DNA of 64,000 bases from Methanobacteriota archaeon (GTDB lineage Archaea > Thermoplasmatota > Poseidoniia > Poseidoniales > Thalassarchaeaceae): the NCBI GenBank assembly GCA_028355015.1, contig JAOMRN010000001.1, positions 129,229 to 193,228 on the forward strand, in the 5' to 3' direction. The translations under genes were made by a program, and so were the position numbers. The notes under the pieces are model-generated. The model did no database searches and had not been told where the DNA came from. It was given only the letters and a program-made list of their open reading frames with translations. Shown one piece after another: positions 1 to 64,000 of the stretch (positions are counted from its first letter, which is position 1; each line of letters begins with the position of its first letter).

Positions 1-1129
1 GACCAAGTGCAACAACGATTGATCCAGTTAGTGTAGCTAAATCTATGATATAAGAGGGTTTTAGTTCGCTAGCTTTCCATAGACCATCTGCGAGAACATT
101 TCGGCCCTCAGCATCAGTATTCAAAACTTCTATTGTCTTACCTGAATAGGTGTTAATTACGTCGCCTGGACGATATGCCTCGGCACTAGGCATATTTTCT
201 GCCATACAAGTAATGCCATTAATTCGTCCTTCATATCCAGTTGCATGGAGTGCCTGAAATAAACCGAAAACAGTTGCAGAACCATGCATGTCTAGTTTCA
301 TTTCATCCATCCCAGCACTGCCTTTAATTGAAATTCCTCCGGAATCAAAAGTAATACCCTTTCCAACGATACAAGGTACTTCTGAATCTTTATTAGCACT
401 TGGATTCAAACGAAAGAATACCATGCAAGGTTTGTGTATACTTCCTTTACCAACCTCGATAAGCCCATACATCCCTTCTTCTTTGAGGCGTGCGTAATTC
501 CAAACTTCAACTTCAACATTTTGCTTATCTTTGGACCATTCAAGAGCTCTTTTTCCAAATTCTTCTGGGTATAACTTATTCGCAGGTTCATTTCCTAAAT
601 CACGTGCTAAATGAACCCCCGTAGCTATTTCATACGCCCTATTTACTGCTGAATTTAACGCATCTTGATGTCTTTCTATGGTTTGACACATTAGAGACCA
701 AGGGCCTTTTTTGTCATCCTCTTTCTTTTGATATTTATCAAATGAATAATCTCTTAGAATCATTCCTTCGGCAAAGGCAGCCATATTCTTAACATTCCAT
801 CCAGTAGTGTATCGAATTACAATTTTAGTCCCATGATTCTTTGAAAGAGATGCGAAACACTTAGCTCCCGTATCTCTAGATTTTTTAGTTGTCAAATCAT
901 TTTTTTCTCCTCCTCCTAATAGGATTATTTGACATTCTTTTGTCCAGATACTCAATGATTCACCAAGCTTACCGGTGAAAGAATCACTAGCAAAAGCAGA
1001 TTTTAATGCAATGCTAGCACTCCGATTCAGATTTGTTGTTGCATTATTTGGAGCTTTATTGCAACCTTCAAAAACAGGTATTACCATTATATTTCCAGTT
1101 TCTAAAAAACCACTTGTTGTAACTTTCAT
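1..1129 (-). CDS. pepA: Leucyl aminopeptidase, M17 family (C-terminus runs off the window start)
   Basis: Absent from the ORF track because no stop lies inside the window. My reverse translation from the ATG at 1129-1127 gives MKVTTSGFLETGN..., then IVGKGITFDSGGISIKG, MDEMKLDMHGSA, NTDAEGRNVLADGL and DLATLTGS, which are classic M17 active-site and metal-site signatures. Confidence 0.85.
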   Translation of the reverse strand, partial: MKVTTSGFLETGNIMVIPVFEGCNKAPNNATTNLNRSASIALKSAFASDSFTGKLGESLSIWTKECQIILLGGGEKNDLTTKKSRDTGAKCFASLSKNHGTKIVIRYTTGWNVKNMAAFAEGMILRDYSFDKYQKKEDDKKGPWSLMCQTIERHQDALNSAVNRAYEIATGVHLARDLGNEPANKLYPEEFGKRALEWSKDKQNVEVEVWNYARLKEEGMYGLIEVGKGSIHKPCMVFFRLNPSANKDSEVPCIVGKGITFDSGGISIKGSAGMDEMKLDMHGSATVFGLFQALHATGYEGRINGITCMAENMPSAEAYRPGDVINTYSGKTIEVLNTDAEGRNVLADGLWKASELKPSYIIDLATLTGSIVVALG

Positions 1130-1273
1130 AAGCACGCGATTATGTTCAATTATACAAAGAATTGTTTATTAAAGTCTCAACTTCAAATCAATATTAGATA
1201 ATATATAGATTATAATTAATCTAGAATTGTATATTTTAATAATAAATATTACTCGAACGCTATATTCAAGTTT

Positions 1274-1690
1274 TTATGTCCTGTAAAACATTCCTTTGGT
1301 CGGGCTCGAATCTTCGAATCCCCATTTCTCATAAAAACCACTAACATCTGCCATTAAACTAACATAGGATGATTTAGGTGCGTTTTTTCTGATATAATTC
1401 ATTATTGAATCCATCATCATAGAACCTAAACCTTGATCCTGTAATTCAGGTAATACCACCATGTCACATATATGATAGACTGTACCACCGTCTCCAATTA
1501 TTCTCCCCATACCAACAGTTCTAGTTAGATTTTCTTTTTCTTCAATAATAATTACTGAAAATAATGAATTGTTGATCCCTCTATGGACACCATCTATAGA
1601 TCTAGATGGCATACCCGCGGCTTTTCTCAGTTTCATGAAATCTTTAACCGATGGGCTCTTCTCAATTAATAAAAATACCAATCTGCTCAC
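1274..1690 (-). CDS. GNAT-family N-acetyltransferase
   Basis: 138 aa. The acetyl-CoA binding segment 'VVLPELQDQGLGSMMMDSIMNYI' matches the Q/R-x-x-G-x-G/A type. Confidence 0.75.
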   Translation of the reverse strand: MSRLVFLLIEKSPSVKDFMKLRKAAGMPSRSIDGVHRGINNSLFSVIIIEEKENLTRTVGMGRIIGDGGTVYHICDMVVLPELQDQGLGSMMMDSIMNYIRKNAPKSSYVSLMADVSGFYEKWGFEDSSPTKGMFYRT

Positions 1691-1693
1691 TCC

Positions 1694-2626
1694 CTATTTT
1701 GAAATATTATTTGCAATATGGCATGCTAAAATTTTTGTAGCAATAAGTGCAGCTGAAAACTCCGTTAAATTCGTTCCCTGTGATGTAGAAATTTCATTAA
1801 TATCTGCACCTATTACTTCAGTATCTTTAGCAGAGAATAATGATTCTATAATTTCTATTGCTCCCCAATAAGAAAGTCCTCCGGGTACTGGAGTACCTGT
1901 CGCCGGAACTAAGCTTCCATCTAGACCGTCTATATCAAATGTCAACCAGATTGGCCCCTCTATTCTTTTAATTTCATCAATCATTAAATCCCAATCCGAC
2001 AGATTAGGATTCACCTTAATCAAATCTCTAGCAAACCAAGTTCTAACTCTTTCATCATTCTGAATAATTTCTTCTTCTTCCGAACTGTAAGTCCTAACTC
2101 CTATCTGAATAACATTACCAACTCCAGCATCTAAGGCTCTTCTTATTACTGTGCCATGTGAAAATTTTTCTCCATTTAACTCATCTCTTAGATCTGCATG
2201 AGCATCAATTTGAACAATAGTTAATTTTTGCAATTCACGATTAATACTAGGGTGTTCTTTTACAGCTTCAATTAATGGTAGTAGTAAACCATGTTCTCCT
2301 CCTAAAATGATTGGAAACTGTTCGCCATTCATCCAAGGTGTAGAGAAGTTGGTGATACTCACGAGAGCTTCTTTGAGGCTAGAGACATCATTATCCCATG
2401 GTTTAGATGTATGAATTTTGAAACCACATGGCAGTTCACTCTCTAGTAATTCATCATTTATTTCGACCTGTGTGCTAGCATTAATACAGGCCTCTGGTCC
2501 AAACTCAGTTCCTTCTCTATAACTTGTTGTCATTTCATATGGAATTGGCAAAATTACAATATCGAAAGGCCCTTCTTTGTCCTCTTCAAGACCCAAAAAT
2601 GTCTTCACCTCCCCTATCTCCATCAT
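1694..2626 (-). CDS. speB: Agmatinase / ureohydrolase family
   Basis: 310 aa with arginase-fold Mn-ligand signatures 'GGEHG', 'QIDAHADLR' and 'LTFDIDGLD'. Confidence 0.85.
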   Translation of the reverse strand: MMEIGEVKTFLGLEEDKEGPFDIVILPIPYEMTTSYREGTEFGPEACINASTQVEINDELLESELPCGFKIHTSKPWDNDVSSLKEALVSITNFSTPWMNGEQFPIILGGEHGLLLPLIEAVKEHPSINRELQKLTIVQIDAHADLRDELNGEKFSHGTVIRRALDAGVGNVIQIGVRTYSSEEEEIIQNDERVRTWFARDLIKVNPNLSDWDLMIDEIKRIEGPIWLTFDIDGLDGSLVPATGTPVPGGLSYWGAIEIIESLFSAKDTEVIGADINEISTSQGTNLTEFSAALIATKILACHIANNISK

Positions 2627-2751
2627 GTTATCGAGGGACTTCCACCGATTAACCGCTTCGGGTTTAGAAAAACAAATTTGAAATCATCTTGAAGCATGGT
2701 TGATAAGTCACGCCCTTCCATACTATAGATATAGGAGGCGGTAATATCGGT

Positions 2752-3162
2752 TTGACATTAGCACAGTTGACTCAAGCCATTCGTCGTAAAGTCGATGAAG
2801 GTATGGAAACTGTTGTAGCCGAAGGCATTGCCGAACATGCTCTTGGATTCTTTGGTTTTTCAAATCGTATAATTGATAATGCATTAGAACCTAACGACAG
2901 GAATCTTTTTTATCAATTGCAAGATTATGATCTTTTAACCACGGAGTCAGAAGAAACAACACTGTGGGATGGAAGAGAATGGAGAATACATTATTGGAAA
3001 TTTAAATCATCAGCAGAGGCCTTCGCCCTAGCAGCTATGGATATGAGGAGTAAAAAGAAAGTTGATGATGATCCTTATGCCGGTATTTATGATGATATGC
3101 CCGCAAATCTTTGGAAAGAAAGGTCAGGTGAAGAAGACGATTGGGAAGAACCATTATTCTAG
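2752..3162 (+). CDS. Hypothetical acidic protein
   Basis: 136-aa ORF in a gap between flanking genes. No motif recognised. Confidence 0.4.
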   Translation: MTLAQLTQAIRRKVDEGMETVVAEGIAEHALGFFGFSNRIIDNALEPNDRNLFYQLQDYDLLTTESEETTLWDGREWRIHYWKFKSSAEAFALAAMDMRSKKKVDDDPYAGIYDDMPANLWKERSGEEDDWEEPLF

Positions 3163-3217
3163 TCATATACAAACAAAATACCAAACTCTTCAAAAGTAGG
3201 ACTCCGGAAGTTAATTT

Positions 3218-6200
3218 ATGGATGTTCGTAAGAAGGCCATTTTGACTCTCTCAATATTATTATTCAGCAGTTTTTCATCTTTGGTATTAGCAGATAGTGA
3301 AAACAACACTGAATGCATTATTCTTACAGATTGGGATTTTGATTATGAATTATTTGAGAATTCAGATGGAAATAGTTCAGTAATATTATCATCAGTTATA
3401 CATAGATATGTAGTTGAGTTTATTCCTCCCTTTATGAATGGTTCAACTCCTCATCTAATTGATTTGTCCGTAAATCACGACAGGAATAATCAGTCTATTG
3501 GGAACTCTTTGAATTCAAATATTGTTGTTGCAGGTGGTGTAATAGATATTATATTGCCTGAAGAGCCTTATTTTAGAGATGAGATTCAGCTTTCAGTTGA
3601 GACTTTAGAAGCTTCATGTTTTAGAGATATCAGAGTTACGAACTGGAATCAGCCAATTTCAGACCATGAAATAACAACTAATCGGACTTGGAGTAATAGC
3701 CTATCTGATTTTTCCCAAAATAGTTCAACGAATCTTTCTTTTGAGGGTCGAGGATGGCAACAAAGAATCGGTCAAAATTTGATTTCTAATGAATTAGGTA
3801 GTGGAAATTTTGAGATTACTAATTCGGGAGATATAGATATTGAGTTAGATTTGGATAAGGTATGGTTGAATCAAACCTATTTTGAAGAAGAATTAGTGGG
3901 ACAAGAATTTGAAATGCAGGGGCAAGGAAATCTATTTACAAGTCAAGATGGCGTATTTATTTCTGTTAACGTTACTGATGCTCAATATAACCGAACCCTT
4001 TCTCAGGAAGATTTTACAGAGCATCTGATAATTAATGGCGATGGAATAGTTCAGATGTTTAGAAATTCCGATGAAGAAGAATCAGTATCTCTAGATGGTC
4101 AAATTTCTACGTTCTATTTCGAGTCATTTGATAACAATGGTGTACGAGATTTCCAGCAAATAAACATGGCCGCATCTGCTACGAGTTTCATTGAATTTGG
4201 CGACGGAAATATAGCGCTTGAGTTAGAAGAATTTAGATTAAATGATTTGTGGAGGTATGGAGTCCAAGAAGAACAATTATTCAAGTATGTAGGAAATGGA
4301 GAGTTTAATTTCATAGTTTCGGATTCGGAGCCATATATCTACTCTAACGGGACCGTTGCTAATTTACACTTTGAAGAGCGTGATGGTTTGATTATTGTAG
4401 ATACTCTTAGAGTGGATGGAACCTACAGCGGGGATGTATCAGGTTCCTTTGGTATAATTCGATATATTGGAGAAAAAACCTCTCAAGTTAATGCATCAGG
4501 GGTTAATTTTGAAGTTAATAAGATAAAAAATGAAAATTGGTTCAATGTTTCATCGTTCTCTAATTTTCCGATTAATGAAGATTTTACTGCTGAACATAAT
4601 CTGACATATGAGTATACGGTTCCTCAGTCGAATTGGGAGAATCCAACTGTAAGATATTTGTACATTGAAGATAATGGCTCAACTTCTGATGAGTATCCGG
4701 AAGTTTCCCCTATTCCAATAGATGTTGAGAGGCCACAAGCTAATTCAATTGATGCGACACCAATAACTAAGGAAACTGGCGTAGCACCTGAAGTATTATT
4801 TTCAGGAGATAAACTTAAAATTTCTAAAAATCTAGATTTCGTACTGTCGGTACTTGTTAAAGATTCAAGAGAGGAAATTATCGATGGCCATACTGTGAAG
4901 GTTATTGACTGGGTTGGCGATTATGGAAATGACAGTTATGCATATGGTAGCATAATAAATGAAGGACTACTATCTGGACTTTTTAATTATGTGAATAGAT
5001 CTGTTATTGTGGATATGGGATTGGATGTTGATGTTGATTTTTATGAGACTCAGAAACTTGATAAAATCCGATATCCATCAGTAATTACAGCCGCCGAAAA
5101 TACACCTCCATCTTTAGAGTTAATCCAATTTAGAGAAGGTTTTTTGTATGCAGAGGGAGGTCTGGCGCACTTGGAGATAACAGTCCTAGATGTTGATAAT
5201 GATATTATTTCTGTTTATGTAGACTTGTCTAATTTTGGGTTGGGAATCATTGAACTTTCGGATAGAGGGTTCTCAGGAGACGAGGTAATTCACGATAATA
5301 TTTGGACCGCATTGGTAAATGCAGAAGGTCTTGAATTTGGTAATAAGTCTGTAGATATAGAAATGACAGATATTTGGGAAACTATTGCCATAACTAGCAG
5401 TATAGAAATACTAAACCCGGCTCCTACTATGTCGTCAATAATCTTCACACCGAGCACGGTTTATCGTGGCGATATCGTCAATGTTTCTATTGTTGCAGCC
5501 GATGCTCATGGTGTTGAATCGATTTCTTTAGAATTAATGAGTTCAGGAGGCGAATCTGTAGATCTGGTTTTCATAGATTCACAGTGGATTGGTCAGTTTA
5601 CGGTTCCCAATCAAATGGCTCCTGGAGAAAGGCTAATTCCAATTCGAATGATAGATAATTATGGTTCATCTAGAATAGTCACGGAATATTCATTAAATGG
5701 CGAAGTATTTGAATCTCTATTAAAAATAAAAAATGAAGCACCTATGATAGTTAATTATAGCATTTTCAAAGATGGCGAATTTTCTAGTGTCGTTCAAGTT
5801 CCAATGGATGGTGAACCGATTCCTCAAGTTTTGGAAGTAACTATTAATGATCCAGATGGAATCTCTTCAGTTCAAGTTAAGATGGGGCGATTAGCACCAA
5901 TTGGGCAATCTAACGACTGGATTTTGATGAATGATAATGGCCTTGATGGTGATAGAATTTCTGGTGATGGAATATATTCTCTAGAAGTTTTTGCACGTTC
6001 TAGTTTACCTAATGGTGAGCTTGAAATTTTAGTTAGAGGTACTGATATTTATCTTTCTACAACTCCTCCTGATGACCAAAGAGTAGTACTTGATTTGGAG
6101 AAAATTGATAATAATCCAGTATCTGAAAATTGGATTCTAGAAAACACCTCTTTTCTAATTATTTTAGGTTTAGTATTCACATTAATTTTATCGGCAGTAG

Positions 6201-6238
6201 GTGTATTGTTGATTTCTCGTAATTCAGAGTTTGAATAA
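3218..6238 (+). CDS. Large secreted/surface-anchored protein
   Basis: 1006 aa. It has an N-terminal signal-like hydrophobic segment (ILTLSILLFSSFSSLVLA), many N-x-S/T sequons and a C-terminal TM anchor (FLIILGLVFTLILSAVGVLLI). Confidence 0.7.
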   Translation: MDVRKKAILTLSILLFSSFSSLVLADSENNTECIILTDWDFDYELFENSDGNSSVILSSVIHRYVVEFIPPFMNGSTPHLIDLSVNHDRNNQSIGNSLNSNIVVAGGVIDIILPEEPYFRDEIQLSVETLEASCFRDIRVTNWNQPISDHEITTNRTWSNSLSDFSQNSSTNLSFEGRGWQQRIGQNLISNELGSGNFEITNSGDIDIELDLDKVWLNQTYFEEELVGQEFEMQGQGNLFTSQDGVFISVNVTDAQYNRTLSQEDFTEHLIINGDGIVQMFRNSDEEESVSLDGQISTFYFESFDNNGVRDFQQINMAASATSFIEFGDGNIALELEEFRLNDLWRYGVQEEQLFKYVGNGEFNFIVSDSEPYIYSNGTVANLHFEERDGLIIVDTLRVDGTYSGDVSGSFGIIRYIGEKTSQVNASGVNFEVNKIKNENWFNVSSFSNFPINEDFTAEHNLTYEYTVPQSNWENPTVRYLYIEDNGSTSDEYPEVSPIPIDVERPQANSIDATPITKETGVAPEVLFSGDKLKISKNLDFVLSVLVKDSREEIIDGHTVKVIDWVGDYGNDSYAYGSIINEGLLSGLFNYVNRSVIVDMGLDVDVDFYETQKLDKIRYPSVITAAENTPPSLELIQFREGFLYAEGGLAHLEITVLDVDNDIISVYVDLSNFGLGIIELSDRGFSGDEVIHDNIWTALVNAEGLEFGNKSVDIEMTDIWETIAITSSIEILNPAPTMSSIIFTPSTVYRGDIVNVSIVAADAHGVESISLELMSSGGESVDLVFIDSQWIGQFTVPNQMAPGERLIPIRMIDNYGSSRIVTEYSLNGEVFESLLKIKNEAPMIVNYSIFKDGEFSSVVQVPMDGEPIPQVLEVTINDPDGISSVQVKMGRLAPIGQSNDWILMNDNGLDGDRISGDGIYSLEVFARSSLPNGELEILVRGTDIYLSTTPPDDQRVVLDLEKIDNNPVSENWILENTSFLIILGLVFTLILSAVGVLLISRNSEFE

Positions 6239-6240
6239 AT

Positions 6241-6315
6241 TGGTACGAGTGCCGGGATTTGAACCCGGGTTCAGGCGTTGGCAACGCCCGGTGATAACCA
6301 CTACACTACACTCGT
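6241..6315 (-). tRNA. tRNA-Gly (anticodon GCC), CCA encoded
   Basis: Hand-folded cloverleaf on the minus strand. Acceptor is ACGAGUG/CACUCGU. Anticodon stem is GGGCG/CGCCU with loop UUGCCAA. T arm is CCGGG-UUCAAAU-CCCGG. The 3' end is ACCA. Confidence 0.85.
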
Positions 6316-6344
6316 ATGTATATTGGGAAACCTGAGTCACTTTT

Positions 6345-6722
6345 CTACGCGTCGGTCTGAGTTTGAGACAATTGCTGTAATAATGATTGTATTTTTTTTC
6401 TAGTTTTTCTGTAGAAATCGATTGACTTTCCAAAAGGGTCTTCTAACCCCCAATCTTCTGAAATTACTAAATTTGGGCATTTAACACCACAACCCATACT
6501 AATTATTTTATTGAATGATTCTGCGTTTATATTATCTATAGATTTTGGATATTGATTCTTAATTTCAATTCCCAATTCTTCGATAACTAATATTGCATTT
6601 TTTGCTATTTTTTGGCCAGGATTTGTGCCTGCAGATTGTGCTTCAAAACCCATATCTTTCGCTAAAGATTCAGCCATTTGGCTTCTACATGTGTTCCCCA
6701 CACATACGAATAGAAGTTTCAT
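6345..6722 (-). CDS. Low-molecular-weight phosphotyrosine phosphatase / ArsC-type arsenate reductase
   Basis: CX5R P-loop 'LFVCVGNTCRSQMAE' lies at the N-terminus. I prefer the ATG at 6722 (MKLLFVC) over the TTG at 6734 given in the track. Confidence 0.75.
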   Translation of the reverse strand: MKLLFVCVGNTCRSQMAESLAKDMGFEAQSAGTNPGQKIAKNAILVIEELGIEIKNQYPKSIDNINAESFNKIISMGCGVKCPNLVISEDWGLEDPFGKSIDFYRKTRKKIQSLLQQLSQTQTDA

Positions 6723-6834
6723 GTTAATATACAAATTGTTTCGCTTAATTAAATAAACTACAATAGTTTCTTGCGAATAATGTAGAAGTAATGTTAACTA
6801 GGGTTGAAGTATCATTTACTCTGCCCATTAATTA

Positions 6835-7848
6835 ATGTCCGATGTTCCAATTCGTCATCATCAAGGTAGTTCTGAGCAAAATGAAGAGAAACCAGAGGCA
6901 TCATCTGAACAAAAAGCTCAGATGGAACAAGCATATCAACAGATGCAGAGGAAACTTAGAATTAATAAAATTGACGAAGATATTAAACATAAAATCATGG
7001 TATTATCAGGTAAAGGAGGAGTTGGTAAATCTACTGTTGCCACCGGCCTAGCCTTATCTTTAGCACGTATGGGTAAAAAAGTAGGCATTATGGATATTGA
7101 CATAACCGGTCCAAATGTTCCCAAGATGCTTGGTTTAGAAGGAACTGATTTACATGTTGAGAATGGAAGAATACATCCAGCAATCGGTGCCCATGGGATA
7201 AAAGTAATTTCTATGGCTTTCCTAATTGAAGATCCTGATAAGCCCGTAATTTGGCGTGGTCCAATAAAATTAGGAGCAATTAATCAATTCATCGGCGATG
7301 TTGAGTGGGGTGAATTAGACGCATTAATCATAGATTTCCCTCCGGGTACTAGTGATGAGCCTTTGACCGTATCTCAAAGTCTCCCAACAATCGATGGAGT
7401 GGTGATTGTAACCACTCCTCAAGAAGTTGCACTCTTAGATAGTCGCAAGTCAATAAATTTCGCTAAAACAATTTCAATTCCTGTAATTGGTGTGGTAGAA
7501 AATATGAGTGGCTATACCATTAAAGGAGAAACAGAACCAAATACAAAAATTGCAATTCACGGGCCTAGCGGCAGTTTAATTGAGACTAATTCCGATAGTG
7601 AGGGTAATTGGTCAATTACTCTTGATGTGTTCAAGAGCGGAGGCGGAGAAGATGCGGCAGGAAATCTTTCAGTGCCATTCTTAGGATCTTTACCTTTTGA
7701 CCCCGGAATTGTTCGCGGCGGAGATGATGGTGTTCACCGAATTGTTGCCGAGCCCAGTGGGGCTACGGCTCAAGCCTTTGATAAAATAGTAGAAAAGGTC
7801 ATTGAAACATTAGAAAAGCCTAGCAGTCCAACAGTTCGCATATCTTAG
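6835..7848 (+). CDS. Mrp/NBP35/ApbC-type Fe-S cluster carrier ATPase
   Basis: 337 aa. It carries the deviant Walker A 'VLSGKGGVGKSTVA' and the 'IIDFPPGTSD' switch. Confidence 0.85.
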   Translation: MSDVPIRHHQGSSEQNEEKPEASSEQKAQMEQAYQQMQRKLRINKIDEDIKHKIMVLSGKGGVGKSTVATGLALSLARMGKKVGIMDIDITGPNVPKMLGLEGTDLHVENGRIHPAIGAHGIKVISMAFLIEDPDKPVIWRGPIKLGAINQFIGDVEWGELDALIIDFPPGTSDEPLTVSQSLPTIDGVVIVTTPQEVALLDSRKSINFAKTISIPVIGVVENMSGYTIKGETEPNTKIAIHGPSGSLIETNSDSEGNWSITLDVFKSGGGEDAAGNLSVPFLGSLPFDPGIVRGGDDGVHRIVAEPSGATAQAFDKIVEKVIETLEKPSSPTVRIS

Positions 7849-7873
7849 AGTCTTATCTCATCTAAGGGTCAAT

Positions 7874-10006
7874 TTGATGATGGTGTTCCATCTCGGACAT
7901 ATTGATAGTATGGCTGTAGGGACTAGCATCTATCTAACTTGGATTACCAGTGCTATAGTAATAAGCATAGCACTAATGCCTTTTTTTAAACCAGATTATG
8001 CTAAAATACGTATGTCTGGCTTTGTCGATATGTTTAGAAGATACTGGGCACATATGATAGTAGTGTTTTCAGTTTATTTATGGAAAGATATACTTGACCA
8101 ATTAGACAGGATTCTTATGGCAAATACTCAACTTGACATGACCCCATATGTCTATGCAATCGAAGGTGACATAGTTTTATGGATTCAAGAATCATTAAGC
8201 AATTCGATATTATCTGTAGGTCTAACTCATTTTTATGTTATGGGATTTATGGCAGTAACGTTCTCATCTTTCGTTTATCCGATATTTTTTGATGACCGAT
8301 ATATGGCAGATAGAGTATCATTATCTATGTTTTGGGTGTATATCTTAGCTATACCATTTTATTTATTTTTCAATGTGAGGGTGACAGGTAATTATATCCC
8401 CGGAATGGAAACAATAGCGTATGACTTAACTCCTGAAATTCATAATTGGTTTATCCAAATAGACCCATTTACTAATGGGATGCCTAGTTTACATATTGGG
8501 CTTCCATTTGCAATATGGCTGACTATGGAAAGATGGGATTCAGATGAGAGGTGGTTACGCTATCGAAGATTATTATTACTATTTATCACAATCACAGCAT
8601 TCACAATTTTATATCTTGGAATACATTGGGTTTCAGACATAATAGGTGGAATTTTAGTAGCAGTAATTGCTGTTGAAATAACTTCAAAGACACATAAACC
8701 TATTTGGCAGTTTGCAGATGAACGTCTGTTTTCCCGAAGATTAGCACGTGCTATTGATGATCCCAAGAAGTGGTTTTCTGAGAGTTGGGTTTTAGTTAAA
8801 AGTGTATTTCAACCACTTCAGAAACCTAGTTCTAGCCAAACTAAGGCATTTATTGCGGTTCTATTGATATTAACTAGTAGTGTGTTATTATGGGATGCTA
8901 CTCATCAAGATTTCCCTATTGAAGGGGTCAATCCAACCAAATCCGCTGGTTCTGAGGGTTGGGTCGTTGGAGTCGAAGAAATTAATGATGAAGTCAAAAT
9001 CAAACTTTGGAATGTTAGTACCCAGAATGAGAAACTTATATCTGGTATAAATTGGATTAATCCTCCTAGTATTGAATTATCTAATAATAGTCTAGTATTA
9101 TTTGATAATTCACATTTAGATTATTTTAATTTGGATAATATCTCTTCGGACGTAATAGAACCAATATTTAGTATTCAAGAAGAAATGAATTTACAACAGG
9201 TATCAATCGGTCAAAATACTAATGGTAATCCGTTTTTAGTTTTAGTTAAAAATAGTACAATCGAAATAATAGATGTTTTTACAAGTCAAATATTAATTTC
9301 AAATGAAATTAATAATTTAACTACGATTGAGGCATCTGATTCCTTCATTGCTTCTGCATTTAACACTGAAAATGGTCCAATTATCAACGTCACGACATTA
9401 TTCAATCCAAATGGTTTCAGATCTAATATAATTATTGAAAGATTTTCTAACGATCTGAATGATGAATATTTGGAAGGATTATTTGAAGTCCCTGTTGATT
9501 ATAACAATTCTACAATCTTAGATATAGAAATGGATGGTAATTTTCTTGTTGCGTTAGTTGACATCGGACCATTGAACCGTCTTATCTTAATAGATTTGTT
9601 AAGCGGAAAGCAGGAAATGATTTCCAATCCACTTTGGCCTGCTGAATCTCCAAGTATTGATGGTAACAACATAGCATTTTTACAAAGACCAATATCAGGG
9701 TCTGATTCTAATTTCGATCCTCTTGAATATAATCGAGAAGTATTCCTATGGGATATTATGGGCAGCAATGAATGGGTTCAGATTACTCATGATGATTTTA
9801 ATCAATATAATCCATATATGCTGAGTGATGGTATTACTTGGATTACAATCGATGAAGATGGGAACTCTGAATTAGTAATCTATTCGTTAGAAAAAACTTT
9901 TGAGGAGTACTCTTCAGTTGTTTTACAATCTGCAATTGTAATGCTTATACCATTGTTATTAGTTTGGTCTCATCAATCAGCTTTAGAAAGAAGATCAGAA
10001 TATTAA
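7874..10006 (+). CDS. Polytopic membrane protein with PAP2-like core and large C-terminal extracellular domain
   Basis: 710 aa with multiple TM helices. The 'SLHIGLPF ... GIHWVSDIIGG' pattern resembles the PAP2 C2/C3 motifs. The C-terminal ~350 aa are Asn/Ser-rich and end in a TM anchor. Confidence 0.45.
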   Translation: MMMVFHLGHIDSMAVGTSIYLTWITSAIVISIALMPFFKPDYAKIRMSGFVDMFRRYWAHMIVVFSVYLWKDILDQLDRILMANTQLDMTPYVYAIEGDIVLWIQESLSNSILSVGLTHFYVMGFMAVTFSSFVYPIFFDDRYMADRVSLSMFWVYILAIPFYLFFNVRVTGNYIPGMETIAYDLTPEIHNWFIQIDPFTNGMPSLHIGLPFAIWLTMERWDSDERWLRYRRLLLLFITITAFTILYLGIHWVSDIIGGILVAVIAVEITSKTHKPIWQFADERLFSRRLARAIDDPKKWFSESWVLVKSVFQPLQKPSSSQTKAFIAVLLILTSSVLLWDATHQDFPIEGVNPTKSAGSEGWVVGVEEINDEVKIKLWNVSTQNEKLISGINWINPPSIELSNNSLVLFDNSHLDYFNLDNISSDVIEPIFSIQEEMNLQQVSIGQNTNGNPFLVLVKNSTIEIIDVFTSQILISNEINNLTTIEASDSFIASAFNTENGPIINVTTLFNPNGFRSNIIIERFSNDLNDEYLEGLFEVPVDYNNSTILDIEMDGNFLVALVDIGPLNRLILIDLLSGKQEMISNPLWPAESPSIDGNNIAFLQRPISGSDSNFDPLEYNREVFLWDIMGSNEWVQITHDDFNQYNPYMLSDGITWITIDEDGNSELVIYSLEKTFEEYSSVVLQSAIVMLIPLLLVWSHQSALERRSEY

Positions 10007-11112
10007 AGTTCGGCATATCTGAACATTTCGTCTAAAGAAAACTTGGCTTTTTCTATTATTTTTTGGTCTAATTCAATAATTTGTTCAGCACGTGGTTCTC
10101 TTAGAGCTTGTAAAATATCTTCTAATAACGTTGCTTTCATATGCCTACACATAACACAAGTTCCCATAATGTTCAATTTTTGTTTTGTTTCTGCCATGAC
10201 TCTATCTGCAGTCCCACATTCCGTAATTAGCATAATGTCGGTCATCCCTTCTTGGCCTAATCTTATTGATTCTTTAATCAATACTTCACTACTTCCAATT
10301 ATATCACTTTCTTCTAAAACATCTGCTGCACATTCTGGATGACTTAAAACTTGTAAGTCAATTCCGATATTTTTAGCTCTTTCCTTCCATGATAATACTT
10401 TTTCTCCAGTGAACAGTGCATGAACTTCACAGACTCCGTCATAGATTATAACTTCCTTCTTACCTCTAAGAGAATTTTGTAAATGCTCGCCCATGAACTT
10501 ATCAGGTACAAAAATCAATTTATTACCCGGTAAGTTTTCACATATTTTCAAGTAATTACTACTAGTTACACACACATCAACTTCTGCTTTTACTTCTGCG
10601 GTAGTATTGATATAACAAGCTACGGGGACTCCAGGATATTTTTCTCTTAAATCCCTTACATCTTGAGCCGTAATACTTTCAGATAGAGAACATCCAGCTT
10701 CAGGTGAAGGGTGTAAAACTAGCTTATCTGGACTTAATATTTTAGCAGTTTCCGCCATAAATCTCACACTTGAAAATAAGATTATTTGTTGTTCTGCATC
10801 TCTAGCAGATTTAGATAATGAGTAACTATCTGATACCTCATCGGCTACACCATATACTATGTCGGGTGTTTGATATGAATGAGCTATCAAGTAGACATCC
10901 TTTTCTTTCTTTAATTGATTTATCTCTAATGTGTAAGGTGCTATTGTCTTACAGTGTTCAACAGTCCATCTTTTAGGTTGTCTAATTACTTCACTTAGCC
11001 TAATAGCCTCTTCTTCGAGTTGTTGTTCTGAGAATACTTTGGGCACTATTTTCCCACGCGGATTAGGTGCTAACGGTAGGTCCATAGACATACTAATACA
11101 GTCATTGGTCAT
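10003..11112 (-). CDS. nadA: Quinolinate synthase A
   Basis: 369 aa. It has 'LIAHSYQTPDIVYGVADEVSDSYSLS', 'SSVRFMAETAKIL' and conserved Cys positions typical of NadA. Confidence 0.8.
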   Translation of the reverse strand: MTNDCISMSMDLPLAPNPRGKIVPKVFSEQQLEEEAIRLSEVIRQPKRWTVEHCKTIAPYTLEINQLKKEKDVYLIAHSYQTPDIVYGVADEVSDSYSLSKSARDAEQQIILFSSVRFMAETAKILSPDKLVLHPSPEAGCSLSESITAQDVRDLREKYPGVPVACYINTTAEVKAEVDVCVTSSNYLKICENLPGNKLIFVPDKFMGEHLQNSLRGKKEVIIYDGVCEVHALFTGEKVLSWKERAKNIGIDLQVLSHPECAADVLEESDIIGSSEVLIKESIRLGQEGMTDIMLITECGTADRVMAETKQKLNIMGTCVMCRHMKATLLEDILQALREPRAEQIIELDQKIIEKAKFSLDEMFRYAEL

Positions 11113-11809
11113 GTTTAACCTCTTTCAAGGTATGTCACCTCCGATGCACATGGGAGAAGAGTTGGTGCCAATATGGAAACAGTCTAAAATTCTCCACAAA
11201 GGTGCTGAGGCGGTAGTAATTTCAGGATATTGGATGGGTGCTAAGGCAGTATTAAAAATTCGTAATCCTCGTTCTTATCGCCATCCTGACTTAGATCGTA
11301 GGTTAACACGCCAGCGACTATCTGTAGAAGTCCGAGTATTGAAAAAACTCCATTCTTCAGAGTTATCTTGTCCTTCATTATTGGATGCAGATTTAGATAA
11401 AGGTTGGATTCTGTTAAGTCATATTGAAGGAGAAACCTTGTATGACTCATTAGCATCTGGTAGGTCAGGATTTGAAGAGATTAGAAAATTAGGTAAATTA
11501 ATACGTCAAATGCATAATTTAGGTCTATCTCATGGTGATCTGACAACTCATAATATTATGATTAATGATTCTAACTCTCTCTTTCTTATTGATTTTGGTC
11601 TTTCTAAAATCGCTCCTGAAATAGAACAGTTAGGGCTTGATTTACAGGTATTAAATGAATGCCTAAATGCAAGTCATCATGAGTTTGAAGACGCAATTGA
11701 TGTATTGGTCGATGGATATCTTTCATTTTCAGACACATTTTCGCCATCTGGAAAAGAAGTTATTGAAAGATTTAATTCTATTAGAGGTCGGGTGAGATAT
11801 CATGCCTAA
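11111..11809 (+). CDS. bud32: Bud32/PRPK-type atypical protein kinase (KEOPS component)
   Basis: 'GAEAVV...KIR..K.YRHP.LD..L...R...E.R.L' and 'HGDLTTHNIMI...LIDFGLS' are present. The start is uncertain: in-frame ATGs lie at 11111, 11132, 11144 and 11150, and the track start at 11039 overlaps nadA. Confidence 0.75.
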   Translation: MFNLFQGMSPPMHMGEELVPIWKQSKILHKGAEAVVISGYWMGAKAVLKIRNPRSYRHPDLDRRLTRQRLSVEVRVLKKLHSSELSCPSLLDADLDKGWILLSHIEGETLYDSLASGRSGFEEIRKLGKLIRQMHNLGLSHGDLTTHNIMINDSNSLFLIDFGLSKIAPEIEQLGLDLQVLNECLNASHHEFEDAIDVLVDGYLSFSDTFSPSGKEVIERFNSIRGRVRYHA

Positions 11810-12407
11810 TGAATTGAAAATTCTTTTTGCAACAAGCAATAAAAATAAGATTAAAGAAGCCAGAGTTGTATTACAGCCATTGGGTTATTCAGTTCAGCAA
11901 TTATTAATCAATGGTGCTCCTCCTGATTTCATAGAACCACAAACTGAAGATATTGGAATAATTTCCAAATCTAAAGTCAGGCAGTCTCTAGAAATGATTT
12001 CTGGAACAGAGTTCTCTGGTTTTTCAATTTTAGTTGAAGATTCAGGATTATTTATCAATAATCTAGGTGATTTCCCTGGTGTTTATTCATCATATATACA
12101 GAAAACTATAGGAAATGACGGCATTATCAAAATTCTAGAAGATAATAAGAATCGTCAAGCCGAATATCGTGCGTGCTCTATACTTTATCAAAATGGTAAA
12201 TACTTTGAATCATTAGGGATTTGTTCAGGTAAAATTTCTACTGAAATTCGAGGTTCCAATGGATTTGGTTTTGACCCAATTTTCATTCCTGATTCAGGAG
12301 ATGGCAGAACATTTGGGGAAATGTCACAGTCGGAAAAAGACTCTAAATCTCATCGTGGAAAATCTCTGAGAATTCTTTATGAAGAACTTAGGGGGCCGTC
12401 AGAGTGA
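11802..12407 (+). CDS. Non-canonical purine NTP pyrophosphatase (HAM1/RdgB/ITPase)
   Basis: 201 aa with 'ILFATSNKNKIKEA', 'GFGFDPIFIP' and 'SHRGKSL'. Confidence 0.85.
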   Translation: MPNELKILFATSNKNKIKEARVVLQPLGYSVQQLLINGAPPDFIEPQTEDIGIISKSKVRQSLEMISGTEFSGFSILVEDSGLFINNLGDFPGVYSSYIQKTIGNDGIIKILEDNKNRQAEYRACSILYQNGKYFESLGICSGKISTEIRGSNGFGFDPIFIPDSGDGRTFGEMSQSEKDSKSHRGKSLRILYEELRGPSE

Positions 12408-12438
12408 AGATAGGTAACCGGGTCGAAGGTACGATAGT

Positions 12439-13374
12439 ATGCCATCTATGATTAGAATGACTGGTTGGTTTTCCCTAATTTTAGGGCTCATATTTTTCTT
12501 CATAATTCAAGGGAAGTTAGAATTAGTATCTTCAGTCGCTATCGGTATAGTTCTTTTATCCATTCTTACTGTTTTGATGTTCACAGGTAATCAAAAGTTA
12601 GTGCCTCCTAGTATATCCGAAGAAGTATCTCCAAAGGCAACTGCAGAAGTAGTAAAAACTTTAGAAATATCTCAACCAATTAATGAGTTAGAAAGTATTA
12701 ATGAAAAAAGAGATGAAAAACTCAGAAGAAGCCGTAGAAGAGCGAAAGATCCACCAATGCCACTACCTGCAATCCCTCCATTACCTGCTAATGATTTACC
12801 TTCTTCAATGAAAATGCCTCCCCCTCCAAGTATTGGTGCTCAAGCAGTAGCCGGTACAAAATTAGCTGAAAAATTAGTTATTACATCTGATGCTCAATCA
12901 GAAATGGAATCTGAAATAGAAGCATTTGTAGATCAACGTAGGTCAAGGCAGGCTGAAATTCGCTCTTCTTTAGAGAGAAAGCGAAGAATGGCGCTAGCAG
13001 AAAGGAGGGCTGCAAAGGCTCGTTTATGGACTGAAGTCGAAGATGGTGAAGATTTAGCTACTCTCCTAAATGATCCAAATCATGGTTTGACAATTATTGA
13101 AGAACCAGAAACTTCTGATGGCAGTAAACCACTCGGCGTTTCATATATTCGAATAGATAATATCAGAATACTGAAAATAAAAATACCTTTAGAAGTTGAG
13201 AATAAAGACAAACAAAGAAATAATTTAGATGTAATATCAGAATCTCCTGAAATTCCAAATATGCCCCCTCCTCCTGGGCTACCACCTATGCCTCCACCCC
13301 CTGGAATGCCACCTATGCCTCCACCCCCTGGAATGCCACCTATGCCTCCACCAATGGAAAAGAATCCTGAGTGA
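12439..13374 (+). CDS. Membrane-anchored proline-rich repeat protein
   Basis: 311 aa. Two N-terminal TM helices are followed by a charged coiled segment and a C-terminal PPPPG(L/M)PPMPPPPGMPPMPPPPGMPPMPPP tract. Confidence 0.6.
   Translation: MPSMIRMTGWFSLILGLIFFFIIQGKLELVSSVAIGIVLLSILTVLMFTGNQKLVPPSISEEVSPKATAEVVKTLEISQPINELESINEKRDEKLRRSRRRAKDPPMPLPAIPPLPANDLPSSMKMPPPPSIGAQAVAGTKLAEKLVITSDAQSEMESEIEAFVDQRRSRQAEIRSSLERKRRMALAERRAAKARLWTEVEDGEDLATLLNDPNHGLTIIEEPETSDGSKPLGVSYIRIDNIRILKIKIPLEVENKDKQRNNLDVISESPEIPNMPPPPGLPPMPPPPGMPPMPPPPGMPPMPPPMEKNPE
13282..13353 (+). repeat. Exact 27-bp tandem repeat (about 2.7 copies) encoding the PPMPPPPGM units
   Basis: 'ccacctatgcctccaccccctggaatg' occurs at 13282-13308 and again at 13309-13335. 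A partial third copy runs to 13353. Confidence 0.9.
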
Positions 13375-14252
13375 CATTACCGTATGTTCAAACATCAAAC
13401 ATCTTTCGAAGATACATGAATGAAGATGTAATGTTAGTTGAAAACATAGAAGTTGAGGGTACTTATCCTGAAGGTGGTTTGATTTCAGTTTGGACTTTGA
13501 ATCGTCCAGATAAACTTAATTCATTGAATTCAGAATCTCATGTCGCTCTCAAAGAGGCTTGTAGTATGGCCGAATCAAATGATTTAATCAGAGTTATTGT
13601 AATTCGTGGTGCTCCTCCCAAATTTCCACCTGAAGGGAAAAGGCCGAAACCAGTATCCTTTGCCGCAGGAGCAGATATTTCTGAATTTCTAGGTAAAAAT
13701 TCAGATGATGTAAGGGATTTTTTTGAGGATAATGCATGGGAGCGAGTTTGGAATCTTACCAAACCAACTATTGCGATGGTTGATGGTTTTGCTCTAGGTG
13801 GTGGTGCCGAGTTAGCACTTTCTTGTGACTTAAGGATCGCTTCAGATAGAGCTAAATTTGGTACGCCTGAAATTAATTTAGGGTTAATTCCAGGAGGTGG
13901 TGGTACACAAAGGCTATGCCGTCTTATTGGTTATGGTAAGGCCTTAGAGATGGTTTTGACCGGTGAGATGATTAATTCAGAAACAGCATTATCATGTGGG
14001 CTGGTCAATGCAGTTACAACTCCTGAAGAGCTTGAAAATATCGCTATGTCATTAGCAGAAAATATCGCGAAAAAGTCCCCATATACAACTAGGGTGGCTA
14101 AACGAGCAGTGCGCGCTTCCCTCGATTTATCTTTTACAGATGGGGTACTAGCAGAAAGATCAGAATTCGTGGCATTATTTGATACTGAAGATAAAGAAAT
14201 AGGTGTTCGGGCATTTCTAGAACGAAATGATGCAAAATGGGTTGGTCGATGA
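13371..14252 (+). CDS. Enoyl-CoA hydratase/isomerase (crotonase) family
   Basis: 293 aa with the 'FAAGADISEF' oxyanion loop and 'VDGFALGGGAELALSCDLRIAS'. Confidence 0.85.
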   Translation: MTLPYVQTSNIFRRYMNEDVMLVENIEVEGTYPEGGLISVWTLNRPDKLNSLNSESHVALKEACSMAESNDLIRVIVIRGAPPKFPPEGKRPKPVSFAAGADISEFLGKNSDDVRDFFEDNAWERVWNLTKPTIAMVDGFALGGGAELALSCDLRIASDRAKFGTPEINLGLIPGGGGTQRLCRLIGYGKALEMVLTGEMINSETALSCGLVNAVTTPEELENIAMSLAENIAKKSPYTTRVAKRAVRASLDLSFTDGVLAERSEFVALFDTEDKEIGVRAFLERNDAKWVGR

Positions 14253-14273
14253 TTAATTGTATTCTCTAAAACA

Positions 14274-15692
14274 CTACATTTGAATTGACTTAATCTCTAA
14301 GAATTCATCAAGCCCATGAGTCCCTAGTTCCCTTCCATTCCCTGATAATTTGTATCCCCCAAATGGAGCACTCACATTAAACGCCCCGCCATTTATGCTA
14401 ACCTGCCCAGTCCTCATCTTTTTCGCAAATTCGATTGCTCTTTCATTACTAGCTGACCATACTCCTCCCGATAACCCATATATTGAGTCATTAGCCAAGG
14501 ATAGTGCTTCACTTTCATTTTTATAAGTTGTAATAACTAGAACAGGGCCAAAAATCTCTTCTTTCCATATCCTCATATTTGGTGTTACATTTGCAAAAAT
14601 AGTCGGTTTTACATAGAATCCTTTGTCAACTCCATCAGGCATCCCCAATCCTCCTGAAATTAATGTAGCTCCTTCATTAATTCCTGACTGTATATACTCG
14701 GTGACACTAGACTGCTGTCTTGAACTAACCATCGGTCCACATCTTGTAGTCTCATCTAACGGATTTCCTACTAAGTATGAATCATTTTTTGCAGCAATAA
14801 TTTCGCAAATTTGTTCATTCATTTCTTCAGGAATTATTAATCTAGTTAGTGCCGAACAGGTCTGCCCGCTATTTTGATGACACGCCCCAATTGCTTTTTT
14901 AGCTACTAATATAGGGTCTGAGTCATCTAATGCTACATTAGCACTTTTGCCGCCCAATTCTAATGTCACTCTCTTTATTGTAGGTGCAGCAGATTGACTT
15001 ACTGATACTCCTGCTCCTGTAGATCCAGTAAATGAAACCATATCTACATCAGGATGACTTGACATATAGTTGCCAATTTCTGAACCATGTCCTGAAACTA
15101 AATTAAATACTCCAGCAGGTAAACCTATCTCGTCAAGAATATCTGCTAGTATAAATGCACTAAGAGGTGCCTCTTTTGAAGGCTTTAGTATCATTGTACA
15201 ACCTGCTGCTATAGCAGGTGCAACTTTTCCGATAATTTGGTGTAAGGGGAAGTTCCAAGGAGTAATAAAAGCACATACACCTACAGGTTCTTTGCAAATT
15301 AATGAGTTTCTTACTTCTTCTTCCCATGAAAAACTTTCAAGAATTTTCGCATAACTTCTTGAAACTACTCTTGGAGTCCCTACCATGGCCACTCTTGAGT
15401 AACCAATTGGTGTTCCAACTTCTGCGGTAATAGTTTGTGCTAATTCTTCTCCTCTTTCCTTGAAGGCGTTAGAAAGTGCATTTAGTACATCTATACGTTG
15501 ACTAATATCACTTTTCGACCATGTCTCAAATGCAGATCTTGCAGCCGCTACCGCTTTGTCTACATCTTCAGAAGAACCAACAGGTACTTTGCCGATTATT
15601 TCTTCAGTAGCGGGATTGATTACATCTATACTTCCTTTTCTTGTAGTGTCTACCCATTTTCCATCGATATACAACTGGTCTCGTACGTGCAT
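14274..15692 (-). CDS. NAD(P)-dependent aldehyde dehydrogenase
   Basis: 472 aa with 'FTGSTGAG', 'LELGGKSA' and the catalytic Cys context 'QNSGQTCSA'. Confidence 0.9.
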   Translation of the reverse strand: MHVRDQLYIDGKWVDTTRKGSIDVINPATEEIIGKVPVGSSEDVDKAVAAARSAFETWSKSDISQRIDVLNALSNAFKERGEELAQTITAEVGTPIGYSRVAMVGTPRVVSRSYAKILESFSWEEEVRNSLICKEPVGVCAFITPWNFPLHQIIGKVAPAIAAGCTMILKPSKEAPLSAFILADILDEIGLPAGVFNLVSGHGSEIGNYMSSHPDVDMVSFTGSTGAGVSVSQSAAPTIKRVTLELGGKSANVALDDSDPILVAKKAIGACHQNSGQTCSALTRLIIPEEMNEQICEIIAAKNDSYLVGNPLDETTRCGPMVSSRQQSSVTEYIQSGINEGATLISGGLGMPDGVDKGFYVKPTIFANVTPNMRIWKEEIFGPVLVITTYKNESEALSLANDSIYGLSGGVWSASNERAIEFAKKMRTGQVSINGGAFNVSAPFGGYKLSGNGRELGTHGLDEFLEIKSIQM

Positions 15693-15760
15693 GTACTTGG
15701 CGAGGAGTATCTACTTTAGATATTCACGCAGTCTAATAGTAGGGGCCTACTCCGATAATC

Positions 15761-16549
15761 ATGACTATTACAGTCGAACATTTACCAAATAGCGTTGCTT
15801 TGGTCACTTTATCAGCCGAAGCATCAAGAAATGCCTTTTCTCTTGATTCTATGGAATTAATGTCAGAAATATTTGATGATTTATTAGGGAATCCCTCTAT
15901 TAGGTCGATAGTAATGACGGGGACGGGTCGTTTTTTCTGTTCAGGAGCAGATATTGAATCCTTCGCCTCTGCAATAGACGATGGAACGATAGGGGAAATG
16001 GTTAGTGGTTTGACTTCAATATTACATCCCATGCAATTAAAAATTCGCTCATCTGAAAAAGTGTTCGTAGTTGCAATAAATGGCTCAGCTGCTGGTGGTG
16101 GATTAGGATTGGCTTTGTGTGCGGATTATCGCGTATGTGTCCCTAAGGCAAAGTTAGCAGCGGCCTTTTTCTCCTTGGGATTATCTCCTGATGGTGGAAC
16201 TACTTGGTTACTGCCTAGGCTTGTAGGTGTCCAAAGAGCTAAATGTTTCTTTTTTAACAATGAAACATGGAGTGGCGAAAAGGCGTTCCATTATGGTGCA
16301 GTTGATGAGTTAGCCGAGCAAGAAAATCTTCTTGAGAGAGCGATTAGTATTGCTGAAAGTTGGGGGAGATGGTCTGAATCTAGTCGTCGCTCAACAAAGC
16401 AACTGATAGATGCTTCAACTTCAACTTTCATGGAAACTCAACTTGAATTTGAGAAATTACTCATTACTAATTCTTCACTGACCTCAGATTTTGCAGAGGG
16501 TGTTTCAGCATTTCTCGAGAAGAGAGATCCGAAGTTTGGCGAAGAATAG
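15761..16549 (+). CDS. Enoyl-CoA hydratase/isomerase family
   Basis: 262 aa with 'FCSGADIESF' and 'INGSAAGGGLGLALCADYRV'. Confidence 0.8.
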   Translation: MTITVEHLPNSVALVTLSAEASRNAFSLDSMELMSEIFDDLLGNPSIRSIVMTGTGRFFCSGADIESFASAIDDGTIGEMVSGLTSILHPMQLKIRSSEKVFVVAINGSAAGGGLGLALCADYRVCVPKAKLAAAFFSLGLSPDGGTTWLLPRLVGVQRAKCFFFNNETWSGEKAFHYGAVDELAEQENLLERAISIAESWGRWSESSRRSTKQLIDASTSTFMETQLEFEKLLITNSSLTSDFAEGVSAFLEKRDPKFGEE

Positions 16550-16556
16550 ATTACTA

Positions 16557-16829
16557 TTATGACTCTCGTTCCCTTAGTCGAATTACGCCTATTATCACTG
16601 ACAATATGCATGCCAATGCTGCTAGATTTGATATAATTATTGCTACGGACATAATCATTAAACCATAAATTAGCCAAAGTAACAAAGCAGTACATATTAA
16701 GTGTAAAGTTGATAATGATATGCCTTCATGTTTTTCTGTAATCCACACCTCTTTTAATTGAGGAATCCAAGCTAATACTCCAAGAGTCCCTGCAATAATT
16801 CCAATTGATTCGATGAATAAGCCGACCAT
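16557..16829 (-). CDS. PQ-loop / SemiSWEET-like 3-TM protein
   Basis: 90 aa with three hydrophobic helices and a 'WIPQLKEVW' PQ motif after TM1. Confidence 0.55.
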   Translation of the reverse strand: MVGLFIESIGIIAGTLGVLAWIPQLKEVWITEKHEGISLSTLHLICTALLLWLIYGLMIMSVAIIISNLAALACILSVIIGVIRLRERES

Positions 16830-16838
16830 ATTAAAACC

Positions 16839-17729
16839 TCATTCAGGTAAATCATTTCTTTCTTCTTTCCCATTTTCCGTCCAATTATATATTCCCTTGT
16901 TAGTTTTTTTCCCTAGACTACCTTCAGATACTAAAGAATCTAATAATCGATGAGGGCGATATGAATTGTCATCGAAAGAATCTGCAAGTCCGTTAAGAAT
17001 ATCTCTTCTCACATCTAATCCCACTAAATCAGAAAGTTCCAAAGGTCCCATTGGATGTTTATAGCCCAATCTCATAGCAGTATCAATATCGCTCGCTGAG
17101 GCTACTCCTTCTGCCAGCATTCTAATAGCTTCATTTCCAAGGACTACTCCCAATCTACTTGTTGCAAATCCTGGTACATCTTTTACCAGAATTGTCTCTT
17201 TTCCCATAATTTTTCCAATTGATTGAGCCGCTACAATTGTTTTATCTGAACATTTCTCATGTTTAACTAGTTCAAGAAGTTTCATAATAGGTACTGGATT
17301 AAAAAAGTGCATCCCTATTACTCTCTCGGGACATTTTGTGACACTTGCAATAATTGATATTGGTATGCTGGAGGTATTTGTGGCAAGTATTGCGTGTTTA
17401 GGTGCAATTTTTTCTAATTGAATAAAAAGTTCTTTTTTTAATTCCATAATTTCAGGAACTGCTTCAATAACTAAATCAACTCCTTCCACAGCTTCTGATA
17501 AATCGTTATACTCTTTCAGATTCTTACTCCATTTCTCTTTATTTTCTACAGTTGTTTTTCCTTTTTCAATACCCTTATTCCAAAACAAGTTAATATTATT
17601 CATTCCTTTCTGTAAACTCTCGGGAAAAGCATCAAATAATCTTGTTTCCCAACCGCTCTGAGCGCAAACTTGGGCAATTCCTGAACCCATTGTTCCTGCA
17701 CCAATGACCGCAACCGTACGTACTTGCAT
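16839..17729 (-). CDS. 3-hydroxyacyl-CoA (3-hydroxybutyryl-CoA) dehydrogenase
   Basis: 296 aa. It has the N-terminal Rossmann loop 'VAVIGAGTMGSGIA', plus 'NTSS' and 'HFFNPVP'. Confidence 0.85.
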   Translation of the reverse strand: MQVRTVAVIGAGTMGSGIAQVCAQSGWETRLFDAFPESLQKGMNNINLFWNKGIEKGKTTVENKEKWSKNLKEYNDLSEAVEGVDLVIEAVPEIMELKKELFIQLEKIAPKHAILATNTSSIPISIIASVTKCPERVIGMHFFNPVPIMKLLELVKHEKCSDKTIVAAQSIGKIMGKETILVKDVPGFATSRLGVVLGNEAIRMLAEGVASASDIDTAMRLGYKHPMGPLELSDLVGLDVRRDILNGLADSFDDNSYRPHRLLDSLVSEGSLGKKTNKGIYNWTENGKEERNDLPE

Positions 17730-17764
17730 GGTTGGTCGTTATGGCTTTAGGCAATAGGCCTTGC

Positions 17765-18328
17765 TCATTCTTCTCTTCCATATGCTGCAAGAGCTGACTG
17801 AAATAGTCGTTGTCTTGGGACATCATGTTCTAAGAAACAAGTAAATGGCGCAACATCTTTCAATAATTCAATTGCACTTACATATGCTCCATAGATAAAA
17901 GGATCAGCAGATTCTGTAGATGGGATAATAATACCTAACTTTTCTAGACCTTTACGTGTATCTTCATCCCATATTGCATAGGTGTGATGTGTGAAATGAA
18001 GATATGATGAGAGCCTCTTAATATCAGACCTAGGTTTTTCAGTAAAACTATCTAATAATAGTGTATCGGGATATCTAATTGCGTACAATGCCAACTTTAC
18101 TTCTCTAGTAGTTTCTTCTCTCCACTCTCTCGGTCCAGAACCCATCCATTCATCAATCATATCTAGCATATTATTATCATATGGTCTCCTAACCATGTAT
18201 AGTAACTTTTCATATTCTTCTGGTTTTTGTTGTTCTGAATGATGATGTTTGTAAAATAGTTCAGTCAGTCTATCAAAGAAGGGTTTACATCTTTCTTTAT
18301 CAAAAGCTAATAGTGCGACATGTTGCAT
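17765..18328 (-). CDS. Hypothetical protein, likely partner of the upstream di-iron oxygenase
   Basis: 187-aa ORF 16 nt downstream of 18345-19487 on the same strand. No motif recognised. Confidence 0.4.
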   Translation of the reverse strand: MQHVALLAFDKERCKPFFDRLTELFYKHHHSEQQKPEEYEKLLYMVRRPYDNNMLDMIDEWMGSGPREWREETTREVKLALYAIRYPDTLLLDSFTEKPRSDIKRLSSYLHFTHHTYAIWDEDTRKGLEKLGIIIPSTESADPFIYGAYVSAIELLKDVAPFTCFLEHDVPRQRLFQSALAAYGREE

Positions 18329-18344
18329 ATAATCACCTTAATTT

Positions 18345-19487
18345 TCAGTTTCCTTTCCATTCACGGTACTGAATCCAATCTTGTTTCATATATTCATTCA
18401 TTAATTTATCTTCATCTTCTTCAGTAGGTAATACACTCACTAAGTAATCTTGATATTCTTGATCGGTACCTTCAAATTTTTCGCCCCTTATGGTATAGTT
18501 TTTTCCAGCATAATTACCGATTCCTCTATTGAATTTGTCCGATGGAATAAATAATTCAGGTTCACCCTCCTTTCTTGCACTACTAATTCTCCTCATTTCT
18601 TCGCGGAGTTCTTGGAAATATAAATCCCTACTTGCTTCATTAAGATGGCCTCTGTCTGCCTCAACATCACTTTCTCTTTCGTCATATCTACCTTTTACTC
18701 CGTAAACATAAGCCCATTGTGCACTTGTAGAATCATCGGTTCCAAACAAATCTAATCCGGTACTGATCCATTTGTTTAGATATTTTTGAAGTAATTCGCA
18801 GGGTATTACCCCTTGTTTGACGATTCTTCTAAGACCATTTGCTCCGGTTCCAAGATGGAATGATTCTTCTTTTAGCATTGGCCCCATTGAAGCAGCTAGA
18901 GGTTTGAATGATGAAGTACTAAGCATTTTCAATTGATATTTCCCATCTCGGTCGATGAAATGCGTAAAGCAAAAGAAATCTAGCCAGTGGTCAATTGGTG
19001 CATTAAATGAGCCTAAAATACGAGTGCCATCTTGTGCATTTCTTTCCAGTAATTTAGCAGCCTCTCTTACACCTTGCTCTCCGAAATATGTGCAAAGAAG
19101 GTATGCCATTTGCCAACCGTGTCTTTGTTCTTCGCACATTATCCTCATGGCAGATTTCTTGTCATATTCGGTAGGGGCGGTTGCTAAGAGATGATTTTGT
19201 TGCTCAACACTAGCGAATTCAGTATCTCCTTGTACACTGACCATGCTGATAATCGCATCTCTAATATTTTGTTGAGGTATTTGCATTCTTCTTTCCCATT
19301 TGGGCATTCCTTTGAAATCTCCAAATTCTATTTGGCTTCCTGCAGTGTCCCAATCGAACTTTATGTCGAATCTATAATCACCTAACCAGGATGGATCAAA
19401 TCCAATTCTGGTTTGCCACTCATTGAAATCTTTTATCCAAGCCTCAAAGTTTGGTGTATATCCTTCTACTATTTCGGTATCTGACAT
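18345..19487 (-). CDS. Ferritin-like di-iron oxygenase of the PaaA/BoxB (acyl-CoA-thioester oxygenase) type
   Basis: 380 aa with two E..EExxH-type iron-ligand motifs, 'MCEEQRHGW' and 'MLKEESFHLG', at ferritin-like spacing. The family assignment rests on motif recall only. Confidence 0.5.
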   Translation of the reverse strand: MSDTEIVEGYTPNFEAWIKDFNEWQTRIGFDPSWLGDYRFDIKFDWDTAGSQIEFGDFKGMPKWERRMQIPQQNIRDAIISMVSVQGDTEFASVEQQNHLLATAPTEYDKKSAMRIMCEEQRHGWQMAYLLCTYFGEQGVREAAKLLERNAQDGTRILGSFNAPIDHWLDFFCFTHFIDRDGKYQLKMLSTSSFKPLAASMGPMLKEESFHLGTGANGLRRIVKQGVIPCELLQKYLNKWISTGLDLFGTDDSTSAQWAYVYGVKGRYDERESDVEADRGHLNEASRDLYFQELREEMRRISSARKEGEPELFIPSDKFNRGIGNYAGKNYTIRGEKFEGTDQEYQDYLVSVLPTEEDEDKLMNEYMKQDWIQYREWKGN

Positions 19488-19541
19488 GTAATTGCCGAAT
19501 CGATATTAGTATATGAATAAATGTACAATTAGCATAGAGTA

Positions 19542-20402
19542 TTATTTGCCTTTGAATCTCGGTGTGCGGCGTTCAACGTAAGATGCAATACCCTCTTTAG
19601 CATCTTCAGATTGAAACAAATCTGATTGTAACTCTCGTTCTAGAGCTAGATGATATTCTAATGGTATTTCAATACCACTTTGTACACTGCGCTTAATATT
19701 TCCAATTGCTTTAGCGGCTGCGAGTGGAAGAGTAAACTGACCAGCATAATCAATAATATCCATTCTGAATTCATCTAAACTTACACTGTCGTAAATATCG
19801 TGGATAAGGTCCATCTCTCTAGCTTCTTCAAAAGAAAATTTCCGGCCGGTAACCATGATTTCCATAGCTCTTGCTTTCCCAACGAGTCGTGCTAGACGAG
19901 CAGTCCCTCCAGTACCTGCCAATACTCCTAAGGATACTTCTGGTAATCCAATCTGGAAGTTACCCTTGTGTGCAATTCTGATGTCAGCTGCCATTGCAAT
20001 TTCAAGTCCTCCTCCTACAGTATGTCCATTTAGAGCCGCAATTACCAATTTAGGGGTTTGTTCAAGACGAGATAGAGTTTCGTTAGCATGTAAGCAAAAG
20101 AAGTATTTGTATCTTGGAGAGAGTGTGTTTAGATAATTGATGCTAGCCCCCGCTGAAAAGAATTTTCCACCATGTCCAGTTAGTAAAATCACTGAAACAT
20201 CTCCGTCAAACCTCGCATTAAGTATTGCATGATCGATATCTTGCCACATTTCACGCGTGTAGGTATTTACCGAGGTTCTTCCTTCTTCTAGCGGTTTTCC
20301 ATCGGTATCTGAAATAAGCTCGATGATAGCAATACCGTTTTCGGTAACGCCATAATTCACTAGATTGTTGGGCATTGGCTCAAGGTCTGGCCATGAAGTC
20401 AT
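19542..20402 (-). CDS. Enoyl-CoA hydratase/isomerase family
   Basis: 286 aa with 'FFSAGASINYL' and 'LNGHTVGGGLEIAMAADIRIA'. Confidence 0.8.
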   Translation of the reverse strand: MTSWPDLEPMPNNLVNYGVTENGIAIIELISDTDGKPLEEGRTSVNTYTREMWQDIDHAILNARFDGDVSVILLTGHGGKFFSAGASINYLNTLSPRYKYFFCLHANETLSRLEQTPKLVIAALNGHTVGGGLEIAMAADIRIAHKGNFQIGLPEVSLGVLAGTGGTARLARLVGKARAMEIMVTGRKFSFEEAREMDLIHDIYDSVSLDEFRMDIIDYAGQFTLPLAAAKAIGNIKRSVQSGIEIPLEYHLALERELQSDLFQSEDAKEGIASYVERRTPRFKGK

Positions 20403-20452
20403 GTGACTCGCACTAACAATCCGTTAATGAAAGAAACGGAATAACTCTAATG

Positions 20453-21769
20453 TTAATTTTGAGCATCAGATTCAGTGAAAGAGAGTTTTCCCCCTCCCTT
20501 TCTTATCATATTCCATTGCTCGCCAACTTCTATAGCTCTATTACTTGGTTCCCAAATATCACGCTTCAGTGATTTTCTAAATGGCATGCGATGAACCAGT
20601 CTCCCATCGTCTAACTTCTTTTTCCTGAGCATGGATTTTTTTACTATAGGCCATAGTGCTTTTCTTATAATTCCAGGCTGGTATACCCACTTCATAAATT
20701 GTAAACCATCGCCTTTTCTTTTCTGATCTCTCATCCAATATTTGGCAACCATTTTAAATCCTCTATCTCCGACTCTATTCATCAGAAATCTATTTATCGC
20801 ACTAATTTTTATTAAGGGTACAAGCCTATTTTTGACTTCCTTCTCATAATCGCATTCTTCTAGGATTGATTGAGCTGCCAACACACCACTTGTGATTGCA
20901 TATCTCATTCCAAAACCCCACATAAAATCCTGTAACCCTCCTGCTTCACCAACATAAATTTTATTCTCATGAATATATTTTGTAGGCAAACTGAAGTCAC
21001 CCTTCCCTCCAACTCTTTTTATTGGCTTTCTATTCAATTCATAATGCTCATCATACCAAGCGATAGTTTCATTGAGATATCTCCCTGATTTTTTTTGTTG
21101 TCTCCAAAGACAGGTGCAAATTAGTCCAACTCCATCTATGATGATGAGGTATGAATATGCTCCGGGGGCGAGTTTATCATTTAGCTGGAATGCAACATGA
21201 TTGGGATGTTCAGTATGAAAAATCTCTCCGAAAGCAATAGCACTCGAATCCTTTGGCCCAGCTGCAATAATATCACAAGTATTCGGGTCGACTTTGGACT
21301 CATAATGTATTTCAGCACCAGCAGCAATAGCCATTCGTTTGAATCCTTGATCGATACAATGTTCATCAGTCCCTCTTTCCACAACTCTGAAAGCAGCGCC
21401 TTTTGTTTTTGGATTTGTAATTACATCATCCGGGTGTATTAAATCTATTATTTCAAAGGCATTTGATTTGAATTCGTCAGGATTTAAACCCCATTCTCTC
21501 ATCTCCTCAAAGAAATCAATATCACTGGTCCAATTTTCAATTCCTTGAAAATCTCCATCGAATCTAGCCCCGCTATCTTTACGGATTTCATGGACATGAA
21601 CTTCCTTTCCGGCTTTAGCAAGGATTGTTGCCGCTGCAAGACCAGATAGTCCTGCTCCAAGGATGTCAATCTTCCCGCCCATGCATTTCCGTATGAGGTC
21701 TAATGTTTGAAACGTTTGGTTATTCGCAATCAAAGAGTTCATTCGAGAATTTACTTTCGAGCATATCAA
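20453..21769 (-). CDS. FAD-dependent oxidoreductase (geranylgeranyl-reductase-like fold)
   Basis: 438 aa with dinucleotide-binding 'IDILGAGLSGLAAATILAKAGKEVHVHE'. The true start is probably internal. Confidence 0.6.
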   Translation of the reverse strand: MICSKVNSRMNSLIANNQTFQTLDLIRKCMGGKIDILGAGLSGLAAATILAKAGKEVHVHEIRKDSGARFDGDFQGIENWTSDIDFFEEMREWGLNPDEFKSNAFEIIDLIHPDDVITNPKTKGAAFRVVERGTDEHCIDQGFKRMAIAAGAEIHYESKVDPNTCDIIAAGPKDSSAIAFGEIFHTEHPNHVAFQLNDKLAPGAYSYLIIIDGVGLICTCLWRQQKKSGRYLNETIAWYDEHYELNRKPIKRVGGKGDFSLPTKYIHENKIYVGEAGGLQDFMWGFGMRYAITSGVLAAQSILEECDYEKEVKNRLVPLIKISAINRFLMNRVGDRGFKMVAKYWMRDQKRKGDGLQFMKWVYQPGIIRKALWPIVKKSMLRKKKLDDGRLVHRMPFRKSLKRDIWEPSNRAIEVGEQWNMIRKGGGKLSFTESDAQN

Positions 21770-21786
21770 GTCGGGAGTTATGAGGC

Positions 21787-22215
21787 ATGTCTAGTGACAG
21801 AATTATTGTTCGTGTAGAGGCAGAAAAACTTGAACCAGAAACTCTACGTTCTCTACTTAATATTGATAACTGTGGAAGTGTAGTTTCTTTTGTGGGATTG
21901 ACTCGTGGTAATGATAATGACGTCACCGTAGAGAGACTTGAATTCGATTCTTGGGAAGAAAAATTATCTCCAGTTCTTCAAGAAATATCAGAGTCTTCTA
22001 TTGATAAATTTAATATTCATTCCGTTGTAATTGCTCACAGAATAGGTATAGTCAAACCCTCCGAACCAATAGTCTGTATTCATGTTGGTTCTAAACACCG
22101 AGATTCCGGATTCGAAGCTTGTTCTTGGCTAATTACCGAATTAAAATTACAGGCGCCTTTGTGGAAGAAAGAAGTTAGATCAGATGGTGAGATGTGGAAA
22201 CAAGGATTGGGTTAG
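21787..22215 (+). CDS. moaE: Molybdopterin synthase catalytic subunit
   Basis: 142 aa with 'GSVVSFVGLTRG', 'HRIGIV..SE' and 'APLWKKE'. Confidence 0.8.
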   Translation: MSSDRIIVRVEAEKLEPETLRSLLNIDNCGSVVSFVGLTRGNDNDVTVERLEFDSWEEKLSPVLQEISESSIDKFNIHSVVIAHRIGIVKPSEPIVCIHVGSKHRDSGFEACSWLITELKLQAPLWKKEVRSDGEMWKQGLG

Positions 22216-22292
22216 GATTCAAATAATAGTATTCGATTTGTATACATATTCTCCGTTTGTCTGAATAACGAGTACTTCTTCCGAGAGAATGT

Positions 22293-22763
22293 ATGAGTCA
22301 CGAGGAACTAACCAATTCATGGACAGGAATTGTAGATGTAGGTAGCAAAGAAGCAGTTTTTCGTGAGGCAGTTGCAACAGGGACTCTTCAATTATCTAAT
22401 GAAGGGATTGTTGCAGTTAGTGGTAAGTCTCCCAAAGGAGATGTCAGGGAGATATCCACAATTGCATCAATACAAGCCGTGAAAGACACGCCTAGGATGC
22501 TACCTCATTGCCATTTAATCCCCATAGAAGGTTGTTCGGTCATTTGGAATATTGAGGGGGATAAACTACGATGCACTGTTACAGTAAGGACACATTGGCG
22601 AACAGGTGTAGAGATGGAAGCGCTATGCGGAGTTAATGCGGGATTATTGTGTGCATGGGACATGCTCAAATCTATCGAAAAAGATGACAAGGGGCAATAT
22701 CCGAATTCTCGAATCGATGGTGTCCATGTAGTTAGAAAGAGCAAGGGTGACCAACATCATTGA
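22293..22763 (+). CDS. moaC: Cyclic pyranopterin monophosphate synthase
   Basis: 156 aa with 'VDVGSK', 'LPHCHLIPI' and 'TGVEMEALCGVNAGLLCAWDMLK'. Confidence 0.85.
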   Translation: MSHEELTNSWTGIVDVGSKEAVFREAVATGTLQLSNEGIVAVSGKSPKGDVREISTIASIQAVKDTPRMLPHCHLIPIEGCSVIWNIEGDKLRCTVTVRTHWRTGVEMEALCGVNAGLLCAWDMLKSIEKDDKGQYPNSRIDGVHVVRKSKGDQHH

Positions 22764-22788
22764 ATGCTGATTGACCTTCGGAGGCAAC

Positions 22789-23739
22789 ATGGCAACAGCA
22801 GATTTTGAGAAGTACTTCCTTCAAGCAACTGAATCCGCTGCGATTGCAGCCTCTAAATGGATAGGTAAAGGCGATGGTAAAGCTGCTGATGGTGCTGCTG
22901 TTGAAGCTATGAGGTCAGTTTTCGACAAAGTACCTTTCAATGGTCGTGTAGCGATAGGGGAAGGCGAGAGGGACGATGCACCTATGTTATGGATAGGTGA
23001 GCCATTGGGGTCATTACAAGGTGACCCACTTTCTCCTGCTATTGATATCGCAGTTGACCCTTTAGAGTGTACTAATCATGTTGCTTATGATATGCCTAAT
23101 GCTATGGCAGTTCTTGCTGCTGCACCCAGAGGTGCACTTTTACATGCTCCAGACTGTTACATGAATAAAATTGCAGGTTCTCCTAAATTAATGGGGGAGA
23201 TATCTTTGGATGCTTCCACTGCTTACAATATTGAAGCAACTTCTAATGCTTTAGCTAAACCAATCGACAGTCTCAATGTAGTAGTTATGGATCGTCCAAG
23301 GCACGAAATTTTAATTAAAGAATTGAGAGAGTTGTCAGTAAATGTAGTTCTAATAGGTGATGGAGATATTGCTGCAGCTCTAAATGCAGCAGATCCTAAT
23401 TCAGACATTGACTTGTTGATGGGTATTGGGGCTGCTCCAGAGGGAGTAATTACTGCCACTGCATTAAGAGGACTAGGGGCTCCATTTGAAGGGCGTTTAG
23501 TTTTCAAGAATGAAGGTCATAGAAGTAGGGCTGAAGAAATGATTGATGGTGACATAGAAAGGCTATGGAAGAGAGATGATTTATGTTCTTCTGAAGACTC
23601 ATTATTTATTGGAACAGGAGTTTGTCAAGGTCGAACTAAAGGAGTGATTCAGGATGGAAATACATATTCTGTTGAATCTGAAATAATTGATGTTGCTAAT
23701 GGGATTCATAAGTTTGTAAGTGGGACTCACTCTACTTAA
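22789..23739 (+). CDS. glpX: Fructose-1,6-bisphosphatase class II
   Basis: GlpX-like 'AAIAASKWIGKGDGKAADGAAVEAMR', 'IGEGERDDAPML' and 'AVDPLECTN'. I prefer the ATG at 22789 over the TTG at 22771. Confidence 0.85.
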   Translation: MATADFEKYFLQATESAAIAASKWIGKGDGKAADGAAVEAMRSVFDKVPFNGRVAIGEGERDDAPMLWIGEPLGSLQGDPLSPAIDIAVDPLECTNHVAYDMPNAMAVLAAAPRGALLHAPDCYMNKIAGSPKLMGEISLDASTAYNIEATSNALAKPIDSLNVVVMDRPRHEILIKELRELSVNVVLIGDGDIAAALNAADPNSDIDLLMGIGAAPEGVITATALRGLGAPFEGRLVFKNEGHRSRAEEMIDGDIERLWKRDDLCSSEDSLFIGTGVCQGRTKGVIQDGNTYSVESEIIDVANGIHKFVSGTHST

Positions 23740-23802
23740 TTACAGATTGTTAAAGCGATGCCTTCATTTTCTATAGCCTTCACGTAAGCATGAGGCTATT
23801 AT

Positions 23803-24816
23803 ATGGATACTCGACTACTTGAGAAAACAGCAAGTGATTTAGTTGCAGCAGGTAAAGGAATTCTTGCAGCGGATGAAAGTAACGGTACGATGTCTAGCCG
23901 GCTTGAAGCAGTAGGTGTATCTGCGACCTCAGAAACCAGAAGGTCATATAGGACCAATCTTTTTTCTACTAAGGGGTATGAAGATTCGATTAGCGGTGTT
24001 ATTCTTTTTGATGAAACTATTAGGCAGGAAATGGACGATGGTCGTTCGGTACCCGAGGCATTATCTGCCATAGGTGTACACCCTGGGATCAAGGTAGATA
24101 CTGGTGCTAAAGATTTGGCAAATAATAGTGGCGAAAAAATTACTGAAGGACTTGACGGTTTAAGAGATCGATGCAAAGAATATTTTTCTATGGGTGCTAG
24201 ATTTGCCAAGTGGCGAGCAGTAATAAAAATCGATGACGGTATGCCAAGTAAGGCCTGTATTTCTACAAATGCTCATGCTCTAGCAAGATATGCATCAATC
24301 TGTCAGGAGCAAGGATTAGTCCCCATTATTGAACCTGAGGTTCTGATGGCAGGTAATCACAGCGCCCAAACCTGTTATGATGTAACTGCTGAGATTCTCG
24401 ACGCTACATTTGAGGAGTGTCGTATTCAAGGAGTACATTTACCAGGTGCTTTATTGAAGCCGAATATGATTATCGCAGGTTCCTTTAACTCAAATCAGAT
24501 AACGCGTGAAGAGGTCGCTAATATGACGGTTGATTGCCTTACTAGGCACGTTCCTCACGAATTACCAGGTATTGTGTTCCTGTCAGGAGGGCAATCGGAT
24601 GAAGATGCCACTGCGCATTTGAATTTAATGAATTCAATGGATACTCTGCATCCGTGGCAATTATCTTATTCTTACGGGCGGGCTTTGCTTGCAAATGCAT
24701 TGAAGACTTGGGCCGAGGGAAATCCTGAAAAAAGTCAATCAGTGTTTTTACATCGCGCGAATATGAATAGTCTAGCTCGAACAGGAGATTGGAAAATCGA
24801 TCTAGAATCAGTTTGA
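23803..24816 (+). CDS. fba: Fructose-bisphosphate aldolase class I
   Basis: 337 aa with 'GKGILAADES.GT', 'IIEPEVL' and the Schiff-base lysine context 'ALLKPNMI'. Confidence 0.9.
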   Translation: MDTRLLEKTASDLVAAGKGILAADESNGTMSSRLEAVGVSATSETRRSYRTNLFSTKGYEDSISGVILFDETIRQEMDDGRSVPEALSAIGVHPGIKVDTGAKDLANNSGEKITEGLDGLRDRCKEYFSMGARFAKWRAVIKIDDGMPSKACISTNAHALARYASICQEQGLVPIIEPEVLMAGNHSAQTCYDVTAEILDATFEECRIQGVHLPGALLKPNMIIAGSFNSNQITREEVANMTVDCLTRHVPHELPGIVFLSGGQSDEDATAHLNLMNSMDTLHPWQLSYSYGRALLANALKTWAEGNPEKSQSVFLHRANMNSLARTGDWKIDLESV

Positions 24817-24827
24817 TTCAGGGTGAC

Positions 24828-25088
24828 TTATTGTTGATTATCTTGGGCGCCAGGTCTTAGCTGCCAAACGCATATTTCATATCTTCCGGAGAGCGCCCCG
24901 CCACGTTTTGTTGTTGCAATTTTCATAATATCTTTGTCTTTAGATAAAACATTGCCCAACTGCTGAGGAGTTGTTCCATGCCTCATGGTTGAGTTTACGT
25001 GTTCTAGAATCTCTGTAGTATTCGCTTCACCCTTAGTATCTAGGAATTTTTTAATTTTTTGTCTCAGTCTAGTTGTTCTCATATTCAC
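24828..25088 (-). CDS. Small basic protein, winged-helix-like (paralog of the next gene)
   Basis: 86 aa. 'KKFLDTKGEANTTEILEHV...' aligns by eye with 'KKYLSEKPRNTTEINELI...' of the adjacent ORF. Confidence 0.45.
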   Translation of the reverse strand: MNMRTTRLRQKIKKFLDTKGEANTTEILEHVNSTMRHGTTPQQLGNVLSKDKDIMKIATTKRGGALSGRYEICVWQLRPGAQDNQQ

Positions 25089-25378
25089 CTCTCCTTTTTT
25101 TCTGGCTGTTCTCTTTCATGATGATTCACCCACTCTTCGGTAGCCCATTCCGACAAAGGTGATTTTTTACCTACTACTCCACTTCTCCTGACTCTTCCAA
25201 TTCTTACTATGGTGGGGTCGGATTCTAGTATTGCAGCCAGATCGAATGATGGATTAATATCTGTTTGCTGTGATATCAATTCATTAATTTCGGTAGTATT
25301 CCTTGGTTTTTCAGAAAGGTACTTTTTGACTAATTTTCGAATTATATCCGTATCCATAGTCATCTTTCCTTCATTCAA
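25085..25378 (-). CDS. Small basic protein, winged-helix-like (paralog of the previous gene)
   Basis: 97 aa. It overlaps the downstream paralog by 4 nt. Confidence 0.45.
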   Translation of the reverse strand: MNEGKMTMDTDIIRKLVKKYLSEKPRNTTEINELISQQTDINPSFDLAAILESDPTIVRIGRVRRSGVVGKKSPLSEWATEEWVNHHEREQPEKKER

Positions 25379-25610
25379 TCGGACACGGCTACCTGTTCGA
25401 TATAGGTAGGGTGGCGGGGGGTGATATAATGCTTCTGCAACTTATTGTTCAATTTAGTTACATATCGTTGCACTATTAATCGACTTTCTATGTTATTTTT
25501 TGGTGTTAAAATGAAAGTGGTTATTTTTCCACTAGAAATGTGTAACTTAATGTAACTAAAATGCATAATTTAATACATAGTTCTGTAGTGGTTGATTACG
25601 GAGGGAGTCA

Positions 25611-28241
25611 TTGGTGTCAGAAGATAGTGAATTTGACACAGTTCCCGGTTTTATTTCTACACCTACTAAGATACGTAGTCGATATCGCAGGAGACTTTTG
25701 AATAGACTATCAGAAGGTGGAGAGACTGTCAGTTCTTTAGCAAGAGATATAGGGCTTCAGATCCCTCATGCTTCTGCTGAGTTAAGAAGACTCAGAAACG
25801 AAGGACTGGTCTCCAGTGACTTAACTGCTGGGAGTCGTGGTGCATATTTGCATTTGACTGATTTAGGTTGGGATAGGATCCGCTCCGATGAGAGGTCAAG
25901 AGCAATAGAGGCCCTACCTTTACCATCTGAAAATGATAAGTTTTGCATCTTAGATAAAGATGGAAAAAACATATTGATTGGATTATCTTCAATTCCAAAG
26001 TCTCCTATGTTATTAATTCCAGATAGGCCACCCCAACTTGATATTATCAATCCTGATTCCATTGGAAATGAAGGGGTAAGGTGGAATTGGGCTATTTTCA
26101 AAGAAAGGAATCCTCGATGGTTCGACTTACAATCATTGACTCCTGCTCCTCCTCCTTCTCTCTCAAATGACCCTGAAAAAATTGAAACATATTCTTCTCA
26201 AAGGTCAGTTATTGGAATAATTAGAGCTAGTTTGATAGACGAAAAAAACCCAATTGCGATGACTATAGGTACCTGGTTTGACTTACCTAAGGTCAGACAA
26301 AATCCACCATTGAATGAAAATACATTCCATCGAGGAGAATGGACATTGGGAGAATGCCATGAACTCTGCCAAGAAATAAGGCCTAAAGTACCTTTAATTG
26401 CTATTCTGCCTGATAGTCTTTCAAAAACAATGCTCCTAAGAACCGCCAGAATAAATTCTCTAATTATTGCTGATTTAGGTGGATTAAATCTTGAAAGTGA
26501 CCATTATCCTCTATCTGCTCTTGAGTTTTGGATAATGAAAGCCCATCCTAGACTTCCTAAATCTGAATTAAAGAAAAGAGTACAATCATTAAGCGATCGA
26601 ATAATGTCCACACGGAAAGTTCGAACGGATGATTCTACTTGGCGTAAGTTTAGGAGAGACTGGAGTAATACAATCTTCACAACTGATGAAGAGTCAATAA
26701 GGAAACTTGACATTAGGGGGTTGGGTAAATATGCAGTGGAATCATTAGTTAGTTGGGTTATATCCTCAGAAGAACGGCCACCATTAGTTTTAGAACTCGA
26801 TGACGATATCTCTAGTGAAATTCAGTCATCAGCAATCATACATCCAAAACTTAGGGTACTTATCAAAGATAGTATCTCTTCGTCAACAAATTCTCTGAAT
26901 CTTCTTTATCCAGACTATCTAAGGCCGTTGCCATGGTTAAGACTTCAAACATCTTCTGGAGAAATAATCCCATTAAAGTTGGTAAATGATATACCCAGTA
27001 ACCTACCAATAAATGATGACTTGATTTCTGAAGAAATTACTCCTTGGAAAATAGTCGGCCTTACTAGTTTTAGTGGATACAAGCATGATGAACTGGAGCA
27101 AGGTTATCTTTCTATGGCTCAATCTGCCATTTCCCAATTTCCCAATGGCAATGAAGAGTGGGCTAACCAAATGGAAGCACGTTATCCAATCGCCGCTTGG
27201 ATAGCATCTCCCAAGCATACTCGATGGCCTAGATGGCAACGCCTCAAAGATCGCATCTCAGTAGAATGGTTAATTCTATTCGATATAGACCATATTCCTC
27301 TCGATAAACTAGCTGAACTTGCAGATGAGGCCACCGAAGAAATACTTGATTATTTTGCAGGGGAATTAGAGAGAAAGATAAGAGAAGAACGAGAGACGAT
27401 AATTAGGACTAGACCGGCAGTAGATTCCATCGATGCCTCTAGTGGAACTGCTTGGGTTGCTGGACAATTCCTAGCAAATGCTGCTTGGATTCCCGACTAT
27501 CTACATAATGATTTAACCGAATGGTCATTACAAGCCTGGTTAGCATCTCCACCTAAAAATTCTCTCAATGCACTTAAAGGCGTTTCTTGGTTATATTCTG
27601 CGAAAAGAGGCCAAAATGATAATTTCCCTGAAGTAATAAATAGGATTTTACTCAAAGGCCAAAATTTGTCAAGTGATCACGATCTTAAGATATGGTCGAC
27701 GTTAATTAGCCACACAATTGATAATAAAGAATTGACTAATGAAGAGATCAATCTAATCATCGAGAGGTTACCTTATGATTGGTGGGCTCATTTATCCTCT
27801 GAAATATTGTTAAGGTTACTAAACAATGATTCTCTAACTGAATGGTTATTATCAAATTCTAAGCCTTGGATTGCCCTTGTGTTGAGGCCTTCTGGTGAAT
27901 TAGGTAATGCACCAGGTCTTGAAGATTTTTCACACCCTGGATTTAACCCTGAAATTTATTCGCTATTAATTCGTAAACTCAGAGGGCGTAGGGAAAGAGA
28001 AGGGCTGCCTGAATCAGCTAATTCTCTAGTAGATCTTCTGGATGCAATTGAATCATCAATTCGAAATGTCCCTCCCAATCCAGGGAAAACACATCTTCTT
28101 TCGGGTTGGCTCGCTCAACCTTTACATAAATGGCCAGATATACCTCCTGAAGTAGCATTTAGTGGTAATGCAGAGATTGGAGAAAGATTAATTTCTAAAA
28201 AGACTGGTTTCTCCGAAAATATGGCTTCAATAAATCTTTAA
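25611..28241 (+). CDS. Large protein with N-terminal ArsR-like winged-helix domain, otherwise unknown
   Basis: 876 aa. The N-terminus 'LSEGGETVSSLARDIGLQIPHASAELRRLRNEGLV' looks like an HTH. The remainder has no recognisable motif. Confidence 0.5.
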   Translation: MVSEDSEFDTVPGFISTPTKIRSRYRRRLLNRLSEGGETVSSLARDIGLQIPHASAELRRLRNEGLVSSDLTAGSRGAYLHLTDLGWDRIRSDERSRAIEALPLPSENDKFCILDKDGKNILIGLSSIPKSPMLLIPDRPPQLDIINPDSIGNEGVRWNWAIFKERNPRWFDLQSLTPAPPPSLSNDPEKIETYSSQRSVIGIIRASLIDEKNPIAMTIGTWFDLPKVRQNPPLNENTFHRGEWTLGECHELCQEIRPKVPLIAILPDSLSKTMLLRTARINSLIIADLGGLNLESDHYPLSALEFWIMKAHPRLPKSELKKRVQSLSDRIMSTRKVRTDDSTWRKFRRDWSNTIFTTDEESIRKLDIRGLGKYAVESLVSWVISSEERPPLVLELDDDISSEIQSSAIIHPKLRVLIKDSISSSTNSLNLLYPDYLRPLPWLRLQTSSGEIIPLKLVNDIPSNLPINDDLISEEITPWKIVGLTSFSGYKHDELEQGYLSMAQSAISQFPNGNEEWANQMEARYPIAAWIASPKHTRWPRWQRLKDRISVEWLILFDIDHIPLDKLAELADEATEEILDYFAGELERKIREERETIIRTRPAVDSIDASSGTAWVAGQFLANAAWIPDYLHNDLTEWSLQAWLASPPKNSLNALKGVSWLYSAKRGQNDNFPEVINRILLKGQNLSSDHDLKIWSTLISHTIDNKELTNEEINLIIERLPYDWWAHLSSEILLRLLNNDSLTEWLLSNSKPWIALVLRPSGELGNAPGLEDFSHPGFNPEIYSLLIRKLRGRREREGLPESANSLVDLLDAIESSIRNVPPNPGKTHLLSGWLAQPLHKWPDIPPEVAFSGNAEIGERLISKKTGFSENMASINL

Positions 28242-28289
28242 TTAGGTTTTAATAATATTATTTTTGATTTGTATTGAAACGATGAGTTA

Positions 28290-28640
28290 TTGAATAAGTG
28301 TTGGTTAGATTGACCTGCCCAACTGGCAACACCGAGTTGACAAAACCCCCAGCCGGAGGTAATAGGATGAAACTCGGTACCACAGATATGGGTCTCCGTC
28401 TGTCGAAGACCAGAGTGACTTATTGTGTAATAATTGAAGAGATTATTCCTTTCAGAATGACCTCTGGCGCAATACAGACGGTATGGATTGTGTAAGGTCC
28501 CCTGTTGACCGAAAGGGATGATTCTAGGGACTACCCCACAATCCAACATACGTCCTGGGGTGGGGTCAGGAGTCAGAGCATGAAAGTGCGGTGAAAGGCT
28601 CCGTTACACTCCGGGGCACACTTTACTTCCGCAGTTCTCA
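28290..28640. ncRNA. Structured non-coding RNA candidate (class unresolved)
   Basis: A locally GC-rich ~350-nt stretch with only implausible Cys/His/Trp-rich ORFs. I found several perfect helices by hand: 28332-28339/28371-28378, 28396-28403/28474-28481, 28484-28492/28537-28545 and 28583-28590/28617-28624. Two helices contain positions that are G.U on the minus strand but C.A mismatches on the plus strand, which mildly favours the minus strand. Confidence 0.4.
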
Positions 28641-28667
28641 AGTCATATGTGTATAGTTGGAAGGTCA

Positions 28668-29684
28668 ATGAAGAGCCTTGGACTTGTTGGGGGGACATTC
28701 GAATTTTTCCATATAGGTCATCAGAAATTGATTGAAACAGGTCTTTTGTTTTGTAAAAATTTAGAGATATGGGTTGTTTCAGACAATATTGCTCAGCAGA
28801 AAGATCCACGAATTCAATCTTGGCAAAAAAGATGTGATAATATTAAATCTCATCTTTCCGAAAGTGACAATTCTAGAGTTTCATTCCATGAGTTAGTTGA
28901 TGAATTTGGTGCTGCAAGTTATCATGTAGATGCTAAGGCAATTTTTTGCACAAATGAAACTATAGGGAATTGTGTAAAAATTAATAAAATTAGGGTTTTG
29001 AACAATTTAGATGAATTAGCGATTGTTGAGGTACCGCATGTTTATTCTAGAGATGGTAAAGTAATTTCTAGTACTAGGATAAGGAATGGAGTTATCGATA
29101 TATATGGTAATAACTGGTTTGATAAAATCTCCTTTGGCTCTGATATCCATATAACAAAAGAAGCAGAAACTTTGCTGAAAGAACCTTTTGGCACTCTATT
29201 CGAGGGCCCTGAATCCGATCATTCTATTGCCATTAAAAAAGCATTAGATTCAATTATAGAGAATAATTCTCCAATAATTGGAGTCGGTGACGTAACCGTA
29301 AAATCATTACAGGATATAGGCAATATTGCGAATATTGCTTTAATTGATGAAAAAACAAAGCGTATGGTGTGGGAAGGGTTTAGAGAAATAGATCAATCTC
29401 TATATGATTGTGTAATCGAATGCCAGAATCCCCCTGGCATGCTAACGAAATCATTATTCGAATCCTGTAAAATTGCTATTGATAATTGGACCATTAATCG
29501 CCTTAAGACACTGATCGTTGTTGACGGTGAAGAAGACCTGGCTCCTCTTTTATTGCATCTACTGGCTCCAATAAATGCAGCTATATTATACGGTCAACCG
29601 AATCAAGGTGTTGTGGTAAGGATTACTGGTTTGGATTCTAAATCTCGTTGTCAGAGTTTGATTAATCTTTTTGAAGAAAGATAA
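28668..29684 (+). CDS. Fusion of archaeal phosphopantetheine adenylyltransferase and DUF359-type GTP-dependent dephospho-CoA kinase
   Basis: The N-terminal nucleotidyltransferase motif is 'GGTFEFFHIGH'. The C-terminal half has 'VGDVTVKSL...ALIDEKTKR' and 'VDGEEDLAPL'. I prefer the ATG at 28668 because 28647 would run into the RNA candidate. Confidence 0.7.
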   Translation: MKSLGLVGGTFEFFHIGHQKLIETGLLFCKNLEIWVVSDNIAQQKDPRIQSWQKRCDNIKSHLSESDNSRVSFHELVDEFGAASYHVDAKAIFCTNETIGNCVKINKIRVLNNLDELAIVEVPHVYSRDGKVISSTRIRNGVIDIYGNNWFDKISFGSDIHITKEAETLLKEPFGTLFEGPESDHSIAIKKALDSIIENNSPIIGVGDVTVKSLQDIGNIANIALIDEKTKRMVWEGFREIDQSLYDCVIECQNPPGMLTKSLFESCKIAIDNWTINRLKTLIVVDGEEDLAPLLLHLLAPINAAILYGQPNQGVVVRITGLDSKSRCQSLINLFEER

Positions 29685-29691
29685 TATTACA

Positions 29692-30282
29692 TCATTCTAC
29701 TTTTGAACTCAGATTCAAAGCCAATCCAAATGCTACTAATGAAATCATTACAGAATAGACACCAGGGTCGACCCATGTGGTATGTTTTATACTCCAAACA
29801 ATGTAGAACAATATCCCTATTATTACAAGCCAACTTGAAATCATTTCTTTCATATTATCTGCTTTGATAGTGTTCTTTACAAAATCACTATTTGGTAAAT
29901 CTAAAATCCAAGATATAACACCTCTTGAGGAAACATCCTCTCCAGCATCTACCTGAGTATTTGCTTTCTTCATGCCATAATCACCTGCTCCAATTAAGAT
30001 AACTCCAAATATTGCAAATACTGCATCGTCAATAACAAAACCGGTATCATTTGCTGCAAAGGCCTCCCCTGAAAATCCTAGGAAACCTAGCCAAGTAACC
30101 TTGTAACCAGGTGAATAAGCACCCTCAAATATATTTACAATTGATAGTATTATCACCCAAAAACCTAGCATCACTGCAGCAGTTGAAACCATGCTACTTG
30201 GTTTTGTTAGAGCCTCATTCCAGTCTGTCTGAGTCATGTTTATCACAGTCGGCGACCTACCCTTTTGGTTTAACGGTTTCAT
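29692..30282 (-). CDS. Hypothetical membrane protein
   Basis: 196 aa with about 5 hydrophobic helices. Confidence 0.5.
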   Translation of the reverse strand: MKPLNQKGRSPTVINMTQTDWNEALTKPSSMVSTAAVMLGFWVIILSIVNIFEGAYSPGYKVTWLGFLGFSGEAFAANDTGFVIDDAVFAIFGVILIGAGDYGMKKANTQVDAGEDVSSRGVISWILDLPNSDFVKNTIKADNMKEMISSWLVIIGILFYIVWSIKHTTWVDPGVYSVMISLVAFGLALNLSSKVE

Positions 30283-30296
30283 CGATGGTATAATCC

Positions 30297-31535
30297 TTAA
30301 AGTCTACTTTGTAGCATATATTTTCCTTGAGCGGCTTCTTCTATTTGGGGGTCATTAAGACTTAGAATCTTAATTGAATCTATAGTTTTAGGTATTGCAG
30401 AGTTTACTTGTTTACTACGGCCACCTCGGCCTTTACTGACATTCCTAGCCATAATTAATCCGAGAGTATCCAATTCATTGATTAGTGCTGAGATTCTTCT
30501 TGGAGTTAGAGGTTCAATATTTATCTTCATACATGCTTGAGAATATGTTCTGAAAATTTCTCCTGTAGATATATTTCTTGTTCCATTTTCTTCATTTATT
30601 ATTATGCAAAACAACACTAATTTTTGATGTAGAGGCAGAGTTCTCAAAACAGGAGTCACTTGGTCATGTTCAAGTTGAGATTGAGCTAAACGAACATGCT
30701 TAGGATCAACTTTAGTTTGAGATCTTTGCTCGGCTTTCTGTACTGAAATTCTCAATAAATCCAAGGCTCTTCTTGCATCTCCATGCTCTTGTGCTGCTAA
30801 AGCAGAACATAATGGGATGACTCCACTTTCTAAAGAATCAATCTTTAGTCCCGTACGAACTCTTTCTTGTAATATGTCCTGAATTTCTTGAGCCCCATAT
30901 GGGTGAAAAACAATATCCTCTTGGCTCAATCTTGAGCTAACACGCGGATCTAATTCTTGTGTGAAATTCAAGTCATTGCTAATACCAATAATACAGCATC
31001 TAGCATTTTTTAATATTGTATTTAAGTTAGTTAAACTATAAAGTAAACCTGAACCAGCCTTAGCAACTAGATTATCAATTTCATCTAAAACTAAGATATG
31101 TACCCCCCCTACTCTGTCCATCCGTTGTATAAGAGTTTCAAGTACTCTATCAGTTGGCCAACCGGTGAATGGTATAGGCGAGTCTCCACGTTGGTTAAGT
31201 TGACTGGCAAGAGTCTGAACTACTCTATACTTAGTATCGACATTTCTACAGTTTACTTCATAGGTTTGGACCGGATGTCCCATCTGCCTACCCTTCTCAA
31301 GTAATTGGCCTAGAACAAATCTTGTCACTACTGTTTTACCAGATCCTGGTACTCCATAAAGTACCATATTAGATGGGATATGGCCATTTAATGCATCGAC
31401 CAGATTTCTTACTAATGACTCGACTTCCTGTTCTCTATGAGGCAGATTACTAGGTTCGAAAGCATGGTCAAATGCTTTACGATCTATGAAAAGAGACTCT
31501 TGTCCGAGAATTTTCTCGAAAATATTTCCCTCCAT
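30297..31535 (-). CDS. cdc6: Orc1/Cdc6 replication initiator
   Basis: 412 aa. It has Walker A 'GVPGSGKT', Walker B 'LVLDEID', sensor regions and a C-terminal winged helix ('LINELDTLGLI'). Confidence 0.9.
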   Translation of the reverse strand: MEGNIFEKILGQESLFIDRKAFDHAFEPSNLPHREQEVESLVRNLVDALNGHIPSNMVLYGVPGSGKTVVTRFVLGQLLEKGRQMGHPVQTYEVNCRNVDTKYRVVQTLASQLNQRGDSPIPFTGWPTDRVLETLIQRMDRVGGVHILVLDEIDNLVAKAGSGLLYSLTNLNTILKNARCCIIGISNDLNFTQELDPRVSSRLSQEDIVFHPYGAQEIQDILQERVRTGLKIDSLESGVIPLCSALAAQEHGDARRALDLLRISVQKAEQRSQTKVDPKHVRLAQSQLEHDQVTPVLRTLPLHQKLVLFCIIINEENGTRNISTGEIFRTYSQACMKINIEPLTPRRISALINELDTLGLIMARNVSKGRGGRSKQVNSAIPKTIDSIKILSLNDPQIEEAAQGKYMLQSRL

Positions 31536-31924
31536 TTTTTATCACCACTGTGTTATGTTATCTCTCGTGTCCTATTACCATACTCGGAGAAGGTCGCTAG
31601 AACAACGGGGATTCTTGACGAGACGCTTGGAGGTAATAAGTGATTCCAAACCGAGGTGAGGTAAGGCTTAGATTTTATTCCTTTAGTATGGTTTATATCA
31701 AAGTGTTCTCATTGTTAATTTTTCGCAATTAATACTTATCCAGTGACTTATTTTCTTTCTTTTTTTAACATTTCAAAACATTGTCTCTTAGATGATGAAT
31801 TTTTAATACATTAATCTTTTTTTTTAAAACAAATAATTTCCTTCTACAAACTTCTTAAATTTATTTTTTTAGAGATTTTTCTATTGAATATTAAAGAATA
31901 TTTTTTTCTGCTATATAATGGAAG
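31536..31924. other. Candidate replication origin (AT-rich unwinding region next to orc1/cdc6)
   Basis: A 389-bp non-coding gap upstream of cdc6. A moderately GC-rich block at 31560-31670 is followed by an extremely AT-rich section (31680-31920) with many T tracts of 7-10 nt. Confidence 0.45.
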
Positions 31925-32728
31925 TTATTTTTCTTCACCTTTTTTTAACAATCTGACTGGCCCATTTTCATCAAATATTATTGCATCCCCATCTTCTAGT
32001 TGATGAACATTTTCAGGTAACTCAGGTATTGGAAAACCTTCGGAATTATTTTTTGAGCTTGCATAATTATGAGTGACTAAAATCATTTTATCAGGGTTTC
32101 TTTCAGAAAGATCTTTTACGCCTTTAGGTGTGTAATGGTAAGGGAAATCTCCTATGTCTGGCATACCCATTTCTAAAATTATGACATTGGCATTTACAGT
32201 TCTTTTCTCAATTTCTTCACAAGGCCCCGAATCTCCACAATGTAATACTACAAACTTATTTTTATGTTTTAATTCATAGCCGTGTGGATCGGTTTCAGGG
32301 GTATGACACACGGGAAATCTTTCGAATTTCCAGTTAGTGCCTGTAAGTTCTGCCTCTTCCATTTCATTCCAATTAGCCATTGTATCAAACTCATTTTCTA
32401 AGCTTCCTGGAAATCCCATATTACATAGATTAGTTAGAAATTCTTTACCTCTAGGTCTTAGATAAATATTCAGTTCTTGTTCATTCTTTGTATCAGAAAT
32501 ATATTTTCTTTCTAGTAAAAAGAATGGGAACCCGAATGTGTGATCTGCGTGCCAATGTGTGAATAATAAATGACTAATTTGGGAGGTTCTGATTCCAAAT
32601 TTTCGGAGTTGAGGAATTAGTGATGGAGGCGCGTCGATCATAATTTTTCGATCAATCACTGCTAGTGCATGTGATCTCCCTAAAGGTGTAAAGGCATTGC
32701 CAGTACCTAGGAAGTCGATGCGACTCAT
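31925..32728 (-). CDS. Metallo-beta-lactamase-fold hydrolase
   Basis: 267 aa with the 'LFTHWHADHTFG' HxHxDH motif. Confidence 0.7.
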   Translation of the reverse strand: MSRIDFLGTGNAFTPLGRSHALAVIDRKIMIDAPPSLIPQLRKFGIRTSQISHLLFTHWHADHTFGFPFFLLERKYISDTKNEQELNIYLRPRGKEFLTNLCNMGFPGSLENEFDTMANWNEMEEAELTGTNWKFERFPVCHTPETDPHGYELKHKNKFVVLHCGDSGPCEEIEKRTVNANVIILEMGMPDIGDFPYHYTPKGVKDLSERNPDKMILVTHNYASSKNNSEGFPIPELPENVHQLEDGDAIIFDENGPVRLLKKGEEK

Positions 32729-32851
32729 AGTTGTCGACTAGGTATCTCAGACTTGACTTAATCGCTTCGAAGGTGACTTAATACTGCTCTTCTTCAGCAT
32801 CTATTCATAAACAGGTTTCAACTCGGGCAGTATAATAGTTGAGGTGTTGTA

Positions 32852-34132
32852 ATGACTGTCTGGAACGCAAAAAATCCCTATACATCTAAATTAACTGAGA
32901 ACTATGTTCTTAATGGTAAAGGTTCAGGTAAAGAAACTCGCCACATAGTCTTCGATTTAGGAGACTCTGGATTAGAATACAAGGCAGGTGATGCGCTGGG
33001 TGTAATACCCATTTGTCCTCCTGAAATAGTAGCCGATCTTCTCTCGTTGGGAGGTTTCACCGGTGAAGAGCAAGTAGAGACTAATCTGGGTATTTGTAGT
33101 CTACATGAAGCATTATCTACGAGATATGAGGTTCATAGAGTCTCGAAAAAATGGATTGAAGGTCTCGGTTCAAGGGTAGTTTCAGGTGATGGCCCTATTG
33201 AAATCAAAATAGTTAGTCGAGATAGAGTTTCAACATCGGATGGTTCAACTGTTATGAGTTGGAATGGTTCAGGGAATGAAGATGATTTGCCATCGGGTTA
33301 TTCTGAGATTATTTCTCCAAATGATCCTGCTGAGGAACTTTGGAATAAATTAACCTCTGATCCAAAATCCATGGAAGACTATATGTGGACTAGAGATTAT
33401 GTTGACACTCTTAGGGATTTCAGTAATATTTCATTCACTCCTCAAGAATTTATTGATGGCATGGACCGATTAAAGCCTAGACTTTATTCTATAGCTAGTA
33501 GTCCTGAGTTTGAACCAGGTACAGTTCATTTAACCGTAGGAATTGTACGTTATAGTTATCATGAACGAGATAAGGCCGGATTAACTACGGGCTATCTCTC
33601 GGATAGATGTATAGTTGAAGAAACTCCAATTGGTGTATTCATGTCCCCTACTAGGTCATTTATTTTACCTGAAAAGGGAGATGTTGACTGTATTATGGTA
33701 GGTCCTGGTACCGGAATAGCTCCATTCAGGGCTTTTTTACAACAAAGAGATTTGAATGGTGACAGCGGTCGGAATTGGTTATTCTTCGGAGACTGGACTG
33801 AGGAAGGCGAGTATTACTACAAAGAAGAAATGGATGATTGGAAAGATCGAGGTATACTCAATAAACACGACCTTGCTTGGTCACGTGATGGTTCCGAGAA
33901 GGTTTATGTCCAGCATTTGATGAGAGAAAATGGTTCCGAAATATGGGATTGGATTCATGGCGGTGGATATTTCTACGTCTGTGGAGATAAATCCCGAATG
34001 GCTAAAGATGTACATCAAACACTGATTGATATTTGTTCTGAGCATGGTGAAATGAGTCAAGAAGATGCTAAATCTTTCGTTGAAGAAAGTATGATGAAAA
34101 AGGAAAAGCGTTACTTGCGAGATGTCTATTGA
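32852..34132 (+). CDS. FAD/NADPH-binding ferredoxin-reductase-type protein (CysJ / P450-reductase C-terminal module, no flavodoxin domain)
   Basis: 426 aa with 'RLYSIASSP', 'GPGTGIAPFRAF', 'YVCGD' and a C-terminal 'RYLRDVY'. Confidence 0.7.
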   Translation: MTVWNAKNPYTSKLTENYVLNGKGSGKETRHIVFDLGDSGLEYKAGDALGVIPICPPEIVADLLSLGGFTGEEQVETNLGICSLHEALSTRYEVHRVSKKWIEGLGSRVVSGDGPIEIKIVSRDRVSTSDGSTVMSWNGSGNEDDLPSGYSEIISPNDPAEELWNKLTSDPKSMEDYMWTRDYVDTLRDFSNISFTPQEFIDGMDRLKPRLYSIASSPEFEPGTVHLTVGIVRYSYHERDKAGLTTGYLSDRCIVEETPIGVFMSPTRSFILPEKGDVDCIMVGPGTGIAPFRAFLQQRDLNGDSGRNWLFFGDWTEEGEYYYKEEMDDWKDRGILNKHDLAWSRDGSEKVYVQHLMRENGSEIWDWIHGGGYFYVCGDKSRMAKDVHQTLIDICSEHGEMSQEDAKSFVEESMMKKEKRYLRDVY

Positions 34133-34191
34133 TTGTTAAATTTAGGATTTTTTTTCCGATGCAATCATAGTGTACCTTTCGTTGCCAGAGA

Positions 34192-35529
34192 ATGATGTTT
34201 AGAAGAGTCCTCATTGCAAATCGTGGAGAAATCGCTCTACGAATTCTTCGTTCGCTACATTCATTAGGTATAGAGGCGGTAATGATATATGGCCGAGAGG
34301 ATAGGATATCGACTCCTGTAAGATTGGCAGATGAATCCGTATATATCCCTCGCGATGACCCTCTGGCGTCTTACTTAGATATCGAAGCAATTGTTGCAGC
34401 CGCCAAAGAGGTGGGAGCCGACGCAGTTCATCCAGGTTATGGTTTTCTCGCTGAAAATCCTACCTTTGCGAGAAGACTTTCTGAAGAGGGGATAATTTTC
34501 ATTGGTCCCAGCCCTGAAGTTCTTCAATTATTAGGCGATAAAATTACTGCTAGAGAGGCGATGTCAAAAGCGGGTCTTCCTATTGCTAGAGGTTCACCAG
34601 GTCCTATATCAAATCCGGAAGAAGCGTCAATAATCGCTGAAGAAATTGGTTTCCCTGTAATCATAAAAGCGGCAGCCGGAGGAGGTGGTATAGGTATGCA
34701 AGTGGTAGAATCTTCTGAGGAATTTGAATCTGCTATGCAACTTTGTCAAGGGCGTGCACTTTCTGCTTTCGGCGATGATAGAGTATTTTTAGAGAAATTT
34801 ATCGAAGGTGCACAGCATATTGAATTCCAAGTTTTGGGAGATGGTAAAGATGCGATTCATTTTGGTGAAAGATTTTGTTCAATCCAAAGAAGGCATCAGA
34901 AAATACTTGAAGAAGGTCCTTGGTTATCCGAAGAAATAAGGCAAGAAATTGGCAATAAAGTAGTCGAGGGCGCTAAGGCAGTAGGGTACTGTGGATTAGC
35001 TACGTTTGAGTTTCTCAGGGATTCTAATGGAGATTTTTATTTTTTAGAGGTTAATCCTAGAGTACAAGTTGAGCATACGGTTACAGAAATGATTACTGGG
35101 ACTGATTTAGTATCTTTAGGAATAAGGGTAGCATCGGGCGAAGAAATAAGGCTTAAGCAGAATGATATTAATATCAATGGTCATGCCATACAAGTTAGAT
35201 TAAATGCAGAAAATCCTGTTACTTTAGCACCATCTCCTGGTAAATTATGGGAATGTCACTGGCCTGGTGGTCCTGGTGTGAGAATTGACACTCACGCTTA
35301 TACTGGTTACGACATGCCTTCTTCATTTGATAGTCTGTTAGCGAAATTAATTGTTTGGGCTCCTTCTAGGGATGAATCTATTGCAAAATTGAAAGCGGCT
35401 TTATCGGAAACGAAATTATTGGGTGTTGATACTTTAATCCCACTACATCAAGCGATTTTATCAGAAGATGACTTCCGTAAAAGAAATATTACTATACACT
35501 ATCTCGAAGAACATAAAAACTTGTTATGA
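34192..35529 (+). CDS. accC: Biotin carboxylase subunit of an acyl-CoA carboxylase
   Basis: 445 aa with 'VLIANRGEIALRI', 'HPGYGFLAEN', 'KAAAGGGGIGM' and 'EVNPRVQVEH'. Confidence 0.9.
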   Translation: MMFRRVLIANRGEIALRILRSLHSLGIEAVMIYGREDRISTPVRLADESVYIPRDDPLASYLDIEAIVAAAKEVGADAVHPGYGFLAENPTFARRLSEEGIIFIGPSPEVLQLLGDKITAREAMSKAGLPIARGSPGPISNPEEASIIAEEIGFPVIIKAAAGGGGIGMQVVESSEEFESAMQLCQGRALSAFGDDRVFLEKFIEGAQHIEFQVLGDGKDAIHFGERFCSIQRRHQKILEEGPWLSEEIRQEIGNKVVEGAKAVGYCGLATFEFLRDSNGDFYFLEVNPRVQVEHTVTEMITGTDLVSLGIRVASGEEIRLKQNDININGHAIQVRLNAENPVTLAPSPGKLWECHWPGGPGVRIDTHAYTGYDMPSSFDSLLAKLIVWAPSRDESIAKLKAALSETKLLGVDTLIPLHQAILSEDDFRKRNITIHYLEEHKNLL

Positions 35530-35541
35530 GGAGGTAGTATT

Positions 35542-36504
35542 TTGGAAATAGTGATTGTAGGGAGTATTGGTTATGACGATATATCGACTCCCGAAGCAGA
35601 GGGTTCAGACCTATTAGGAGGCGCAGCTACGTATGCTGGTTTATCAGCAGCCTTCCATAGCCTAGATGATAACCAAAAATCTCCTAAAATAGGTATTGTA
35701 AGCGCAGTTGGACAGGATTTTTCTACATCTGATCAATTAAAACTAGAATCTTCTGGATTAAATCTTGCAGGAGTAGTGATGCGAAATGGCGATACATTCC
35801 GGTGGTCAGGTAAATATCAAGGTTCTATGGAAAATGCTCAAACTATTTCGACTGATGTCAATGTATTAGAAAATTTCAATCCAGAGGTGCCAGAATCGTG
35901 GAGAACCCCTCAAGTGTTGTTCTGTGCTAATACTCATCCTGCAACTCAAGTTTCGGTATTAGATCAATGCCCCAGCGCAGTAATTACAGCCCTTGATTCT
36001 TTTATGTTATGGATAAAGGAAGAAGAAAAAACACTTTCAGAAGCTCTTCGTAAAGTCGATATAGCAATACTGAATGAAGAAGAAGTCTGTGCTATCGCTC
36101 ATGATGATGTTCTTCCCCGTGCTATTAGCTCTCTTCAGTCAGGTTCTGCTTTGTATGGTGGAGAGTCGGCTGGTCATGGTCCACGTTGTATCATTGTCAA
36201 GAGAGGGAGTAGTGGAGTACTTGCTAAGTTTCCATTTGGATTTATTGCCCTACCTGCTTACCCGATAGCCAATGTTGTCGATCCTACTGGATGCGGTGAT
36301 TCATTTGCTGGTGCATTTTTAGCAAACATATCTGGGAGGCCAGGTGCATTGAATGATATCGATACTATTCGTAATGCTTTAATTCATGCAACTGTTACTG
36401 CATCTTTCACAATAGGTGGCTTAGGGACTTCCAGTATTTCTAAAATTCAGCGCGGATTGTATCATGCAAGATTAGATAGATTTAGAAGAATTGTCGGTTT
36501 GTAA
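35542..36504 (+). CDS. PfkB-family carbohydrate/nucleoside kinase
   Basis: 320 aa with the 'DPTGCGDSFAGAF' signature. Confidence 0.75.
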   Translation: MEIVIVGSIGYDDISTPEAEGSDLLGGAATYAGLSAAFHSLDDNQKSPKIGIVSAVGQDFSTSDQLKLESSGLNLAGVVMRNGDTFRWSGKYQGSMENAQTISTDVNVLENFNPEVPESWRTPQVLFCANTHPATQVSVLDQCPSAVITALDSFMLWIKEEEKTLSEALRKVDIAILNEEEVCAIAHDDVLPRAISSLQSGSALYGGESAGHGPRCIIVKRGSSGVLAKFPFGFIALPAYPIANVVDPTGCGDSFAGAFLANISGRPGALNDIDTIRNALIHATVTASFTIGGLGTSSISKIQRGLYHARLDRFRRIVGL

Positions 36505-36505
36505 T

Positions 36506-38341
36506 TTATTCCAATCTTCTGATACCTCTTACATGTCCTGAATCATCTTTATTTGAAGTTCTACGCATTTGATTGAATTTCAACATAGGTTGTTCTTCAG
36601 CAATTAATACTGTAGGGCTATGTTCTTCACCTCTTGAAACACGATTAACTACTTGGTCCATAGCATCTCTTCCAGATAGAGAAGGCTTGGTATTATTTAT
36701 GTTTAGAATTCTATTATTCGCGCTATCTGCTTGATGTTCTTGATCACTCCTTAGCCTTAGGTGCTGTTGAGTTTGAAACCTAGATTTTTCGTTTACTTCG
36801 ATTCCATCTGGGTCACCATATTCTGAGGCATAACTTAGATTTTCGCTCATGTAATTACGAGATCTAGGTACTAAAATCCTCTCAAGAATACCCAATTTTC
36901 TTTTTCTAACCGGCGGTTTTCTTAGTACTAACCGCCCGTCTCCAAGCGAATTAGCAATTTTCAATAATCCGGGGAATTCTCCTAAGTCAGTAGGTTCAGG
37001 TAATGCAGCATTAATTTGTGCTTCTCTTCGTAATGATTGTTGAGCTCTAGCTTTTTTTACCAAGCCTGGTTTACATTCTATTCTCACGGCTTCATCCGTT
37101 GGTGCAGGTAATAGGCCGTTCTGATAATTATTCATTGGGCTACGTTTTAATCCATTAGCAGCCTTTATCATTTCTGCACTCGATATTGGTCTTTCGTGTA
37201 TTTCTGTTCCTGTACTGTATGCCCCAAAGATTGAGATTTCAGAATCATTATTCTTATTTCGTTGTTCAATATATTGTTCAGGTGCAGAATAAGATGATTC
37301 TTGTAAAGGCGGTGGTGAATAATTTACAGGTTCTGTTAATGATGATGGGGCAGGGTCAGCATCAAACATTCCACCTAATTCAAAACCAAACATATCAGAA
37401 CCCATATTTTCAGTATCGAACTCGGTACGATTTTCTGTTTTTTTCTCATTATACCACGATGGTTCATTTCTACCCCATGTTTGTTGATATGCCGAAGTTC
37501 TTTCAGTAATTTCTTGCCTATTCTCATTTAAATTTACATGTGTATTAAAATTTGTATCTATAATTGGTACTTGAGTTTCAAAAAGTGGTATATTCTCCTC
37601 AGGATGGAGTCTATTGTAATCGACTGGGGGTTCATTATAATCTTGTAAGGGCTGAATTTGATTATCAATATCTATTTTTGTCTCTTCTATATTTGGTGCA
37701 CTAAGGAGCCTTTTCGGTTTCATTATAGTATTTGTACTTCTAAATTCTCTTTCTAAGGATGCTTTTGCTTCTGCAACTGATTGACCATTACTTACCTTTT
37801 GAATAATCATTTGTATTCTTAATAGAGTTTCTTGATCATTCAACCTCGATTGAATTATGTGTCTGTCTCCAATATTAGTTTCAATAACTAGTGCGGGATT
37901 TTTGAATAGAAAGTATGAGATTGCTGAACTAGCACCTAGAATCGAGACAGCATATCCGAGAGGTGGAATTAATGCTGTAGCGCCTAAGTAACAGGCGGCT
38001 CCCCCCCATAACACAGTACCTGCAGGTACTTTTGGAATATCGATACTCCTAGTTCTCGAAATAGAAGCCAAATCAAGTCTTATACCCTTTTTTAGGCTAT
38101 TTGATAGAACTAGCTGACGCTGAGTTATGGCAATCCTGAATTTACCCCCTACCCCAACCAAAGAGAGGTTGCCGAACAGTGCCGACTCTCCCTCATCCGG
38201 TCGGGCATTACGCCCGAACGTGTGCATCCAGCACGCGAGCGACTCATTGACGATATAATAACTCGGTTCATTGACCCGATAAATCAGTCTCTTCGTGTAC
38301 GTTTTGTCTCTCGCCGTTTTTTTAGAAAACGGTAGTGCCAA
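36506..38341 (-). CDS. Hypothetical protein with central TM segments
   Basis: 611 aa. No motif recognised. It overlaps the upstream gene by 20 nt. Confidence 0.5.
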   Translation of the reverse strand: MALPFSKKTARDKTYTKRLIYRVNEPSYYIVNESLACWMHTFGRNARPDEGESALFGNLSLVGVGGKFRIAITQRQLVLSNSLKKGIRLDLASISRTRSIDIPKVPAGTVLWGGAACYLGATALIPPLGYAVSILGASSAISYFLFKNPALVIETNIGDRHIIQSRLNDQETLLRIQMIIQKVSNGQSVAEAKASLEREFRSTNTIMKPKRLLSAPNIEETKIDIDNQIQPLQDYNEPPVDYNRLHPEENIPLFETQVPIIDTNFNTHVNLNENRQEITERTSAYQQTWGRNEPSWYNEKKTENRTEFDTENMGSDMFGFELGGMFDADPAPSSLTEPVNYSPPPLQESSYSAPEQYIEQRNKNNDSEISIFGAYSTGTEIHERPISSAEMIKAANGLKRSPMNNYQNGLLPAPTDEAVRIECKPGLVKKARAQQSLRREAQINAALPEPTDLGEFPGLLKIANSLGDGRLVLRKPPVRKRKLGILERILVPRSRNYMSENLSYASEYGDPDGIEVNEKSRFQTQQHLRLRSDQEHQADSANNRILNINNTKPSLSGRDAMDQVVNRVSRGEEHSPTVLIAEEQPMLKFNQMRRTSNKDDSGHVRGIRRLE

Positions 38342-39314
38342 TAATGCGCATGGGCATGGCGTCTAATTGAGAAATAATTACCGGAGGGCTCCGTTCTAAC
38401 CTTGTCCATAGGGGTACCTCCCAATCAACAGTTACAATTGACTTTTCTTTATTGGTAATTCTTCCAACTACAAATTGCATATCTACTGCTGCATGTATTA
38501 TGTCACCGACCTCTAACTCTCGCTTCTGGAAAGGCGCTTTGTTTATTTCAAAAGTAGATTCAGTATTCTTAATTAACGCTCCTGAATCTAAATGTGTAAC
38601 CATACAACCTCTGTGTAACGTTTCTTCTCTAAGATTTCTTATTGCTAAGCCAACTCTATCTCCTGATACAGCGATTTCTACATCATCATCCATTACTTGT
38701 AGACTTCGAACAATCCCATTTTCTTCTGCAGGTAAAACCTGTATTGTATCGTGTTTAGATACAGAGCCAGATTGTACATATCCGATTGCCACTAAACCAA
38801 CTCCTTTAACATTAAAATGTTGGTCGACTGGTATAATTAAACTTCCTTCATTTCCTTTTGTATATTCCATTAGAGAAAATAACTTCTCTCTAATTTCATG
38901 TTCATCAGGTACGGTTTCAAATAAATCCCAATCTTTTAGTCCCGATTGATGAATAATCATTTTCACCTGCTCAGGATCTACCCAACCTCCAGATTCAGGA
39001 TTTATTATTATGAGTCCTTTTTTTATTCCAGCACATCCAAAGGATACGCAAATCTCCCCTAATGATGCATCTACTTTCGAAACCTCAATAATTCCGACTT
39101 TGGCTACATTTAACACTGAAAGCAAAGGCCTTATCTTTTCAGGATGTTTAAGTGGTCTTAGTAATGAAATTATTTGTGTAACTCCATTTCTTTCTTCTTT
39201 GAATACATAAGATTCAATATCTCTAACATCTCCTTTTTTAGCGATACTTCTGGCAAGATTTTCCGAACCAACGAAGGCAATATTGAGTACAGGCACAAAT
39301 ATCCGAATAGCCAT
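38322..39314 (-). CDS. EF-Tu/SelB-like protein with degenerate G domain
   Basis: 330 aa. 'PVDQHFNVKGVGLVAIGYVQSGSVSKHDTIQVLP' is an EF-Tu domain II beta-barrel. The N-terminus 'IAFVGSENLARS' lacks a GxxxxGK(S/T) P-loop. Confidence 0.55.
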   Translation of the reverse strand: MAIRIFVPVLNIAFVGSENLARSIAKKGDVRDIESYVFKEERNGVTQIISLLRPLKHPEKIRPLLSVLNVAKVGIIEVSKVDASLGEICVSFGCAGIKKGLIIINPESGGWVDPEQVKMIIHQSGLKDWDLFETVPDEHEIREKLFSLMEYTKGNEGSLIIPVDQHFNVKGVGLVAIGYVQSGSVSKHDTIQVLPAEENGIVRSLQVMDDDVEIAVSGDRVGLAIRNLREETLHRGCMVTHLDSGALIKNTESTFEINKAPFQKRELEVGDIIHAAVDMQFVVGRITNKEKSIVTVDWEVPLWTRLERSPPVIISQLDAMPMRIIGTTVF

Positions 39315-39353
39315 CCCTTGTTGAAAGGAACGGTGACAAAGTTATCGTTATGT

Positions 39354-39812
39354 TCAACTCATAGCTTCTCTTGCTCTTTGGGCAGCATTCCATAAATCCT
39401 TTTCCTCATCAGTTATTGGTTTGAATTGTGGTATATTAATTGCCTTCATATCTCTATCGATAGCAACCATGAAAAAGAAACCAGAGCAAATTTCTTCTCC
39501 AATCCATTCAGACCTTGATAATCTACAAGATATGACATGTATACCCGCCGTCCTTGGAGAGGTCCAAACTACTTTTGCGGTGGTGCGAATAACATCTCCT
39601 TGGTATGCAGGTCTTCTAAATTTTAGTGCATCTACTGATACAGTGACAAAATTTCTATGAGCGAACTTAGATGCTGCCATTCCAGCAGCGGTGTCCATTA
39701 TCGCCATTAGCCTTCCTCCAAATAATGTATCTAGAGCATTGGTATCTCCTGGAAATACCTCATTTAGTTGTATTACTGGGTCTGTGGAGTAGGCCTCATC
39801 CATGTCTATCAA
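39354..39812 (-). CDS. Hotdog-fold acyl-CoA thioesterase
   Basis: 152 aa with 'GGRLMAIMDTAAGMAA'. Confidence 0.7.
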   Translation of the reverse strand: MIDMDEAYSTDPVIQLNEVFPGDTNALDTLFGGRLMAIMDTAAGMAASKFAHRNFVTVSVDALKFRRPAYQGDVIRTTAKVVWTSPRTAGIHVISCRLSRSEWIGEEICSGFFFMVAIDRDMKAINIPQFKPITDEEKDLWNAAQRAREAMS

Positions 39813-39916
39813 GTCCTCTCAAACACTCATCAAACTTGAAACCATCATATTGTTTTTACGAAAATAACTCATTTTCGAACCGTTGTATTCAATCCTGAGT
39901 ACTGTTTCGGACAGCC

Positions 39917-40714
39917 ATGGAGATGCCGGAGTTAGTCTGGGGTGAATATCATTTCAAAGACCCAGAGGTTGGTAAAATCATCTTTTGGCCACATATCCCA
40001 TGTTTACGCATGCCTTCTAAATTAAGATCTCATTCTAGTTTCCATGGAATTGCATTTATGACCTCATCAATAGATTTGAAGTCATGGATAGTTGAAGCAG
40101 AGCAAGAACAAGATAGTCCCGGAGTTCATCGTGATTCTGCGATTGCATCAGGAACTGTACTTGGAAGATTAATGAGTGATTTGAATGAATTAGATGTAGA
40201 TGGGCCAATGATTCCCGACCCCGAACAAATACGTTTACTTTTACATGCTCAAAACTCAAGAGGGGGCATTCCCGTTTATGCTATTGAACCAAGTCTTGAT
40301 GATGAAAAATGGGTTGAATGGCAGATAAATAGTGCAGATCAACAAGTGACCTATTCTAATTTAATCCTTACTTTAACTACCGGTCGGCGTTGGAAAAAAA
40401 TAAGAAAAAATGCAATTAGTTCAGTTTCATTATCTAAGGGTGTTAATGCTGATTTAGGGGCTGCATCAGCATCAGCAGCGACATGGTGGATAGAAGAGCA
40501 GCGAGGTATTTCTGAAGAATTAGTTGCTTTGAGAGATAATAGATTTGTTTCTCGAATAAGAGGAGCATTAAGAGACCTACACAATAGTAGGGTTGATGAT
40601 ACTGAAGCACAGGAGACTACTTTGTTAGTACCCATCCATCAGGCTTGGCTGCCTTCCATAAAGAAGGCAATTGGTTCTTGTTTGGATATTGAATTGATAA
40701 ATCCGGAGGAGTAA
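39917..40714 (+). CDS. Hypothetical protein
   Basis: 265-aa ORF. No motif recognised. Confidence 0.45.
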   Translation: MEMPELVWGEYHFKDPEVGKIIFWPHIPCLRMPSKLRSHSSFHGIAFMTSSIDLKSWIVEAEQEQDSPGVHRDSAIASGTVLGRLMSDLNELDVDGPMIPDPEQIRLLLHAQNSRGGIPVYAIEPSLDDEKWVEWQINSADQQVTYSNLILTLTTGRRWKKIRKNAISSVSLSKGVNADLGAASASAATWWIEEQRGISEELVALRDNRFVSRIRGALRDLHNSRVDDTEAQETTLLVPIHQAWLPSIKKAIGSCLDIELINPEE

Positions 40715-40716
40715 AT

Positions 40717-41244
40717 ATGGATGAGACAAAAATAAATTTAGATATTGAAACACAGACTTTTCGTTTTACTTCATCTAAACCAATTAATCAAGATGAAGCA
40801 GTTAGTCTAGCGAATGGTGTCTTATCTGGAGAATATGTAGTTATAATTCATGAAAATCCACATGCAACACTAGTAATAGAGCCCGAAGGTTCTGTTTTAG
40901 TGCATGGAATCTCAAGAAGTGAAGTTGCCCGCCTCGCGGTCCAAGAATTACTGCTGACATTAGGGATGTCAGATGAATGGTTAATTGTAGATTCGGGAGA
41001 AATGATTATCCGTTTCTCAATAGGTAGAGCAGTATTGATGGATTTAGCGGCAGATAGGTTTTCTGAGATCAATTATGATACTCGAATTGGAGCCTTAAGA
41101 ATAAATGCAGAAAGGCATAAGTGTACAATTTTATTATTCAATAACGGCCATGGTGTGATTCTCAAACAAACATCCAAGAGAATTGCTGAAATGGCAATAA
41201 GATATTGGTCATCACAATTAGACGATGAAGGCGCATTGGCGTGA
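40717..41244 (+). CDS. Divergent two-repeat TBP-fold (TATA-binding-protein-like) protein
   Basis: 175 aa. Two internal repeats end in 'ATLVIEPEGSVLVHGISRSEVARLAVQELL' and 'CTILLFNNGHGVILKQTSKRIAEMAIRYW'. These resemble the 'LLIFSSGK.V.TGAKS......A' strand-helix units of TBP. Confidence 0.4.
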   Translation: MDETKINLDIETQTFRFTSSKPINQDEAVSLANGVLSGEYVVIIHENPHATLVIEPEGSVLVHGISRSEVARLAVQELLLTLGMSDEWLIVDSGEMIIRFSIGRAVLMDLAADRFSEINYDTRIGALRINAERHKCTILLFNNGHGVILKQTSKRIAEMAIRYWSSQLDDEGALA

Positions 41245-42134
41245 GAAATATGTTTGAGAATGGTCGGTGGATAGGGCCGATATTAGACCAACACATGCAT
41301 CTTGATCGAAATAATCGTTTTTTTGAGGCGATTAATGAATTTGTTATTTCAGGTGGTACTGCAATTAATTTGGTACACAAACCCGATTTCTCTAATCTCC
41401 CAGAGTCTCCTTCTGATTATAGAAAAGCATACCAAAATACTTTACAAATGGCCGCAGAAGTACGTGATAAATTTGGAATCAGTGTCTCTGTGATACTTGG
41501 ACCTCATCCAGTAGCATGGGAGCATCAAATTCATACTATAGGTTTAGAAAAATCTAGCTCTCTTCATCTCCAAGCGGTTAAGATCGCATTAGAATACATT
41601 TCTTCTGGAGATGCGATATGTTTGGGAGAAGTCGGGCGCCCTCACTATCCAGTAAGTGATGAAATTTGGACAGCCTCTAATGAGTTATTGTTAGAAATAA
41701 TGAAATTAGCAGCAGAAGCAAAAACAAGTATACAATTACACGTGGAAGATAATGGTGAGGAAACATATTCTGATCTAGCAACACTTTGTGACAAAGCCAA
41801 ATTATCTAGGCATCTTGCTATAAGGCATTATGCTCCTGCGGATATTAGTGAGGAATTCACTCATGGTTTAAGTGCAACTGTAAGTGTAGGAAAGGGCAGC
41901 CTATCAAAAATTGTTGAAACACTTCCAAGGTCTAATTCATATTGGGGAATGGAGACAGATTTCTTAGATGATGAAAAAAGACCAGGTGCAGTACTCGGCC
42001 CTAAGACAATACCCAAAAGAACTCATCAATTATCCAGTTTGTTAATTGAGAATGGTTATTCAGAAGATCAAGTCTCCGAGATTTTAAATAATATCCATTT
42101 TAATTGGCCTCAGATTCTTTATTCAATTATGTGA
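41241..42134 (+). CDS. TIM-barrel metal-dependent hydrolase (TatD-related)
   Basis: 297 aa with an N-terminal 'DQHMHLD' and later His/Glu/Asp ligand candidates. Confidence 0.45.
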   Translation: MRNMFENGRWIGPILDQHMHLDRNNRFFEAINEFVISGGTAINLVHKPDFSNLPESPSDYRKAYQNTLQMAAEVRDKFGISVSVILGPHPVAWEHQIHTIGLEKSSSLHLQAVKIALEYISSGDAICLGEVGRPHYPVSDEIWTASNELLLEIMKLAAEAKTSIQLHVEDNGEETYSDLATLCDKAKLSRHLAIRHYAPADISEEFTHGLSATVSVGKGSLSKIVETLPRSNSYWGMETDFLDDEKRPGAVLGPKTIPKRTHQLSSLLIENGYSEDQVSEILNNIHFNWPQILYSIM

Positions 42135-42355
42135 AACGCGAACTTAAGTTTTGGAGTAAATGTCATCACGCCTCCTCCTAAGAACATGAGGACACAGATA
42201 GCAAAAAAATCAAATTCACCTATTGGTAAGGGACGATTAATTACTTCTTGTATTACTAATCTTAGTATTGGTCCATTTATTGGTAAGAAGAGTACCATAA
42301 ACAAAATACCAATTCTCTGACGTACAAGCATAATACTCCGATATGCTACTAACAT
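42119..42355 (-). CDS. Small hydrophobic protein
   Basis: 78-aa ORF with 2-3 TM-like segments. Confidence 0.35.
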   Translation of the reverse strand: MLVAYRSIMLVRQRIGILFMVLFLPINGPILRLVIQEVINRPLPIGEFDFFAICVLMFLGGGVMTFTPKLKFAFHIIE

Positions 42356-42409
42356 TTGAACAGATGTAACCGAACTAGTTTAGAAAGGCCCTATGCTCGG
42401 ACGGTCAAC

Positions 42410-42484
42410 GCGCCTGTAGTGAAGGGGTTATCACCTGAGGTTTCCAACCTCATGTCCCGGGTTCAAATCCCGGCGGGCGCACCA
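42410..42484 (+). tRNA. tRNA-Gly (anticodon UCC), CCA encoded
   Basis: Hand-folded. Acceptor is GCGCCUG/CGGGCGC. D stem is GUGA/UCAC. Anticodon stem is UGAGG/CCUCA with loop UUUCCAA. T arm is CCGGG-UUCAAAU-CCCGG. The 3' end is ACCA. Confidence 0.9.
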
Positions 42485-42542
42485 AAATAATCACAAACTT
42501 CTAATCTATCATATTGAAACACCTTTCCCCCTCCGTCAGACT

Positions 42543-44429
42543 ATGTCTGACAAGGAAGTCACTACGATGTCTAATGAAATTGGAATAAGTAAAGATAGTT
42601 CTGATATCGTAGACGATAAACAAATAGTCGGTCGTAAAATCTGGAGAATAGTACCATATTTGAAGAGATATTGGAAAAGAGCATTGGGTGGAGTAGTTAC
42701 TAATGGTATAGCCCGAGCTTTCGACTTAATACCATTTGTTGCTATAGGGATGGCTGCTGATTATTATAGAGATGAACTAATTCCAGATTCAATTATTGGT
42801 GACTTTGTTACATCCGATATTCTTCCTTCCTTGGGCCCAATGAATTCAGTAGAGTTTGGTTTTGGTTTCTTGATTCTAATGTGTTTTACTTGTCTTGCTA
42901 TTTTCCAGGGTCTTAGTAATCAACTTTGGCAATCAACTGCTTACATGGCTCAACATGACATTCGAATGGATGCTACTGATTCATTGATGGCGATGGAAGC
43001 ATCATATTTCGAAACGCGACAAACTGGTAATCTGATGTCTGTTTTATCAGCTGATGTGGCTCAATTAGAAGATATAATTTCTGACGCTAGTACTAGTATG
43101 ATACGTTTAGTCATGACATTCGCCACTGCATTTGGTATTATGTTCTGGATGTCTCCCACTTTAGCTGTAATTTTATTCGCTCCTTTAGCCCTAATTGTTC
43201 CTATGGTAGTATGGTTTTCCACTAGAGTCCAACGTAAATATAGGAAGACAAGAGAAAGTACTGGAGGAATAGTAGCCATACTAGAAAACGTATTATCAGG
43301 TATAACCGTTGTACAAGCTTACAATGCTACTAGCTTTGAAAGTTCTAGGATAGGGCGACAAAGTGGAGATTATCGTGATCAATCTATTTCTGCGGCATTC
43401 GTTAGAAATCGTTTCATTCCCGGAATCTATGTTGTTGCAGGTATCTCATTCGGCCTTCTTGTTTCAGCAGGTGGGTGGGTTATGGCTTCAGGTGAGATCA
43501 CGGTGGGGCAGTTCGTCACATTTCTTTTGATATCAACTAGAATGACTATGCCTATGTTCATATTGGGTATGCTTCTTAATCAGTTACAGAAAGGTGAGGC
43601 TTCTTCCAAGAGAGTATTCGCAATAATTGATTTAGAACCATCAATTTACGATAAAGAAGGTGCCATTGAATTAGATGGACCAATAACCTCTATTTCTTTC
43701 GAGGATGTATCTTTCTCCTATCCCTCGTCTGAAGGAAATGTCCTCAATGGTATTTCTTTTACTGCATCTTCTGGTGATTCACTAGGCGTCATGGGACATA
43801 CCGGTGCAGGGAAAAGTACAATTCTAAAATTAGTAGAAAGGTTTTACGAGCCCCAGAGTGGTGAGATTCTAATTAATGGTATAAGTATAAATGAATATTC
43901 TATTAAATCTGTAAGGAATAGGATTGGTTTCGTATCTCAAGAACCATTCCTCTTTTTCGGTACCTTACGTGAAAATATAGCTTATGCGCGTGATGCCACT
44001 AATGATGAAATTAAGTCTGCTTTGGAAACAGCGGGTGCATTGGAATTCACCTCTAAATTACCTGAAGGAATTGATACGATGGTAGGTGATCGTGGTGTGA
44101 TGCTTTCAGGAGGCCAAAGAGCACGCATAAGTCTAGCGCGAGCACTTCTTAATAATCCTGATTTATTAATTCTCGATGAAGCAAGTGCTGCCTTAGATGC
44201 TGAAACTGAAAAGAGAATTCAACAATCTCTTTTCGGGGGATCTAATGGTGGTAAAAAGAGAATTACTATTGCCGTCGCCCATAGGTTGGCGACAATAAGA
44301 AACTCGGATGAAATAATTGCATTAGTTGATGGTGTTATTGTAGAACGTGGAATACATAATCAATTAATCGAAAATAACAATGTTTATGCATCTCAATGGT
44401 CAATTCAAACGGGGGAAATTGATTCTTAG
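42543..44429 (+). CDS. ABC exporter, fused TMD-NBD (MsbA/multidrug type)
   Basis: 628 aa with Walker A 'GHTGAGKST', signature 'LSGGQRARISLARAL' and Walker B 'LLILDEASAALD'. Confidence 0.9.
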   Translation: MSDKEVTTMSNEIGISKDSSDIVDDKQIVGRKIWRIVPYLKRYWKRALGGVVTNGIARAFDLIPFVAIGMAADYYRDELIPDSIIGDFVTSDILPSLGPMNSVEFGFGFLILMCFTCLAIFQGLSNQLWQSTAYMAQHDIRMDATDSLMAMEASYFETRQTGNLMSVLSADVAQLEDIISDASTSMIRLVMTFATAFGIMFWMSPTLAVILFAPLALIVPMVVWFSTRVQRKYRKTRESTGGIVAILENVLSGITVVQAYNATSFESSRIGRQSGDYRDQSISAAFVRNRFIPGIYVVAGISFGLLVSAGGWVMASGEITVGQFVTFLLISTRMTMPMFILGMLLNQLQKGEASSKRVFAIIDLEPSIYDKEGAIELDGPITSISFEDVSFSYPSSEGNVLNGISFTASSGDSLGVMGHTGAGKSTILKLVERFYEPQSGEILINGISINEYSIKSVRNRIGFVSQEPFLFFGTLRENIAYARDATNDEIKSALETAGALEFTSKLPEGIDTMVGDRGVMLSGGQRARISLARALLNNPDLLILDEASAALDAETEKRIQQSLFGGSNGGKKRITIAVAHRLATIRNSDEIIALVDGVIVERGIHNQLIENNNVYASQWSIQTGEIDS

Positions 44430-45135
44430 AGGTGATTTTTTGGAGATACAATGGATAACTGTAAATCCAGGGAAAGTATACCTTGGCTCTGACAATCGTT
44501 CAATTATTTTTGGAGGAATTGGTCCTCGTCATGAAGTAAAAATTGATTATGAATACGAGATTTCATTCTTGCCTATTTCTCGAGAAAATGCTTCTAAGAT
44601 ATTAGAATCAACTGACTGTTATATTGCTTCTGAATCAGAGTGGGAGTTAGCATTCCAACAGGATTTAATTTCGGGAAATAATGAATTAGAAGAACTATCC
44701 GATCGAATAAGGGGATCTTATTGGTCCAAATATTGTGATGGTAGATCATTCATAGAGGATGATTGGATAATGAAAGTCGCACGTACCTGGAGTTCTGGAA
44801 ATGTTTCTGCTAGTCCAATCAATAAAGATAATAATTCAGATTACATAAGGTTAGTTAAGAGACCTAGTAATGACATGTTTACTACCGAATCTCCACAATT
44901 GCCCGAATCTTCGAATAAGTCTCGATTAATTCTTGAAGAATCCGCTATCTCGCTAATTTTTGGCATAATACCTTCTTTTCTATGGGCTCACTTCAATGCG
45001 AGTGAGGGATATATTTTAGAAGGCTGGTTAAATCTTGTTTTTGGTGGTATTTTTATTGGGATATTCACAGTTATTTTTTGGAGACCTCGGACTAAATCAT
45101 GGCGAATAGGGAATAATTGCAACTCAATGAAGTAG
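44380..45135 (+). CDS. FGE/SUMF1-like domain protein with C-terminal TM helices
   Basis: 251 aa. 'PGKVYLGS...GPRHEVKIDYEYEIS' and 'ASESEWELAFQ' resemble the formylglycine-generating-enzyme fold. The start is ambiguous: the ATG at 44380 overlaps the ABC gene by 50 nt, and an in-frame TTG lies at 44440. Confidence 0.4.
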   Translation: MFMHLNGQFKRGKLILRGDFLEIQWITVNPGKVYLGSDNRSIIFGGIGPRHEVKIDYEYEISFLPISRENASKILESTDCYIASESEWELAFQQDLISGNNELEELSDRIRGSYWSKYCDGRSFIEDDWIMKVARTWSSGNVSASPINKDNNSDYIRLVKRPSNDMFTTESPQLPESSNKSRLILEESAISLIFGIIPSFLWAHFNASEGYILEGWLNLVFGGIFIGIFTVIFWRPRTKSWRIGNNCNSMK

Positions 45136-45293
45136 TTCTAATTCAAACTTTCCTCAACAATCTAGTATTCGCTTTCCTATATCAATTTTCCAATTCTTTC
45201 TATAAATCACTATCCTCAAAATCGTTTGGCTCTATTGTAAAAAGTGCTTTGATAAACTTCCAAAACATCTTACTCACTCCTTTCTCCCATTTT

Positions 45294-45962
45294 TTACCAC
45301 TCCTTTGTTCGAAACTTCCCCAATGTTCCATAGGTAATACTTTCTGATCTTGGGAAAGGAATTATGACGTTTTTCTCCATATTAATTCTTCTTAGATTTT
45401 GTATAATCCATTGGCAACCGAATGAAGCTGCATTGATGAAACCGAATTGAATATTTCCTGAATCTACTGCACCTTCATATTGACAAGATCCTGGCTTTTG
45501 ATTTTTATCTGTTACTTTATCTATTTCTAAATTTGTAACTGTGTTGTCAATAGCCATGAAATTATCTCCTCTACATCTCAGATCTACCCATCTACAATCT
45601 GTTGAATGAACGACCATTCTAGCTTCTGATGAATCTACGCAAACAACTATCAAGTCATTATCAACAATTTCTTGCTTATTTCTAACATCTTTGGCATGAG
45701 GAATTATTTCTAATCTTCCATTTTCAAAACATTTCAAATTCCTATAAGTTGCATTAACTTTCTTCTCACCTATGTTCGAAGGAAAAAATCTCTGATGAAA
45801 TATATTACTTTCTTCTACTTCATCCGAGTCATACAGATTAATTTTAATATTTTCAAATTTTGTTGCTAAGTCTCCTTGAGACAAAGATGGTATCAATAAT
45901 GCAGCTACATTTGAACCAATCCCACCGACCCCTATTATTGCTATACTTAATGCATGATTCAT
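45294..45962 (-). CDS. ThiF/MoeB/E1-like adenylyltransferase (minimal, 222 aa)
   Basis: It has the Rossmann loop 'IAIIGVGGIGSNVAALL' (45903-45938), then 'LYDSDEVEESNIFHQRFF', 'GEKKV' and 'DLIVVCVDSSEARMVV'. This is the canonical order of E1-superfamily motifs. The start overlaps the E2 stop as ATGA, and a GGAGGA Shine-Dalgarno sequence lies upstream. Confidence 0.8.
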   Translation of the reverse strand: MNHALSIAIIGVGGIGSNVAALLIPSLSQGDLATKFENIKINLYDSDEVEESNIFHQRFFPSNIGEKKVNATYRNLKCFENGRLEIIPHAKDVRNKQEIVDNDLIVVCVDSSEARMVVHSTDCRWVDLRCRGDNFMAIDNTVTNLEIDKVTDKNQKPGSCQYEGAVDSGNIQFGFINAASFGCQWIIQNLRRINMEKNVIIPFPRSESITYGTLGKFRTKEW

Positions 45963-46723
45963 TGAAAATCCTCCAAATTAGAAAATACATTTTCATATAA
46001 TTTCATCTGTGTTGTTTTTTGTGATTCTTCCCAATAACTCCAATCATTACTTATGTTTTTTAATATCAAATCTCTCTTATTTGCAAATGAAAATTCACTA
46101 TCAGTTTTATCCAATTCGATTAACCATTCACTATATTGACTTATTTTATTAAAATCTATACCTTCCGAATTATTACCTTGAAACCAACTAATTATAATTC
46201 CTTTAATCATAGCTGTTCTCAAAGTCCTCATGTTCCTATCAAGTACTGAAGTCATATCTTCAGACAAACAATTCATTACAGAAACAATATGATCACCGGA
46301 CCAAAAAAGATGGTTTACAGAAGTTTTTACATCTAAGCAAATATGCTGCCAGCGCCCCTCTGAATGATCATACCAATGTGTTTCGAAATGAATTAATTTT
46401 TGAAATGTGAATAAGATTGATTTTAGATTTCTGTGACTCAACTCAACTTTTTGAATTCTTTTAGATAATAGATTTGCAATTCTTGATTCGAAAGATAATG
46501 TTAATCTATAATTAATTCCAGATTCTCTGCCATTTATGAAAATATGACATTTTCTACTTGAGTCGTATCCATCATCTATCGTGCAATCAATCGCTGCTCC
46601 AATTCTTTTCCTCTCAGATTCAATCCATTCTAGTGATTTATTGTGTGCATCTAAATTAGGGGTAATATATCTAAAAATTCCATTCTTTCTCTCTGGTGTA
46701 TATTCTTCTTCATTTCCTATCAC
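45959..46723 (-). CDS. UBC-like E2 ubiquitin-conjugating-enzyme homolog
   Basis: 254 aa. 'KLIHFETHWYDHSEGRWQHICLDVKTSVNHLFWSGDHIVSVMNCL' parallels the eukaryotic E2 core 'F.T.I.HPNI...G.ICLDIL...WSPA..I..VL.SI'. The candidate catalytic Cys129 codon is at 46337-46339. The start is GTG with GGAGGTG 5 nt upstream. Confidence 0.65.
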   Translation of the reverse strand: MIGNEEEYTPERKNGIFRYITPNLDAHNKSLEWIESERKRIGAAIDCTIDDGYDSSRKCHIFINGRESGINYRLTLSFESRIANLLSKRIQKVELSHRNLKSILFTFQKLIHFETHWYDHSEGRWQHICLDVKTSVNHLFWSGDHIVSVMNCLSEDMTSVLDRNMRTLRTAMIKGIIISWFQGNNSEGIDFNKISQYSEWLIELDKTDSEFSFANKRDLILKNISNDWSYWEESQKTTQMKLYENVFSNLEDFQ

Positions 46724-46948
46724 TCAAACACCTCCTAAATTTTCGATTTTTTCTTCTTCCTCTAACACAAGAGCACGATATGCTGTAACTCCTGTCAAAA
46801 TTTCTCTTATCTTAATCAATATCGATAAGTTTCTTTCAATATAATTCGTTAATGATAAAATAGTATCTGGATCTAAATTATGTCCGTTATTTTCTATTAT
46901 CTGTATGATTAATTGTATATCATCTTTCATAGACAAATCTTCAATCAC
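46724..46948 (-). CDS. Small acidic protein of unknown function inside the Ubl operon
   Basis: 74 aa. The start is GTG with a GGAGGTGA Shine-Dalgarno sequence 6 nt upstream. It overlaps the JAB stop by 1 nt and abuts the E2 start. Confidence 0.5.
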   Translation of the reverse strand: MIEDLSMKDDIQLIIQIIENNGHNLDPDTILSLTNYIERNLSILIKIREILTGVTAYRALVLEEEEKIENLGGV

Positions 46949-47451
46949 TATTCATCACCTCCTAGATTATGATTAAGAATCCCATAATAGACCATTTTAG
47001 CTAATTTTGATTTGACATTATATGCCAGATATTCATTATGTCCTAATACGATGCATGAATTCATCACAGATTTCCATGCATTAATTGTCATCCAATCTCT
47101 TTCGCTGAAATATGCTCTTCCTGAAGGGTGAGTATGGATACAACATTTAATTGGTAATTGCATTTTATTACCATTAGTCAATTCATCTTCATGATTTATG
47201 AATGATACCAAAGAAGATGTCCCACTGCTAATGTATAAATCATCTTTATCATCAATAATAACCATCACTTCTATTTCATCTAGTTCGTCTACAGACGTTT
47301 TCCATATTGCTGTCATAAAGACTTCAGTGGAATTGTTAGGGAAGAGATATTCTATATCATCCGCCATATCATTATGTACATCTCGTATATGCTGCTTCCA
47401 ATCTACTTCATTTTCTATTATATTTTTATTTTTTATTTGTTTTATTTTCAT
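46948..47451 (-). CDS. JAB/MPN (JAMM) metallopeptidase
   Basis: 167 aa. 'HTHPSGRAYFSERD' (47095-47136) is an exact HxHx7Sx2D JAMM zinc motif. An AAGGAG Shine-Dalgarno sequence lies upstream of the ATG. Confidence 0.85.
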   Translation of the reverse strand: MKIKQIKNKNIIENEVDWKQHIRDVHNDMADDIEYLFPNNSTEVFMTAIWKTSVDELDEIEVMVIIDDKDDLYISSGTSSLVSFINHEDELTNGNKMQLPIKCCIHTHPSGRAYFSERDWMTINAWKSVMNSCIVLGHNEYLAYNVKSKLAKMVYYGILNHNLGGDE

Positions 47452-47544
47452 TTTATTTTCTCCTTTTTATTTATCCATCAACATAGAGTGTACCCTATCC
47501 TGACTTACGTTAATCCGGGCTCTTTCGAGCAAATAATCAGTCAA

Positions 47545-47754
47545 TCAACCGAACACAATACGTGGCATCACTCTCACGGTTCCAACTGTAGACCAATCTG
47601 CTTCAGCCAATTCTCCTGGCTCAATCATCTGTCCTCCAGCGAAAACCCAACGCTCATTGTCAGACACGAGATCAACAGTCTCTCTCTGAGTCAATAAAGC
47701 GATGGTGTGCCCCGTATGGTCAGCAATTTCGACTTTTGTCGTTATGTTTTCCAT
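47545..47754 (-). CDS. Ubiquitin-like beta-grasp protein (ThiS/MoaD-like) ending in a free C-terminal Gly
   Basis: 69 aa. The tail '...GTVRVMPRIVFG*' resembles the '..GD.V.I.PPV.GG' tails of ThiS/MoaD. The terminal Gly codon at 47548-47550 is followed directly by TGA. A GGAGGT Shine-Dalgarno sequence lies 7 nt upstream of the ATG. Genomic linkage to E1/E2/JAB supports the call. Confidence 0.6.
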   Translation of the reverse strand: MENITTKVEIADHTGHTIALLTQRETVDLVSDNERWVFAGGQMIEPGELAEADWSTVGTVRVMPRIVFG

Positions 47755-47846
47755 TACGTTACCTCCTTTTCTTCATATTTTTTTCTAGGTCTTGCACCTT
47801 CTCAAATGTCATTAACACGCCAACATTTACACATGTCCTCGTTCAA

Positions 47847-47963
47847 CTATTCCCAGTCTTGAGCTACAAATGCGCCACCAATCATTCCAGTGATTGGTGC
47901 ACAAGTCATTGTGCCCACGACCAAACCAACAGTTCCGCCTACGATCGCTTTTAGCAATCCCAT
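47847..47963 (-). CDS. Glycine-zipper hydrophobic micro-protein A (38 aa), unannotated in the ORF track
   Basis: My translation is MGLLKAIVGGTVGLVVGTMTCAPITGMIGGAFVAQDWE*. The ATG is at 47963-47961, with an AAGGAG Shine-Dalgarno sequence at 47975-47980 (minus-strand sense). It is preceded by a conserved leader repeat. Confidence 0.6.
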   Translation of the reverse strand: MGLLKAIVGGTVGLVVGTMTCAPITGMIGGAFVAQDWE

Positions 47964-47974
47964 AACATATCACG

Positions 47975-48080
47975 CTCCTTGTTTGTGTCGTCTCTGTGCC
48001 CGAGACACGAGCCCTGTTTCCTTTCTAACAGGAAGTCATCGCATTTGCGAATAGAGTGTGTTCGGTCACTCGTCACATCC
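47975..48080 (-). repeat. Leader repeat copy 1 (upstream of micro-protein A)
   Basis: It shares with copy 2 the blocks CTCCTTGT, CTGTGCCCGA, CCCTGTTTCCTTTC.AACAGGAAGTCATCG..TTTGCGAA and ACTCGTCA.AT (plus-strand reading). It contains the hairpin CCTGTT(48013-48018)/AACAGG(48027-48032). Confidence 0.8.
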
Positions 48081-48191
48081 GCCGTCATATCCGTCTATGC
48101 CGTCCCAGTTTCCTGCAAGCAGAATTGGGATTGCTAGCGGTCCAACAACGACCGCTGCAGTGCCTGCAGCTATCCATCTCAATATTCCTAT
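48066..48191 (-). CDS. Glycine-zipper hydrophobic micro-protein B (41 aa), paralog of A, with ATA at the position of A's ATG
   Basis: Translation (I/M)GILRWIAAGTAAVVVGPLAIPILLAGNWDGIDGYDGGCDE* aligns residue for residue with peptide A over the first ~18 aa. AAGGAGGTG lies upstream. The aligned start codon is ATA (48191-48189), and an in-frame TTG lies at 48182-48180. Confidence 0.45.
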   Translation of the reverse strand: MGILRWIAAGTAAVVVGPLAIPILLAGNWDGIDGYDGGCDE

Positions 48192-48199
48192 ATTTTCAC

Positions 48200-48307
48200 C
48201 TCCTTGTGTTATTTCACTTCTGTGCCCGAAGTTCAGGCCCTGTTTCCTTTCCAACAGGAAGTCATCGTGTTTGCGAAAAAAATCACGTCCGATTACTCGT
48301 CATATTT
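48200..48307 (-). repeat. Leader repeat copy 2 (upstream of micro-protein B)
   Basis: The same conserved blocks are offset by 225-227 nt from copy 1. The hairpin arms are identical and the loop differs by one base. Confidence 0.8.
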
Positions 48308-48405
48308 TCTATGTCATTCTGATTATCATCCGGAAAGAAATCCACTAGATTCTCTCCAGCAATTGCTAAGTATGCTAAACGCCATAAAAACTCTTTAATT
48401 CTCAT
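48283..48405 (-). CDS. Possible third micro-ORF (40 aa) overlapping the stop of the membrane-protein gene
   Basis: Translation is MRIKEFLWRLAYLAIAGENLVDFFPDDNQNDIENMTSNRT*. Its 3' end occupies the same position in leader copy 2 that the 3' end of peptide B occupies in leader copy 1. Confidence 0.25.
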   Translation of the reverse strand: MRIKEFLWRLAYLAIAGENLVDFFPDDNQNDIENMTSNRT

Positions 48406-49534
48406 TATGTTCTACCTCATCCTCAACCCAGACAGGGCGATTCATCCATACGAATACGATCAAAATCGTTGCTAATCCAATTACAATAAATGTCGAAAAT
48501 ATTGTACCATCAACAATCCACGCTACTGCTAGAATTGGATTTGAAAATAATCTGCCTTGATTTCTCGAGTATTCTCTAGGGCATCCTTCTAAATTTAATT
48601 TTTCAAACCCCCATTCAACTTCTTTTTTGAGAATCGGGAATAACACGGCTGTACCTCCGGTTATCATTACGATTCCAAAGAACCATGTAGACTCAAATAA
48701 CAACATCAACGCTGAAATAAAGGTTATAATCAAACCAATATTCACAAGAAATCTATCTTCAATTATACGCTCTAATATCCCCGGTACAGCAGCTCCTATC
48801 AATGTAGAGATAGCGATAATTCCTCCAAGCGAAATTATCTCGGGTTGGTCTGAAATCGCTATAGTACCGGTAAGAATAATCACAAGTCGAGAAATAGATA
48901 CACTGTTGTTTAGAAATCCCTCAAGGAACGCCAAGATGGCTGGATACTGAAAAGTATCGACCCACCTAAGATGATTTTTTGCTCTAGTTTCTTTTCCGTC
49001 AGAAATTATATCTTCTTCTCTTGAGATAATTATTAATGCGAATAAAAGGAAACTCAAAGACAGGATCAATAGCAGCCCAGAACCTAACCATTCAACAAAG
49101 AAAGCCGCAGCCATAATCAAGATTATTCCACTTGCTTTCTCAAAGCAATTCCAGAGCTTAAAATTCATATCTGATTGGTGCTGGAGTTTGTAGAAAGCTG
49201 GCCAAAACGAGCCCACATAGAATCCTGAGAAGACGCCTCCACAGAGAATAAAGATCAATTCTTCAAACTGCCATGCACAAATGAAAAATAAGAAAGAAAT
49301 AACTCGTAATTTCACCGAATTACTGATTATATTCCAATTGAAATTAATATTAGAAGCATTCAACAACCCTGATGTTGCAGTAGCCGCAATCAACATTGTA
49401 ATATTTAGAGCAAGCAGTCCTATATCTCCACTTATTTCGTAAGCTAATTTGTACCCCCCTATCGTCCAACCTGCCTTCTCTGCCGCCTGTATAAGCCATC
49501 TAATCCCATATATCTTGATTTTTCTATTATTCAT
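48395..49534 (-). CDS. Polytopic membrane protein (transporter-like, about 10-12 TM helices)
   Basis: 379 aa, almost entirely hydrophobic helices with one central charged loop ('SREEDIISDGKETRAKNH'). This gives an MFS-like two-halves layout, judged from topology only. Confidence 0.45.
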   Translation of the reverse strand: MNNRKIKIYGIRWLIQAAEKAGWTIGGYKLAYEISGDIGLLALNITMLIAATATSGLLNASNINFNWNIISNSVKLRVISFLFFICAWQFEELIFILCGGVFSGFYVGSFWPAFYKLQHQSDMNFKLWNCFEKASGIILIMAAAFFVEWLGSGLLLILSLSFLLFALIIISREEDIISDGKETRAKNHLRWVDTFQYPAILAFLEGFLNNSVSISRLVIILTGTIAISDQPEIISLGGIIAISTLIGAAVPGILERIIEDRFLVNIGLIITFISALMLLFESTWFFGIVMITGGTAVLFPILKKEVEWGFEKLNLEGCPREYSRNQGRLFSNPILAVAWIVDGTIFSTFIVIGLATILIVFVWMNRPVWVEDEVEHNEN

Positions 49535-49535
49535 T

Positions 49536-49760
49536 TCTTCACCTTTTTATTGTATCTATTATGTCATACCTAAATTTATTTTTACACGAAAATAAAACTT
49601 TTTTTCTTATCTTATCTATTATGTAATACCTTAGTTTTTGAAATCTCCGAAGAGAGAATCCTTCTTAAGTCTTTTATTATGTCATACCTAAATTTATTTT
49701 TTAATAATTGATATATTTTTTTCTTTTCATATCTAATATGTATTACCTTTTAATTAAAGT
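49536..49760 (+). repeat. Four direct ~59-bp tandem repeat units in the divergent intergenic region
   Basis: Core (T)ATCTATTATGT(C/A)ATACCT(A/T)A.TTT starts at 49557, 49617, 49675 and 49734 (spacings 60, 58 and 59). Units 1 and 3 share the identical stretch ATTATGTCATACCTAAATTTATTTTT. Each core is preceded by a T-rich/CTT tract. Confidence 0.85.
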
Positions 49761-49767
49761 TATAAAT
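49760..49767 (+). promoter_or_regulatory. Candidate archaeal TATA box for the RNA polymerase gene
   Basis: TTATAAAT is centred about 30 nt upstream of the ATG at 49795, with no Shine-Dalgarno sequence. This geometry fits a (near-)leaderless archaeal transcript. Confidence 0.3.
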
Positions 49768-49794
49768 CAGATATCTTTCCCAGAAAATGTTAGT

Positions 49795-52700
49795 ATGGAT
49801 AAATCAGAAGAAATTACCACCAAAGTCGTAGTTGATAACGATGAAGTCAGTATCAGTAATCTCATTCAGCTCCTTTCACTAGAAATTGCTAAAGGCACAG
49901 AAGAAAATGATTCATATAAAGGGGGCATTACTCAACAAGATATTGAAGCGTTCAAGCAGGAATTTTCTTCTAGTCAGAGATTTGACCTACATCTCATAAG
50001 ATCTTGGATAAAGACCTTGAAACAACACCAAAATAAAGAATCAGAAGTCTCTAGACGCGAATATTTCAATAATAATTATGAATCATCACTAGGGAAATTG
50101 TATGAATTACCTGAAAAAGAACCTGAAAAATCTTGGTATGATTGGCATATTCATGAAGGGCATAAACTTGGTTATCAACTAGAAGATTTGATGCACCTGA
50201 AATCTGATCTAAGGATTCTACGCCCCAAAAATGATTATTTATTTAAAGTCGCTCTTCAATCCCGAGTAGAAAAAATGGCGGAAGGAAATAGCTCAATTAA
50301 GATATTAGATGGTGATGTACGAAGGCGTGAACAATCGCAATCTGATGACACATCAAGGAAACTTATAACTTCTTTTTCAAAATCATTCAATAATGTGTTT
50401 TCAAATAAGATGGATAAATATGTTGTTCATAGTAACGGAACATCGAATACTTATTGTAACCTATCTATAAAAACCATAGAAGAAATCATTCAAACTTCAG
50501 ATGAAGAGGGGTTATTTGAGAAGATATCAAAAGTATGTGTCCGATTACTAATTAAGGAATCTAGAGAAAAAGAGAGAAAGTCAAGATGGGACAGAAAAAT
50601 GAAAAAGAAGACTGAGGGATATACTAAATATACGGATATATGCCTTATTGAGAAAAACTTTATCATAGGATTGTCGGAATATATCGAAGATAAATTAAAC
50701 AAAGGGTTTCAAAACAAAAAAGAAAGCCTTCAAGAAGATGGAAGATGGATTGGATTGATAAATGCTGACCAAATAAAATTGAATAATACCTTTCTACGCG
50801 CCTCGAGGATTTTTTCACAATTAATAATAGCAGCATTAAATTCTGAGGGATGGATTCAAAGAAGGGCGGGTACATATAATGATTTTTTGTTACATTTACC
50901 AGTCGATGATGATGACAAAGAATCAAAAAATAAGGTGTCAGGACAACATAGAAATATGATGTCTTTTTCTGATAAATTGAAAAAAGAAGTTGCCCCTTGT
51001 GAACTTAGAGATTTTAAAACACGAGAAGAAAATGCAATATTTAGAGTATTAAGGAATGACACGCATAGATACATGTATTGCTGCCCTAGTGATCATAAAA
51101 TTAGTCCTGAGAAAACATCGGGTGGCTACATCAATACAGATTCTAAATCCGGTAGCTCTGTTGGGCTTACTGTTACTAAAGAAAAAAAGATTAGTAAGAT
51201 TACTAATAAATCCTCTCTCTTTTCTTGTAGTAAAAAAAGGTTCGAATATAATAATGAATCTCTCAGAGCATTAAATATTCTTCAAAAAACACAATGGGAA
51301 ATAAATTATGATTTATTGCAGTTTATATCTCTATCAATTGATACTGAGCTTCAGGGTACCTCTTATGCGGATATTCAATTAAAAGAAATATTTAGAAAAT
51401 CATTCTATTATGATGAAGAAATTGAAAACATAAGAGATAGAGATAGACGTAGGTTTGAGAATATAGAGAGGCGTAAACGTTTAACATATATTGGAAGAAT
51501 CTTGAGTCATAATGCCAATGTATTTTGGCATTCATGGGCCTTTGATTGGCGAGGAAGATTAATTGCCAGAGCTCCCATTTTAAGTCCACAAAAATCAGAC
51601 ATCGATCGTTCACTGATTCGATTTAAGGAATGGAAAGAATTAGGCATTAATGGATGGAAATGGTTCAGGATATTTTTATTCAATTTTTGTAAAGAAGATC
51701 CTTATTGGCTCGATGACCAACCGTCAAAATCATTTTCTAAAGATGAAAAATGCAAATGGATTGATAGGAATAAATTAAGAATCAAATCATTAATTAATAA
51801 TATTGATGACCCTAAGGTAATCGCATATCTCGATTTAAATAAATCTCCAATGCCTAAATCTGAAACTTTTCAGAGAATTTCTGTATTGCTTGAATATAAA
51901 AGAATATTAGATGAATACAATGATAAAAAAGATTGGTCCAAAGTTACCTCTGGGCATCCAATTCACTTCGATGCTTCTTCAAATGGCTATCAGCATCTCT
52001 CTCTTCTAATAAATAATAAGCAATTAGCAAAAAAAGTTAACGTTTTACCGAATGAAGTAAAGAATGATATCTATCAAGAAGTTGCAGATCAAGCGATAGA
52101 GAATTGGGATAATAATCAAAGTAAACTTAAAAAATATTTATTAGAAAACTTCAACGAATTAGATAATGAACAGCTTAATTCTATCAAAAATTCTGTTTTT
52201 AATAGAAATTTAGCTAAATTACCTACTATGACTTCTATTTATGGTGCTAAAGACTATGAAAGTTGTTTCATTGGAAGTAACGGAAAAGGAAAACCTAAAT
52301 TTATCAAATCAGGAAAAGTTTGGGTTTGTTGCTGGCATGAAGATTCTCCAATATATCAGAATTTAAGTAAATTAAATAACATAAAATTTTTAGGTCCCAA
52401 TGGATATTTTTCTGAAGATAAGTTTGTTTCTCCAGATAAGAAAGTTTTGAGGCAAAATATATTTGTTGAAAATTTGATTACAGATTATAAAAAATCAATT
52501 GAAGAAGTCACAGGCGGTGCATATGAGCAATTGACTCAGAAATTAAAAAAACTTGTTAATAAAGGCAAAAAACCAGATATCAGTTGGAAACTAGATGATG
52601 GTTCCCAGATTTGGCATTATTATCCAGCGAAGCAAGTAGTTACTAATTATGATTCAACTTCATCTCTAAAATTACTTATCGATACAGATGCTCTGAATTT

Positions 52701-53718
52701 TTCACCGAAGAATAGGGTTGATATTTTACATAAATTAAATGAGTTATCGCACATTTACCCTATGTGTAAGATCGATGATAAATTTATTGAAGAAGCAATA
52801 ATGAATTACAATAAATGGGTTGGAAATGACGAAGATTTTTTTGGAAAGAAAATTGTTGAACTTAATAATAACCTATACATTGGAGAACCTACTTCTTCTA
52901 AATCTAAGTTGCCATGGAAGATTTTATCTCTAAGGTCAGAGGATATAATTTCATTAAAGGAAGTAGATATAAAATTAGAGAAAATCTATAAAAAAATTGG
53001 TAATACAAAAAAACCAGTAAAAAATGAAAAAAAGAAAAAAGAGAAGAAGATTCTACTTAAAAAGTTAGTAAATGAGCAGAGAAAATTAAAAGAAGAAAAA
53101 AAAGAATTAGAGAAATTAATTGATGAAGAACAAACTGATAGCGAGAAAGCGGAGTTAGAATTCCAACGCAGTAATGAAATTCATAATTATTGGGCGGCTA
53201 TATATTATCTCTTCAAAATGTACCCCAAATCTTCATCACAAGATTTACTCAGAGCTATAGAACAACATATGATTCGTAAATTAGAAGATTCCGATGATGA
53301 ATTTATCAAAGCCTGTAAAATGGCGTTTAATATATCGACTAAATGTAATTTCATTGATTATGATGGTAGGGCAGATAAAAGAAGAATTTTATCTGGAATT
53401 TCCCCTAATTTCATACATTCTCTAGATGCTTATCATATGAGATCTTCAATTATTAAATTTTCTGAATCTGTTAAAAACCCATCAATTTGGGCTGTTCATG
53501 ATTCCTTTGGAACACATGCCTGTGATATAGGAAGTTATATTGAAGTAATCAAAGAAATGTTTTTGGGAATGCATAAAGAAAAAGATTTGAACAAATGGTG
53601 TGAAGAAATATCAAAAGAAAATGGCATTGAAGTCAAAGAAGATTCAATTGGGGATCCAGATTTTCGTAACGAGTTAATTAATGGAGAAATTCAGATATCT
53701 GATTTTTTCTTAAGTTGA
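49795..53718 (+). CDS. T7/T3/mitochondrial-type single-subunit DNA-dependent RNA polymerase (about 1307 aa)
   Basis: 'WAFDWRGRL' (DWRGR at 51544-51558) matches T7 'DWRGRVY'. 'IHFDASSNGYQHLS' is motif A, with the Asp codon at 51970-51972 (T7 'DGSCSGIQHFS'). 'LAKLPTMTSIYGA' is motif B, with Lys at 52216 and Tyr at 52240 (T7 'TKRSVMTLAYGS'). 'SPNFIHSLDAYHMR' (53401-53442) matches T7 'APNFVHSQDGSHLR'. 'WAVHDSFGTH' is motif C, with Asp at 53500-53502. The C-terminal 'SDFFLS*' resembles T7 'DFAFA' and mitochondrial 'YFFS'. I prefer the ATG at 49795 over the TTG at 49708. Confidence 0.9.
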   Translation: MDKSEEITTKVVVDNDEVSISNLIQLLSLEIAKGTEENDSYKGGITQQDIEAFKQEFSSSQRFDLHLIRSWIKTLKQHQNKESEVSRREYFNNNYESSLGKLYELPEKEPEKSWYDWHIHEGHKLGYQLEDLMHLKSDLRILRPKNDYLFKVALQSRVEKMAEGNSSIKILDGDVRRREQSQSDDTSRKLITSFSKSFNNVFSNKMDKYVVHSNGTSNTYCNLSIKTIEEIIQTSDEEGLFEKISKVCVRLLIKESREKERKSRWDRKMKKKTEGYTKYTDICLIEKNFIIGLSEYIEDKLNKGFQNKKESLQEDGRWIGLINADQIKLNNTFLRASRIFSQLIIAALNSEGWIQRRAGTYNDFLLHLPVDDDDKESKNKVSGQHRNMMSFSDKLKKEVAPCELRDFKTREENAIFRVLRNDTHRYMYCCPSDHKISPEKTSGGYINTDSKSGSSVGLTVTKEKKISKITNKSSLFSCSKKRFEYNNESLRALNILQKTQWEINYDLLQFISLSIDTELQGTSYADIQLKEIFRKSFYYDEEIENIRDRDRRRFENIERRKRLTYIGRILSHNANVFWHSWAFDWRGRLIARAPILSPQKSDIDRSLIRFKEWKELGINGWKWFRIFLFNFCKEDPYWLDDQPSKSFSKDEKCKWIDRNKLRIKSLINNIDDPKVIAYLDLNKSPMPKSETFQRISVLLEYKRILDEYNDKKDWSKVTSGHPIHFDASSNGYQHLSLLINNKQLAKKVNVLPNEVKNDIYQEVADQAIENWDNNQSKLKKYLLENFNELDNEQLNSIKNSVFNRNLAKLPTMTSIYGAKDYESCFIGSNGKGKPKFIKSGKVWVCCWHEDSPIYQNLSKLNNIKFLGPNGYFSEDKFVSPDKKVLRQNIFVENLITDYKKSIEEVTGGAYEQLTQKLKKLVNKGKKPDISWKLDDGSQIWHYYPAKQVVTNYDSTSSLKLLIDTDALNFSPKNRVDILHKLNELSHIYPMCKIDDKFIEEAIMNYNKWVGNDEDFFGKKIVELNNNLYIGEPTSSKSKLPWKILSLRSEDIISLKEVDIKLEKIYKKIGNTKKPVKNEKKKKEKKILLKKLVNEQRKLKEEKKELEKLIDEEQTDSEKAELEFQRSNEIHNYWAAIYYLFKMYPKSSSQDLLRAIEQHMIRKLEDSDDEFIKACKMAFNISTKCNFIDYDGRADKRRILSGISPNFIHSLDAYHMRSSIIKFSESVKNPSIWAVHDSFGTHACDIGSYIEVIKEMFLGMHKEKDLNKWCEEISKENGIEVKEDSIGDPDFRNELINGEIQISDFFLS

Positions 53719-53725
53719 AGCTAAA

Positions 53726-54820
53726 CTATCTTTCTCTATCGTCTATCTGAAGGCCAGATTTCCCTCTTAAAATTCTAACCCAACCGGTTAATACTCCCAT
53801 TCCATAGTTCCAATGTAATGTGTAAGTTGCTATTGAGGACAGAAAGATAGTTTTCTTTGTTTTACTCGGAGAGTTACCTTTCCAAGATCCATACCATGCT
53901 AATAGATTATACAATAGAATTAGTGTTGGTAATGTATGAACTCCTAATCTAGGTAAGCCCATAGGTACTGTAGATAATCGAATATCCCAGAAATCAGGCC
54001 ATGCCAATCCTCCATTTACTAGACCCCAGAAAAAGAATCCAAATGCTGCTATAACTATTGGAGGAAAAAATGCAACTGCTGTATGCGTAGGTGCTCTTAG
54101 TTCAGGGTATTGATGACTGGCTAAAGTTCTCACAAGTCCATAGTTCCTAATTTGTTTCTTAACTCTTGAAAGGTCTCTTCTTCTATGCCACATAATGGCT
54201 GTTCTATCTGTCCATAGTTTCTTTCCAGTCATCCTGATTCTATGATCAAGCATAACATCTTCAGCTCCTATTGCGCCTTCATCAAATCCACCAATTTCTT
54301 CAAGAACTGAACGTCTATATGCACAATTAACTCCTGGAAGTTGGTTGACTTCATCTAGGTCTTTCTTACCTACTTTACCGTAATTAGTTCCGGCAGTAAA
54401 TATTGTACTACAGAATGCAACATCAATTACTTGTTGCCACATTGTTGATTCATCAACTGGGGCAAAATTAGGGCCCCCTACTCCACTTACCTCTTCTCTA
54501 GAAAACCATGATACTAACTTTTCAACCCAATCCTTGGGTACAATTACGTCATCATCTGTGAATAGTATAACTTCTGATTCAGTAGCATTGATTGCAATGT
54601 TACAAGCATCTGCTCTAGTTCTAGAACCTTCATCATCTATGAATTGAATATTATTTTTTTCACAAATTTTTTTCCCTGGGTCATTTGTAGGTCCAACTAC
54701 GACTATTTCACAGGGTCCTGAATAGGTTTGATTGCTTAACCCTTTTAGGACAATATCTAGTTCTTCATGATTCCTAACACTAGGAATGATTACAGTGACT
54801 GAGTGATTACTCACGACCAT
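53726..54820 (-). CDS. Family 2 glycosyltransferase with C-terminal TM region
   Basis: 364 aa with 'VTVIIPSVRN', 'ILFTDDDVIVP' (DxD) and a hydrophobic C-terminal third. Confidence 0.8.
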   Translation of the reverse strand: MVVSNHSVTVIIPSVRNHEELDIVLKGLSNQTYSGPCEIVVVGPTNDPGKKICEKNNIQFIDDEGSRTRADACNIAINATESEVILFTDDDVIVPKDWVEKLVSWFSREEVSGVGGPNFAPVDESTMWQQVIDVAFCSTIFTAGTNYGKVGKKDLDEVNQLPGVNCAYRRSVLEEIGGFDEGAIGAEDVMLDHRIRMTGKKLWTDRTAIMWHRRRDLSRVKKQIRNYGLVRTLASHQYPELRAPTHTAVAFFPPIVIAAFGFFFWGLVNGGLAWPDFWDIRLSTVPMGLPRLGVHTLPTLILLYNLLAWYGSWKGNSPSKTKKTIFLSSIATYTLHWNYGMGVLTGWVRILRGKSGLQIDDRER

Positions 54821-54858
54821 GCGTAAGCGTCAATGCTTTCAATAACATCGATGAACAA

Positions 54859-55608
54859 TCAAGGATCATTTGTAACTCTTGGAGCTAAGAAGTAAACCCA
54901 ACTAGCTCCTCCGTCATTACTATTCCAAGTAAGCCGCAAAGGATATTTATCTTGGAATTCTAAAGTTACAGCATCAGTTAGTCCGCTAGCAAGTTTTCTT
55001 GTCAGAGGGTCTAAAAATTGTAAAGAATAAGTTGAATGAGTAGGGTTTGGGGCTACCAATTCGCTTAGTTCTCCTGCATCAAATCTAACATTAACTGATT
55101 CACCTGCTTCTACCGTGACGGACACACTCATTTGATTTGTATCTAAACTCAAATCTACTAATTCGCCTACGAATTTTGCAGCTCTTAATGCATTAGATAA
55201 TTTAGTCGGATCAATAGTTGCTTTGCTATCGAAAGTTAGTTGAGGCATCTTAGGTTCATTCATAGTTCCTGTATCTAATCCTCTTAAAATTCGATGCACT
55301 GCGCCCACTCTCACATTAATTGCACCTATTGCTTCATCATAATCTAACTCAACTAAATCAGAGGGTCCCGCAAGACTCAATAAATCTCTTAATTTAGCTA
55401 GTTCTAGACCTATTTCTACCGGTTCAACCTCATATGTTTCAAAGCAAGCATCTCCTATTGTGGCAGATAATAATGCTACATGTGAACCATCTACTACATT
55501 GATGTGAAGTCCATTCTCACCCCACACTAATTTTGCTTCTTCTGTTAACACAGAAAGCAAGTCTACTATTTCCTTCATTAATTGCGTGTTTGCTGTGACT
55601 CTCAACAT
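54859..55608 (-). CDS. pcn: DNA polymerase sliding clamp PCNA
   Basis: 249 aa. It is colinear by eye with archaeal PCNAs ('...SLQFLDPL...', C-terminal 'YFLAPRV'). Confidence 0.85.
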   Translation of the reverse strand: MLRVTANTQLMKEIVDLLSVLTEEAKLVWGENGLHINVVDGSHVALLSATIGDACFETYEVEPVEIGLELAKLRDLLSLAGPSDLVELDYDEAIGAINVRVGAVHRILRGLDTGTMNEPKMPQLTFDSKATIDPTKLSNALRAAKFVGELVDLSLDTNQMSVSVTVEAGESVNVRFDAGELSELVAPNPTHSTYSLQFLDPLTRKLASGLTDAVTLEFQDKYPLRLTWNSNDGGASWVYFLAPRVTNDP

Positions 55609-55709
55609 AATGCCGCCCCTTTCTTAACTTACCCTTGACTGCTGGTTATTCATGCTTCTGTTTGAGCAATTAGTTATTTAAGAATAGATTTCATTCTTTT
55701 TTCACTAAT

Positions 55710-56084
55710 TTATTGATACTCTCTAAACTTATGTCCACATTCAGAACAAGTGCACATTTTTGTTTCAGGTTCATCAGAAGACCTAGTTTGTTGCATCCAA
55801 ACAAATATCTTTTTACAATCACACTTAGGGCATATATAGCTGTCCTCATACAAAATCCCTCTAGCTTTATCTTCCCCGCGAGTCCTATCATCTCTTTCCT
55901 TAACTTCTACAGATGTTATCGCTGCTCCTAGGTTAATTGTTTCTCCTGTCATTGGGTCAGTAAATTCTGCTCCTTTCCCATCTTTTCCTGCTAGAGGGCC
56001 TTCATAGCCACACGTATAATTGGTGCATCTAATATTCCCATTTGCTTCCATAAAACCTAACGTACCACATTCTGGACAAAACAT
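55710..56084 (-). CDS. tfs: Transcription factor S / RpoM-like zinc-ribbon protein
   Basis: 124 aa. It has an N-terminal 'CPECG...C..C' ribbon and a C-terminal 'CPKCDCKK..VWMQQTRSSDEPETKMCTCSECGHKF' with the acidic SDEP loop. Confidence 0.75.
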   Translation of the reverse strand: MFCPECGTLGFMEANGNIRCTNYTCGYEGPLAGKDGKGAEFTDPMTGETINLGAAITSVEVKERDDRTRGEDKARGILYEDSYICPKCDCKKIFVWMQQTRSSDEPETKMCTCSECGHKFREYQ

Positions 56085-56182
56085 AACTTCTCACAACCAG
56101 TTGATTTCTATCTTCAACCGAATAGTGGTAAATCAATGTCTTATTGAACATTACTCATCCAAGACCAGAAATATCTTCTAAA

Positions 56183-56557
56183 TTATGAAAACAATCCAAT
56201 TCCAATCTTATATCCTGACCATGCCAAACCAATACTTCCCATAATTGTCAGAGTAACATAAATCATCGCATTAGAAAATTCATTTTCAGATAGATTAACG
56301 GTGTCCATTGCGAAAGCAGACATAGTGGTAAATGCTCCAAGAATACCAGTTCCAAATAGTAATAGATTATCTTGACTAATTAATGCATCAGCAGCGATAG
56401 CACCAAACATAATCCCAAGTAACAGTGATCCGATTAGATTCACCGTTACAGTGCCATAAGGAAGCCCTTCTGATGGCATAATATCTGAAATAATATATCT
56501 TAAAATGGCTCCTATAGCACCACCAATACCTACCAATAGCATCAGCCTACCATCCAT
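56183..56557 (-). CDS. crcB: Fluoride channel CrcB/FluC
   Basis: 124 aa with 'GGAIGAILRY', 'GTVTVNLIGSLLLG' and 'GILGAFTTMSAF'. Confidence 0.85.
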   Translation of the reverse strand: MDGRLMLLVGIGGAIGAILRYIISDIMPSEGLPYGTVTVNLIGSLLLGIMFGAIAADALISQDNLLLFGTGILGAFTTMSAFAMDTVNLSENEFSNAMIYVTLTIMGSIGLAWSGYKIGIGLFS

Positions 56558-56583
56558 AACCCTGCCAATAGATACTAGTTTTC

Positions 56584-57639
56584 ATGCCTTCGCTCGGAAT
56601 CGCGAGATTGAAGCCTGAAGTCGATGTCGAAGAGTCCGTGCGTATCATCTATGACTGGAGATTGGCCCGTGTTATAGACGATAATGAAGTGATTATTGAT
56701 GAATTATATTGGAACAGAGTCTCAACCAAGTCTCTAGTAAATCGTCTTTCAGATTTACAATCAGGTAGAATGACTTCTGAAGCACGTTCCTTGAAAGAAA
56801 GGTTCCCTGACGCTATTCCTGATTCTTTAGGGGTATTGTCATGTTCTGATTGGCCTGAATTATCCGAAGACGAAGTTCAGAAGTTCACTGAGGCGTCAAC
56901 TCGTTTAGCTAAGCGTGGTGTTGCAGATTCTTCAGGAGACATCGATAGACGTCTAGATATGATGGTAGGTGCAAATAATGAACTCAGATCATCTTGGACC
57001 ACTCTTGAAGCCAGATGCATTGAGTGGATTGGTCTTTTTTTATCTGAACTTGATCTTGATAAAATGAGAAGAGAAATACCAGAGATAGTTTCCTCATCTT
57101 CATCAATTAATGAGGTTGCTGAACGATTTGAAGTTCCCGAAACTCTTCACCAACCCTCAGAAGACGAGTGGAGAGTTGTAAAATCTCAAGCACAATCAGT
57201 AGTTGATATTGCAGATAGGTTATCAAATCATGAAAATGCAATTAGAGTTCTAGCGAATGATTACTTGCCTAGTTTATCAGCATTAATTGGTCCTATTGGC
57301 GCTGCGAAATTAGTAGTTTTAGCAGGTGGAAGAGAACGATTAGCCCGTATGCCGTCAGGCAGTCTACAGGTATTAGGGGCGAATGCTGCTATGTCTGCAC
57401 ATCGACGAGGCGCACCTCCACCTAAGCATGGGGCAATTCTGTTTTCGATGCCAGCAGTCAGTCGTAGCCCTCGCTGGGTTCGAGGTAAAGTAGCAAGATA
57501 TTTGGCAGGTAAAGCAAGTATAGCTGTAAGAATAGATCATTTTAATGGTGAACCGTGGACTAAGGAAGAAGTTTCGAAAATACATAAAGAAGCAGAGTCG
57601 ATAAAAGATAGATTCCCAAAACCTCCTAAAAGGAAGTGA
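56584..57639 (+). CDS. nop5: Nop56/58 (Nop5) box C/D sRNP core protein
   Basis: 351 aa. The Nop domain reads 'IGAAKLVVLAGGRERLARMPSGSLQVLGA' and 'PKHGAILF..P.V...P...RGKVAR.LAGK.SIA.RID'. Confidence 0.9.
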   Translation: MPSLGIARLKPEVDVEESVRIIYDWRLARVIDDNEVIIDELYWNRVSTKSLVNRLSDLQSGRMTSEARSLKERFPDAIPDSLGVLSCSDWPELSEDEVQKFTEASTRLAKRGVADSSGDIDRRLDMMVGANNELRSSWTTLEARCIEWIGLFLSELDLDKMRREIPEIVSSSSSINEVAERFEVPETLHQPSEDEWRVVKSQAQSVVDIADRLSNHENAIRVLANDYLPSLSALIGPIGAAKLVVLAGGRERLARMPSGSLQVLGANAAMSAHRRGAPPPKHGAILFSMPAVSRSPRWVRGKVARYLAGKASIAVRIDHFNGEPWTKEEVSKIHKEAESIKDRFPKPPKRK

Positions 57640-57643
57640 ATTT

Positions 57644-58357
57644 ATGGCTCGAAGAAAACCTCAGAAATTAGCATGGGGGATACGTAAAGAGGGTCGTTCA
57701 TTGTGGACCCGAAATGCCGTAAGGGGTGTTTCAGTTAGAGGCGAGAAAAGGAAAAAAGACAGTCGCATTGAATGGCGTCACTGGGACCCTAATAAATCCA
57801 AAGTGGCTGCTAGCCTACTAAAAAGTAAGAAAGAGACTAGCCTGATGATTCCAGAAGTAGGTTCAACTTGTCTGTACTTGGGTGCGTCTTCAGGAACCAC
57901 AGTTAGTCATATTCACGACCATGTCTGTGGCTCAGGAAATCATCATAATGGTCAAATTATAGCCGTAGAGATAGCTCCAAGAATGATGAGAGATTTGAGT
58001 AAATTATCCGAAAATAGGCCCGGCTTGATTCCAGTTTTGGGAGATGCCAGAAATCCATTATCAATTGCTCCTTATCTTAGAGGAAAAGTAGATTGGATTC
58101 ATCAAGATATTAGCATAGCAGATCAAACGAAATCATTTTTACATATTTCAGAGATATTTCTCAAAGTTGGAGGGATTGGACTATTATCACTCAAAGCTGC
58201 TAGTGAAAGATGGATTGAAGGCGGCGATGATTCCAGATTTGAACAGGCCAAGGAATTAATCGAAGCAGATAGGACAATTTCTTTACTGGAGAATATTGAT
58301 ATCTCTCATTTTGAATCTCAACATCGAGTTTTTGTTATTCGAAAAAATAGTAATTAA
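57644..58357 (+). CDS. flpA: Fibrillarin rRNA/tRNA 2'-O-methyltransferase
   Basis: 237 aa with 'WDPNKSKVAA' and SAM motif 'CLYLGASSGTTVSHIHD'. It lies immediately downstream of nop5, as is typical in archaea. Confidence 0.9.
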   Translation: MARRKPQKLAWGIRKEGRSLWTRNAVRGVSVRGEKRKKDSRIEWRHWDPNKSKVAASLLKSKKETSLMIPEVGSTCLYLGASSGTTVSHIHDHVCGSGNHHNGQIIAVEIAPRMMRDLSKLSENRPGLIPVLGDARNPLSIAPYLRGKVDWIHQDISIADQTKSFLHISEIFLKVGGIGLLSLKAASERWIEGGDDSRFEQAKELIEADRTISLLENIDISHFESQHRVFVIRKNSN

Positions 58358-58731
58358 TTATCCAGAAGTAGTCCCAAACCACCAATACTTCCAATAATTA
58401 GTAAAAATCCTAGGATGACTAAAATAGTGACACCAGTTACAATCCAACCTAATATCTGTGCTGCTTTTGCCATACTTGCATCTGGATGTCCTGGTTGACT
58501 ATTTGTGATTGTCAACGCTCCATTCGCTAAAATAATCGCAGGGATCGAGCAGCATATTCCACCACCTCCTGATCCAACTAGTAACACTGCTCCTATCGAT
58601 GAAAGAACGATTGCCAGAACGGCGTTTGTTTGGGTATATTGACCGACTGACGCCGCTTGAACTTGAACTGCGCTATTTGGATTCTTAGTTGGATTCGCCC
58701 AAGGTATTTCTTCACCATTATCCATGTTCAC
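58354..58731 (-). CDS. Small membrane protein
   Basis: 125 aa with 3 TM-like helices. Confidence 0.45.
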   Translation of the reverse strand: MNMDNGEEIPWANPTKNPNSAVQVQAASVGQYTQTNAVLAIVLSSIGAVLLVGSGGGGICCSIPAIILANGALTITNSQPGHPDASMAKAAQILGWIVTGVTILVILGFLLIIGSIGGLGLLLDN

Positions 58732-58825
58732 CCTACATGTAATCTATTATTGAACTATTCTATATTTATTTCATAAGACATATGTAGATAGTCAATATAA
58801 TGTAATCACCTCCTATGGTTCAATC

Positions 58826-59674
58826 ATGCCAGAAATGCCAGAGGTTGAAACGGTTCGCCGGGGACTTGTTCCACATTTGGTAGATACTACGATTAGTTTT
58901 GTAGATTTAAGGCGCCCAAACCTTCGTTTTCCGTTCCCCTCTGATTTTGAAGAAACACTGACTGGAGTTAAGATTGAGAAAATAGATAGGCGTTCTAAGT
59001 ATCTATTATTTCGTCTATCTAACGGATATACTTGGATGAGTCACCTTGGAATGACCGGAGTTTGGACTATTGGTTCAGATGGTTCAGGTAAACACGATCA
59101 TGTATATTTTGAATTTGATGATGGAGCTAAAACTGCAGTATATACTGACCACAGGCGTTTTGGTTTCATGGATACATTTCTGACATCCAAAGAGTCAGAG
59201 CAGAAATGGCTATCTAGTCTTGGCCCTGAACCTCTTACTGAAGAATTTACTACTGAAATTTTGAAGTCTAATCTTCAAGGTAAACGCTCTCCAATAAAGA
59301 GTACATTATTAGACCAGAGAGTAGTCTCTGGGCTTGGAAATATATATGTCAGTGAGATACTTTTCCGTTGTAAAATATCACCTTTAAGAACTGCAGCAGA
59401 GGTTGCAGGTAAAAGTAAGAAAGTTGGAGTCAAGGTGCAGCGTATTTTTGAGCATACAAATCAAGTTATAGCAGAAGCAATAATGGTAGGCGGTTCAACA
59501 ATTTCAGACTTCAGAGGCGTATCTGGAGAGTCTGATTTGGGTTATTTCGCGCAACAATTCAAAGTATTCAATCGTGAAGGTGAAGAGTGTGTAACTGAGT
59601 CATGCAAAGGAACTATTCTGAGGATAGTTCAATCAGGTCGTTCTACTTTTTATTGCCCTAAATGTCAACGATAA
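58826..59674 (+). CDS. mutM: Formamidopyrimidine-DNA glycosylase (Fpg/Nei family)
   Basis: 282 aa. It has the N-terminal 'MPEMPEVE' catalytic Pro/Glu, the H2TH region 'LLDQRVVSGLGNIYVSE' and the C-terminal zinc finger 'C....C...GRSTFYCPKCQ'. Confidence 0.9.
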   Translation: MPEMPEVETVRRGLVPHLVDTTISFVDLRRPNLRFPFPSDFEETLTGVKIEKIDRRSKYLLFRLSNGYTWMSHLGMTGVWTIGSDGSGKHDHVYFEFDDGAKTAVYTDHRRFGFMDTFLTSKESEQKWLSSLGPEPLTEEFTTEILKSNLQGKRSPIKSTLLDQRVVSGLGNIYVSEILFRCKISPLRTAAEVAGKSKKVGVKVQRIFEHTNQVIAEAIMVGGSTISDFRGVSGESDLGYFAQQFKVFNREGEECVTESCKGTILRIVQSGRSTFYCPKCQR

Positions 59675-59675
59675 A

Positions 59676-60464
59676 TCACTTCAATATTTGTTTTACAATA
59701 ATTAATTGTAACCACATGGGGGTTATTCTTGTAACTAGAGGTAATGGCTTATTTACTATTCCTGGCATTACCTCCCTTCTCCCTTTACGCATGGACTTAA
59801 TCGCAATATTTGCTACTTTATTTGCAGGTACTGCAGATAATTTTTCCATTCTACTAAGTTTCATACCTGCAACCTCTTGGAATCCTGTTACTACATAACC
59901 AGGGCAAAGTGCAGTCACTGTAACTCCTCTTTTTTTCAATTCTTTATGTAGCGCTCTTGAATACGAGAGGACATAGGCTTTTGTTGCACAATATACTGCA
60001 AACCCTGGTCCTGAAATATAAGCTGCAATAGATGCAACATTCATTATTTTCCCACTTCCTTTTTTGACCATCCGATTGCTGAATTCATGAGTTAATTTAG
60101 TTAATGCATGAATGTTTAGATCAATCATTTGCAATTGCCTTTCTGATTGCATTTCAGTGTGATTTCCTAGTATACCAAAACCCGCATTATTAACTAAAAT
60201 ATCGACTTCATCAACCTTTTGAATCACACTGTTAATGCCTTGTTCAGTAGTTAAATCAGCTACAATGACTTCACAATCGATATTATATTTTTCAGTCAGT
60301 TCTTTAGATAATTTTTCTAGTTCATTTTTTCTTCTAGCGCAAATAACTAGGTCACAATTCTGAGAGGCCAATATTCTCGCAATTTCCATACCTATGCCAC
60401 TAGAGGCACCAGTCACTAGAGCGCGTTCCTTATCCATAATCCTCACAATGCGTCCCTCTTGCAA
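59676..60464 (-). CDS. Short-chain dehydrogenase/reductase
   Basis: 262 aa with 'ALVTGASSGIGMEIA', 'NNAG' and 'YCATKAY'. Confidence 0.85.
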   Translation of the reverse strand: MQEGRIVRIMDKERALVTGASSGIGMEIARILASQNCDLVICARRKNELEKLSKELTEKYNIDCEVIVADLTTEQGINSVIQKVDEVDILVNNAGFGILGNHTEMQSERQLQMIDLNIHALTKLTHEFSNRMVKKGSGKIMNVASIAAYISGPGFAVYCATKAYVLSYSRALHKELKKRGVTVTALCPGYVVTGFQEVAGMKLSRMEKLSAVPANKVANIAIKSMRKGRREVMPGIVNKPLPLVTRITPMWLQLIIVKQILK

Positions 60465-60608
60465 TACCCGTATAATATCATGTTTAGTTTATATGTTTTG
60501 GAACTCAATGAAATAATCCAATACCTGTGTGCGCGGCAAATCATAACTTCTCTAGTTTTTGCTTGGTTGATATATGGTTAGGGAATAGTTGTTTATGGTA
60601 GTGATTAA

Positions 60609-61208
60609 ATGAGTACAAGTAAGAAAAATAAAAATATTTGGAGTCTGACTTTAGTTAGGTCAGGAGGATATACAATTAATGATGAATTAGAAGATGCTAT
60701 ATTTTCATTTGGTAGGACTGCTGAGGAAGTCAAAACATTCCCCAAACATCGAATACCGAAAGGATTAGTGAATTTACTAAAAAGAACTAATTTAGACGAA
60801 GAAGCTCTTGAAACAGGATTTTTTATAGAAATTTCGTCTAAATTAGTTAACCAAAAAGATTGGTTTAAGTTTGAAAATATTATTTCATCACAATCTAAAT
60901 CGTCCTGTCCCCATAGCTCCTCAGTAAGAGGCGTATTTTCAATAGTTGATGGATTTGATACCTTTGAATTAAACACTTTTCCTTGGGCCGGTTCCATGCC
61001 TAATCAGTTGTGGATAAGACCTAGCCCACTAGATGATATGACCTTGGCATGGGTACTTTCTCAAGACAAAATTCTTCGCAGCGATGTTAATGAACAAAAA
61101 ACTCTACATGACTTTTGGGAATTAGAAATAAGCAATCCTAAGCCTATTGAATATTTACGTCTTCCACCACCTCCAGAAACTCCATACAACTTCTTCGACG
61201 AAGAATAA
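60609..61208 (+). CDS. Hypothetical protein
   Basis: 199-aa ORF. No motif recognised. Confidence 0.4.
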   Translation: MSTSKKNKNIWSLTLVRSGGYTINDELEDAIFSFGRTAEEVKTFPKHRIPKGLVNLLKRTNLDEEALETGFFIEISSKLVNQKDWFKFENIISSQSKSSCPHSSSVRGVFSIVDGFDTFELNTFPWAGSMPNQLWIRPSPLDDMTLAWVLSQDKILRSDVNEQKTLHDFWELEISNPKPIEYLRLPPPPETPYNFFDEE

Positions 61209-61250
61209 TTAGAATAACATTGATGAGTATTATGTTTCCGAACACGGTTT

Positions 61251-61883
61251 ATGACATACACCATGCAACATAAATTGACTACCGAATTTATTGGAACATT
61301 TTTCCTTTCCCTTACTGTTTGTACTGCTGCAGTTTATGGTTCAGCGGGAGATTATGCACCATTTGCTATAGCATCGGCACTGATGGTTATGATCTATGCT
61401 GGAGGGCATATATCTGGGGCTCACTATAACCCTGCTGTAACTGTCTCAGTATACCTTAGAGGTGCTTGTGACAAGGATGATGTTCTACCATATATTGCTT
61501 CACAGATAGTAGCAGCAGTTTCTGCTGCTTTGATTGTAGAAAGGTTACTATTTCCTGATGCCCCTACACCTGAAATGTTTGAGTTAGGGACTGAGGCTGT
61601 AGTAGCAGAACTTCTCTTCACTTTCGCATTAGCCTATGTGATTTTGAATGTTGCAACTACTGAATCTACTTCAGGTAATGGTTACTATGGTGCTGCTATT
61701 GCACTTGTTGTACTTGCAGGTGCAATGACAGTAGGAAGTATTTCTCTTGGTTCATTCAATCCCGCAGTAACTAGTGCCCTAATCGTATCTGGGAAAGTTA
61801 GTCTTGCTGATTCATGGATGCATTTCGCTCCACAATTCATTGGAGCAGTTTTAGCAACATATGTTTACAAATTTACCCAATGA
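61251..61883 (+). CDS. Aquaporin/MIP-family channel
   Basis: 210 aa with two NPA boxes, 'SGAHYNPAVT' and 'GSFNPAVT'. The start may be the ATG at 61263. Confidence 0.85.
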   Translation: MTYTMQHKLTTEFIGTFFLSLTVCTAAVYGSAGDYAPFAIASALMVMIYAGGHISGAHYNPAVTVSVYLRGACDKDDVLPYIASQIVAAVSAALIVERLLFPDAPTPEMFELGTEAVVAELLFTFALAYVILNVATTESTSGNGYYGAAIALVVLAGAMTVGSISLGSFNPAVTSALIVSGKVSLADSWMHFAPQFIGAVLATYVYKFTQ

Positions 61884-62050
61884 GATAGTTCATAACTCTC
61901 ACCCCATATCCCATCTCATGGCAACTACCAAGAGAAAGAAATGTCTTGTTCTTGATACAGTTCCAGAAACAGGTGAGTTCTGTGAATATTGTGCATATGC
62001 TCATTCAGTATCGAAATTTTAGTTTCGTTTATATACCGTCAAGATGAACT

Positions 62051-62500
62051 ATGAATATGAAATGGGATGTAGTAATTTCTAAATCGATTGAAGATCAAAA
62101 TGAAGACTTAGGGATTTTTAATTGGAACTTCAAAAGTAGTAATACCCACTTGGGCTTGAACACTCAGGTTTCAGAGAAGGTTAAAGACCGTGAATGGGCT
62201 CTAAGGGTTAATTCATCTCTATTACATGGGATTGAAGATGGTTCTGAAGTTTGGGCTCAGGAAATTTTTCTCATTCCTAAGACAAACGAGAAGAAATCTT
62301 ACTCAGGTAAGACGAAGATTTTCTATTCTAAGTCATTACAAACTATTGGAAACCAGATCGGTCTTATCGAATTAGTTAATGATGAAATTAAAGAGGGAAT
62401 TTGGGGCGTTAAACATAATCCATTATGTTTTAATATTCATAATAGAGAACCTTGTTGGCATATCAGATTGCATAAAATAAGTAATGCTGAAGAGGAATAG
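62051..62500 (+). CDS. Hypothetical protein
   Basis: 149-aa ORF. No motif recognised. Confidence 0.4.
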   Translation: MNMKWDVVISKSIEDQNEDLGIFNWNFKSSNTHLGLNTQVSEKVKDREWALRVNSSLLHGIEDGSEVWAQEIFLIPKTNEKKSYSGKTKIFYSKSLQTIGNQIGLIELVNDEIKEGIWGVKHNPLCFNIHNREPCWHIRLHKISNAEEE

Positions 62501-62648
62501 GTGTTGAGCCGAATGATGTACCTGTTGAGCTCAACAGAAAAACTAAACTATTGAGTCCAATAGCCTATTTTGTTATGAGTTTACTACCTATTGACGCCAA
62601 TAGGTGTTGGAGTCAACAGGAAGAAAAATCACATGTTGGCGTCAACAT
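62501..62648. repeat. Array of five related short palindromes plus one half-site (half-site yTrTTGr)
   Basis: The five palindromes are CTGTTGAGCTCAACAG (62522-62537, perfect 16-mer), CTATTGagtcCAATAG (62548-62563), CTATTGacgcCAATAG (62588-62603), TGTTGgagtCAACA (62605-62618) and ATGTTGgcgtCAACAT (62633-62648). A TGTTGAG half-site lies at 62502-62508. Confidence 0.85.
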
Positions 62649-62791
62649 ATTGCGAGTTATGAAATTAAATATTTACAACTTTCACTAGTCTGATACTATT
62701 GTAATCATATGACTCCGAGGATGATTCAGATTCCGATGGAGATGATTTTGATTCATTTGTTGATTGGGCAGACTCTGTAGTTTGATTTTAT

Positions 62792-64000
62792 TCACATATT
62801 TCTGCGGAACTTTCCACCAGTCTCGAATAGTGCTTGTGTAACTTGTCCAACAGTACAATGTTCTACAATTTCCATCATTACTTCAAACAGGTTTCCACCT
62901 TCTCTAGCCACTTGTTTGAGTCTTGCTAGACCTTCTTCAGCTTCTTTAGCATGATTTTCTTTGAATGCTTTATTTCTGTCTATTACCATCATTCTTTCTT
63001 CTTTATCTGAACGTGTAACTTCAATGTCGAATTCTTCTAATGATAGCGAATTATCTACTCCCTCTTCGAAGGTGTTTACTCCGATAATTGGTAATTCTCC
63101 AGAGTGTTTTCTATGTTCGTAGATCATTGATTCATCTTGTATTCTATTTCTTTGATAATTTACTTCAAGAGCTCCAAGAACACCACCACGCCTATGCATT
63201 TCTTCGAATATTTTCAGTATCTCTTCTTCGACAGAATCAGTTAACCAATCTGCTACATGTGATCCTTGTAGTGGATTCTCATTTTGTAACCATCCATATT
63301 CTTTCGAAAGAATAAGTTGGATTGCTACTGCGTCTCTTACTGTGTCTTCAGTAGGTGTTCCAAATGCTTCATCTCGGGAGTTTGTGTGTAATGAATTTGC
63401 ATTATCTGCAAGTGCATAAAGTGCTTGTAATGTAGTACGATAATCATTCCATGTATATTCCTGAGCGTGTAATGATCTCCCACTACTTTGTATGTGATAC
63501 TTCAGTTTCTGACCCCGCTCATCAACTCCATACATGTCACGCATAGCAATAGCCCAGATTCTCCTACAGACTCTACCAATTACTGCATATTCAGGATCCA
63601 TTCCATTCGAGAAGAACCAACTAAAGTTTCTCAAGAATTTATTTGCATCTAATCCTCTAGAATTGAATAACTCAACATATGTTAGACCATTAGATAGAGT
63701 AAGAGCCGCTTGAGAAATCGGGTTAGCACCTGCTTCTGCAATATGGTATCCTGAGATTGAAACGAAGTAATGATTTCTTACTTCATTATCTACATAAAAC
63801 TCAGCAACATCACCCATCATTCTTAGTGCAGTATCTAGATTGAAAACTAGAGTATTTTGACCCATAGATTCTTTCAGTTGATCTGCTTGAACAGTTCCTC
63901 TAACAGTGTTTAGAGTTCTAGACTTAATTTCAGCATGTTCTTTCTCATCTGGTTCACGTCCATTTTCTTCTTCGAACTTCTTCACTTGTTGCCTAATTGC
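62792..64000 (-). CDS. Acyl-CoA mutase large (catalytic) subunit, methylmalonyl/isobutyryl-CoA mutase family (N-terminus beyond the window)
   Basis: The reading frame stays open to the window edge. 'RGTVQADQLKE' and the following TIM-barrel region are typical of B12-dependent acyl-CoA mutases. No B12-binding domain is present at the C-terminus. Confidence 0.8.
   Translation of the reverse strand, partial: AIRQQVKKFEEENGREPDEKEHAEIKSRTLNTVRGTVQADQLKESMGQNTLVFNLDTALRMMGDVAEFYVDNEVRNHYFVSISGYHIAEAGANPISQAALTLSNGLTYVELFNSRGLDANKFLRNFSWFFSNGMDPEYAVIGRVCRRIWAIAMRDMYGVDERGQKLKYHIQSSGRSLHAQEYTWNDYRTTLQALYALADNANSLHTNSRDEAFGTPTEDTVRDAVAIQLILSKEYGWLQNENPLQGSHVADWLTDSVEEEILKIFEEMHRRGGVLGALEVNYQRNRIQDESMIYEHRKHSGELPIIGVNTFEEGVDNSLSLEEFDIEVTRSDKEERMMVIDRNKAFKENHAKEAEEGLARLKQVAREGGNLFEVMMEIVEHCTVGQVTQALFETGGKFRRNM

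Follow-up and report, generated by a model that had tools for sequence, protein, structure and literature searches.

A chromosomal island of a marine archaeon joining a predicted ubiquitin-like conjugation operon to a T7-type RNA polymerase and promoter-like repeats

The stretch of DNA analysed here (64 kb, referred to as the window) stems from a marine Group II archaeon (Poseidoniales) and harbours a strain-variable 8.6-kb insert at 45136-53725, which lies between the convergent stop codons of a 251-aa gene and a GT2 gene. Two arms diverge from a repeat-filled spacer, a plus-strand arm coding for a T7-type RNA polymerase and a minus-strand arm coding for a membrane protein, micro-ORFs and the genes of a ubiquitin-like protein (Ubl) system (Table 1). 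A previous sequence-only reading had described an AT-rich block flanked by an ABC exporter, an FGE-like gene, GT2 and PCNA. The identities of the exporter, GT2 and PCNA were confirmed, but the label FGE-like for the 251-aa gene found no Pfam match. GC content is 0.328 in the island compared to 0.383 in the left and 0.380 in the right flank, with 0.308 from E1 to JAB, 0.307 in the polymerase gene and 0.212 in the intergenic region. The segment with the Ubl and the micro-ORFs (47545-48290) reaches 0.469, so the block as a whole is AT-rich but not uniformly so.

Table 1. Features of the island in window coordinates, and repeat motifs of the polymerase lineages
Feature	Position	Strand	Remarks
E1-like adenylating enzyme, 222 aa	45294..45962	-	Single ThiF domain (Pfam ThiF)
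E2-like protein, 254 aa	45959..46723	-	Invariant Cys129 in ICLD, followed by WPGD
74-aa protein	46724..46948	-	Looks helical from its sequence
JAB/JAMM metallopeptidase, 167 aa	46948..47451	-	JAMM motif
Ubl, 69 aa	47545..47754	-	Beta-grasp model; terminal Gly (...RIVFG)
Micro-ORF 2, 38 aa	47847..47963	-	MGLLKAIVGGTVGLVVGTMTCAPITGMIGGAFVAQDWE; glycine zipper GxxxGxxxG
Leader 2	47993..48051	-	Second copy of structured 5' element; direct repeat
Micro-ORF 1, ~41 aa	48066..48191	-	(I)GILRWIAAGTAAVVVGPLAIPILLAGNWDGIDGYDGGCDE; start uncertain, conserved ATA or TTG
Leader 1	48219..48277	-	Structured 5' element, two hairpins; direct repeat
40-aa ORF	48283..48405	-	Status uncertain; overlaps MEMB stop codon
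MEMB, polytopic membrane protein, 379 aa	48395..49534	-	Possibly a divergent MFS-type transporter
Repeat P4	49557..49574	-	TTTAGGTATGACATAATA; promoter-like, repeat family; predicted +1 at ~49556, 22 nt before membrane-protein ATG
Repeat P3	49617..49634	-	CTAAGGTATTACATAATA; promoter-like, repeat family
Repeat P2	49675..49692	-	TTTAGGTATGACATAATA; promoter-like, repeat family
Repeat P1	49734..49751	-	AAGGTAATACATATTAGA; most degenerate copy, fourth member of the 59-bp family
TATA-like box	49760..49767	+	TTATAAAT; 28-35 nt upstream of polymerase ATG
T7-type single-subunit RNA polymerase	49795..53718	+	1307 aa from ATG 49795
Lineage motif, window and L027			TTAGGTATGACATAWTAGATA
Lineage motif, L030-36			TAAGGTCATAGATAWTAG
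Lineage motif, L035-42			TTTCTATTAAACAGTATAGGTGA
Lineage motif, L033/41/44			TTCATTTCACTGTATAGGAGA
Lineage motif, L007/40/43			TTCTATTATATTGTATAGAG
Lineage motif, group F			TCCTACACTATAGGT
Lineage motif, L008/10/82			GCGCCACATAACACATATG

The plus-strand gene had already been recognised as a single-subunit polymerase, and profile searches agree (PF00940, E 4.7e-41, 141.5 bits; PHROG 414 'RNA polymerase', E 5e-72). T7 RNA polymerase is the closest solved structure (E 1.7e-19), with FDaSsnGyQH falling on motif A and HDSFGT on motif C. Residues D726, R804, K808, Y816, G817, H1235 and D1236 of motifs A, B and C are invariant in 13 polymerase homologs, and dN/dS is 0.26 against locus L027. Judged by its family domain, its catalytic residues and purifying selection, the polymerase is intact and functional-looking. 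Alternative starts are an ATG at ~49738 (NCBI) and a TTG at 49708 (mechanical ORF). The TATA-like box is kept at an equal distance in L027, other lineages possess an analogous box (TTGAGTTAGTTTATTTAC), and it is presumed to be a promoter for the host RNA polymerase. On the plus strand upstream of the gene neither a Shine-Dalgarno sequence nor a T7-like repeat was found, whereas Shine-Dalgarno sequences are strong at the genes of the opposite arm. Expression of the polymerase from a TATA-like promoter, as proposed earlier, thus receives comparative support from the conserved box and from the lack of island repeats upstream.

In the Ubl operon, the tight coupling and the GGAGG-type Shine-Dalgarno sequences reported from the letters were both found; the C-terminal LGGV of the 74-aa protein, for which no family could be assigned in Pfam, NCBIfam and PHROG profile searches, falls on the GGAGGTG Shine-Dalgarno sequence that precedes the next gene. 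Among the proposed component families, the polymerase, E1, JAB and Ubl were supported by profile, motif or structure, and the E2 only moderately. The AlphaFold2 model of the Ubl (pLDDT 80.5) has a beta-beta-alpha-beta-beta-alpha-beta topology, its best Foldseek matches are a ubiquilin UBL, SUMO and di-ubiquitin (probability up to 0.98, TM 0.53), and its best profile match in PDB is ubiquitin (E 0.059). Ubl homologs occur in tandem or carry a C-terminal PGLVGG with a tail of 1-20 aa, and fusions of Ubl with E2-like proteins are seen in related loci. The JAB protein matches Prok-JAB below the Pfam cut-off of 25 (E 8.8e-5, 22.8 bits), and E...HTHPxxxAY(F/W)SxxD is found unchanged in 23 homologs. 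For the E2-like protein, no sequence-level match was obtained in Pfam, PDB or PADLOC; most of the top 50 PDB matches of its AlphaFold2 model (pLDDT 68.7) in Foldseek are UBC E2 enzymes, at weak values of E 0.18-0.9, which tentatively suggests an E2. The E1 matches Pfam ThiF above the cut-off (E 3.1e-12, 46.6 bits), PRTRC ThiF (2e-16) and ThiF/MoeB as best NCBIfam families, all under their cut-offs, UBA5 in PDB (E 4e-4) and the Cap2-type 'E1-E2' model of PADLOC (E 6e-7). Apart from this domain, the PADLOC defence models matched nothing in the island.

MEMB itself had no match in Pfam or PDB, and its family is small, with 19 representatives in a set of 1.8 billion proteins. One of 14 family members matched MFS_1 (E 1e-5), and MEMB is possibly a divergent MFS-type transporter. 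It adjoins the polymerase in 24 loci, and a distant homolog is kept in a polymerase-less sister island. The 40-aa ORF is conserved in L027 only; other lineages have a second promoter copy at this place. The micro-ORFs had been noted for their conserved leaders and a glycine zipper, and this description holds: the two 59-nt leaders are 85% identical to each other and nearly invariant across loci, with compensatory changes in three of five pairs of helix 2. Homologs of micro-ORF 1 follow the same leader in L027-L042, and micro-ORF 2 is 100% identical in L027, L035, L036, L039 and L042, loci whose polymerase is just 36-72% identical.

The four ~59-bp repeats seen in the spacer between the arms are likewise present, starting at 49539, 49599, 49657 and 49716 (spacing 60, 58 and 59 bp). 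Their 18-nt core has three matches in the window, all in the spacer, against a chance expectation of 0.2, and none of 100 shuffles reached three. The position and orientation of P4 are common to all window-type loci. Comparison of seven motif groups revealed that each polymerase lineage has its own repeat motif, several of which contain the T7 core CACTATAGG; it is shared at -7 to +2 by the group F motif and T7 phi10. The motif of the window is the least T7-like of the series. Lineage motifs invariably share the orientation of the next gene and stop 8-30 nt short of its start codon, their copy number varies from one to four between lineages, single copies also stand directly before downstream genes, and at least 12 loci have a second copy directly after the membrane gene. 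Across group F loci as long as 22 kb, the motif is confined to the sites that follow the polymerase stop codon and precede each of the E2-like genes downstream. Among 117 loci compared, the window motif matches only L027-29, which have the nearest polymerases, and one site with three mismatches inside L042 that is read as chance; it is absent from polymerase-less sister islands and empty sites. Based on resemblance, position and co-variation with the polymerase lineage, the four repeats are most readily explained as promoters recognised by the polymerase of the island. The idea that this enzyme drives the conjugation arm is supported comparatively, since lineage-specific T7-like repeats face that arm and are missing where the polymerase is missing.

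Homologous polymerase loci (99, almost all from Poseidoniales or marine metagenomes) contain Ubl-system genes in 50 cases, and Ubl and E1 are both present in 33. Where at least 5 kb is available on one side, Ubl/E1/JAB/E2-like genes accompany the polymerase in 25 of 30 Poseidoniales loci, another partner (C5) in four and neither in one. The two arms, whose co-occurrence in other genomes had been put up as a check, are therefore found together, and the link is kept across deep divergence. Ubl cassettes of the same family without polymerase exist as well (L107-L112, L117), so the cassette can do without it. Group F modules include an AAA ATPase and two phosphatases. In ~100 loci no replication or virion genes were found, the polymerase being the only match to PHROGs, and 2.9 million viral contigs yielded only one distant match. 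No integrase or viral genes were found beside the module, which sits in the chromosome among housekeeping genes.

Six sister-strain contigs with identical PCNA represent the empty site, with GT2 and the 251-aa gene only 2 bp apart, which answers the earlier question of whether the left and right neighbours are directly adjacent elsewhere. Misassembly can be dismissed, as both junctions are spanned in three independent metagenome assemblies (L027-L029). Composition, assembly, co-occurrence and component families, on which the sequence-only reading had staked its case beforehand, all spoke for it. Far from the island, the flanks are more than 99% identical to those of the empty-site strains, and identity drops at the junctions to 90% (left) and 84% (right); exchange of the island took place by homologous recombination in the flanks, not by integrase insertion. 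The same site may be empty, carry either of two polymerase alleles or hold an unrelated 673-aa gene, and near-identical strains differ in island presence and alleles. The island is also mosaic, dS being 0.55 in the polymerase gene and 0.01-0.02 in E1/E2/JAB. In other lineages related modules are located at other chromosomal sites, and one related Ubl/E1 cassette without polymerase adjoins a NACHT-type STAND NTPase. Site states, mosaicism, other sites and this neighbour are counted as conflict-type behaviour.

From these sequence comparisons, we consider it fairly likely that the island is a portable, self-transcribing two-stage cassette for Ubl conjugation, and most plausibly a conflict or antiviral module. 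Two-stage expression is supported by the comparative evidence: the polymerase gene would be read from the conserved TATA-like box by the RNA polymerase of the archaeal host, and the T7-type polymerase would then recognise its own T7-like promoters, four tandem copies at 49557-49751 on the minus strand. From these repeats the opposite arm would be read into one polycistronic RNA of ~4.3 kb, carrying in order the possibly MFS-like membrane protein, two glycine-zipper micro-proteins each with a structured leader, Ubl, JAB, the 74-aa protein, E2 and E1, the final genes being translationally coupled. Going by knowledge of the families, the homodimer-type E1 would adenylate the C-terminal glycine of the Ubl, which would pass to Cys129 of the E2-like protein and on to target proteins, and the JAB peptidase would trim or remove it. 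Such a system would shield expression from host transcription or raise it above the level that the latter provides, and the cassette would spread and be reshuffled among Poseidoniales strains by homologous recombination. Its biological role is probably antiviral or another conflict function, analogous to bacterial Bil/Bub, and this is the weakest step of the proposal.

The module could also be a cellular regulatory or stress-response Ubl system, similar to SAMPylation or a Ca2+-responsive bacterial Ubl, and thus an accessory trait with no conflict role, which appears rather unlikely. The chromosomal position among housekeeping genes without integrase or viral genes would be in favour, the ATPase and phosphatases of group F suggest signalling or proteostasis, and some bacterial Bub/Bil-type operons have been discussed as stress-responsive (PMC11601603). 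However, presence/absence and allele swaps among near-identical strains, the AT-rich composition, the different chromosomal sites and the STAND NTPase next to one relative speak against it, and routine regulation would hardly call for an orthogonal polymerase of its own. Unlikely, too, is an archaeocin/RiPP-type peptide cassette, in which the micro-proteins would be precursors or toxins that the E1-like enzyme, JAB and the beta-grasp protein modify or process, the MFS-like membrane protein would export them or give immunity and the polymerase would only boost expression. In microcin C7 biosynthesis E1-like enzymes adenylate peptide C-termini (MccB; PaaA is likewise E1-like), and ThiF/MoeB-type adenylating enzymes are the best matches of the island E1. 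The micro-ORFs, moreover, are the most conserved island part and always accompany the membrane protein, one relative of which matches MFS_1. Yet the micro-proteins lack a leader or cleavage motif and resemble transmembrane helices, and in many related loci with a Ubl system, such as group F, neither micro-ORFs nor the membrane protein were detected. The island has an E2-like protein with an invariant Cys, and features characteristic of protein conjugation are seen in the beta-grasp fold and G/GG terminus of the Ubl and, in related loci, in tandem Ubls and fusions of Ubl with E2-like proteins.

Another explanation concerns the repeats, which might be iterons, regulator-binding sites or a relic plasmid or virus origin, with the host RNA polymerase reading the Ubl arm and the polymerase linkage left over from a decayed T7-like element. 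Tandem ~59-bp repeats in an AT-rich spacer do look iteron-like, the window motif is loosely T7-like at most, polymerase-less islands keep the Ubl arm and may have other means of expression, and viruses are the typical carriers of T7-type polymerases. We regard it as very improbable nevertheless: copy number falls to one in some lineages, single co-oriented copies lie 8-30 nt away from a start codon, the motifs change along with the polymerase lineage and are lost together with the polymerase, and several lineages have the exact T7 core. The scarcity of viral relatives, the ~100 loci devoid of replication or virion genes and an intact polymerase under purifying selection also speak against this reading of the repeats.

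No earlier description of such a cassette was found in the literature, and a Ubl-conjugation cassette with a private T7-type polymerase in an archaeon seems not to have been described before. Archaeal Ubl systems are represented by SAMP/UbaA/HvJAMM1, without E2, and by the Caldiarchaeum-type Ub-E1-E2-RING-Rpn11 operon with a RING E3 and true ubiquitin. To our knowledge, neither has a dedicated polymerase. The island shares with them the archaeal host, a Gly-ending beta-grasp modifier, a ThiF-type E1 and a JAMM peptidase, but its Ubl matches ubiquitin at just E 0.059. The same four activities (Ubl, E2, JAB peptidase, E1) are united in bacterial Bil (BilABCD)/Bub, which are also sparse and strain-variable and whose Ubls may be tandem or tailed. 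The gene order differs (Ubl-JAB-74aa-E2-E1 versus Ubl-E2-DUB-E1), as does the E1, a 222-aa single adenylation domain instead of the two-domain inactive-plus-active form of Bil. Unlike Bil, the island E2 is without the Cys...His (CEHH) signature; PADLOC models match nothing but the Cap2-type E1, and the membrane protein, micro-proteins, private polymerase and archaeal host are additional. PRTRC (ParB-related, ThiF-related) and other bacterial E1/JAB/Ubl cassettes likewise combine an E1 and a JAB with a small beta-grasp protein on DNA that is transferred horizontally, and PRTRC ThiF is the best NCBIfam match of the island E1, though at 60 bits against a cut-off of 144.75; the island has an E2 and no ParB-like gene. 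With type II CBASS Cap2/Cap3, it has in common the weak 'E1-E2' match and a JAB peptidase partner, whereas its E1 and E2 are separate, its Ubl is free and a CD-NTase or CBASS effector is absent.

The phage T7/T3/SP6 module (Autographiviridae) has a polymerase of the same family with the same catalytic motifs, and its ~23-bp promoters are of the type predicted for the island, some lineages having the identical -7 to +2 core. In T7, transcription by the host enzyme yields the phage polymerase, and the latter goes on to transcribe the phage genes; this two-stage logic matches that proposed for the island. In contrast to T7, the host is archaeal, the context is chromosomal and non-viral, without virion or replication genes, and the cargo is a Ubl-conjugation operon with membrane proteins. 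The best phage relatives share ~26% identity with the island polymerase over 36% of the protein, which is 1307 aa long compared to 883 in T7.

What appears to be new here is a Ubl-conjugation cassette that would be served by an orthogonal T7-type driver in an abundant marine archaeon. The island encoding both (45136-53725, between a 251-aa gene and GT2) is an insertion in the archaeal chromosome and not an assembly artefact. At this site, a polymerase-type island is present in three independent assemblies (L027-L029), each of which spans both junctions, and the flanking genes encode PCNA, TFS, fibrillarin, Nop56-type and TBP-like proteins. In six metagenome contigs encoding an identical PCNA the site is empty, with GT2 and the 251-aa gene lying 2 bp apart. 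The ORF map agrees with the gene layout of the sequence-only reading (see table), and the translational coupling with strong Shine-Dalgarno sequences that it described was found at Ubl, JAB, the 74-aa protein, E2 and E1, as GGAGGT, GGAGGTG and GGAGGA together with abutting or overlapping stop and start codons. The AT-rich character of the block was borne out overall (GC 0.328 for 45136-53725 versus 0.383 and 0.380 in the flanks), except for segment 47545-48290, which has a GC content of 0.469. The label "FGE-like" for the 251-aa left neighbour was not confirmed, as this protein has no Pfam match.

Features of the island, from the ORF map (window positions)
Feature	Position	Strand	Remark
43-aa ORF	45200-45331	-	runs into the end of E1; sits in the 158-bp spacer that precedes the left junction; annotated as a gene in several sister assemblies
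E1	45294-45962	-	
254-aa E2-like protein	45959-46723	-	
74-aa protein	46724-46948	-	
JAB	46948-47451	-	
69-aa protein (Ubl)	47545-47754	-	upstream lies a GC-rich stretch with micro-ORFs
379-aa membrane protein (MEMB)	48395-49534	-	
Long ORF (polymerase)	ends 53718	+	

A third state of the site was found in six polymerase-less sister islands (L107-L112; L107:5064-8193), in which JAB, the 74-aa protein, E2 and E1 are kept at 98% nucleotide identity, together with a very distant MEMB homolog (hhalign probability 94%), and an unrelated 673-aa Lys/Asn-rich protein takes the place of the polymerase. This protein has no match in Pfam, NCBIfam, PHROGs or the PDB, and a cryptic polymerase was rejected for lack of similarity (hhalign probability 0.1%); it may be an alternative driver or an effector. 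Identity to the strains with the empty site exceeds 99% far away and drops towards the junctions, reaching 90% at the left one and 84% at the right one, and this gradient points to exchange by homologous recombination in the flanks. Site-specific integration was rejected because of the same gradient and because neither a target-site duplication nor, with ARAGORN, a tRNA was found at the junctions; at gathering threshold, Rfam gave two tRNAs only in the window. Synonymous divergence between the window and L027 is unequal across the parts of the island, with dS 0.007-0.02 for E1, E2 and JAB, rising to 0.10 in the membrane protein gene and 0.55 in the polymerase gene, so that the island is best described as a recombinational mosaic. 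The polymerase has a dN/dS of 0.26 in the same comparison, which indicates purifying selection; together with the dS of 0.55, it led to the rejection of positive selection as the cause of its fast divergence in favour of an allele swap by recombination. A prophage remnant or another viral origin was likewise rejected, since IMG/VR held one distant match, identities in the phage database did not exceed 27%, and among the island proteins PHROGs matched the polymerase only; no integrase, virion or replication genes were found.

By its domain and catalytic residues, the 1307-aa polymerase is placed in the T7-like single-subunit RNA polymerase family. It scores 141.5 bits against PF00940 (cut-off 22) and matches PHROG 414 with an E-value of 5e-72. 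Its best solved relative is T7 RNA polymerase, and its motif A (FDASSNGYQH) and motif C (HDSFGT) align with T7 D537 and D812. Residues D726, R804, K808, Y816, G817 and D1236, spread over motifs A, B and C, are invariant in 13 homologs, and phage relatives are about 26% identical across 36% of the protein. Single-subunit T7-type RNA polymerases occur in phages, organelles and organellar plasmids, and we are not aware of one native to an archaeal chromosome. A search of open-access full-text literature, in which absence is no proof, found no report of a single-subunit polymerase in archaea, in Poseidoniales or tied to Ubl operons. In one homolog (P0009), SAP domains (PF02037, PF18953) are fused to the RNA polymerase domain.

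The polymerase and the Ubl system keep company far beyond this site. Scanning species-representative genomes and metagenomes with a polymerase profile gave 99 loci, one distant viral contig (IMG/VR) being set aside, and almost all organism-named loci are from Poseidoniales, of both families. Ubl-system genes were detected in 50 of the 99 by tblastn with the island proteins, and Ubl and E1 together in 33. Restricting the count to the 30 loci that extend 5 kb or more to one side gives 25 with the Ubl system, four with a different conserved partner (C5) and one with neither, which upholds the co-occurrence of the two arms on which the sequence-only reading had made its hypothesis depend. Besides the divergent arrangement of the window, there are loci with polymerase>Ubl>E2>E1 and others with polymerase>C1>Ubl>E1>JAB, in which genes for an AAA ATPase and two phosphatases come next. 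Nor is the chromosomal site constant: modules were found between xseAB and katG, beside an intron-containing tRNA and, on an 819-kb contig, between photolyase and carotenoid genes. As the linkage has outlived both rearrangement and deep divergence (polymerase identity down to about 25-30%), it can be argued that polymerase and Ubl system form a functional unit.

In a distant polymerase subgroup (L019-L025, L095-L104), the polymerase is always followed by C5, a protein of about 410 aa without a family match, and not by the Ubl system, which suggests that the polymerase as a driver serves more than one kind of cargo. In group F, a polymerase lineage with its own promoter-like motif, the genes beyond JAB (L016:17664-22524, L113:11899-16877, L077) encode an AAA ATPase, a dual-specificity-type phosphatase, a calcineurin-like phosphoesterase and several small proteins without a family. 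Intron-containing tRNA genes, identified by Rfam and missed by ARAGORN, lie 120 bp to 8 kb upstream of the group F polymerase gene in four loci (L015:46-144, L017:1571-1669, L016:187-283, L018:2345-2443), which marks the tRNA neighbourhood as a hotspot of the module in this group.

Of the component families assigned by the sequence-only reading, polymerase, E1, the JAB motif and the Ubl fold were corroborated, and E2 was moderately supported, by weak PDB matches and an invariant Cys. E1 is above the Pfam threshold for ThiF and has a single adenylation domain (222 aa, ThiF at residues 5-174); its nearest NCBIfam models are PRTRC-ThiF, ThiF and MoeB, all under their cut-offs, and its best PDB match is UBA5. 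A conserved Cys of E1 lies in GSCQ. JAB scores 22.8 in Pfam, just under the cut-off of 25. Judged by sequence, it has the JAMM/MPN+ metallopeptidase motif E...HxHx7Sx2D, in the window as HTHPSGRAYFSERD, and E...HTHPx7SxxD including the upstream Glu is invariant in 23 homologs. Neither JAB nor E2 was matched in PDB sequence and profile searches, and Ubl, E2, the 74-aa protein, MEMB and the proteins C1, C5, C6, C8 and C25 have no match in Pfam, NCBIfam or PHROGs. The AlphaFold2 model of Ubl, built from 27 homologs, has a pLDDT of 80.5 and beta-grasp topology, with the ubiquilin UBL, SUMO and di-ubiquitin as best PDB matches (probability up to 0.98). Since the terminal Gly (G69) is invariant, and Ubls of other lineages end in PGLVGG plus a tail of 1-20 aa or form a tandem Ubl-Ubl fused to an E2-like domain, the model is that of a beta-grasp modifier with an exposed or exposable C-terminal Gly.

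The 254-aa protein is a likely rather than a proven E2. Its Cys129, within ICLD, is invariant and followed by WPGD and TLR, and the alignment has no HPN motif before the Cys. The sequence ICLD...WPGD resembles the ICLDIL...W.P motif of E2 enzymes. The model (pLDDT 68.7) finds UBC E2 enzymes as most of its top 50 PDB matches, all of them weak (E 0.18-0.9, TM 0.3-0.4). C1, a 430-aa protein of other lineages with a four-Cys zinc-ribbon-like N-terminus, has the same Cys...PxGD...S..L..D segment (hhalign E 0.002). The 74-aa protein ends in ...NLGGV and was considered as a second modifier; this was rejected as unsupported, because the GGAGGTG that encodes its Gly-Gly serves the next gene as Shine-Dalgarno sequence (46724-46740). 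The end of JAB, ...NLGGDE, is explained in the same way (46930-46948), so that a C-terminal GG is here not by itself evidence of a Ubl modifier.

The remainder of this arm consists of the membrane gene, two micro-ORFs and their leaders. MEMB belongs to a tiny family of 19 representatives; one of 14 members matches MFS_1 (E 1e-5), the window protein is without such a match, and sequence and profile searches of the PDB gave nothing. Micro-ORF 2 (MGLLKAIVGGTVGLVVG...) has a GxxxGxxxG zipper, and micro-ORF 1 is its paralog, with a conserved ATA (48183-48191, minus strand) at the position of the paralog's ATG. This ATA stands at the proper distance from a GGAGGTG Shine-Dalgarno sequence and is kept in five loci; translation starts either at this non-canonical codon or at a downstream TTG. 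A conserved leader, some 60 nt long and likewise present in L027-L042, precedes each micro-ORF (47993-48051 and 48219-48277, minus strand), with a CCTGTT-N8-AACAGG hairpin and a 5-bp stem closed by an invariant GGGYACA loop. Helix 2 has compensatory changes in three of five pairs and is fully paired in all 10 sequences. It is on this covariation that the structure rests, as the folding energy is unremarkable (z -1.2 to -1.5). Rfam gave nothing credible over 47400-49900 at E-values up to 5, meaning that the leaders belong to no known RNA family; they could be elements of processing, stability or translational control. The stretch 47750-48230, which spans leaders, micro-ORF 2 and the sequence leading up to the Ubl gene, is about 90-100% identical at the nucleotide level to L035, L039 and L042. 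In these loci, protein identity to the window is only 37% for the polymerase and about 76% for E2. The conservation of this GC-rich stretch (0.47) reflects either recent spread by recombination or nucleotide-level constraint.

Compared with known systems, the cassette would function as a T7 transcription module coupled to an Ubl operon of Bil/Bub-like type. As in Bil, a Ubl, an E2 (here moderately supported), a JAB-type peptidase and an E1 are encoded together. However, Bil has the order Ubl-E2-DUB-E1, whereas the window has Ubl-JAB-74aa-E2-E1; the E1 of Bil, BilD, combines an inactive and an active adenylation domain, whereas the 222-aa window E1 has one ThiF domain; and Bil E2 has a catalytic Cys with an adjacent conserved His (CEHH-type), whereas Cys129 of the window protein is followed by invariant W141, P142 and D144 and no His. 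Membership in Bil was rejected on gene order, E1 architecture and E2 signature, and no PADLOC defence model was matched apart from a Cap2-type E1 domain (E 6e-7). Type II CBASS (Cap2/Cap3) was rejected, with no CD-NTase, effector or E2-E1 fusion in the island and E1 and E2 encoded separately. A PRTRC cassette was rejected too, as ThiF reaches 60 bits against a TIGR03736 cut-off of 144.75 and there is no ParB-like gene.

The four repeat copies in the spacer between the arms start at 49539, 49599, 49657 and 49716 (repeat search) and are best explained, on sequence grounds, as promoters of the island's own polymerase; the rival view is that they are not promoters. Their 18-nt core TTTAGGTATGACATAATA has three matches in the 64-kb window, all in the spacer, with 0.2 expected by chance and three reached in none of 100 shuffles. 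The group F motif TCCTACACTATAGGT lies on the coding strand just past the polymerase stop codon and directly before each C1 gene, and nowhere else in up to 22 kb; within it, CACTATAGG agrees exactly with positions -7 to +2 of the phi10 promoter in the T7 record. All other polymerase lineages have their own variants in the same places, among them TTCATTTCACTGTATAGGAGA, TTTCTATTAAACAGTATAGGTGA, TTCTATTATATTGTATAGAG, TAAGGTCATAGATAATAG and GCGCCACATAACACATATG, and the variant of the window is TTTAGGTATGACATAATAGATA. Across lineages, every motif points the same way as the gene that follows it and stops 8-30 nt short of that gene's start codon. The spacer has one to four copies, and in at least 12 loci an extra copy follows right after the membrane gene, before the first leader and micro-ORF. 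When 117 loci were searched, the window motif was found in the three with the closest polymerase (L027-L029) and absent from the polymerase-less sister islands and empty sites; one match with three mismatches inside L042 was taken to be chance. Putative cognate promoters of about 20 bp thus co-vary with the enzyme at the level of sequence. No copy was found upstream of a polymerase gene on its own strand, and no Shine-Dalgarno sequence before it. A conserved TATA-like box is present 25-40 nt 5' of the polymerase ATG, as TTATAAAT at 49760-49767 in the window and as TTGAGTTAGTTTATTTAC in group F. A scan for sigma-70 promoters and terminators, a promoter model not relevant to archaea, stayed at the level of shuffled sequence. 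The lineage-specificity and orientation of the motifs, their absence where the polymerase is missing and the TATA-like box before the polymerase gene fit a two-stage cascade, in which host polymerase would make the T7-type polymerase and the latter would transcribe the effector arm. As far as sequence comparison goes, this part of the sequence-only reading was supported.

What the comparison shows is the gene content, the linkage and a promoter-like architecture. From what is known of the families, E1 would adenylate the terminal Gly of Ubl, which would be passed to Cys129 of E2 and then to targets, and JAB would trim tails or reverse conjugation; since Ubl already ends in Gly in the window lineage, JAB would there be mainly deconjugating. 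What the cassette is for is the weakest step. A conflict or antiviral function is favoured over the rivals, a peptide-export or archaeocin cassette and a stress system outside conflict. Several observations favour a conflict role: near-identical strains differ by presence/absence and by allele swapping, the composition is atypical, several chromosomal sites are used, a NACHT-type NTPase lies beside a related polymerase-less Ubl/E1 cassette, and there is the functional analogy to Bil/Bub. With a polymerase of its own, the cassette could be portable between hosts, and could stay expressed or be amplified when host transcription is compromised.

Taken together, these points allow a joint reading that we put forward tentatively, as possible rather than probable: Poseidoniales would have a native T7-type RNA polymerase family, the first in Archaea, acting as trigger and amplifier of an immune cassette in the manner of a swappable driver. 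A host-type promoter, possibly responsive to infection or stress, would make the polymerase, which would fire at its private T7-like promoters and yield a burst of membrane-active proteins and of a Ubl tagging machine acting on viral or host proteins. Such expression would not depend on the host transcription apparatus and would be immune to its takeover, and the polymerase-promoter pair would be an exchangeable module swapped between cassettes by recombination.

The key prediction, specific transcription from one protein and a promoter of about 25 bp, would, if true, be a first for Archaea, and it is cheap to test. Poseidoniales are among the most abundant planktonic archaea, and a conserved single-subunit polymerase family with recognisable promoters in archaea would surprise specialists in archaeal transcription and give a new outgroup for the origin of mitochondrial RNA polymerase. 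Bil/Bub-type Ubl cassettes would extend to an abundant uncultured marine archaeal order, and a horizontally mobile cassette bringing its own orthogonal transcription system would be a new design principle. If the promoters are confirmed, new orthogonal polymerase-promoter pairs would become available; at least seven different specificities can be made out among the loci studied. The structured leader RNA and the ultra-conserved glycine-zipper peptides are further uncharacterised parts.

Relatives of the Ubl genes also occur apart from the polymerase. A Ubl and E1 (ThiF) cassette without polymerase lies between unassigned 249-aa and 238-aa genes (L117:396-11752). Its context resembles a defence island, with a 954-aa NACHT/NB-ARC STAND NTPase and a metallophosphoesterase encoded within a few kb. 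A 145-aa Ubl relative (L116:10001-10438) is encoded on many contigs, where its surroundings are conserved housekeeping genes and include no E1, JAB or polymerase; it probably has two beta-grasp domains and may be a core-genome paralog with another role.

Follow-up and report, generated by a model that had tools for sequence, protein, structure and literature searches.

The window, that is, the whole 64,000-nucleotide stretch of DNA that was analysed, belongs to a marine archaeon of the Thalassarchaeaceae (Poseidoniales, Marine Group II). It contains a minus-strand operon for a ubiquitin-like protein (Ubl) and its putative partner enzymes and, at higher coordinates, genes for small membrane peptides, two copies of a leader element, a membrane protein and, on the opposite strand, a T7-like RNA polymerase (RNAP). 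The features of the locus are:

45200-45331, minus strand: possible small ORF, 22-43 aa, MFWKFIKALFTIEPNDFEDSDL, which overlaps the stop of E1 and continues past it (low confidence)
45294-45962, minus strand: E1 ORF, 222 aa
45959-46723, minus strand: E2-like ORF, 254 aa, GTG start
46724-46948, minus strand: 74-aa ORF (p74), GTG start, between JAB and E2 and translationally coupled
46948-47451, minus strand: JAB ORF, 167 aa, JAB/JAMM metallopeptidase with proposed Glu61, His106, His108, Ser116 and Asp119
47545-47754, minus strand: Ubl ORF, 69 aa
47847-47963, minus strand: pep1, 38-aa glycine-zipper-like hydrophobic peptide, directly upstream of Ubl
47964-48060, minus strand: leader element copy 1, two hairpins and AAGGAG, upstream of pep1
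48066-48254, minus strand: pep2, small TM peptide with the conserved acidic tail ...NWDGIDGYDGGCDE; start ATA or TTG, uncertain
48187-48285, minus strand: leader element copy 2, upstream of pep2
48395-49534, minus strand: polytopic membrane protein, 379 aa, approximately 10 TM segments, heading the minus-strand gene string
49708-53718, plus strand: T7-like single-subunit RNA polymerase, 1336 aa, divergent

The five minus-strand ORFs of the original prediction (Ubl, JAB, p74, E2-like and E1) were all found at exactly the coordinates given there and, because related contigs encode conserved versions of all five proteins, they are real genes. The three junctions TAGTG, TGAGTG and ATGA read as had been described: the JAB stop and the p74 start have one base in common, the p74 stop directly abuts the E2 start, and E2 and E1 overlap by four bases. 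Translational coupling had been proposed for the whole operon, but the junction between Ubl and JAB is not coupled, given that these genes are separated by 93 nt; in close relatives this gap is approximately 530 nt and houses a small peptide gene. The GGAGG(T/A) motif said to precede each start is located 6-8 nt upstream of Ubl, p74, E2 and E1, but JAB, the fifth, has only GGAGA. Considering that the window has 59 GGAGG[TA] sites when both strands are counted, the chance of such a placement at the operon starts is approximately 1e-9, and the motif accompanies just 2 of the 54 other window ORFs of at least 120 aa. The possible small ORF that runs past E1 corresponds to a 43-aa gene call in loci L001-L006, and in the window GGAG is found upstream of an internal ATG. 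Among relatives, the four components Ubl, E1, E2-like and JAB recur in at least five gene orders.

The Ubl ends in Gly69 with no extension, and a C-terminus of G or GG + 1-4 residues is found in 24 of 26 distinct stand-alone homologs. Its AlphaFold (AF2) model (pLDDT 83) has the order beta-beta-alpha-beta-beta-(alpha)-beta, and its top PDB fold matches in Foldseek are all Ubl, SUMO or Ufm1 domains, Ufm1 being among the best by TM-score (0.57). The beta-grasp model and the conserved C-terminal G/GG uphold the assignment of this protein as a Ubl, with fold matches that are weak (best E 0.016, prob 0.97; TM 0.4-0.57). The Ubl has no family match in Pfam, the ThiS and MoaD models included. In the relative P0073 a natural Ubl::E2 fusion is found, the Ubl domain of which is recognised by hhalign (96.9%, E 1.6e-10). 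The neighbouring p74 is conserved in the close clade only (12 loci), and other architectures have after JAB a 79/80-aa protein that does not resemble p74 in appearance. Homology between the two is unsupported, with an hhalign value of 11.7 versus up to 11.5 for shuffled controls. The C-terminal LGGV of p74 was considered as a di-Gly signal and rejected, given that it is encoded by the in-frame GGAGGT that serves the E2 gene as ribosome-binding site.

The E1 is a minimal adenylation domain, a single ThiF domain of 222 aa. Its assignment is well founded, since it matches Pfam ThiF (PF00899) at 46.6 bits versus a gathering score of 28.1 and its nucleotide-binding residues are invariant. Across 24 homologs G11, G13, G14, D45, D47, N53, Q57 and K68 are invariant, and D110 is found in all 22 aligned homologs. 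Cys160 is conserved in 21/21 homologs and Cys130 in 21/22, both being candidate equivalents of the crossover-loop cysteine (ThiF C184, UBA5 C250). The closest PDB relative is UBA5, a marginal match (E 4e-4) that covers the Rossmann half only. The named NCBIfam matches include ThiF and MoeB, the best being PRTRC_ThiF at 60 bits, far under its cutoff of 144.75; the 6A-MBL cap2_3 model of NCBIfam and the Cap2 E1-E2 models of PADLOC (E 6e-7, at most 26 bits) are matched weakly. The JAB protein matches Pfam Prok-JAB with an E-value of 8.8e-5 and 22.8 bits, slightly under the gathering score of 25. Its residues 106-119, HTHPSGRAYFSERD, form the JAMM motif H-x-H-x7-S-x2-D, with Glu61 upstream, and this intact E...HxH...S..D motif supports the proposed assignment. 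The five JAMM residues are kept in 22-23 of 24 distinct homologs, including the E1::JAB fusion proteins that occur among relatives.

The proposal that the 254-aa protein is an E2 with Cys129 as catalytic residue is the least secure of the assignments. The family is rare, with 49 representatives among 1.84 billion proteins, and 36 of its members have no sequence match in Pfam, NCBIfam, PADLOC, PHROG or PDB. Judged by its sequence, the protein belongs to no described E2 family and is unclassified. Cys129 is invariant in alignment A3, is present in 22/23 further homologs and stays nearly invariant down to approximately 15-20% identity; H27, N28, S30, G65, S68, Y72, W125, D144, D156 and R169 are also conserved. 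The AF2 model (pLDDT 86, pTM 0.80) consists of a helix, a beta-meander, the cysteine and then helices. Unlike canonical E2s, it has two helices inserted into the beta-meander, and its C-terminal half is long and helical. UBC E2s account for approximately 35 of the top 50 Foldseek matches of this model, all of them non-significant (E at least 0.13, TM at most 0.37). The only local hhalign match to canonical E2s places C129 on UBE2D2 C85, with a non-significant E of 0.4, and in ungapped register the W-(S/P)-G-D...helix that follows Cys129 resembles the W-S-P-A...helix of UBC. The HPN motif is absent from the family (alignment A3). The gene adjoins E1 constantly across loci and is multiplied as paralogs in some lineages. 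The assignment as an E2 is thus favoured by the near-invariant Cys129, its register with the catalytic cysteine of UBE2D2, the UBC-dominated fold matches, the Ubl::E2 fusion and the adjacency to E1, but no match is significant. The profile and fold searches that had been proposed as a check assigned neither the 254-aa nor the 69-aa protein to an unrelated fold. That the E2-like protein stands outside the described E2 families had not been recognised in the original prediction.

Haloarchaeal UbaA conjugates SAMPs directly, and archaeal SAMPylation works without an E2. By analogy, Ubl, E1 and JAB may be correctly identified while the E1 conjugates directly and the 254-aa protein serves as a dedicated substrate or as an adaptor or E3-like factor, if it is not an unrelated enzyme altogether. 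The two-helix insertion, the helical C-terminal half, the missing HPN motif and the lack of a significant sequence or fold match to any E2 would all be compatible with this. Nonetheless, we consider it rather unlikely, given that UBC is still the best fold family, that the register sets Cys129 on the E2 catalytic cysteine and that this residue persists in such distant homologs; in addition, Cap2 and BubAB offer parallels to the tight ATGA junction with E1 and to the Ubl::E2 fusion.

It is quite improbable that the cassette is instead a sulfur-carrier system, in which the Ubl would be a carrier like ThiS, MoaD or CysO, with its thiocarboxylate made by the ThiF-type E1, the JAB would expose the GG end as Mec+ or QbsD do, and the 254-aa cysteine protein would relay or accept sulfur in the making of a thiolated metabolite or tRNA. 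Cases in which JAB and E1 accompany a small beta-grasp protein and no conjugation takes place are well established (Iyer et al. 2006, PMC1779556), and the minimal ThiF/MoeB-type E1 (with ThiF and MoeB among its NCBIfam matches), its two conserved cysteines, the Ubls that end in GG and an E2 assignment without statistical proof agree with it. However, the inspected neighbourhoods showed no rhodanese, no cysteine desulfurase, no ThiG/MoaE-type protein and no biosynthetic partner of another kind, the Ubl misses the ThiS/MoaD Pfam models and has Ub, SUMO and Ufm1, not ThiS or MoaD, as its fold matches, and the sole fold resemblance of the cysteine protein is to E2s. The Ubl::E2 fusion in one lineage and the E2 paralogs elsewhere also fit tag transfer better.

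Compared with described systems, the cassette does not have the features by which Bil, Cap2/Cap3, Bub, PRTRC and the Caldiarchaeum-type operon are defined. Bil systems are bacterial antiphage operons of type I and II, with a single or tandem beta-grasp Ubl whose conserved C-terminal Gly precedes a few more residues and which the JAB matures (PMC10557695). They correspond to classes 6C/6d of Iyer 2006, the latter listing a fifth small helical protein (PMC1779556). The Bil-like inventory that had been pointed out is indeed shared, with the four parts Ubl, putative E2, JAB DUB and E1 in a compact operon, but the cassette is not a Bil system. The BilB E2 has a catalytic Cys and an adjacent conserved His, CEHH in type II (PMC10557695), whereas the E2-like protein has neither a conserved His after Cys129 nor CEHH (alignment A3), and its signatures are HN-S, G-SG-Y and D144/D156. 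The E1 is a single 222-aa domain, while BilD combines inactive and active adenylation domains with a CYS domain; the gene order, the archaeal host and the linkage to an RNA polymerase also differ. The PADLOC models gave no match for Ubl, p74 and E2, and for JAB only unrelated ones (E at least 0.011).

The comparison with CBASS included the related Pycsar and 6A-MBL systems. The E2-then-E1 order does recall the Cap2 of type II CBASS, as tight ATGA coupling here and as a fusion in Cap2, and the cassette shares with Cap2/Cap3 a JAB partner and a non-canonical minimal E1 of the UBA5/ATG7 type. Nevertheless, E2 and E1 are separate proteins and there is a dedicated Ubl, whereas Cap2 conjugates the cyclase itself, and no CD-NTase, effector or MBL gene was found among the scanned neighbours (Pfam, PADLOC). 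With Bub (6E/DUF6527) the similarity is found in the relatives, which have Ubl::E2 and peptidase-E1 fusions. Bub forms Ser and Tyr oxyesters without a catalytic Cys, and its Ubl::E2 is cut after a conserved Gly (PMC11601596). In contrast, Cys129 of the E2-like protein and Cys160 of the E1 are conserved here, the fusion order is E1::JAB rather than JAB::E1, and no DUF6527/BubE serine protease was found among the window neighbours (Pfam).

The UBA5-UFC1-UFM1 system is approached in that no solved structure is closer to the E1 than that of UBA5, Ufm1 matches the Ubl model at the TM-score given above and the E2-like protein has no HPN motif, which is also missing from UFC1. However, the sequence similarity is marginal, there is no homology to UFC1 or UFL1, and the operon is archaeal. 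With the archaeal SAMP/UbaA, Urm1 and Caldiarchaeum/Asgard systems, the cassette has in common the archaeal host, a beta-grasp modifier, an E1 and a JAMM peptidase. The SAMP and Urm1 systems have no E2, and the cassette differs from SAMP/UbaA in a Ubl that misses the ThiS/MoaD models and in the E2-like partner that is always adjacent. The eukaryote-like Ub-E1-E2-RING-Rpn11 operon of Caldiarchaeum and Asgard archaea has a canonical UBC E2, a RING E3 and a large UBA1-like E1, and none of the three was found here (Pfam), the E1 having only 222 aa. The archaeal host, the minimal E1 and, as judged by profile searches of the window genes, the absence of CD-NTase and RING had all been described correctly. 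The best named family of the E1, PRTRC_ThiF (TIGR03736), is the point in common with the PRTRC cassette, but no ParB, no PRTRC A-F protein and no other PRTRC model match was found (NCBIfam).

The T7-like RNA polymerase matches Pfam RNA_pol (PF00940; E 4.7e-41) and phrog_414 (E 4.9e-72), is approximately 26% identical to phage RNAPs and conserves the palm motifs A, B and C (DASxNGYQH, R..K..YG and HDxFGTH). It has 135 relatives in marine metagenomes, and it is linked near-obligately to the Ubl system. Of all 80 loci, 28 have the Ubl system near the polymerase. The count is 21/26 where one flank extends for 4 kb or more, 11/12 where one flank extends for 6 kb or more, and 7/7 where both flanks reach 3 kb or more. 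In the close relatives L001-L008 and L020 the operon is kept and the polymerase is absent, and the cascade is therefore not strictly dependent on the polymerase. The pair is syntenic near Nop56, fibrillarin, Fpg and MCM across deeply diverged Poseidoniales, and it diverges faster than the flanking genes. Given that the core genes of the syntenic loci are 54-82% identical and the GC of the locus set ranges from 31% to 61%, this synteny argues for vertical inheritance. The neighbouring genes have no match to a known defence family among the PADLOC models. No paper was found that describes the pairing of such a Ubl gene set with a phage-type RNAP. The original prediction had overlooked this conserved pairing with the adjacent polymerase. 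That cassette and polymerase are an integrated mobile element or virus that manipulates the host, and neither a host nor a defence system, is very improbable: the low GC (0.30-0.35 over 44-54 kb of the window versus 0.38-0.40 elsewhere), the phage type of the polymerase, the strong GGAGG sites unlike those of most host genes, the HNH and TFIIB-like genes of some relatives and the RNAP-plus and RNAP-minus alleles found in near-identical backgrounds point towards it, but no integrase, capsid, terminase or replication genes were seen, the syntenic position is kept in diverged genomes, and neither RNAP nor E2-like protein is found among 2.9 million IMG/VR viral contigs.

Further features lie between Ubl and polymerase. 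Pep1, which has only sub-threshold matches in Pfam, is found in 6 loci, every time on the Ubl strand and at a median of 96 nt from Ubl, and it is 66% identical (E 5e-15) to a small ORF upstream of the distant Ubl::E2 fusion of L012. The pep2 family has no match in Pfam and occurs in 29 loci, often immediately 3' of the RNAP, with its tail motif kept. The leader element is a 59-nt direct repeat in two copies with 85% identity; its core is found twice only in the window, with 0 expected by chance, and three of its stem pairs show compensatory changes. The core recurs exactly in L025-L028 and L030-L032, whose RNAPs share only 41-67% identity, whereas L001 and L020, which have no RNAP, lack it even when up to 3 mismatches are allowed; the element has no family match in Rfam. 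The 379-aa membrane protein has no family match in Pfam. In 10 loci a member of its family (G14) sits divergently upstream of the RNAP, and in L011 a homolog (E 1e-15) is found upstream of the Ubl::E2 fusion.

Taken together, the five genes probably constitute a complete minimal Ubl-conjugation cascade of a previously unclassified family, which makes up half of an RNAP-linked module. From the gene set, the catalytic residues, their conservation and the gene linkage, we infer the following chemistry. The Ubl already ends in Gly69, while the GG + 1-4 or E2-fused forms of relatives would be trimmed by the JAB; precedents are the DUBs of Bil and Bub, by which Ubl precursors and Ubl-E2 fusions are trimmed at the conserved Gly (PMC10557695, PMC11601596). 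The E1, probably a homodimer like UBA5, ThiF or MoeB, would adenylate the glycine of the Ubl, which would probably move onto Cys160, possibly with the help of Cys130, and be handed to Cys129 of the E2-like protein. This protein would attach the Ubl to targets, and the JAB metallopeptidase would also take the tag off.

The cascade and the T7-like RNAP would be the two halves of a module that is ancestral, inherited with the chromosome and fast-evolving, and the small membrane peptides and their conserved RNA leader would travel with it. The two halves presumably work together: the polymerase may be what transcribes the module, or else the tagging may be directed at the polymerase or at what it produces. 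The most likely setting for the module is conflict or defence, or the stress response. As a more tentative proposal, which we hold to be possible but somewhat doubtful, polymerase, Ubl-E1-E2-JAB cascade, peptides and leader may be one ancestral self-transcribing tagging unit of Marine Group II. The polymerase would then drive the module from its own promoters, with the leader as a candidate promoter or 5' UTR, and the substrates of the cascade would be the polymerase, its products, or else invading or viral proteins. If true, such a self-transcribing tagging module would be a kind of system without a described counterpart, and its polymerase would be the first phage-type RNA polymerase outside organelles to be cellular and inherited vertically.

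The reading of the cassette as a Ubl-JAB-x-E2-E1 conjugation operon, put forward in the original prediction, is supported by the domains and conserved residues of its products, by gene fusions and by the recurrent company of its genes, with the E2 fold as the weak point. The ORF listing of the window places the five minus-strand ORFs exactly where they had been predicted:

47545-47754, minus strand: Ubl candidate, 69 aa
46948-47451, minus strand: JAB, 167 aa
46724-46948, minus strand: p74, a 74-aa ORF
45959-46723, minus strand: E2-like protein, 254 aa
45294-45962, minus strand: E1, 222 aa

The TAGTG, TGAGTG and ATGA junctions are all read in the sequence. A GGAGG(T/A) site had been claimed before each start; it is found 6-8 nt upstream of four of the five, while JAB has GGAGA only. 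The window's two strands hold 59 such hexamers, from which the chance of finding the site at four of five starts is about 1e-9, and the site occurs at only 2 of the window's 54 other long ORFs. This suggests a distinct translational control or a distinct origin of the cassette. The C-terminal LGG of JAB and p74 was considered as a di-Gly signal and rejected, because it is encoded by the GGAGGT site of the following gene, read in frame. Given that related contigs keep all five proteins, these ORFs are genes and not chance ORFs. The names found for them in public sources are 'hypothetical protein' or 'ThiF family adenylyltransferase'.

The E1 exceeds the cutoff of Pfam ThiF. Its top NCBIfam match is PRTRC_ThiF, at 60 bits versus a cutoff of 144.75, the Cap2 E1-E2 models match it weakly, and UBA5 is its closest solved relative. 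All 24 distinct homologs keep the GxGGxG, DxDxVxxxN..Q and K residues without change, D110 is present in all 22 aligned homologs, Cys130 in 21 of 22 and Cys160 in 21 of 21; we infer that Cys160 is the equivalent of the crossover-loop cysteine in ThiF and UBA5. JAB lies just below the Pfam Prok-JAB threshold and gave noise only against the PDB; its HTHPSGRAYFSERD is a JAMM motif of textbook form, and the residues Glu61, His106, His108, Ser116 and Asp119 are kept in 22-23 of 24 homologs. The Ubl has no family match in Pfam, NCBIfam, PADLOC or PHROGs. Its AlphaFold model (pLDDT 83) has its elements in beta-grasp order, and the top PDB fold matches, which are weak (best E 0.016), are all ubiquitin-like domains, including ubiquilin, SUMO and Ufm1. 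Stand-alone Ubl homologs end in G, or in GG plus one to four residues (24 of 26 distinct sequences), which is the pattern of the DUB-trimmed Ubl precursors in Bil (PMC10557695). For p74, the same four collections returned no matches, and its conservation does not extend beyond the close clade; a relationship to the 79/80-aa proteins found after JAB in other gene orders is not supported, its score being no better than that of shuffles.

It is plausible that the 254-aa protein is an E2, which neither fold nor sequence proves. Its family comprises 18 clusters in a word search of 5.8 billion proteins and 49 representatives in an exhaustive profile search of 1.84 billion. The protein matches nothing in Pfam, NCBIfam, PADLOC or PHROGs, none of 36 family members matches Pfam or PADLOC, and the profile has no match at E <= 10 among PDB sequences. 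Locus retrieval by pattern failed, given that the divergent alignment contains no conserved 7-mer. Cys129 never varies in this alignment, and 22 of 23 further homologs have it; H27-N28-x-S30, G65-x-x-S68, Y72, W125, D144, D156 and L168-R169 are also conserved. The structural model is confident (pLDDT 86, pTM 0.80) and runs from an N-terminal helix through a beta-meander with a two-helix insertion to Cys129, directly after the last strand, and then helices. UBC E2 enzymes make up about 35 of its 50 best PDB fold matches, none of which is significant (E >= 0.13, TM <= 0.37), and a Foldseek search of viral structures yielded no significant match and none that could be named (best E 5.7e-3, to unnamed proteins). 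When the profile was compared by local hhalign with four canonical E2 sequences, the only alignment was ungapped and placed Cys129 on Cys85 of UBE2D2 and the preceding strand on its beta4, with a non-significant E of 0.4; global hhalign produced a junk alignment.

Some relatives carry extra E2-like paralogs. These include a 600-640-aa family in which an E2-like domain is embedded (hhalign 94.7%, E 6e-8, score 63.5 versus a shuffled maximum of 22.7) and a 303-aa family with a match in the region of the Cys motif (76%, E 2e-5), which hints at substrate-specific or E3-like variants. Paralog sites, with 571-640-aa proteins and the 303-aa family, are found in the metagenomic loci L021 (13320-16954), L044 (14449-16368) and L038 (11500-12423), and in L014 (1860-3375) two tandem E2-like paralogs adjoin a fragment of the T7-like RNA polymerase (RNAP) at the contig edge. 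Four E2-like proteins (P0064, P0065, P0067 and P0072; L010 539-1699) have an N-terminal extension of 130-190 aa rich in CxxC pairs, which may be a zinc-binding, E3-like or target-recognition domain. The neighbour-protein families G13, G3, G5 and G21 were rejected as E2-like by comparison with the E2-like family, G4 being marginal.

The order Ubl-JAB-p74-E2-E1 is found in the window and in loci L001-L008, L020 and L025-L027. Elsewhere the same activities are arranged as Ubl-E2-E1-JAB-80 aa (L015), as Ubl-E2-E1 with the Cys-rich extension on the E2 (L010), or as E2, two tandem Ubls, an E1::JAB fusion and a 79-aa protein (L021-L024). The E2-like protein P0073 is a natural Ubl::E2 fusion (hhalign 96.9%, E 1.6e-10) in which the Ubl part ends in LVGG. 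Because of the gene fusions and of this shuffled yet constant company, Ubl, E2, E1 and JAB are taken to work together, and the evidence for their joint function is strong. There are parallels in BubAB, whose Ubl-E2 fusion is cut by JAB at the conserved Gly (PMC11601596), and in Cap2, which is an E2-E1 fusion. In L016 (3960-7595) and L019 an RNAP-less order E1-JAB-79 aa-294 aa, with no recognisable Ubl, lies beside glycosyltransferase genes; the 294-aa protein of L016 has an 'RNVCIQ' motif, whose match to the E2 Cys motif is marginal (E 0.049).

The cassette also keeps company with the RNAP, a protein of 1336 aa (49708-53718, plus strand) that lies 2 kb upstream of the Ubl on the opposite strand. 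It matches its Pfam family at E 4.7e-41, keeps the palm motifs and is about 26% identical to the phage enzymes. An exact look-up of the protein returned no record, and 135 relatives were found in marine metagenomes. A divergent Ubl variant locus again has a homologous RNAP, 3.4 kb from the Ubl genes. Eighty metagenomic loci encoding RNAP relatives (28-67% identity) were scanned with the Ubl, E2, E1 and JAB profiles, and a Ubl system was found near the RNAP in 28 of them, despite the short contigs. Where the locus extends 3 kb or more to both sides, the system stands beside the RNAP in 7 of 7 cases; where one side reaches 4 kb or more the count is 21 of 26, and where it reaches 6 kb or more, 11 of 12. 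For the sole exception among the 12, a twin contig has the Ubl system 6.5 kb away, on the side that the exception is missing. The linkage is near-obligate, and takes two layouts: divergent from the RNAP at 1.6-3.2 kb, as in the window, or co-directional and downstream of it at 0.3-6.5 kb. The co-directional RNAP-Ubl islands also contain an HNH endonuclease and a zinc-ribbon protein of TFIIB type, the latter with a Pfam match below cutoff (E 7.6e-6); the sites are L021 12356-13315 and L023 6964-7293.

Close relatives of the window strain are 97-98% identical to it in the DNA of the E1-JAB region, yet have no RNAP. In L002 and L003, compared with window 47452-53727, the sequence changes over, from the JAB N-terminus on, to a Ubl of 80% identity, and window 47,980-53,727 (pep2, its leader, the 379-aa polytopic membrane protein mem379 and the RNAP) has no homology there, two unrelated genes standing in its place. 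The replacement proteins in the RNAP-less relatives are of 379 aa with 8 TM segments and of 607-673 aa, the latter rejected as E2-like on comparison with the family. The RNAP-bearing allele is common to the window and L025-L027. Because these relatives keep the operon and have no RNAP, the Ubl operon can persist without the polymerase; among the loci examined there is no clear case of the RNAP without a Ubl system.

Between mem379 and the Ubl lie two small hydrophobic-peptide genes, each preceded by one copy of a leader:

48187-48285 and 47964-48060, minus strand: leader, two copies of about 75 nt, with two hairpins and AAGGAG
48066-48254, minus strand: pep2, a TM helix and a conserved ...NWDGIDGYDGGCDE tail
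47847-47963, minus strand: pep1, a small TM peptide, glycine-zipper-like

Relatives with an RNAP of only 41-67% identity carry two exact copies of the leader core in each locus, L028 showing a single one at its edge; the core is absent from the RNAP-less relatives. The leader has three compensatory pairs and no family match in Rfam; it is a speculation that it serves as a promoter or 5' UTR for the RNAP. The pep2 tail has the form ...DGIDGY...DE, and pep2 occurs in 29 loci, often directly after the RNAP; the position of its start codon is ATA in the window's clade. With 66% identity to a peptide adjoining the distant Ubl::E2 fusion, pep1 is better conserved than the enzymes across distant systems.

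The window is archaeal, carrying TBP, PCNA, Nop56/58, fibrillarin and Cdc6/Orc1. The cassette is found in MAGs labelled Thermoplasmatota, Candidatus Poseidoniales and Euryarchaeota archaeon, which are Marine Group II, described in the Marine Group II papers as the surface ocean's most abundant planktonic archaea. It sits within a lower-GC stretch, with a GT2/PCNA/Nop56/fibrillarin block on one side and an ABC-transporter/TatD/TBP block on the other. Convergent to the E1 is a 251-aa protein (44380-45135, plus strand) that has two TM segments at its C terminus, matches no family and is conserved nowhere but in the close clade. A tRNA-Gly(UCC) (42410-42484, plus strand) directly precedes the ABC transporter, at 2 kb from the cassette. 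In distant loci, with RNAP 28-35% identical, the flanks hold orthologs of the window's Nop56, fibrillarin, Fpg and methylmalonyl-CoA mutase at 52-82% identity, and across the set the GC of the locus ranges from 31% to 61%. From these syntenic flanks and this GC range it follows that the module of RNAP and Ubl cascade is in a syntenic chromosomal region, and it looks ancestral and vertically inherited. A mobile-element origin was down-weighted on account of the synteny and of the absence of both RNAP and E2-like protein from IMG/VR viral contigs. The genes of the module are more diverged than their flanks, with identities in distant loci of 47-60% for Ubl, 38-46% for E1, 26-37% for JAB, 25-31% for E2 and 28-36% for RNAP, versus 54-82% for the flanks.

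The complete E1-E2-Ubl-DUB cascades known outside eukaryotes comprise the bacterial antiphage systems Bil, Cap2/Cap3 and Bub, and the eukaryote-like operons of Caldiarchaeum and Asgard archaea. The cascade described here is like Bil, Cap2/Cap3 and Bub in its working and is a member of none. Bil needs a Cys-plus-His (CEHH) E2 and a multidomain E1, both of which are lacking here; Cap2/Cap3 needs a CD-NTase and an E2-E1 fusion; and Bub lacks the catalytic cysteines and has a DUF6527 protease. Nor does it belong to PRTRC, which needs the ThiF model above cutoff and ParB, or to the Caldiarchaeum type, with its canonical UBC, RING and large E1, and it differs from the SAMP and Urm1 systems, which have no E2. 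The literature searched describes no Ubl system in Poseidoniales, no T7-like RNAP in archaeal chromosomes and no link between RNAP and Ubl.

What is new here is the E2-like family and the host domain for a bacterial-style cascade, and it is possible that cascade and RNAP together form a new kind of module. A role in defence or conflict is favoured, by analogy and in view of the fast evolution and the allelic replacement; regulation linked to the polymerase or to membrane proteins is an equally open alternative. The cascade represents a third kind outside eukaryotes, bacterial-style, minimal, with an unclassified E2-like family and native to Marine Group II. That a single-subunit RNAP is kept in an archaeal chromosome is unexpected, as is its tie to protein tagging, and the module bears on the diversification of ubiquitin-like signalling before eukaryotes and on the cellular uses of orthogonal transcription.

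Follow-up and report, generated by a model that had tools for sequence, protein, structure and literature searches.

Genes and features at the locus

The window, i.e. the whole 64,000-nucleotide stretch of Poseidoniales DNA analysed in this study, carries on its minus strand a compact set of genes around the one coding for protein X, the subject of this work. The genes of this locus and their associated features are as follows.

45294..45962, minus strand: minimal ThiF-type E1-like adenylating enzyme, 222 aa (PF00899 ThiF, E 3.1e-12)
45483..45485, minus strand: codon of Cys160 of the E1 (in G-S-C-Q), candidate E1 thioester cysteine from sequence alignment
45959..46723, minus strand: protein X, 254 aa (ORF and translation), from an orphan family in which one Cys is invariant, and a candidate for the E2-equivalent carrier of a Ubl
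46724..46948, minus strand: 74-aa protein ending ...NLGGV, an ORF between JAB and X
46948..47451, minus strand: JAB/JAMM metallopeptidase, 167 aa (E59 ... H106-T-H-x7-S-x2-D119; Prok-JAB, E 8.8e-5)
47545..47754, minus strand: candidate for the Ubl-like modifier, 69 aa, ending ...RIVFG (codon of Gly69, 47548-47550)
47847..47963, minus strand: 38-aa glycine-rich membrane peptide (MGLLKAIVGGTVGLVVG...AQDWE, from translation), which travels with the operon
47993..48051, minus strand: copy 1 of a 59-nt repeat (direct-repeat family D1), containing a hairpin (CCTGTT/AACAGG) and located upstream of the gene for the 38-aa peptide
48066..48200, minus strand: second small membrane peptide (...AGNWDGIDGYDGGCDE; ORF, start codon uncertain), with homologues in loci L013, L019, and L023
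48219..48277, minus strand: copy 2 of the 59-nt repeat, sharing 85% identity with copy 1 and located upstream of the gene for the second peptide

A previous sequence-only reading of this DNA had proposed an E2-like gene at 45959-46723. We found that this ORF is real, lying on the minus strand and encoding 254 aa, and that the 43-residue segment quoted as E2-like corresponds to aa 111-153 of X, with the Cys129 codon where that reading had placed it. The gene starts with GTG, with the Shine-Dalgarno sequence AGGAGGTG located 7 nt upstream, and its stop codon and the start codon of the E1 gene overlap (ATGA), indicating translational coupling. Because a protein family search also identified homologues of X in 48 clusters, X can be regarded as the product of a genuine gene. 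Forty-two members of the family, down to ~18% identity, were aligned, and this alignment (A2) was used for the conservation analyses below. A genome scan for the close family of X found two Poseidoniales/Thermoplasmatota MAGs, and no match to X was found by tblastn among 50,697 phage genomes. Of the roughly 100 extra residues previously ascribed to the two termini of X, part turned out to be clade-specific, since many distant homologues end ~20-40 residues sooner, and the N-terminal extensions of other homologues differ in kind.

Operon partners of X

ThiF lies directly after X, overlapping it or a few bases apart, in nine loci representing eight protein clusters, including X proteins as little as ~19% identical to that of the window. 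The top NCBIfam match of the E1 is PRTRC_ThiF (TIGR03736; 2.1e-16), which, at 60 bits versus a cutoff of 144.75, is below cutoff. Judged by sequence, PRTRC ThiF is the closest annotated relative of the E1, which is not itself an equivalog member. Consistent with this, all six matches in a plasmid tblastn search with the E1 were PRTRC ThiF proteins, and the operon E1 and PRTRC ThiF have adenylation motifs in common. The dipeptide S159-C160 is invariant across seven operon E1s and four PRTRC ThiF proteins. Among PADLOC models, those of Cap2 match the E1 region weakly (5.9e-7).

The JAB protein scores 22.8 bits against the Prok-JAB cutoff of 25 and is therefore sub-threshold, with its motif intact at 47095-47136. 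JAB was found in every locus with enough sequence, and its position varies, being after ThiF in distant loci, so that it is the composition of the operon, and not merely the gene order, that is conserved.

The 69-aa protein, like JAB a constant companion of X, has an invariant terminal Gly, and its homologue in L018 ends ...VGGY, i.e. in the GG+1 form. Furthermore, P0186, P0194, and P0055 carry this domain as an N-terminal fusion to X (hhalign 97.9%, E 5.7e-13; BLASTP 2e-10), with LVGG exactly at the fusion junction. No match to this protein was found in Pfam or PDB, its hhalign comparison with Prok_Ub was not significant, and that with ThiS was weak (E 0.017, probability 2.7%). The 74-aa protein, which from its sequence is probably helical, is kept in L001 and L013, where it ends LGGV, and an unrelated 101-aa protein takes its place in L019. 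In L022 and L023, the gene next after JAB encodes a 79-87 aa protein ending QLFG. The 74-aa protein was also considered as the modifier but rejected as the main candidate, being clade-specific; the 69-aa protein, in contrast, is conserved and occurs fused to X.

The 38-aa membrane peptide is near-identical in L013 and L019, although X there is only 29% identical. Two copies of the 59-nt repeat are also present in L005-L007, and an Rfam search of the operon region gave no real match for the repeat. The operon is set in an AT-rich island, and its distribution is patchy.

Conserved residues of X

The conserved positions of X are encoded as follows.

46256..46294, minus strand: codons of D144 (46292-46294), L153 (46265-46267), and D156 (46256-46258), each conserved 42/42
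46337..46339, minus strand: codon of Cys129, candidate catalytic (thioester) cysteine of X
46634..46645, minus strand: H27-N28-x-S30 motif, where helix 1 begins, nearly invariant (H 35/38, N 37/38, S 38/38)

The conservation of Cys129 among homologues had been set beforehand as a test of its proposed catalytic role, and Cys129 was present in 42/42 members of A2, down to ~18% identity. No other cysteine is invariant in the family; neither Cys152 nor Cys59 is conserved in the same 42 proteins, and both were thereby ruled out as the catalytic cysteine. D144, L153, and D156 sit in and around the helix that follows the Cys loop, within a W-P-G-D motif and an L-x-x-D motif, and T-L-R 167-169 are further conserved residues, unlike those of canonical UBC proteins. 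Three members of the family have F or W in place of H27, a residue that is therefore unlikely to be catalytic.

Two other details of the E2-like motif did not hold across the family. The sequence HWYDH, which had been taken as a substitute for the HPN triad, has poorly conserved histidines (H116 in 13/42 and H120 in 7/42) and was rejected as such a substitute; H127 is likewise poorly conserved (15/42), and only D119 (33/42), W117 (25/42), and Y118 (24/42) of this region are moderately conserved; no conserved HPN-like motif was found ~8-10 residues before Cys129 in the 42 aligned proteins. Likewise, the match to a W-S element is peculiar to the window sequence, as the consensus of the family reads W-P-G-D and P occurs in 31/42. 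The absence of HPN weighs little by itself, since HPN is also missing from some prokaryotic E2 families (Iyer, Burroughs and Aravind 2006).

Sequence and profile comparison of X with the UBC/E2 family

Despite the description of the segment around Cys129 as a UBC signature, no E2 model matched X, and all the profile-profile comparisons with E2 families were non-significant. X had no match in Pfam, NCBIfam, PADLOC, or PDB-sequence searches. UQ_con and Prok-E2_A to E matched neither X nor any of the 42 family members (Pfam, E <= 0.1), for which the complete Pfam scan returned scattered noise only, and the 42-member profile found nothing among PDB sequences at E <= 10. With hhalign, the probability was 0.19% for the X family against a 28-sequence Prok-E2_D profile, below 1% against single PRTRC-B sequences, and 0.14% against a UBC profile, or 0.06-0.07% when secondary structure was included; a forced global alignment brought no improvement. 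The UBC profile consisted of nine sequences and was validated by its recovery of 316 PDB E2 sequences. A search with the diverse A2 profile found no bridge sequences bearing an E2 domain.

The alignment of the E2 active site proposed from sequence inspection is also the best local one that hhalign finds between the X family and UBC, but it stands at chance level (E = 0.42-0.64, probability ~0.1%). It covers the HFETHWYDHSEGRWQHICLDVKTS region of X, ungapped and with 33% identity, and superposes C129 on Cys85 of UBE2D2/UbcH5B. The best local match against Prok-E2_D likewise places C129 on the catalytic Cys. This placement is expected anyway, because an invariant Cys in both profiles anchors the local alignment. 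Taken by itself, the motif match is thus at the level of chance, and the kinship of X with the E2 family is not confirmed by sequence comparison.

Predicted fold of X

An AF2 model of X built from the 42-sequence alignment reached a pLDDT of 89.4 and a pTM of 0.82; an earlier model from a shallow 19-sequence alignment (pLDDT 43) was unusable and was discarded. The predicted order of elements is alpha-beta-beta-beta-(alpha-alpha insert)-beta-beta-Cys-alpha-alpha-alpha, which is compatible with UBC. In the model, Cys129 lies in the loop directly after strand 124-128, ~10 residues past strand 4 and ~13 residues before the next helix. A helical hairpin of ~27 residues is inserted between strands 3 and 4, and ~70 extra helical residues follow at the C-terminus.

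A Foldseek search of this model against PDB found nothing at E <= 0.001. Among the top 50 weak matches, 26 were canonical E2s aligned over their full length, with TM 0.29-0.43, rmsd 8-10 A, and probability <= 0.2; this count amounts to about a single observation, because E2s are heavily over-represented in PDB. Rad50 fragments were level with the E2s by E-value. The best structural matches came from BFVD, where only unnamed or uncharacterised viral proteins were found, among them A0A516LSW3 and A0A516M0H5, the top two being unnamed viral proteins with probability ~1.0 and E 0.016-0.057. On this model, the fold of X is probably a heavily altered version of UBC that carries the helical insertion and additional helices at the C-terminus; neither the sequence nor the structure searches demonstrated membership of X in the UBC family.

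Functional interpretation of X

The strongest evidence for X as an E2-like enzyme is its operon context. Since Cys129 alone is invariant among the cysteines, and since X occupies the slot that E2s take in prokaryotic Ubl operons, between JAB and a ThiF-type E1 with a Gly-ended small protein encoded upstream, X can be read as an E2-like enzyme, and a thioester-carrying enzyme of this kind is the best-supported functional reading. We therefore consider it fairly probable that X is the E2-equivalent thioester carrier of a compact ubiquitin-like conjugation module of Poseidoniales (Marine Group II), comprising a Gly-ended Ubl-like protein, JAB, X itself, and a minimal ThiF-type E1.

However, E1, JAB, and a small GG protein also occur together in sulfur-carrier pathways, so that the context alone does not force a role in conjugation. 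In such a pathway, the small Gly-ended protein would be a ThiS/MoaD-type carrier, adenylated by the ThiF-like enzyme and trimmed by JAB, and Cys129 of X would act as a persulfide or sulfur relay to make a thiocarboxylate, either for a sulfur-containing metabolite or for the co-encoded Cys-containing peptides. JAB trims the C-terminus of the sulfur carrier in the CysO/Mec+ and QbsE/QbsD systems, and the JAB gene together with a GG+1 precursor agrees with this kind of processing. The single-domain architecture of the E1 and its strong NCBIfam similarity to ThiF/MoeB adenylyltransferases point in the same direction, as do the weak C-terminal match of the modifier, which is to ThiS, and the failure of Pfam and hhalign to demonstrate E2 homology of X. 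Against these stand the lack of any gene for a cysteine synthase, thiazole/MoCo enzyme, rhodanese, or cysteine desulfurase in the operon or its conserved flanks at any locus, the absence of a match between X and any sulfurtransferase family or fold, and the identity of the nearest annotated relatives of the E1, which are PRTRC E1s, partners of an E2-family protein. On balance, a sulfur-carrier pathway seems unlikely to us.

Given that the predicted fold of X has no significant PDB match and that its top structural matches are unnamed viral proteins, X might instead be a Cys-dependent hydrolase or transferase unrelated to E2, such as an additional peptidase for deconjugation or processing, an E3-like enzyme, or one that recognises targets, and Cys129 could form a Cys-His-Asp set with the near-invariant H27 and the invariant D144 and D156. 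The F or W found in place of H27 speaks against this set, X matches no peptidase family or fold, and the operon already encodes a peptidase in JAB; moreover, no carrier from E1 to target would be left, unlike in every related four-part operon. We regard such an enzyme as distinctly improbable. The chance-level score of the motif would also be expected if its E2-like appearance were accidental and X were a structural or adaptor protein with a structural Cys129, for instance one binding metal or forming a disulfide. Here, the lone invariant Cys lacks a conserved partner set of Cys or His, which argues against metal or disulfide, and the obligate coupling of X to E1, JAB, and modifier, including gene fusion, argues for a role in an enzymatic pathway, making this last explanation very improbable.

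If X is the E2-equivalent carrier, the following mechanism can be envisaged, in which every step is inferred and the operon anatomy alone is observed. JAB would cleave after Gly in a modifier precursor, such as the GG+Tyr form of L018 or the X-fused form of the P0186 clade, whereas the modifier of the window already terminates in Gly69. The E1 would then adenylate Gly69 and be loaded with the modifier at Cys160, from which transthioesterification would transfer it to Cys129 of X. X itself may hand the modifier on to an amine of the target, no separate E3 being involved, with the invariant D144 and D156 as candidates to position or deprotonate the acceptor, and JAB might reverse the modification.

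An accessory system of the conflict or defence type, and not a housekeeping one, is suggested by how patchily the operon occurs, by its setting in an AT-rich island, and by the small membrane peptides that travel with it. It is tempting, albeit doubtful, to speculate further that X founds an unrecognised class of Ubl carriers, either as an extremely diverged UBC protein or through an independent, non-UBC origin of the E2 role, and that the archaeal module acts on the co-travelling glycine-rich membrane peptides, for example by arming, disarming, or tagging pore-forming effectors of an antiviral or toxin-type system.

Poseidoniales dominate the archaeal plankton of the surface ocean, and our literature search found no description of such an operon in this group. 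Prokaryotic Ubl/E1/E2/JAB operons are central to the debate on the origin of ubiquitination, and recent work has shown that they act against viruses in bacteria. The protein in the E2 position, the modifier, and the accessory genes receive no annotation from any standard library. Should X indeed be an E2, the E2 superfamily reaches well past the detection of current models and includes a new chromosomal archaeal branch, tied via its E1 to bacterial PRTRC/6d; if its fold is not UBC, X would provide an analogous solution for the chemistry of the E2 step. The operon is small, with four or five genes, includes a natural fusion of modifier and enzyme, and offers testable residues in X (C129, D144, and D156), in the E1 (C160), and in the modifier (G69).

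Comparison with known systems

Compared with UBC/E2 proteins such as UBE2D2/UbcH5B, X has in its predicted model a compatible order of elements, with the Cys loop after strand 4 and ~13 residues before a helix. Unlike them, it lacks HPN and a significant profile or fold match, and its invariant residues are different.

Among archaeal systems, those of Caldiarchaeum subterraneum and Asgard archaea and the haloarchaeal SAMP/UbaA system carry out Ubl modification and, like the present operon, encode an E1 together with a JAMM peptidase. In Caldiarchaeum and Asgard archaea, the Ub, UBC E2, and RING E3 proteins are recognisable and eukaryote-like, and, to our knowledge, SAMPylation involves no E2 at all. 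In contrast, the operon described here has a protein in the E2 position that is missed by every E2 model tried, and no E3.

Type II CBASS Cap2/Cap3 follows the same logic of E1, E2, and JAB, and the weak PADLOC match of the E1 region was to Cap2. However, in Cap2 the E2 and E1 are fused and act on a CD-NTase, which they conjugate, whereas the operon E1 and X are separate proteins; no CD-NTase was found near the operon, and X itself had no PADLOC match of any kind.

Bil (BilABCD) is an antiviral four-gene Ubl/E2/JAB-DUB/E1 operon without an E3, in which the DUB pre-processes a Ubl bearing residues past Gly and the E2 has been proposed to pick its own targets (PMC10557695). The archaeal operon, judged from its genes alone, has the same four-gene plan without an E3. 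The Bil E1 combines inactive and active adenylation domains with a separate CYS domain (PMC10557695), whereas the operon E1 is a 222-aa single ThiF domain. In addition, superposition of the Bil E2 on UBE2D2 gives 3.2 A, and its Cys...His is conserved (PMC10557695), while X shows no demonstrable superposition and lacks that His.

The PRTRC set consists of Prok_Ub, Prok-E2_D, Prok-JAB, and ThiF, with an E2 of ~220-250 aa just upstream of ThiF, and corresponds to operon type 6d (Iyer, Burroughs and Aravind 2006). Genuine PRTRC proteins match the Prok-E2_D, Prok_Ub, and DUF2016 plus Prok-JAB models at 1e-17 to 1e-51, whereas X has no Prok-E2_D match (negative in Pfam, hhalign probability 0.2%), the modifier has no Prok_Ub match, and JAB lacks the DUF2016 N-terminal domain. 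X also lacks the conserved His downstream of Cys found in 6d, and no genes for ParB or for PRTRC protein E- or F-like proteins were found near the operon. Furthermore, the operon is archaeal and chromosomal, in contrast to the bacterial plasmid or ICE location of PRTRC/6d, and is associated with small membrane peptides. Despite these differences, the two share a ~70-aa modifier, a Cys protein of ~220-250 aa just upstream of a small ThiF-type E1, a JAB, and one extra small protein, which in 6d is helical, and the operon E1 is nearest to PRTRC ThiF, with motifs and the invariant S-C in common.

Gene and operon structure

The open reading frame at 45959-46723 is confirmed; it lies on the minus strand and encodes 254 amino acids (hereafter X), with a GTG start codon and the Shine-Dalgarno sequence AGGAGGTG 7 nt upstream. 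The segment in which the sequence-only reading had seen a UBC-fold E2 signature is residues 111-153, and the codon of its candidate catalytic cysteine, Cys129, is at 46337-46339, both exactly as claimed. X is the fourth member of a tight minus-strand operon, where the genes for a JAB/JAMM peptidase (JAB), a 74-aa protein, X and a ThiF-type protein (E1) are contiguous.

Genes of the operon containing X
Operon 5' end, minus: genes for two small membrane peptides rich in glycine, each with a copy of a 59-nt repeat in front
47754-47545, minus: ORF, 69-aa protein ending ...RIVFG (candidate Ubl-like modifier)
47451-46948, minus: JAB/JAMM protein, 167 aa; intact E...HTHx7SxxD motif; Prok-JAB E 8.8e-5
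46948-46724, minus: ORF, 74-aa protein ending ...NLGGV
46723-45959, minus: ORF, X
45962-45294, minus: ThiF-family E1-like protein, 222 aa; PF00899 E 3.1e-12

The last four genes are contiguous or overlapping (junctions taGTG, tgaGTG, ATGA), and each is preceded by a GGAGG-type ribosome-binding site. From E1 through X to JAB the G+C content is 30-33%, lower than in the flanking DNA (38-41%) and in the whole window (37%), which also encodes PCNA and a TBP-like protein. Near-identical operons were found on contigs of Thermoplasmatota and Candidatus Poseidoniales MAGs, which places the host among the Marine Group II archaea.

Residue conservation in the X family

X has no match in Pfam (including UQ_con and Prok-E2_A to E), PADLOC, NCBIfam or PDB sequences. 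A word-indexed search recovered only 18 close relatives (59-98% identity), all from marine metagenomes, and since about one fifth of the columns are invariant in this set, conservation of the cysteine there says little. An exhaustive HMMER search of 1.8 billion representatives with the close-relative profile gave 48 X-family clusters. In the resulting 42-sequence alignment, which reaches down to ~18% identity to the query, only C129, D144, L153 and D156 are invariant. As Cys129 is one of only four such columns in so divergent a family, its conservation among homologues is convincingly established. C152 and C59 are not conserved in this alignment and were rejected as catalytic candidates. Near-invariant positions are S30 (38/38), N28 (37/38), H27 (35/38) and Y72 (39/40), together with R169 (41/42), L168 (39/42), W125 (38/42) and T167 (38/42). 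None of the 42 members matched E2 models, the family profile found nothing among PDB sequences at E <= 10, and a search with the diverse X profile found no bridge sequences carrying any Pfam domain.

Three X homologues of 371-395 aa (P0046, P0048 and P0053) are extended at the N-terminus by about 130-190 residues with many cysteine pairs of the CxxC type, e.g. CSWCHM...HEC...CSCCIYCEM and CEEGAPCEYC. The extension has no Pfam match; judging from its cysteine pattern it may be a zinc-binding module, and could serve target recognition or an E3-like role.

Predicted fold and comparison with UBC

The AF2 model of X had a pLDDT of 43 with a shallow alignment, and a pLDDT of 89.4 and pTM of 0.82 with the 42-sequence alignment. 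It comprises helix 25-41, strands 44-46, 56-64 and 71-79, helices 80-92 and 97-106, strands 111-119 and 124-128 followed by Cys129 and a loop, and then helices 142-154(-159), 166-181 and 191-206 and two further helices. The order of elements in the model is that of UBC (helix 1, strands 1-4, Cys loop, helices 2-4), except that a helical hairpin separates strands 3 and 4 and further helices extend the C-terminus, and the spacings around Cys129 are near those in UbcH5B. A Foldseek search of the model against PDB returned nothing at E <= 0.001, with Rad50 fragments giving the best E-values (E 0.1, TM ~0.2). Canonical E2s, aligned full-length, made up 26 of the top 50 matches (target-normalised TM 0.29-0.43, rmsd 8-10 A, probability <= 0.2), which amounts to roughly a single weak observation because E2s are heavily over-represented in PDB. 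In BFVD the best matches were two unnamed viral proteins, A0A516LSW3 (416 aa) and A0A516M0H5 (441 aa), with probability 0.99-1.0, E 0.016-0.057, TMq 0.33-0.36 and 161-175 aligned columns.

For profile comparison we used a Prok-E2_D profile of 28 sequences from annotated PRTRC protein B genes and a UBC profile of 9 sequences, the latter validated in that it retrieved 316 distinct E2 sequences from PDB at E < 1e-10. With hhalign the X family reached a probability of 0.19% against Prok-E2_D and 0.14% against UBC, and adding secondary structure gave no gain over plain profiles. The sole local alignment each time (E 0.3-0.6) matched strand 111-119 with strand 4 and C129 with the catalytic Cys, the same alignment as in the sequence-only reading; it weighs little, since each of the two profiles has an invariant Cys and this would anchor any best match. 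The signature argument is therefore insufficient alone and partly wrong in detail, as the profile matches are non-significant and two of its elements are unconserved: the histidines of 'HWYDH', proposed as a replacement for HPN, are kept in only 13/42, 7/42 and 15/42 members, and the 'W-S' match is confined to the window's X, the family motif being W-P-G-D. By the criteria for the UBC superfamily, X falls short in sequence, combines a compatible order of predicted elements with no significant structural match in PDB, and has the candidate catalytic Cys and the E1/Ubl association.

Conserved partners of X

A ThiF gene lies directly 3' of X, overlapping or within a few bases, at nine loci representing eight protein clusters, and this pairing spans 98% down to ~19% identity in X; one further contig was too short to judge. 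At one locus (L022), X is followed by a ThiF that lacks its N-terminal part. The best NCBIfam match of the window's E1 is PRTRC_ThiF (2.1e-16, under the curated cutoff), and all six of its tblastn matches among 72,556 plasmids are annotated PRTRC ThiF. The operon E1s and PRTRC ThiFs have in common the GxGGxG loop, the DxDxV...N...Q motif and an invariant S159-C160. Immediately 3' of the E1 gene, a 50-aa CxxC...CxxC (zinc-ribbon-like) ORF (L013 9424-9576; L005 7432-7587) overlaps or abuts the E1 end in some clades, and a different tiny ORF is found in the window and L001.

A JAMM-motif protein was found in every X locus with enough sequence, before X in the window's clade and after ThiF in other clades; the composition of the operon is conserved, not merely its gene order. 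The 69-aa candidate modifier is also conserved, and its C-terminal Gly is invariant, the L018 protein ending ...VGGY, one residue past the Gly. In the clade of P0186, P0194 (labelled by NCBI an uncharacterised protein of a Methanobacteriota/Euryarchaeota archaeon MAG) and P0055, the small protein is joined to the N-terminus of X: residues 1-70 of the fusion match the free protein end to end (hhalign 97.9%, E 5.7e-13; BLASTP 2e-10), the conserved Gly lies inside LVGG immediately before the X domain, and ThiF and JAB come after. This arrangement has precedent, since Ubl fusions to (inactive) E2-like domains were noted in type 6e operons (Iyer et al.).

The 74-aa protein ending ...NLGGV (46724-46948, minus), between JAB and X in the window's clade, looks helical by inspection, and a protein of 79-87 aa with the ending ...SQLFG comes after JAB in the fusion clade (L022 3038-3301; L023 3627-3866). 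Either might act as a second modifier or a substrate, or might correspond to the 'novel alpha-helical protein' described for type 6d operons.

Flanking genes and repeats

Tiny ORFs near the operon encode glycine-zipper-like hydrophobic peptides (47847-47963, ~48066-48200 and 45200-45268, all minus) with acidic tails (...AQDWE, ...GIDGYDGGCDE, ...DTCDE, ...SEWED, ...NDFEDSDL). They stay with the operon, also in L013, L019 and L023, even at 21-29% identity in X, and could act as effectors, targets or toxins in this system. The two copies of the 59-nt element (47993-48051 and 48219-48277, minus-strand sense) are 85% identical and 226 nt apart, each about 30-40 nt upstream of a peptide gene, and two copies also occur in L005-L007. 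The element contains a CCTGTT-loop-AACAGG hairpin with folding z-scores of only -1.7 to -2.0, has no match in Rfam, and may be a cis-regulatory leader. Immediately upstream of the small-peptide genes, the window's clade conserves a 333-379 aa multi-pass membrane protein with no Pfam match (window 48395-49534, minus; L001 1064-2203; L005 3514-4515), possibly part of the Ubl operon unit, e.g. for peptide export or immunity.

Divergent to the adjoining operon, in an archaeal chromosomal context, lies an AT-rich (28-32% G+C) gene for a 1336-aa single-subunit T7/mitochondrial-type RNA polymerase (49708-53718, plus; PF00940 E 4.7e-41), only ~26% identical to phage RNAPs. A homologue with a SAP domain lies beside the operon in L005 (1-3213), a SAP-domain protein adjoins it in L018, and L001 and L013 have different 607-673 aa genes at this place. 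A literature search found no paper naming both single-subunit RNAPs and Marine Group II. The TBP-like protein of the window (40717-41244, plus; 175 aa) has a single recognisable TBP repeat (PF00352, E 3.7e-7, residues 108-166), and the short gene is kept beside TatD and an unannotated 265-aa gene in L003.

Proposed function

The best available reading of X is the functional guess made from the sequence alone: X is probably an E2-like enzyme that carries the modifier as a thioester. The operon context provides the strong evidence for such a role. From the observed parts list, invariant residues, coupling and fusion we infer the following steps. JAB would free the C-terminal Gly of the modifier where needed; E1 would adenylate this Gly and then hold the modifier on Cys160; X would take it onto Cys129 and pass it to a target without an E3, with D144 and D156, in or after the W-P-G-D helix, as candidates for handling the acceptor amine; and JAB would undo the modification.

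ThiS/MoaD-like carriers with ThiF and JAMM trimming are known chemistry, and the small protein, whose only weak match is ThiS, might belong to such a sulfur-carrier pathway. However, the operon is not accompanied by any biosynthetic or sulfurtransferase gene, and the closest annotated relatives of E1 partner with E2. X could also be a Cys-dependent hydrolase or other enzyme, with H27, C129 and D144/D156 making a catalytic set, but three family members have F or W at H27 and the operon already has a peptidase in JAB. That X is a structural protein with a chance E2-like motif is contradicted by the lone invariant Cys of the family and by the obligate coupling of X to E1, JAB and the modifier.

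That the system is accessory and of a conflict type is indicated by its place in an AT-rich island with variable flanks, by its narrow, patchy distribution (48 clusters in 1.8 billion representatives) and by the membrane peptides that travel with it.

Comparison with known systems

Our literature searches turned up neither a description of a ubiquitin-like operon from Poseidoniales nor any functional work on PRTRC, which matches type 6d among the operons of Iyer et al. PRTRC comprises Prok_Ub (protein C), Prok-E2_D (protein B, 220-250 aa), DUF2016 with Prok-JAB (protein A) and ThiF; the gene for B comes just before that for ThiF, or before those for A and ThiF. The window's module falls outside curated PRTRC, having an E1 under the cutoff and no Prok-E2_D, Prok_Ub or DUF2016; outside Bil, its E1 being single-domain; and outside Cap2, having neither the fusion nor a CD-NTase. 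The protein in the putative E2 position and the candidate modifier are recognised by no current model. In its proposed function the module is like the PRTRC/6d and Bil operons, and we regard it as a system of known type that occurs here in a new lineage and has new accessory components.
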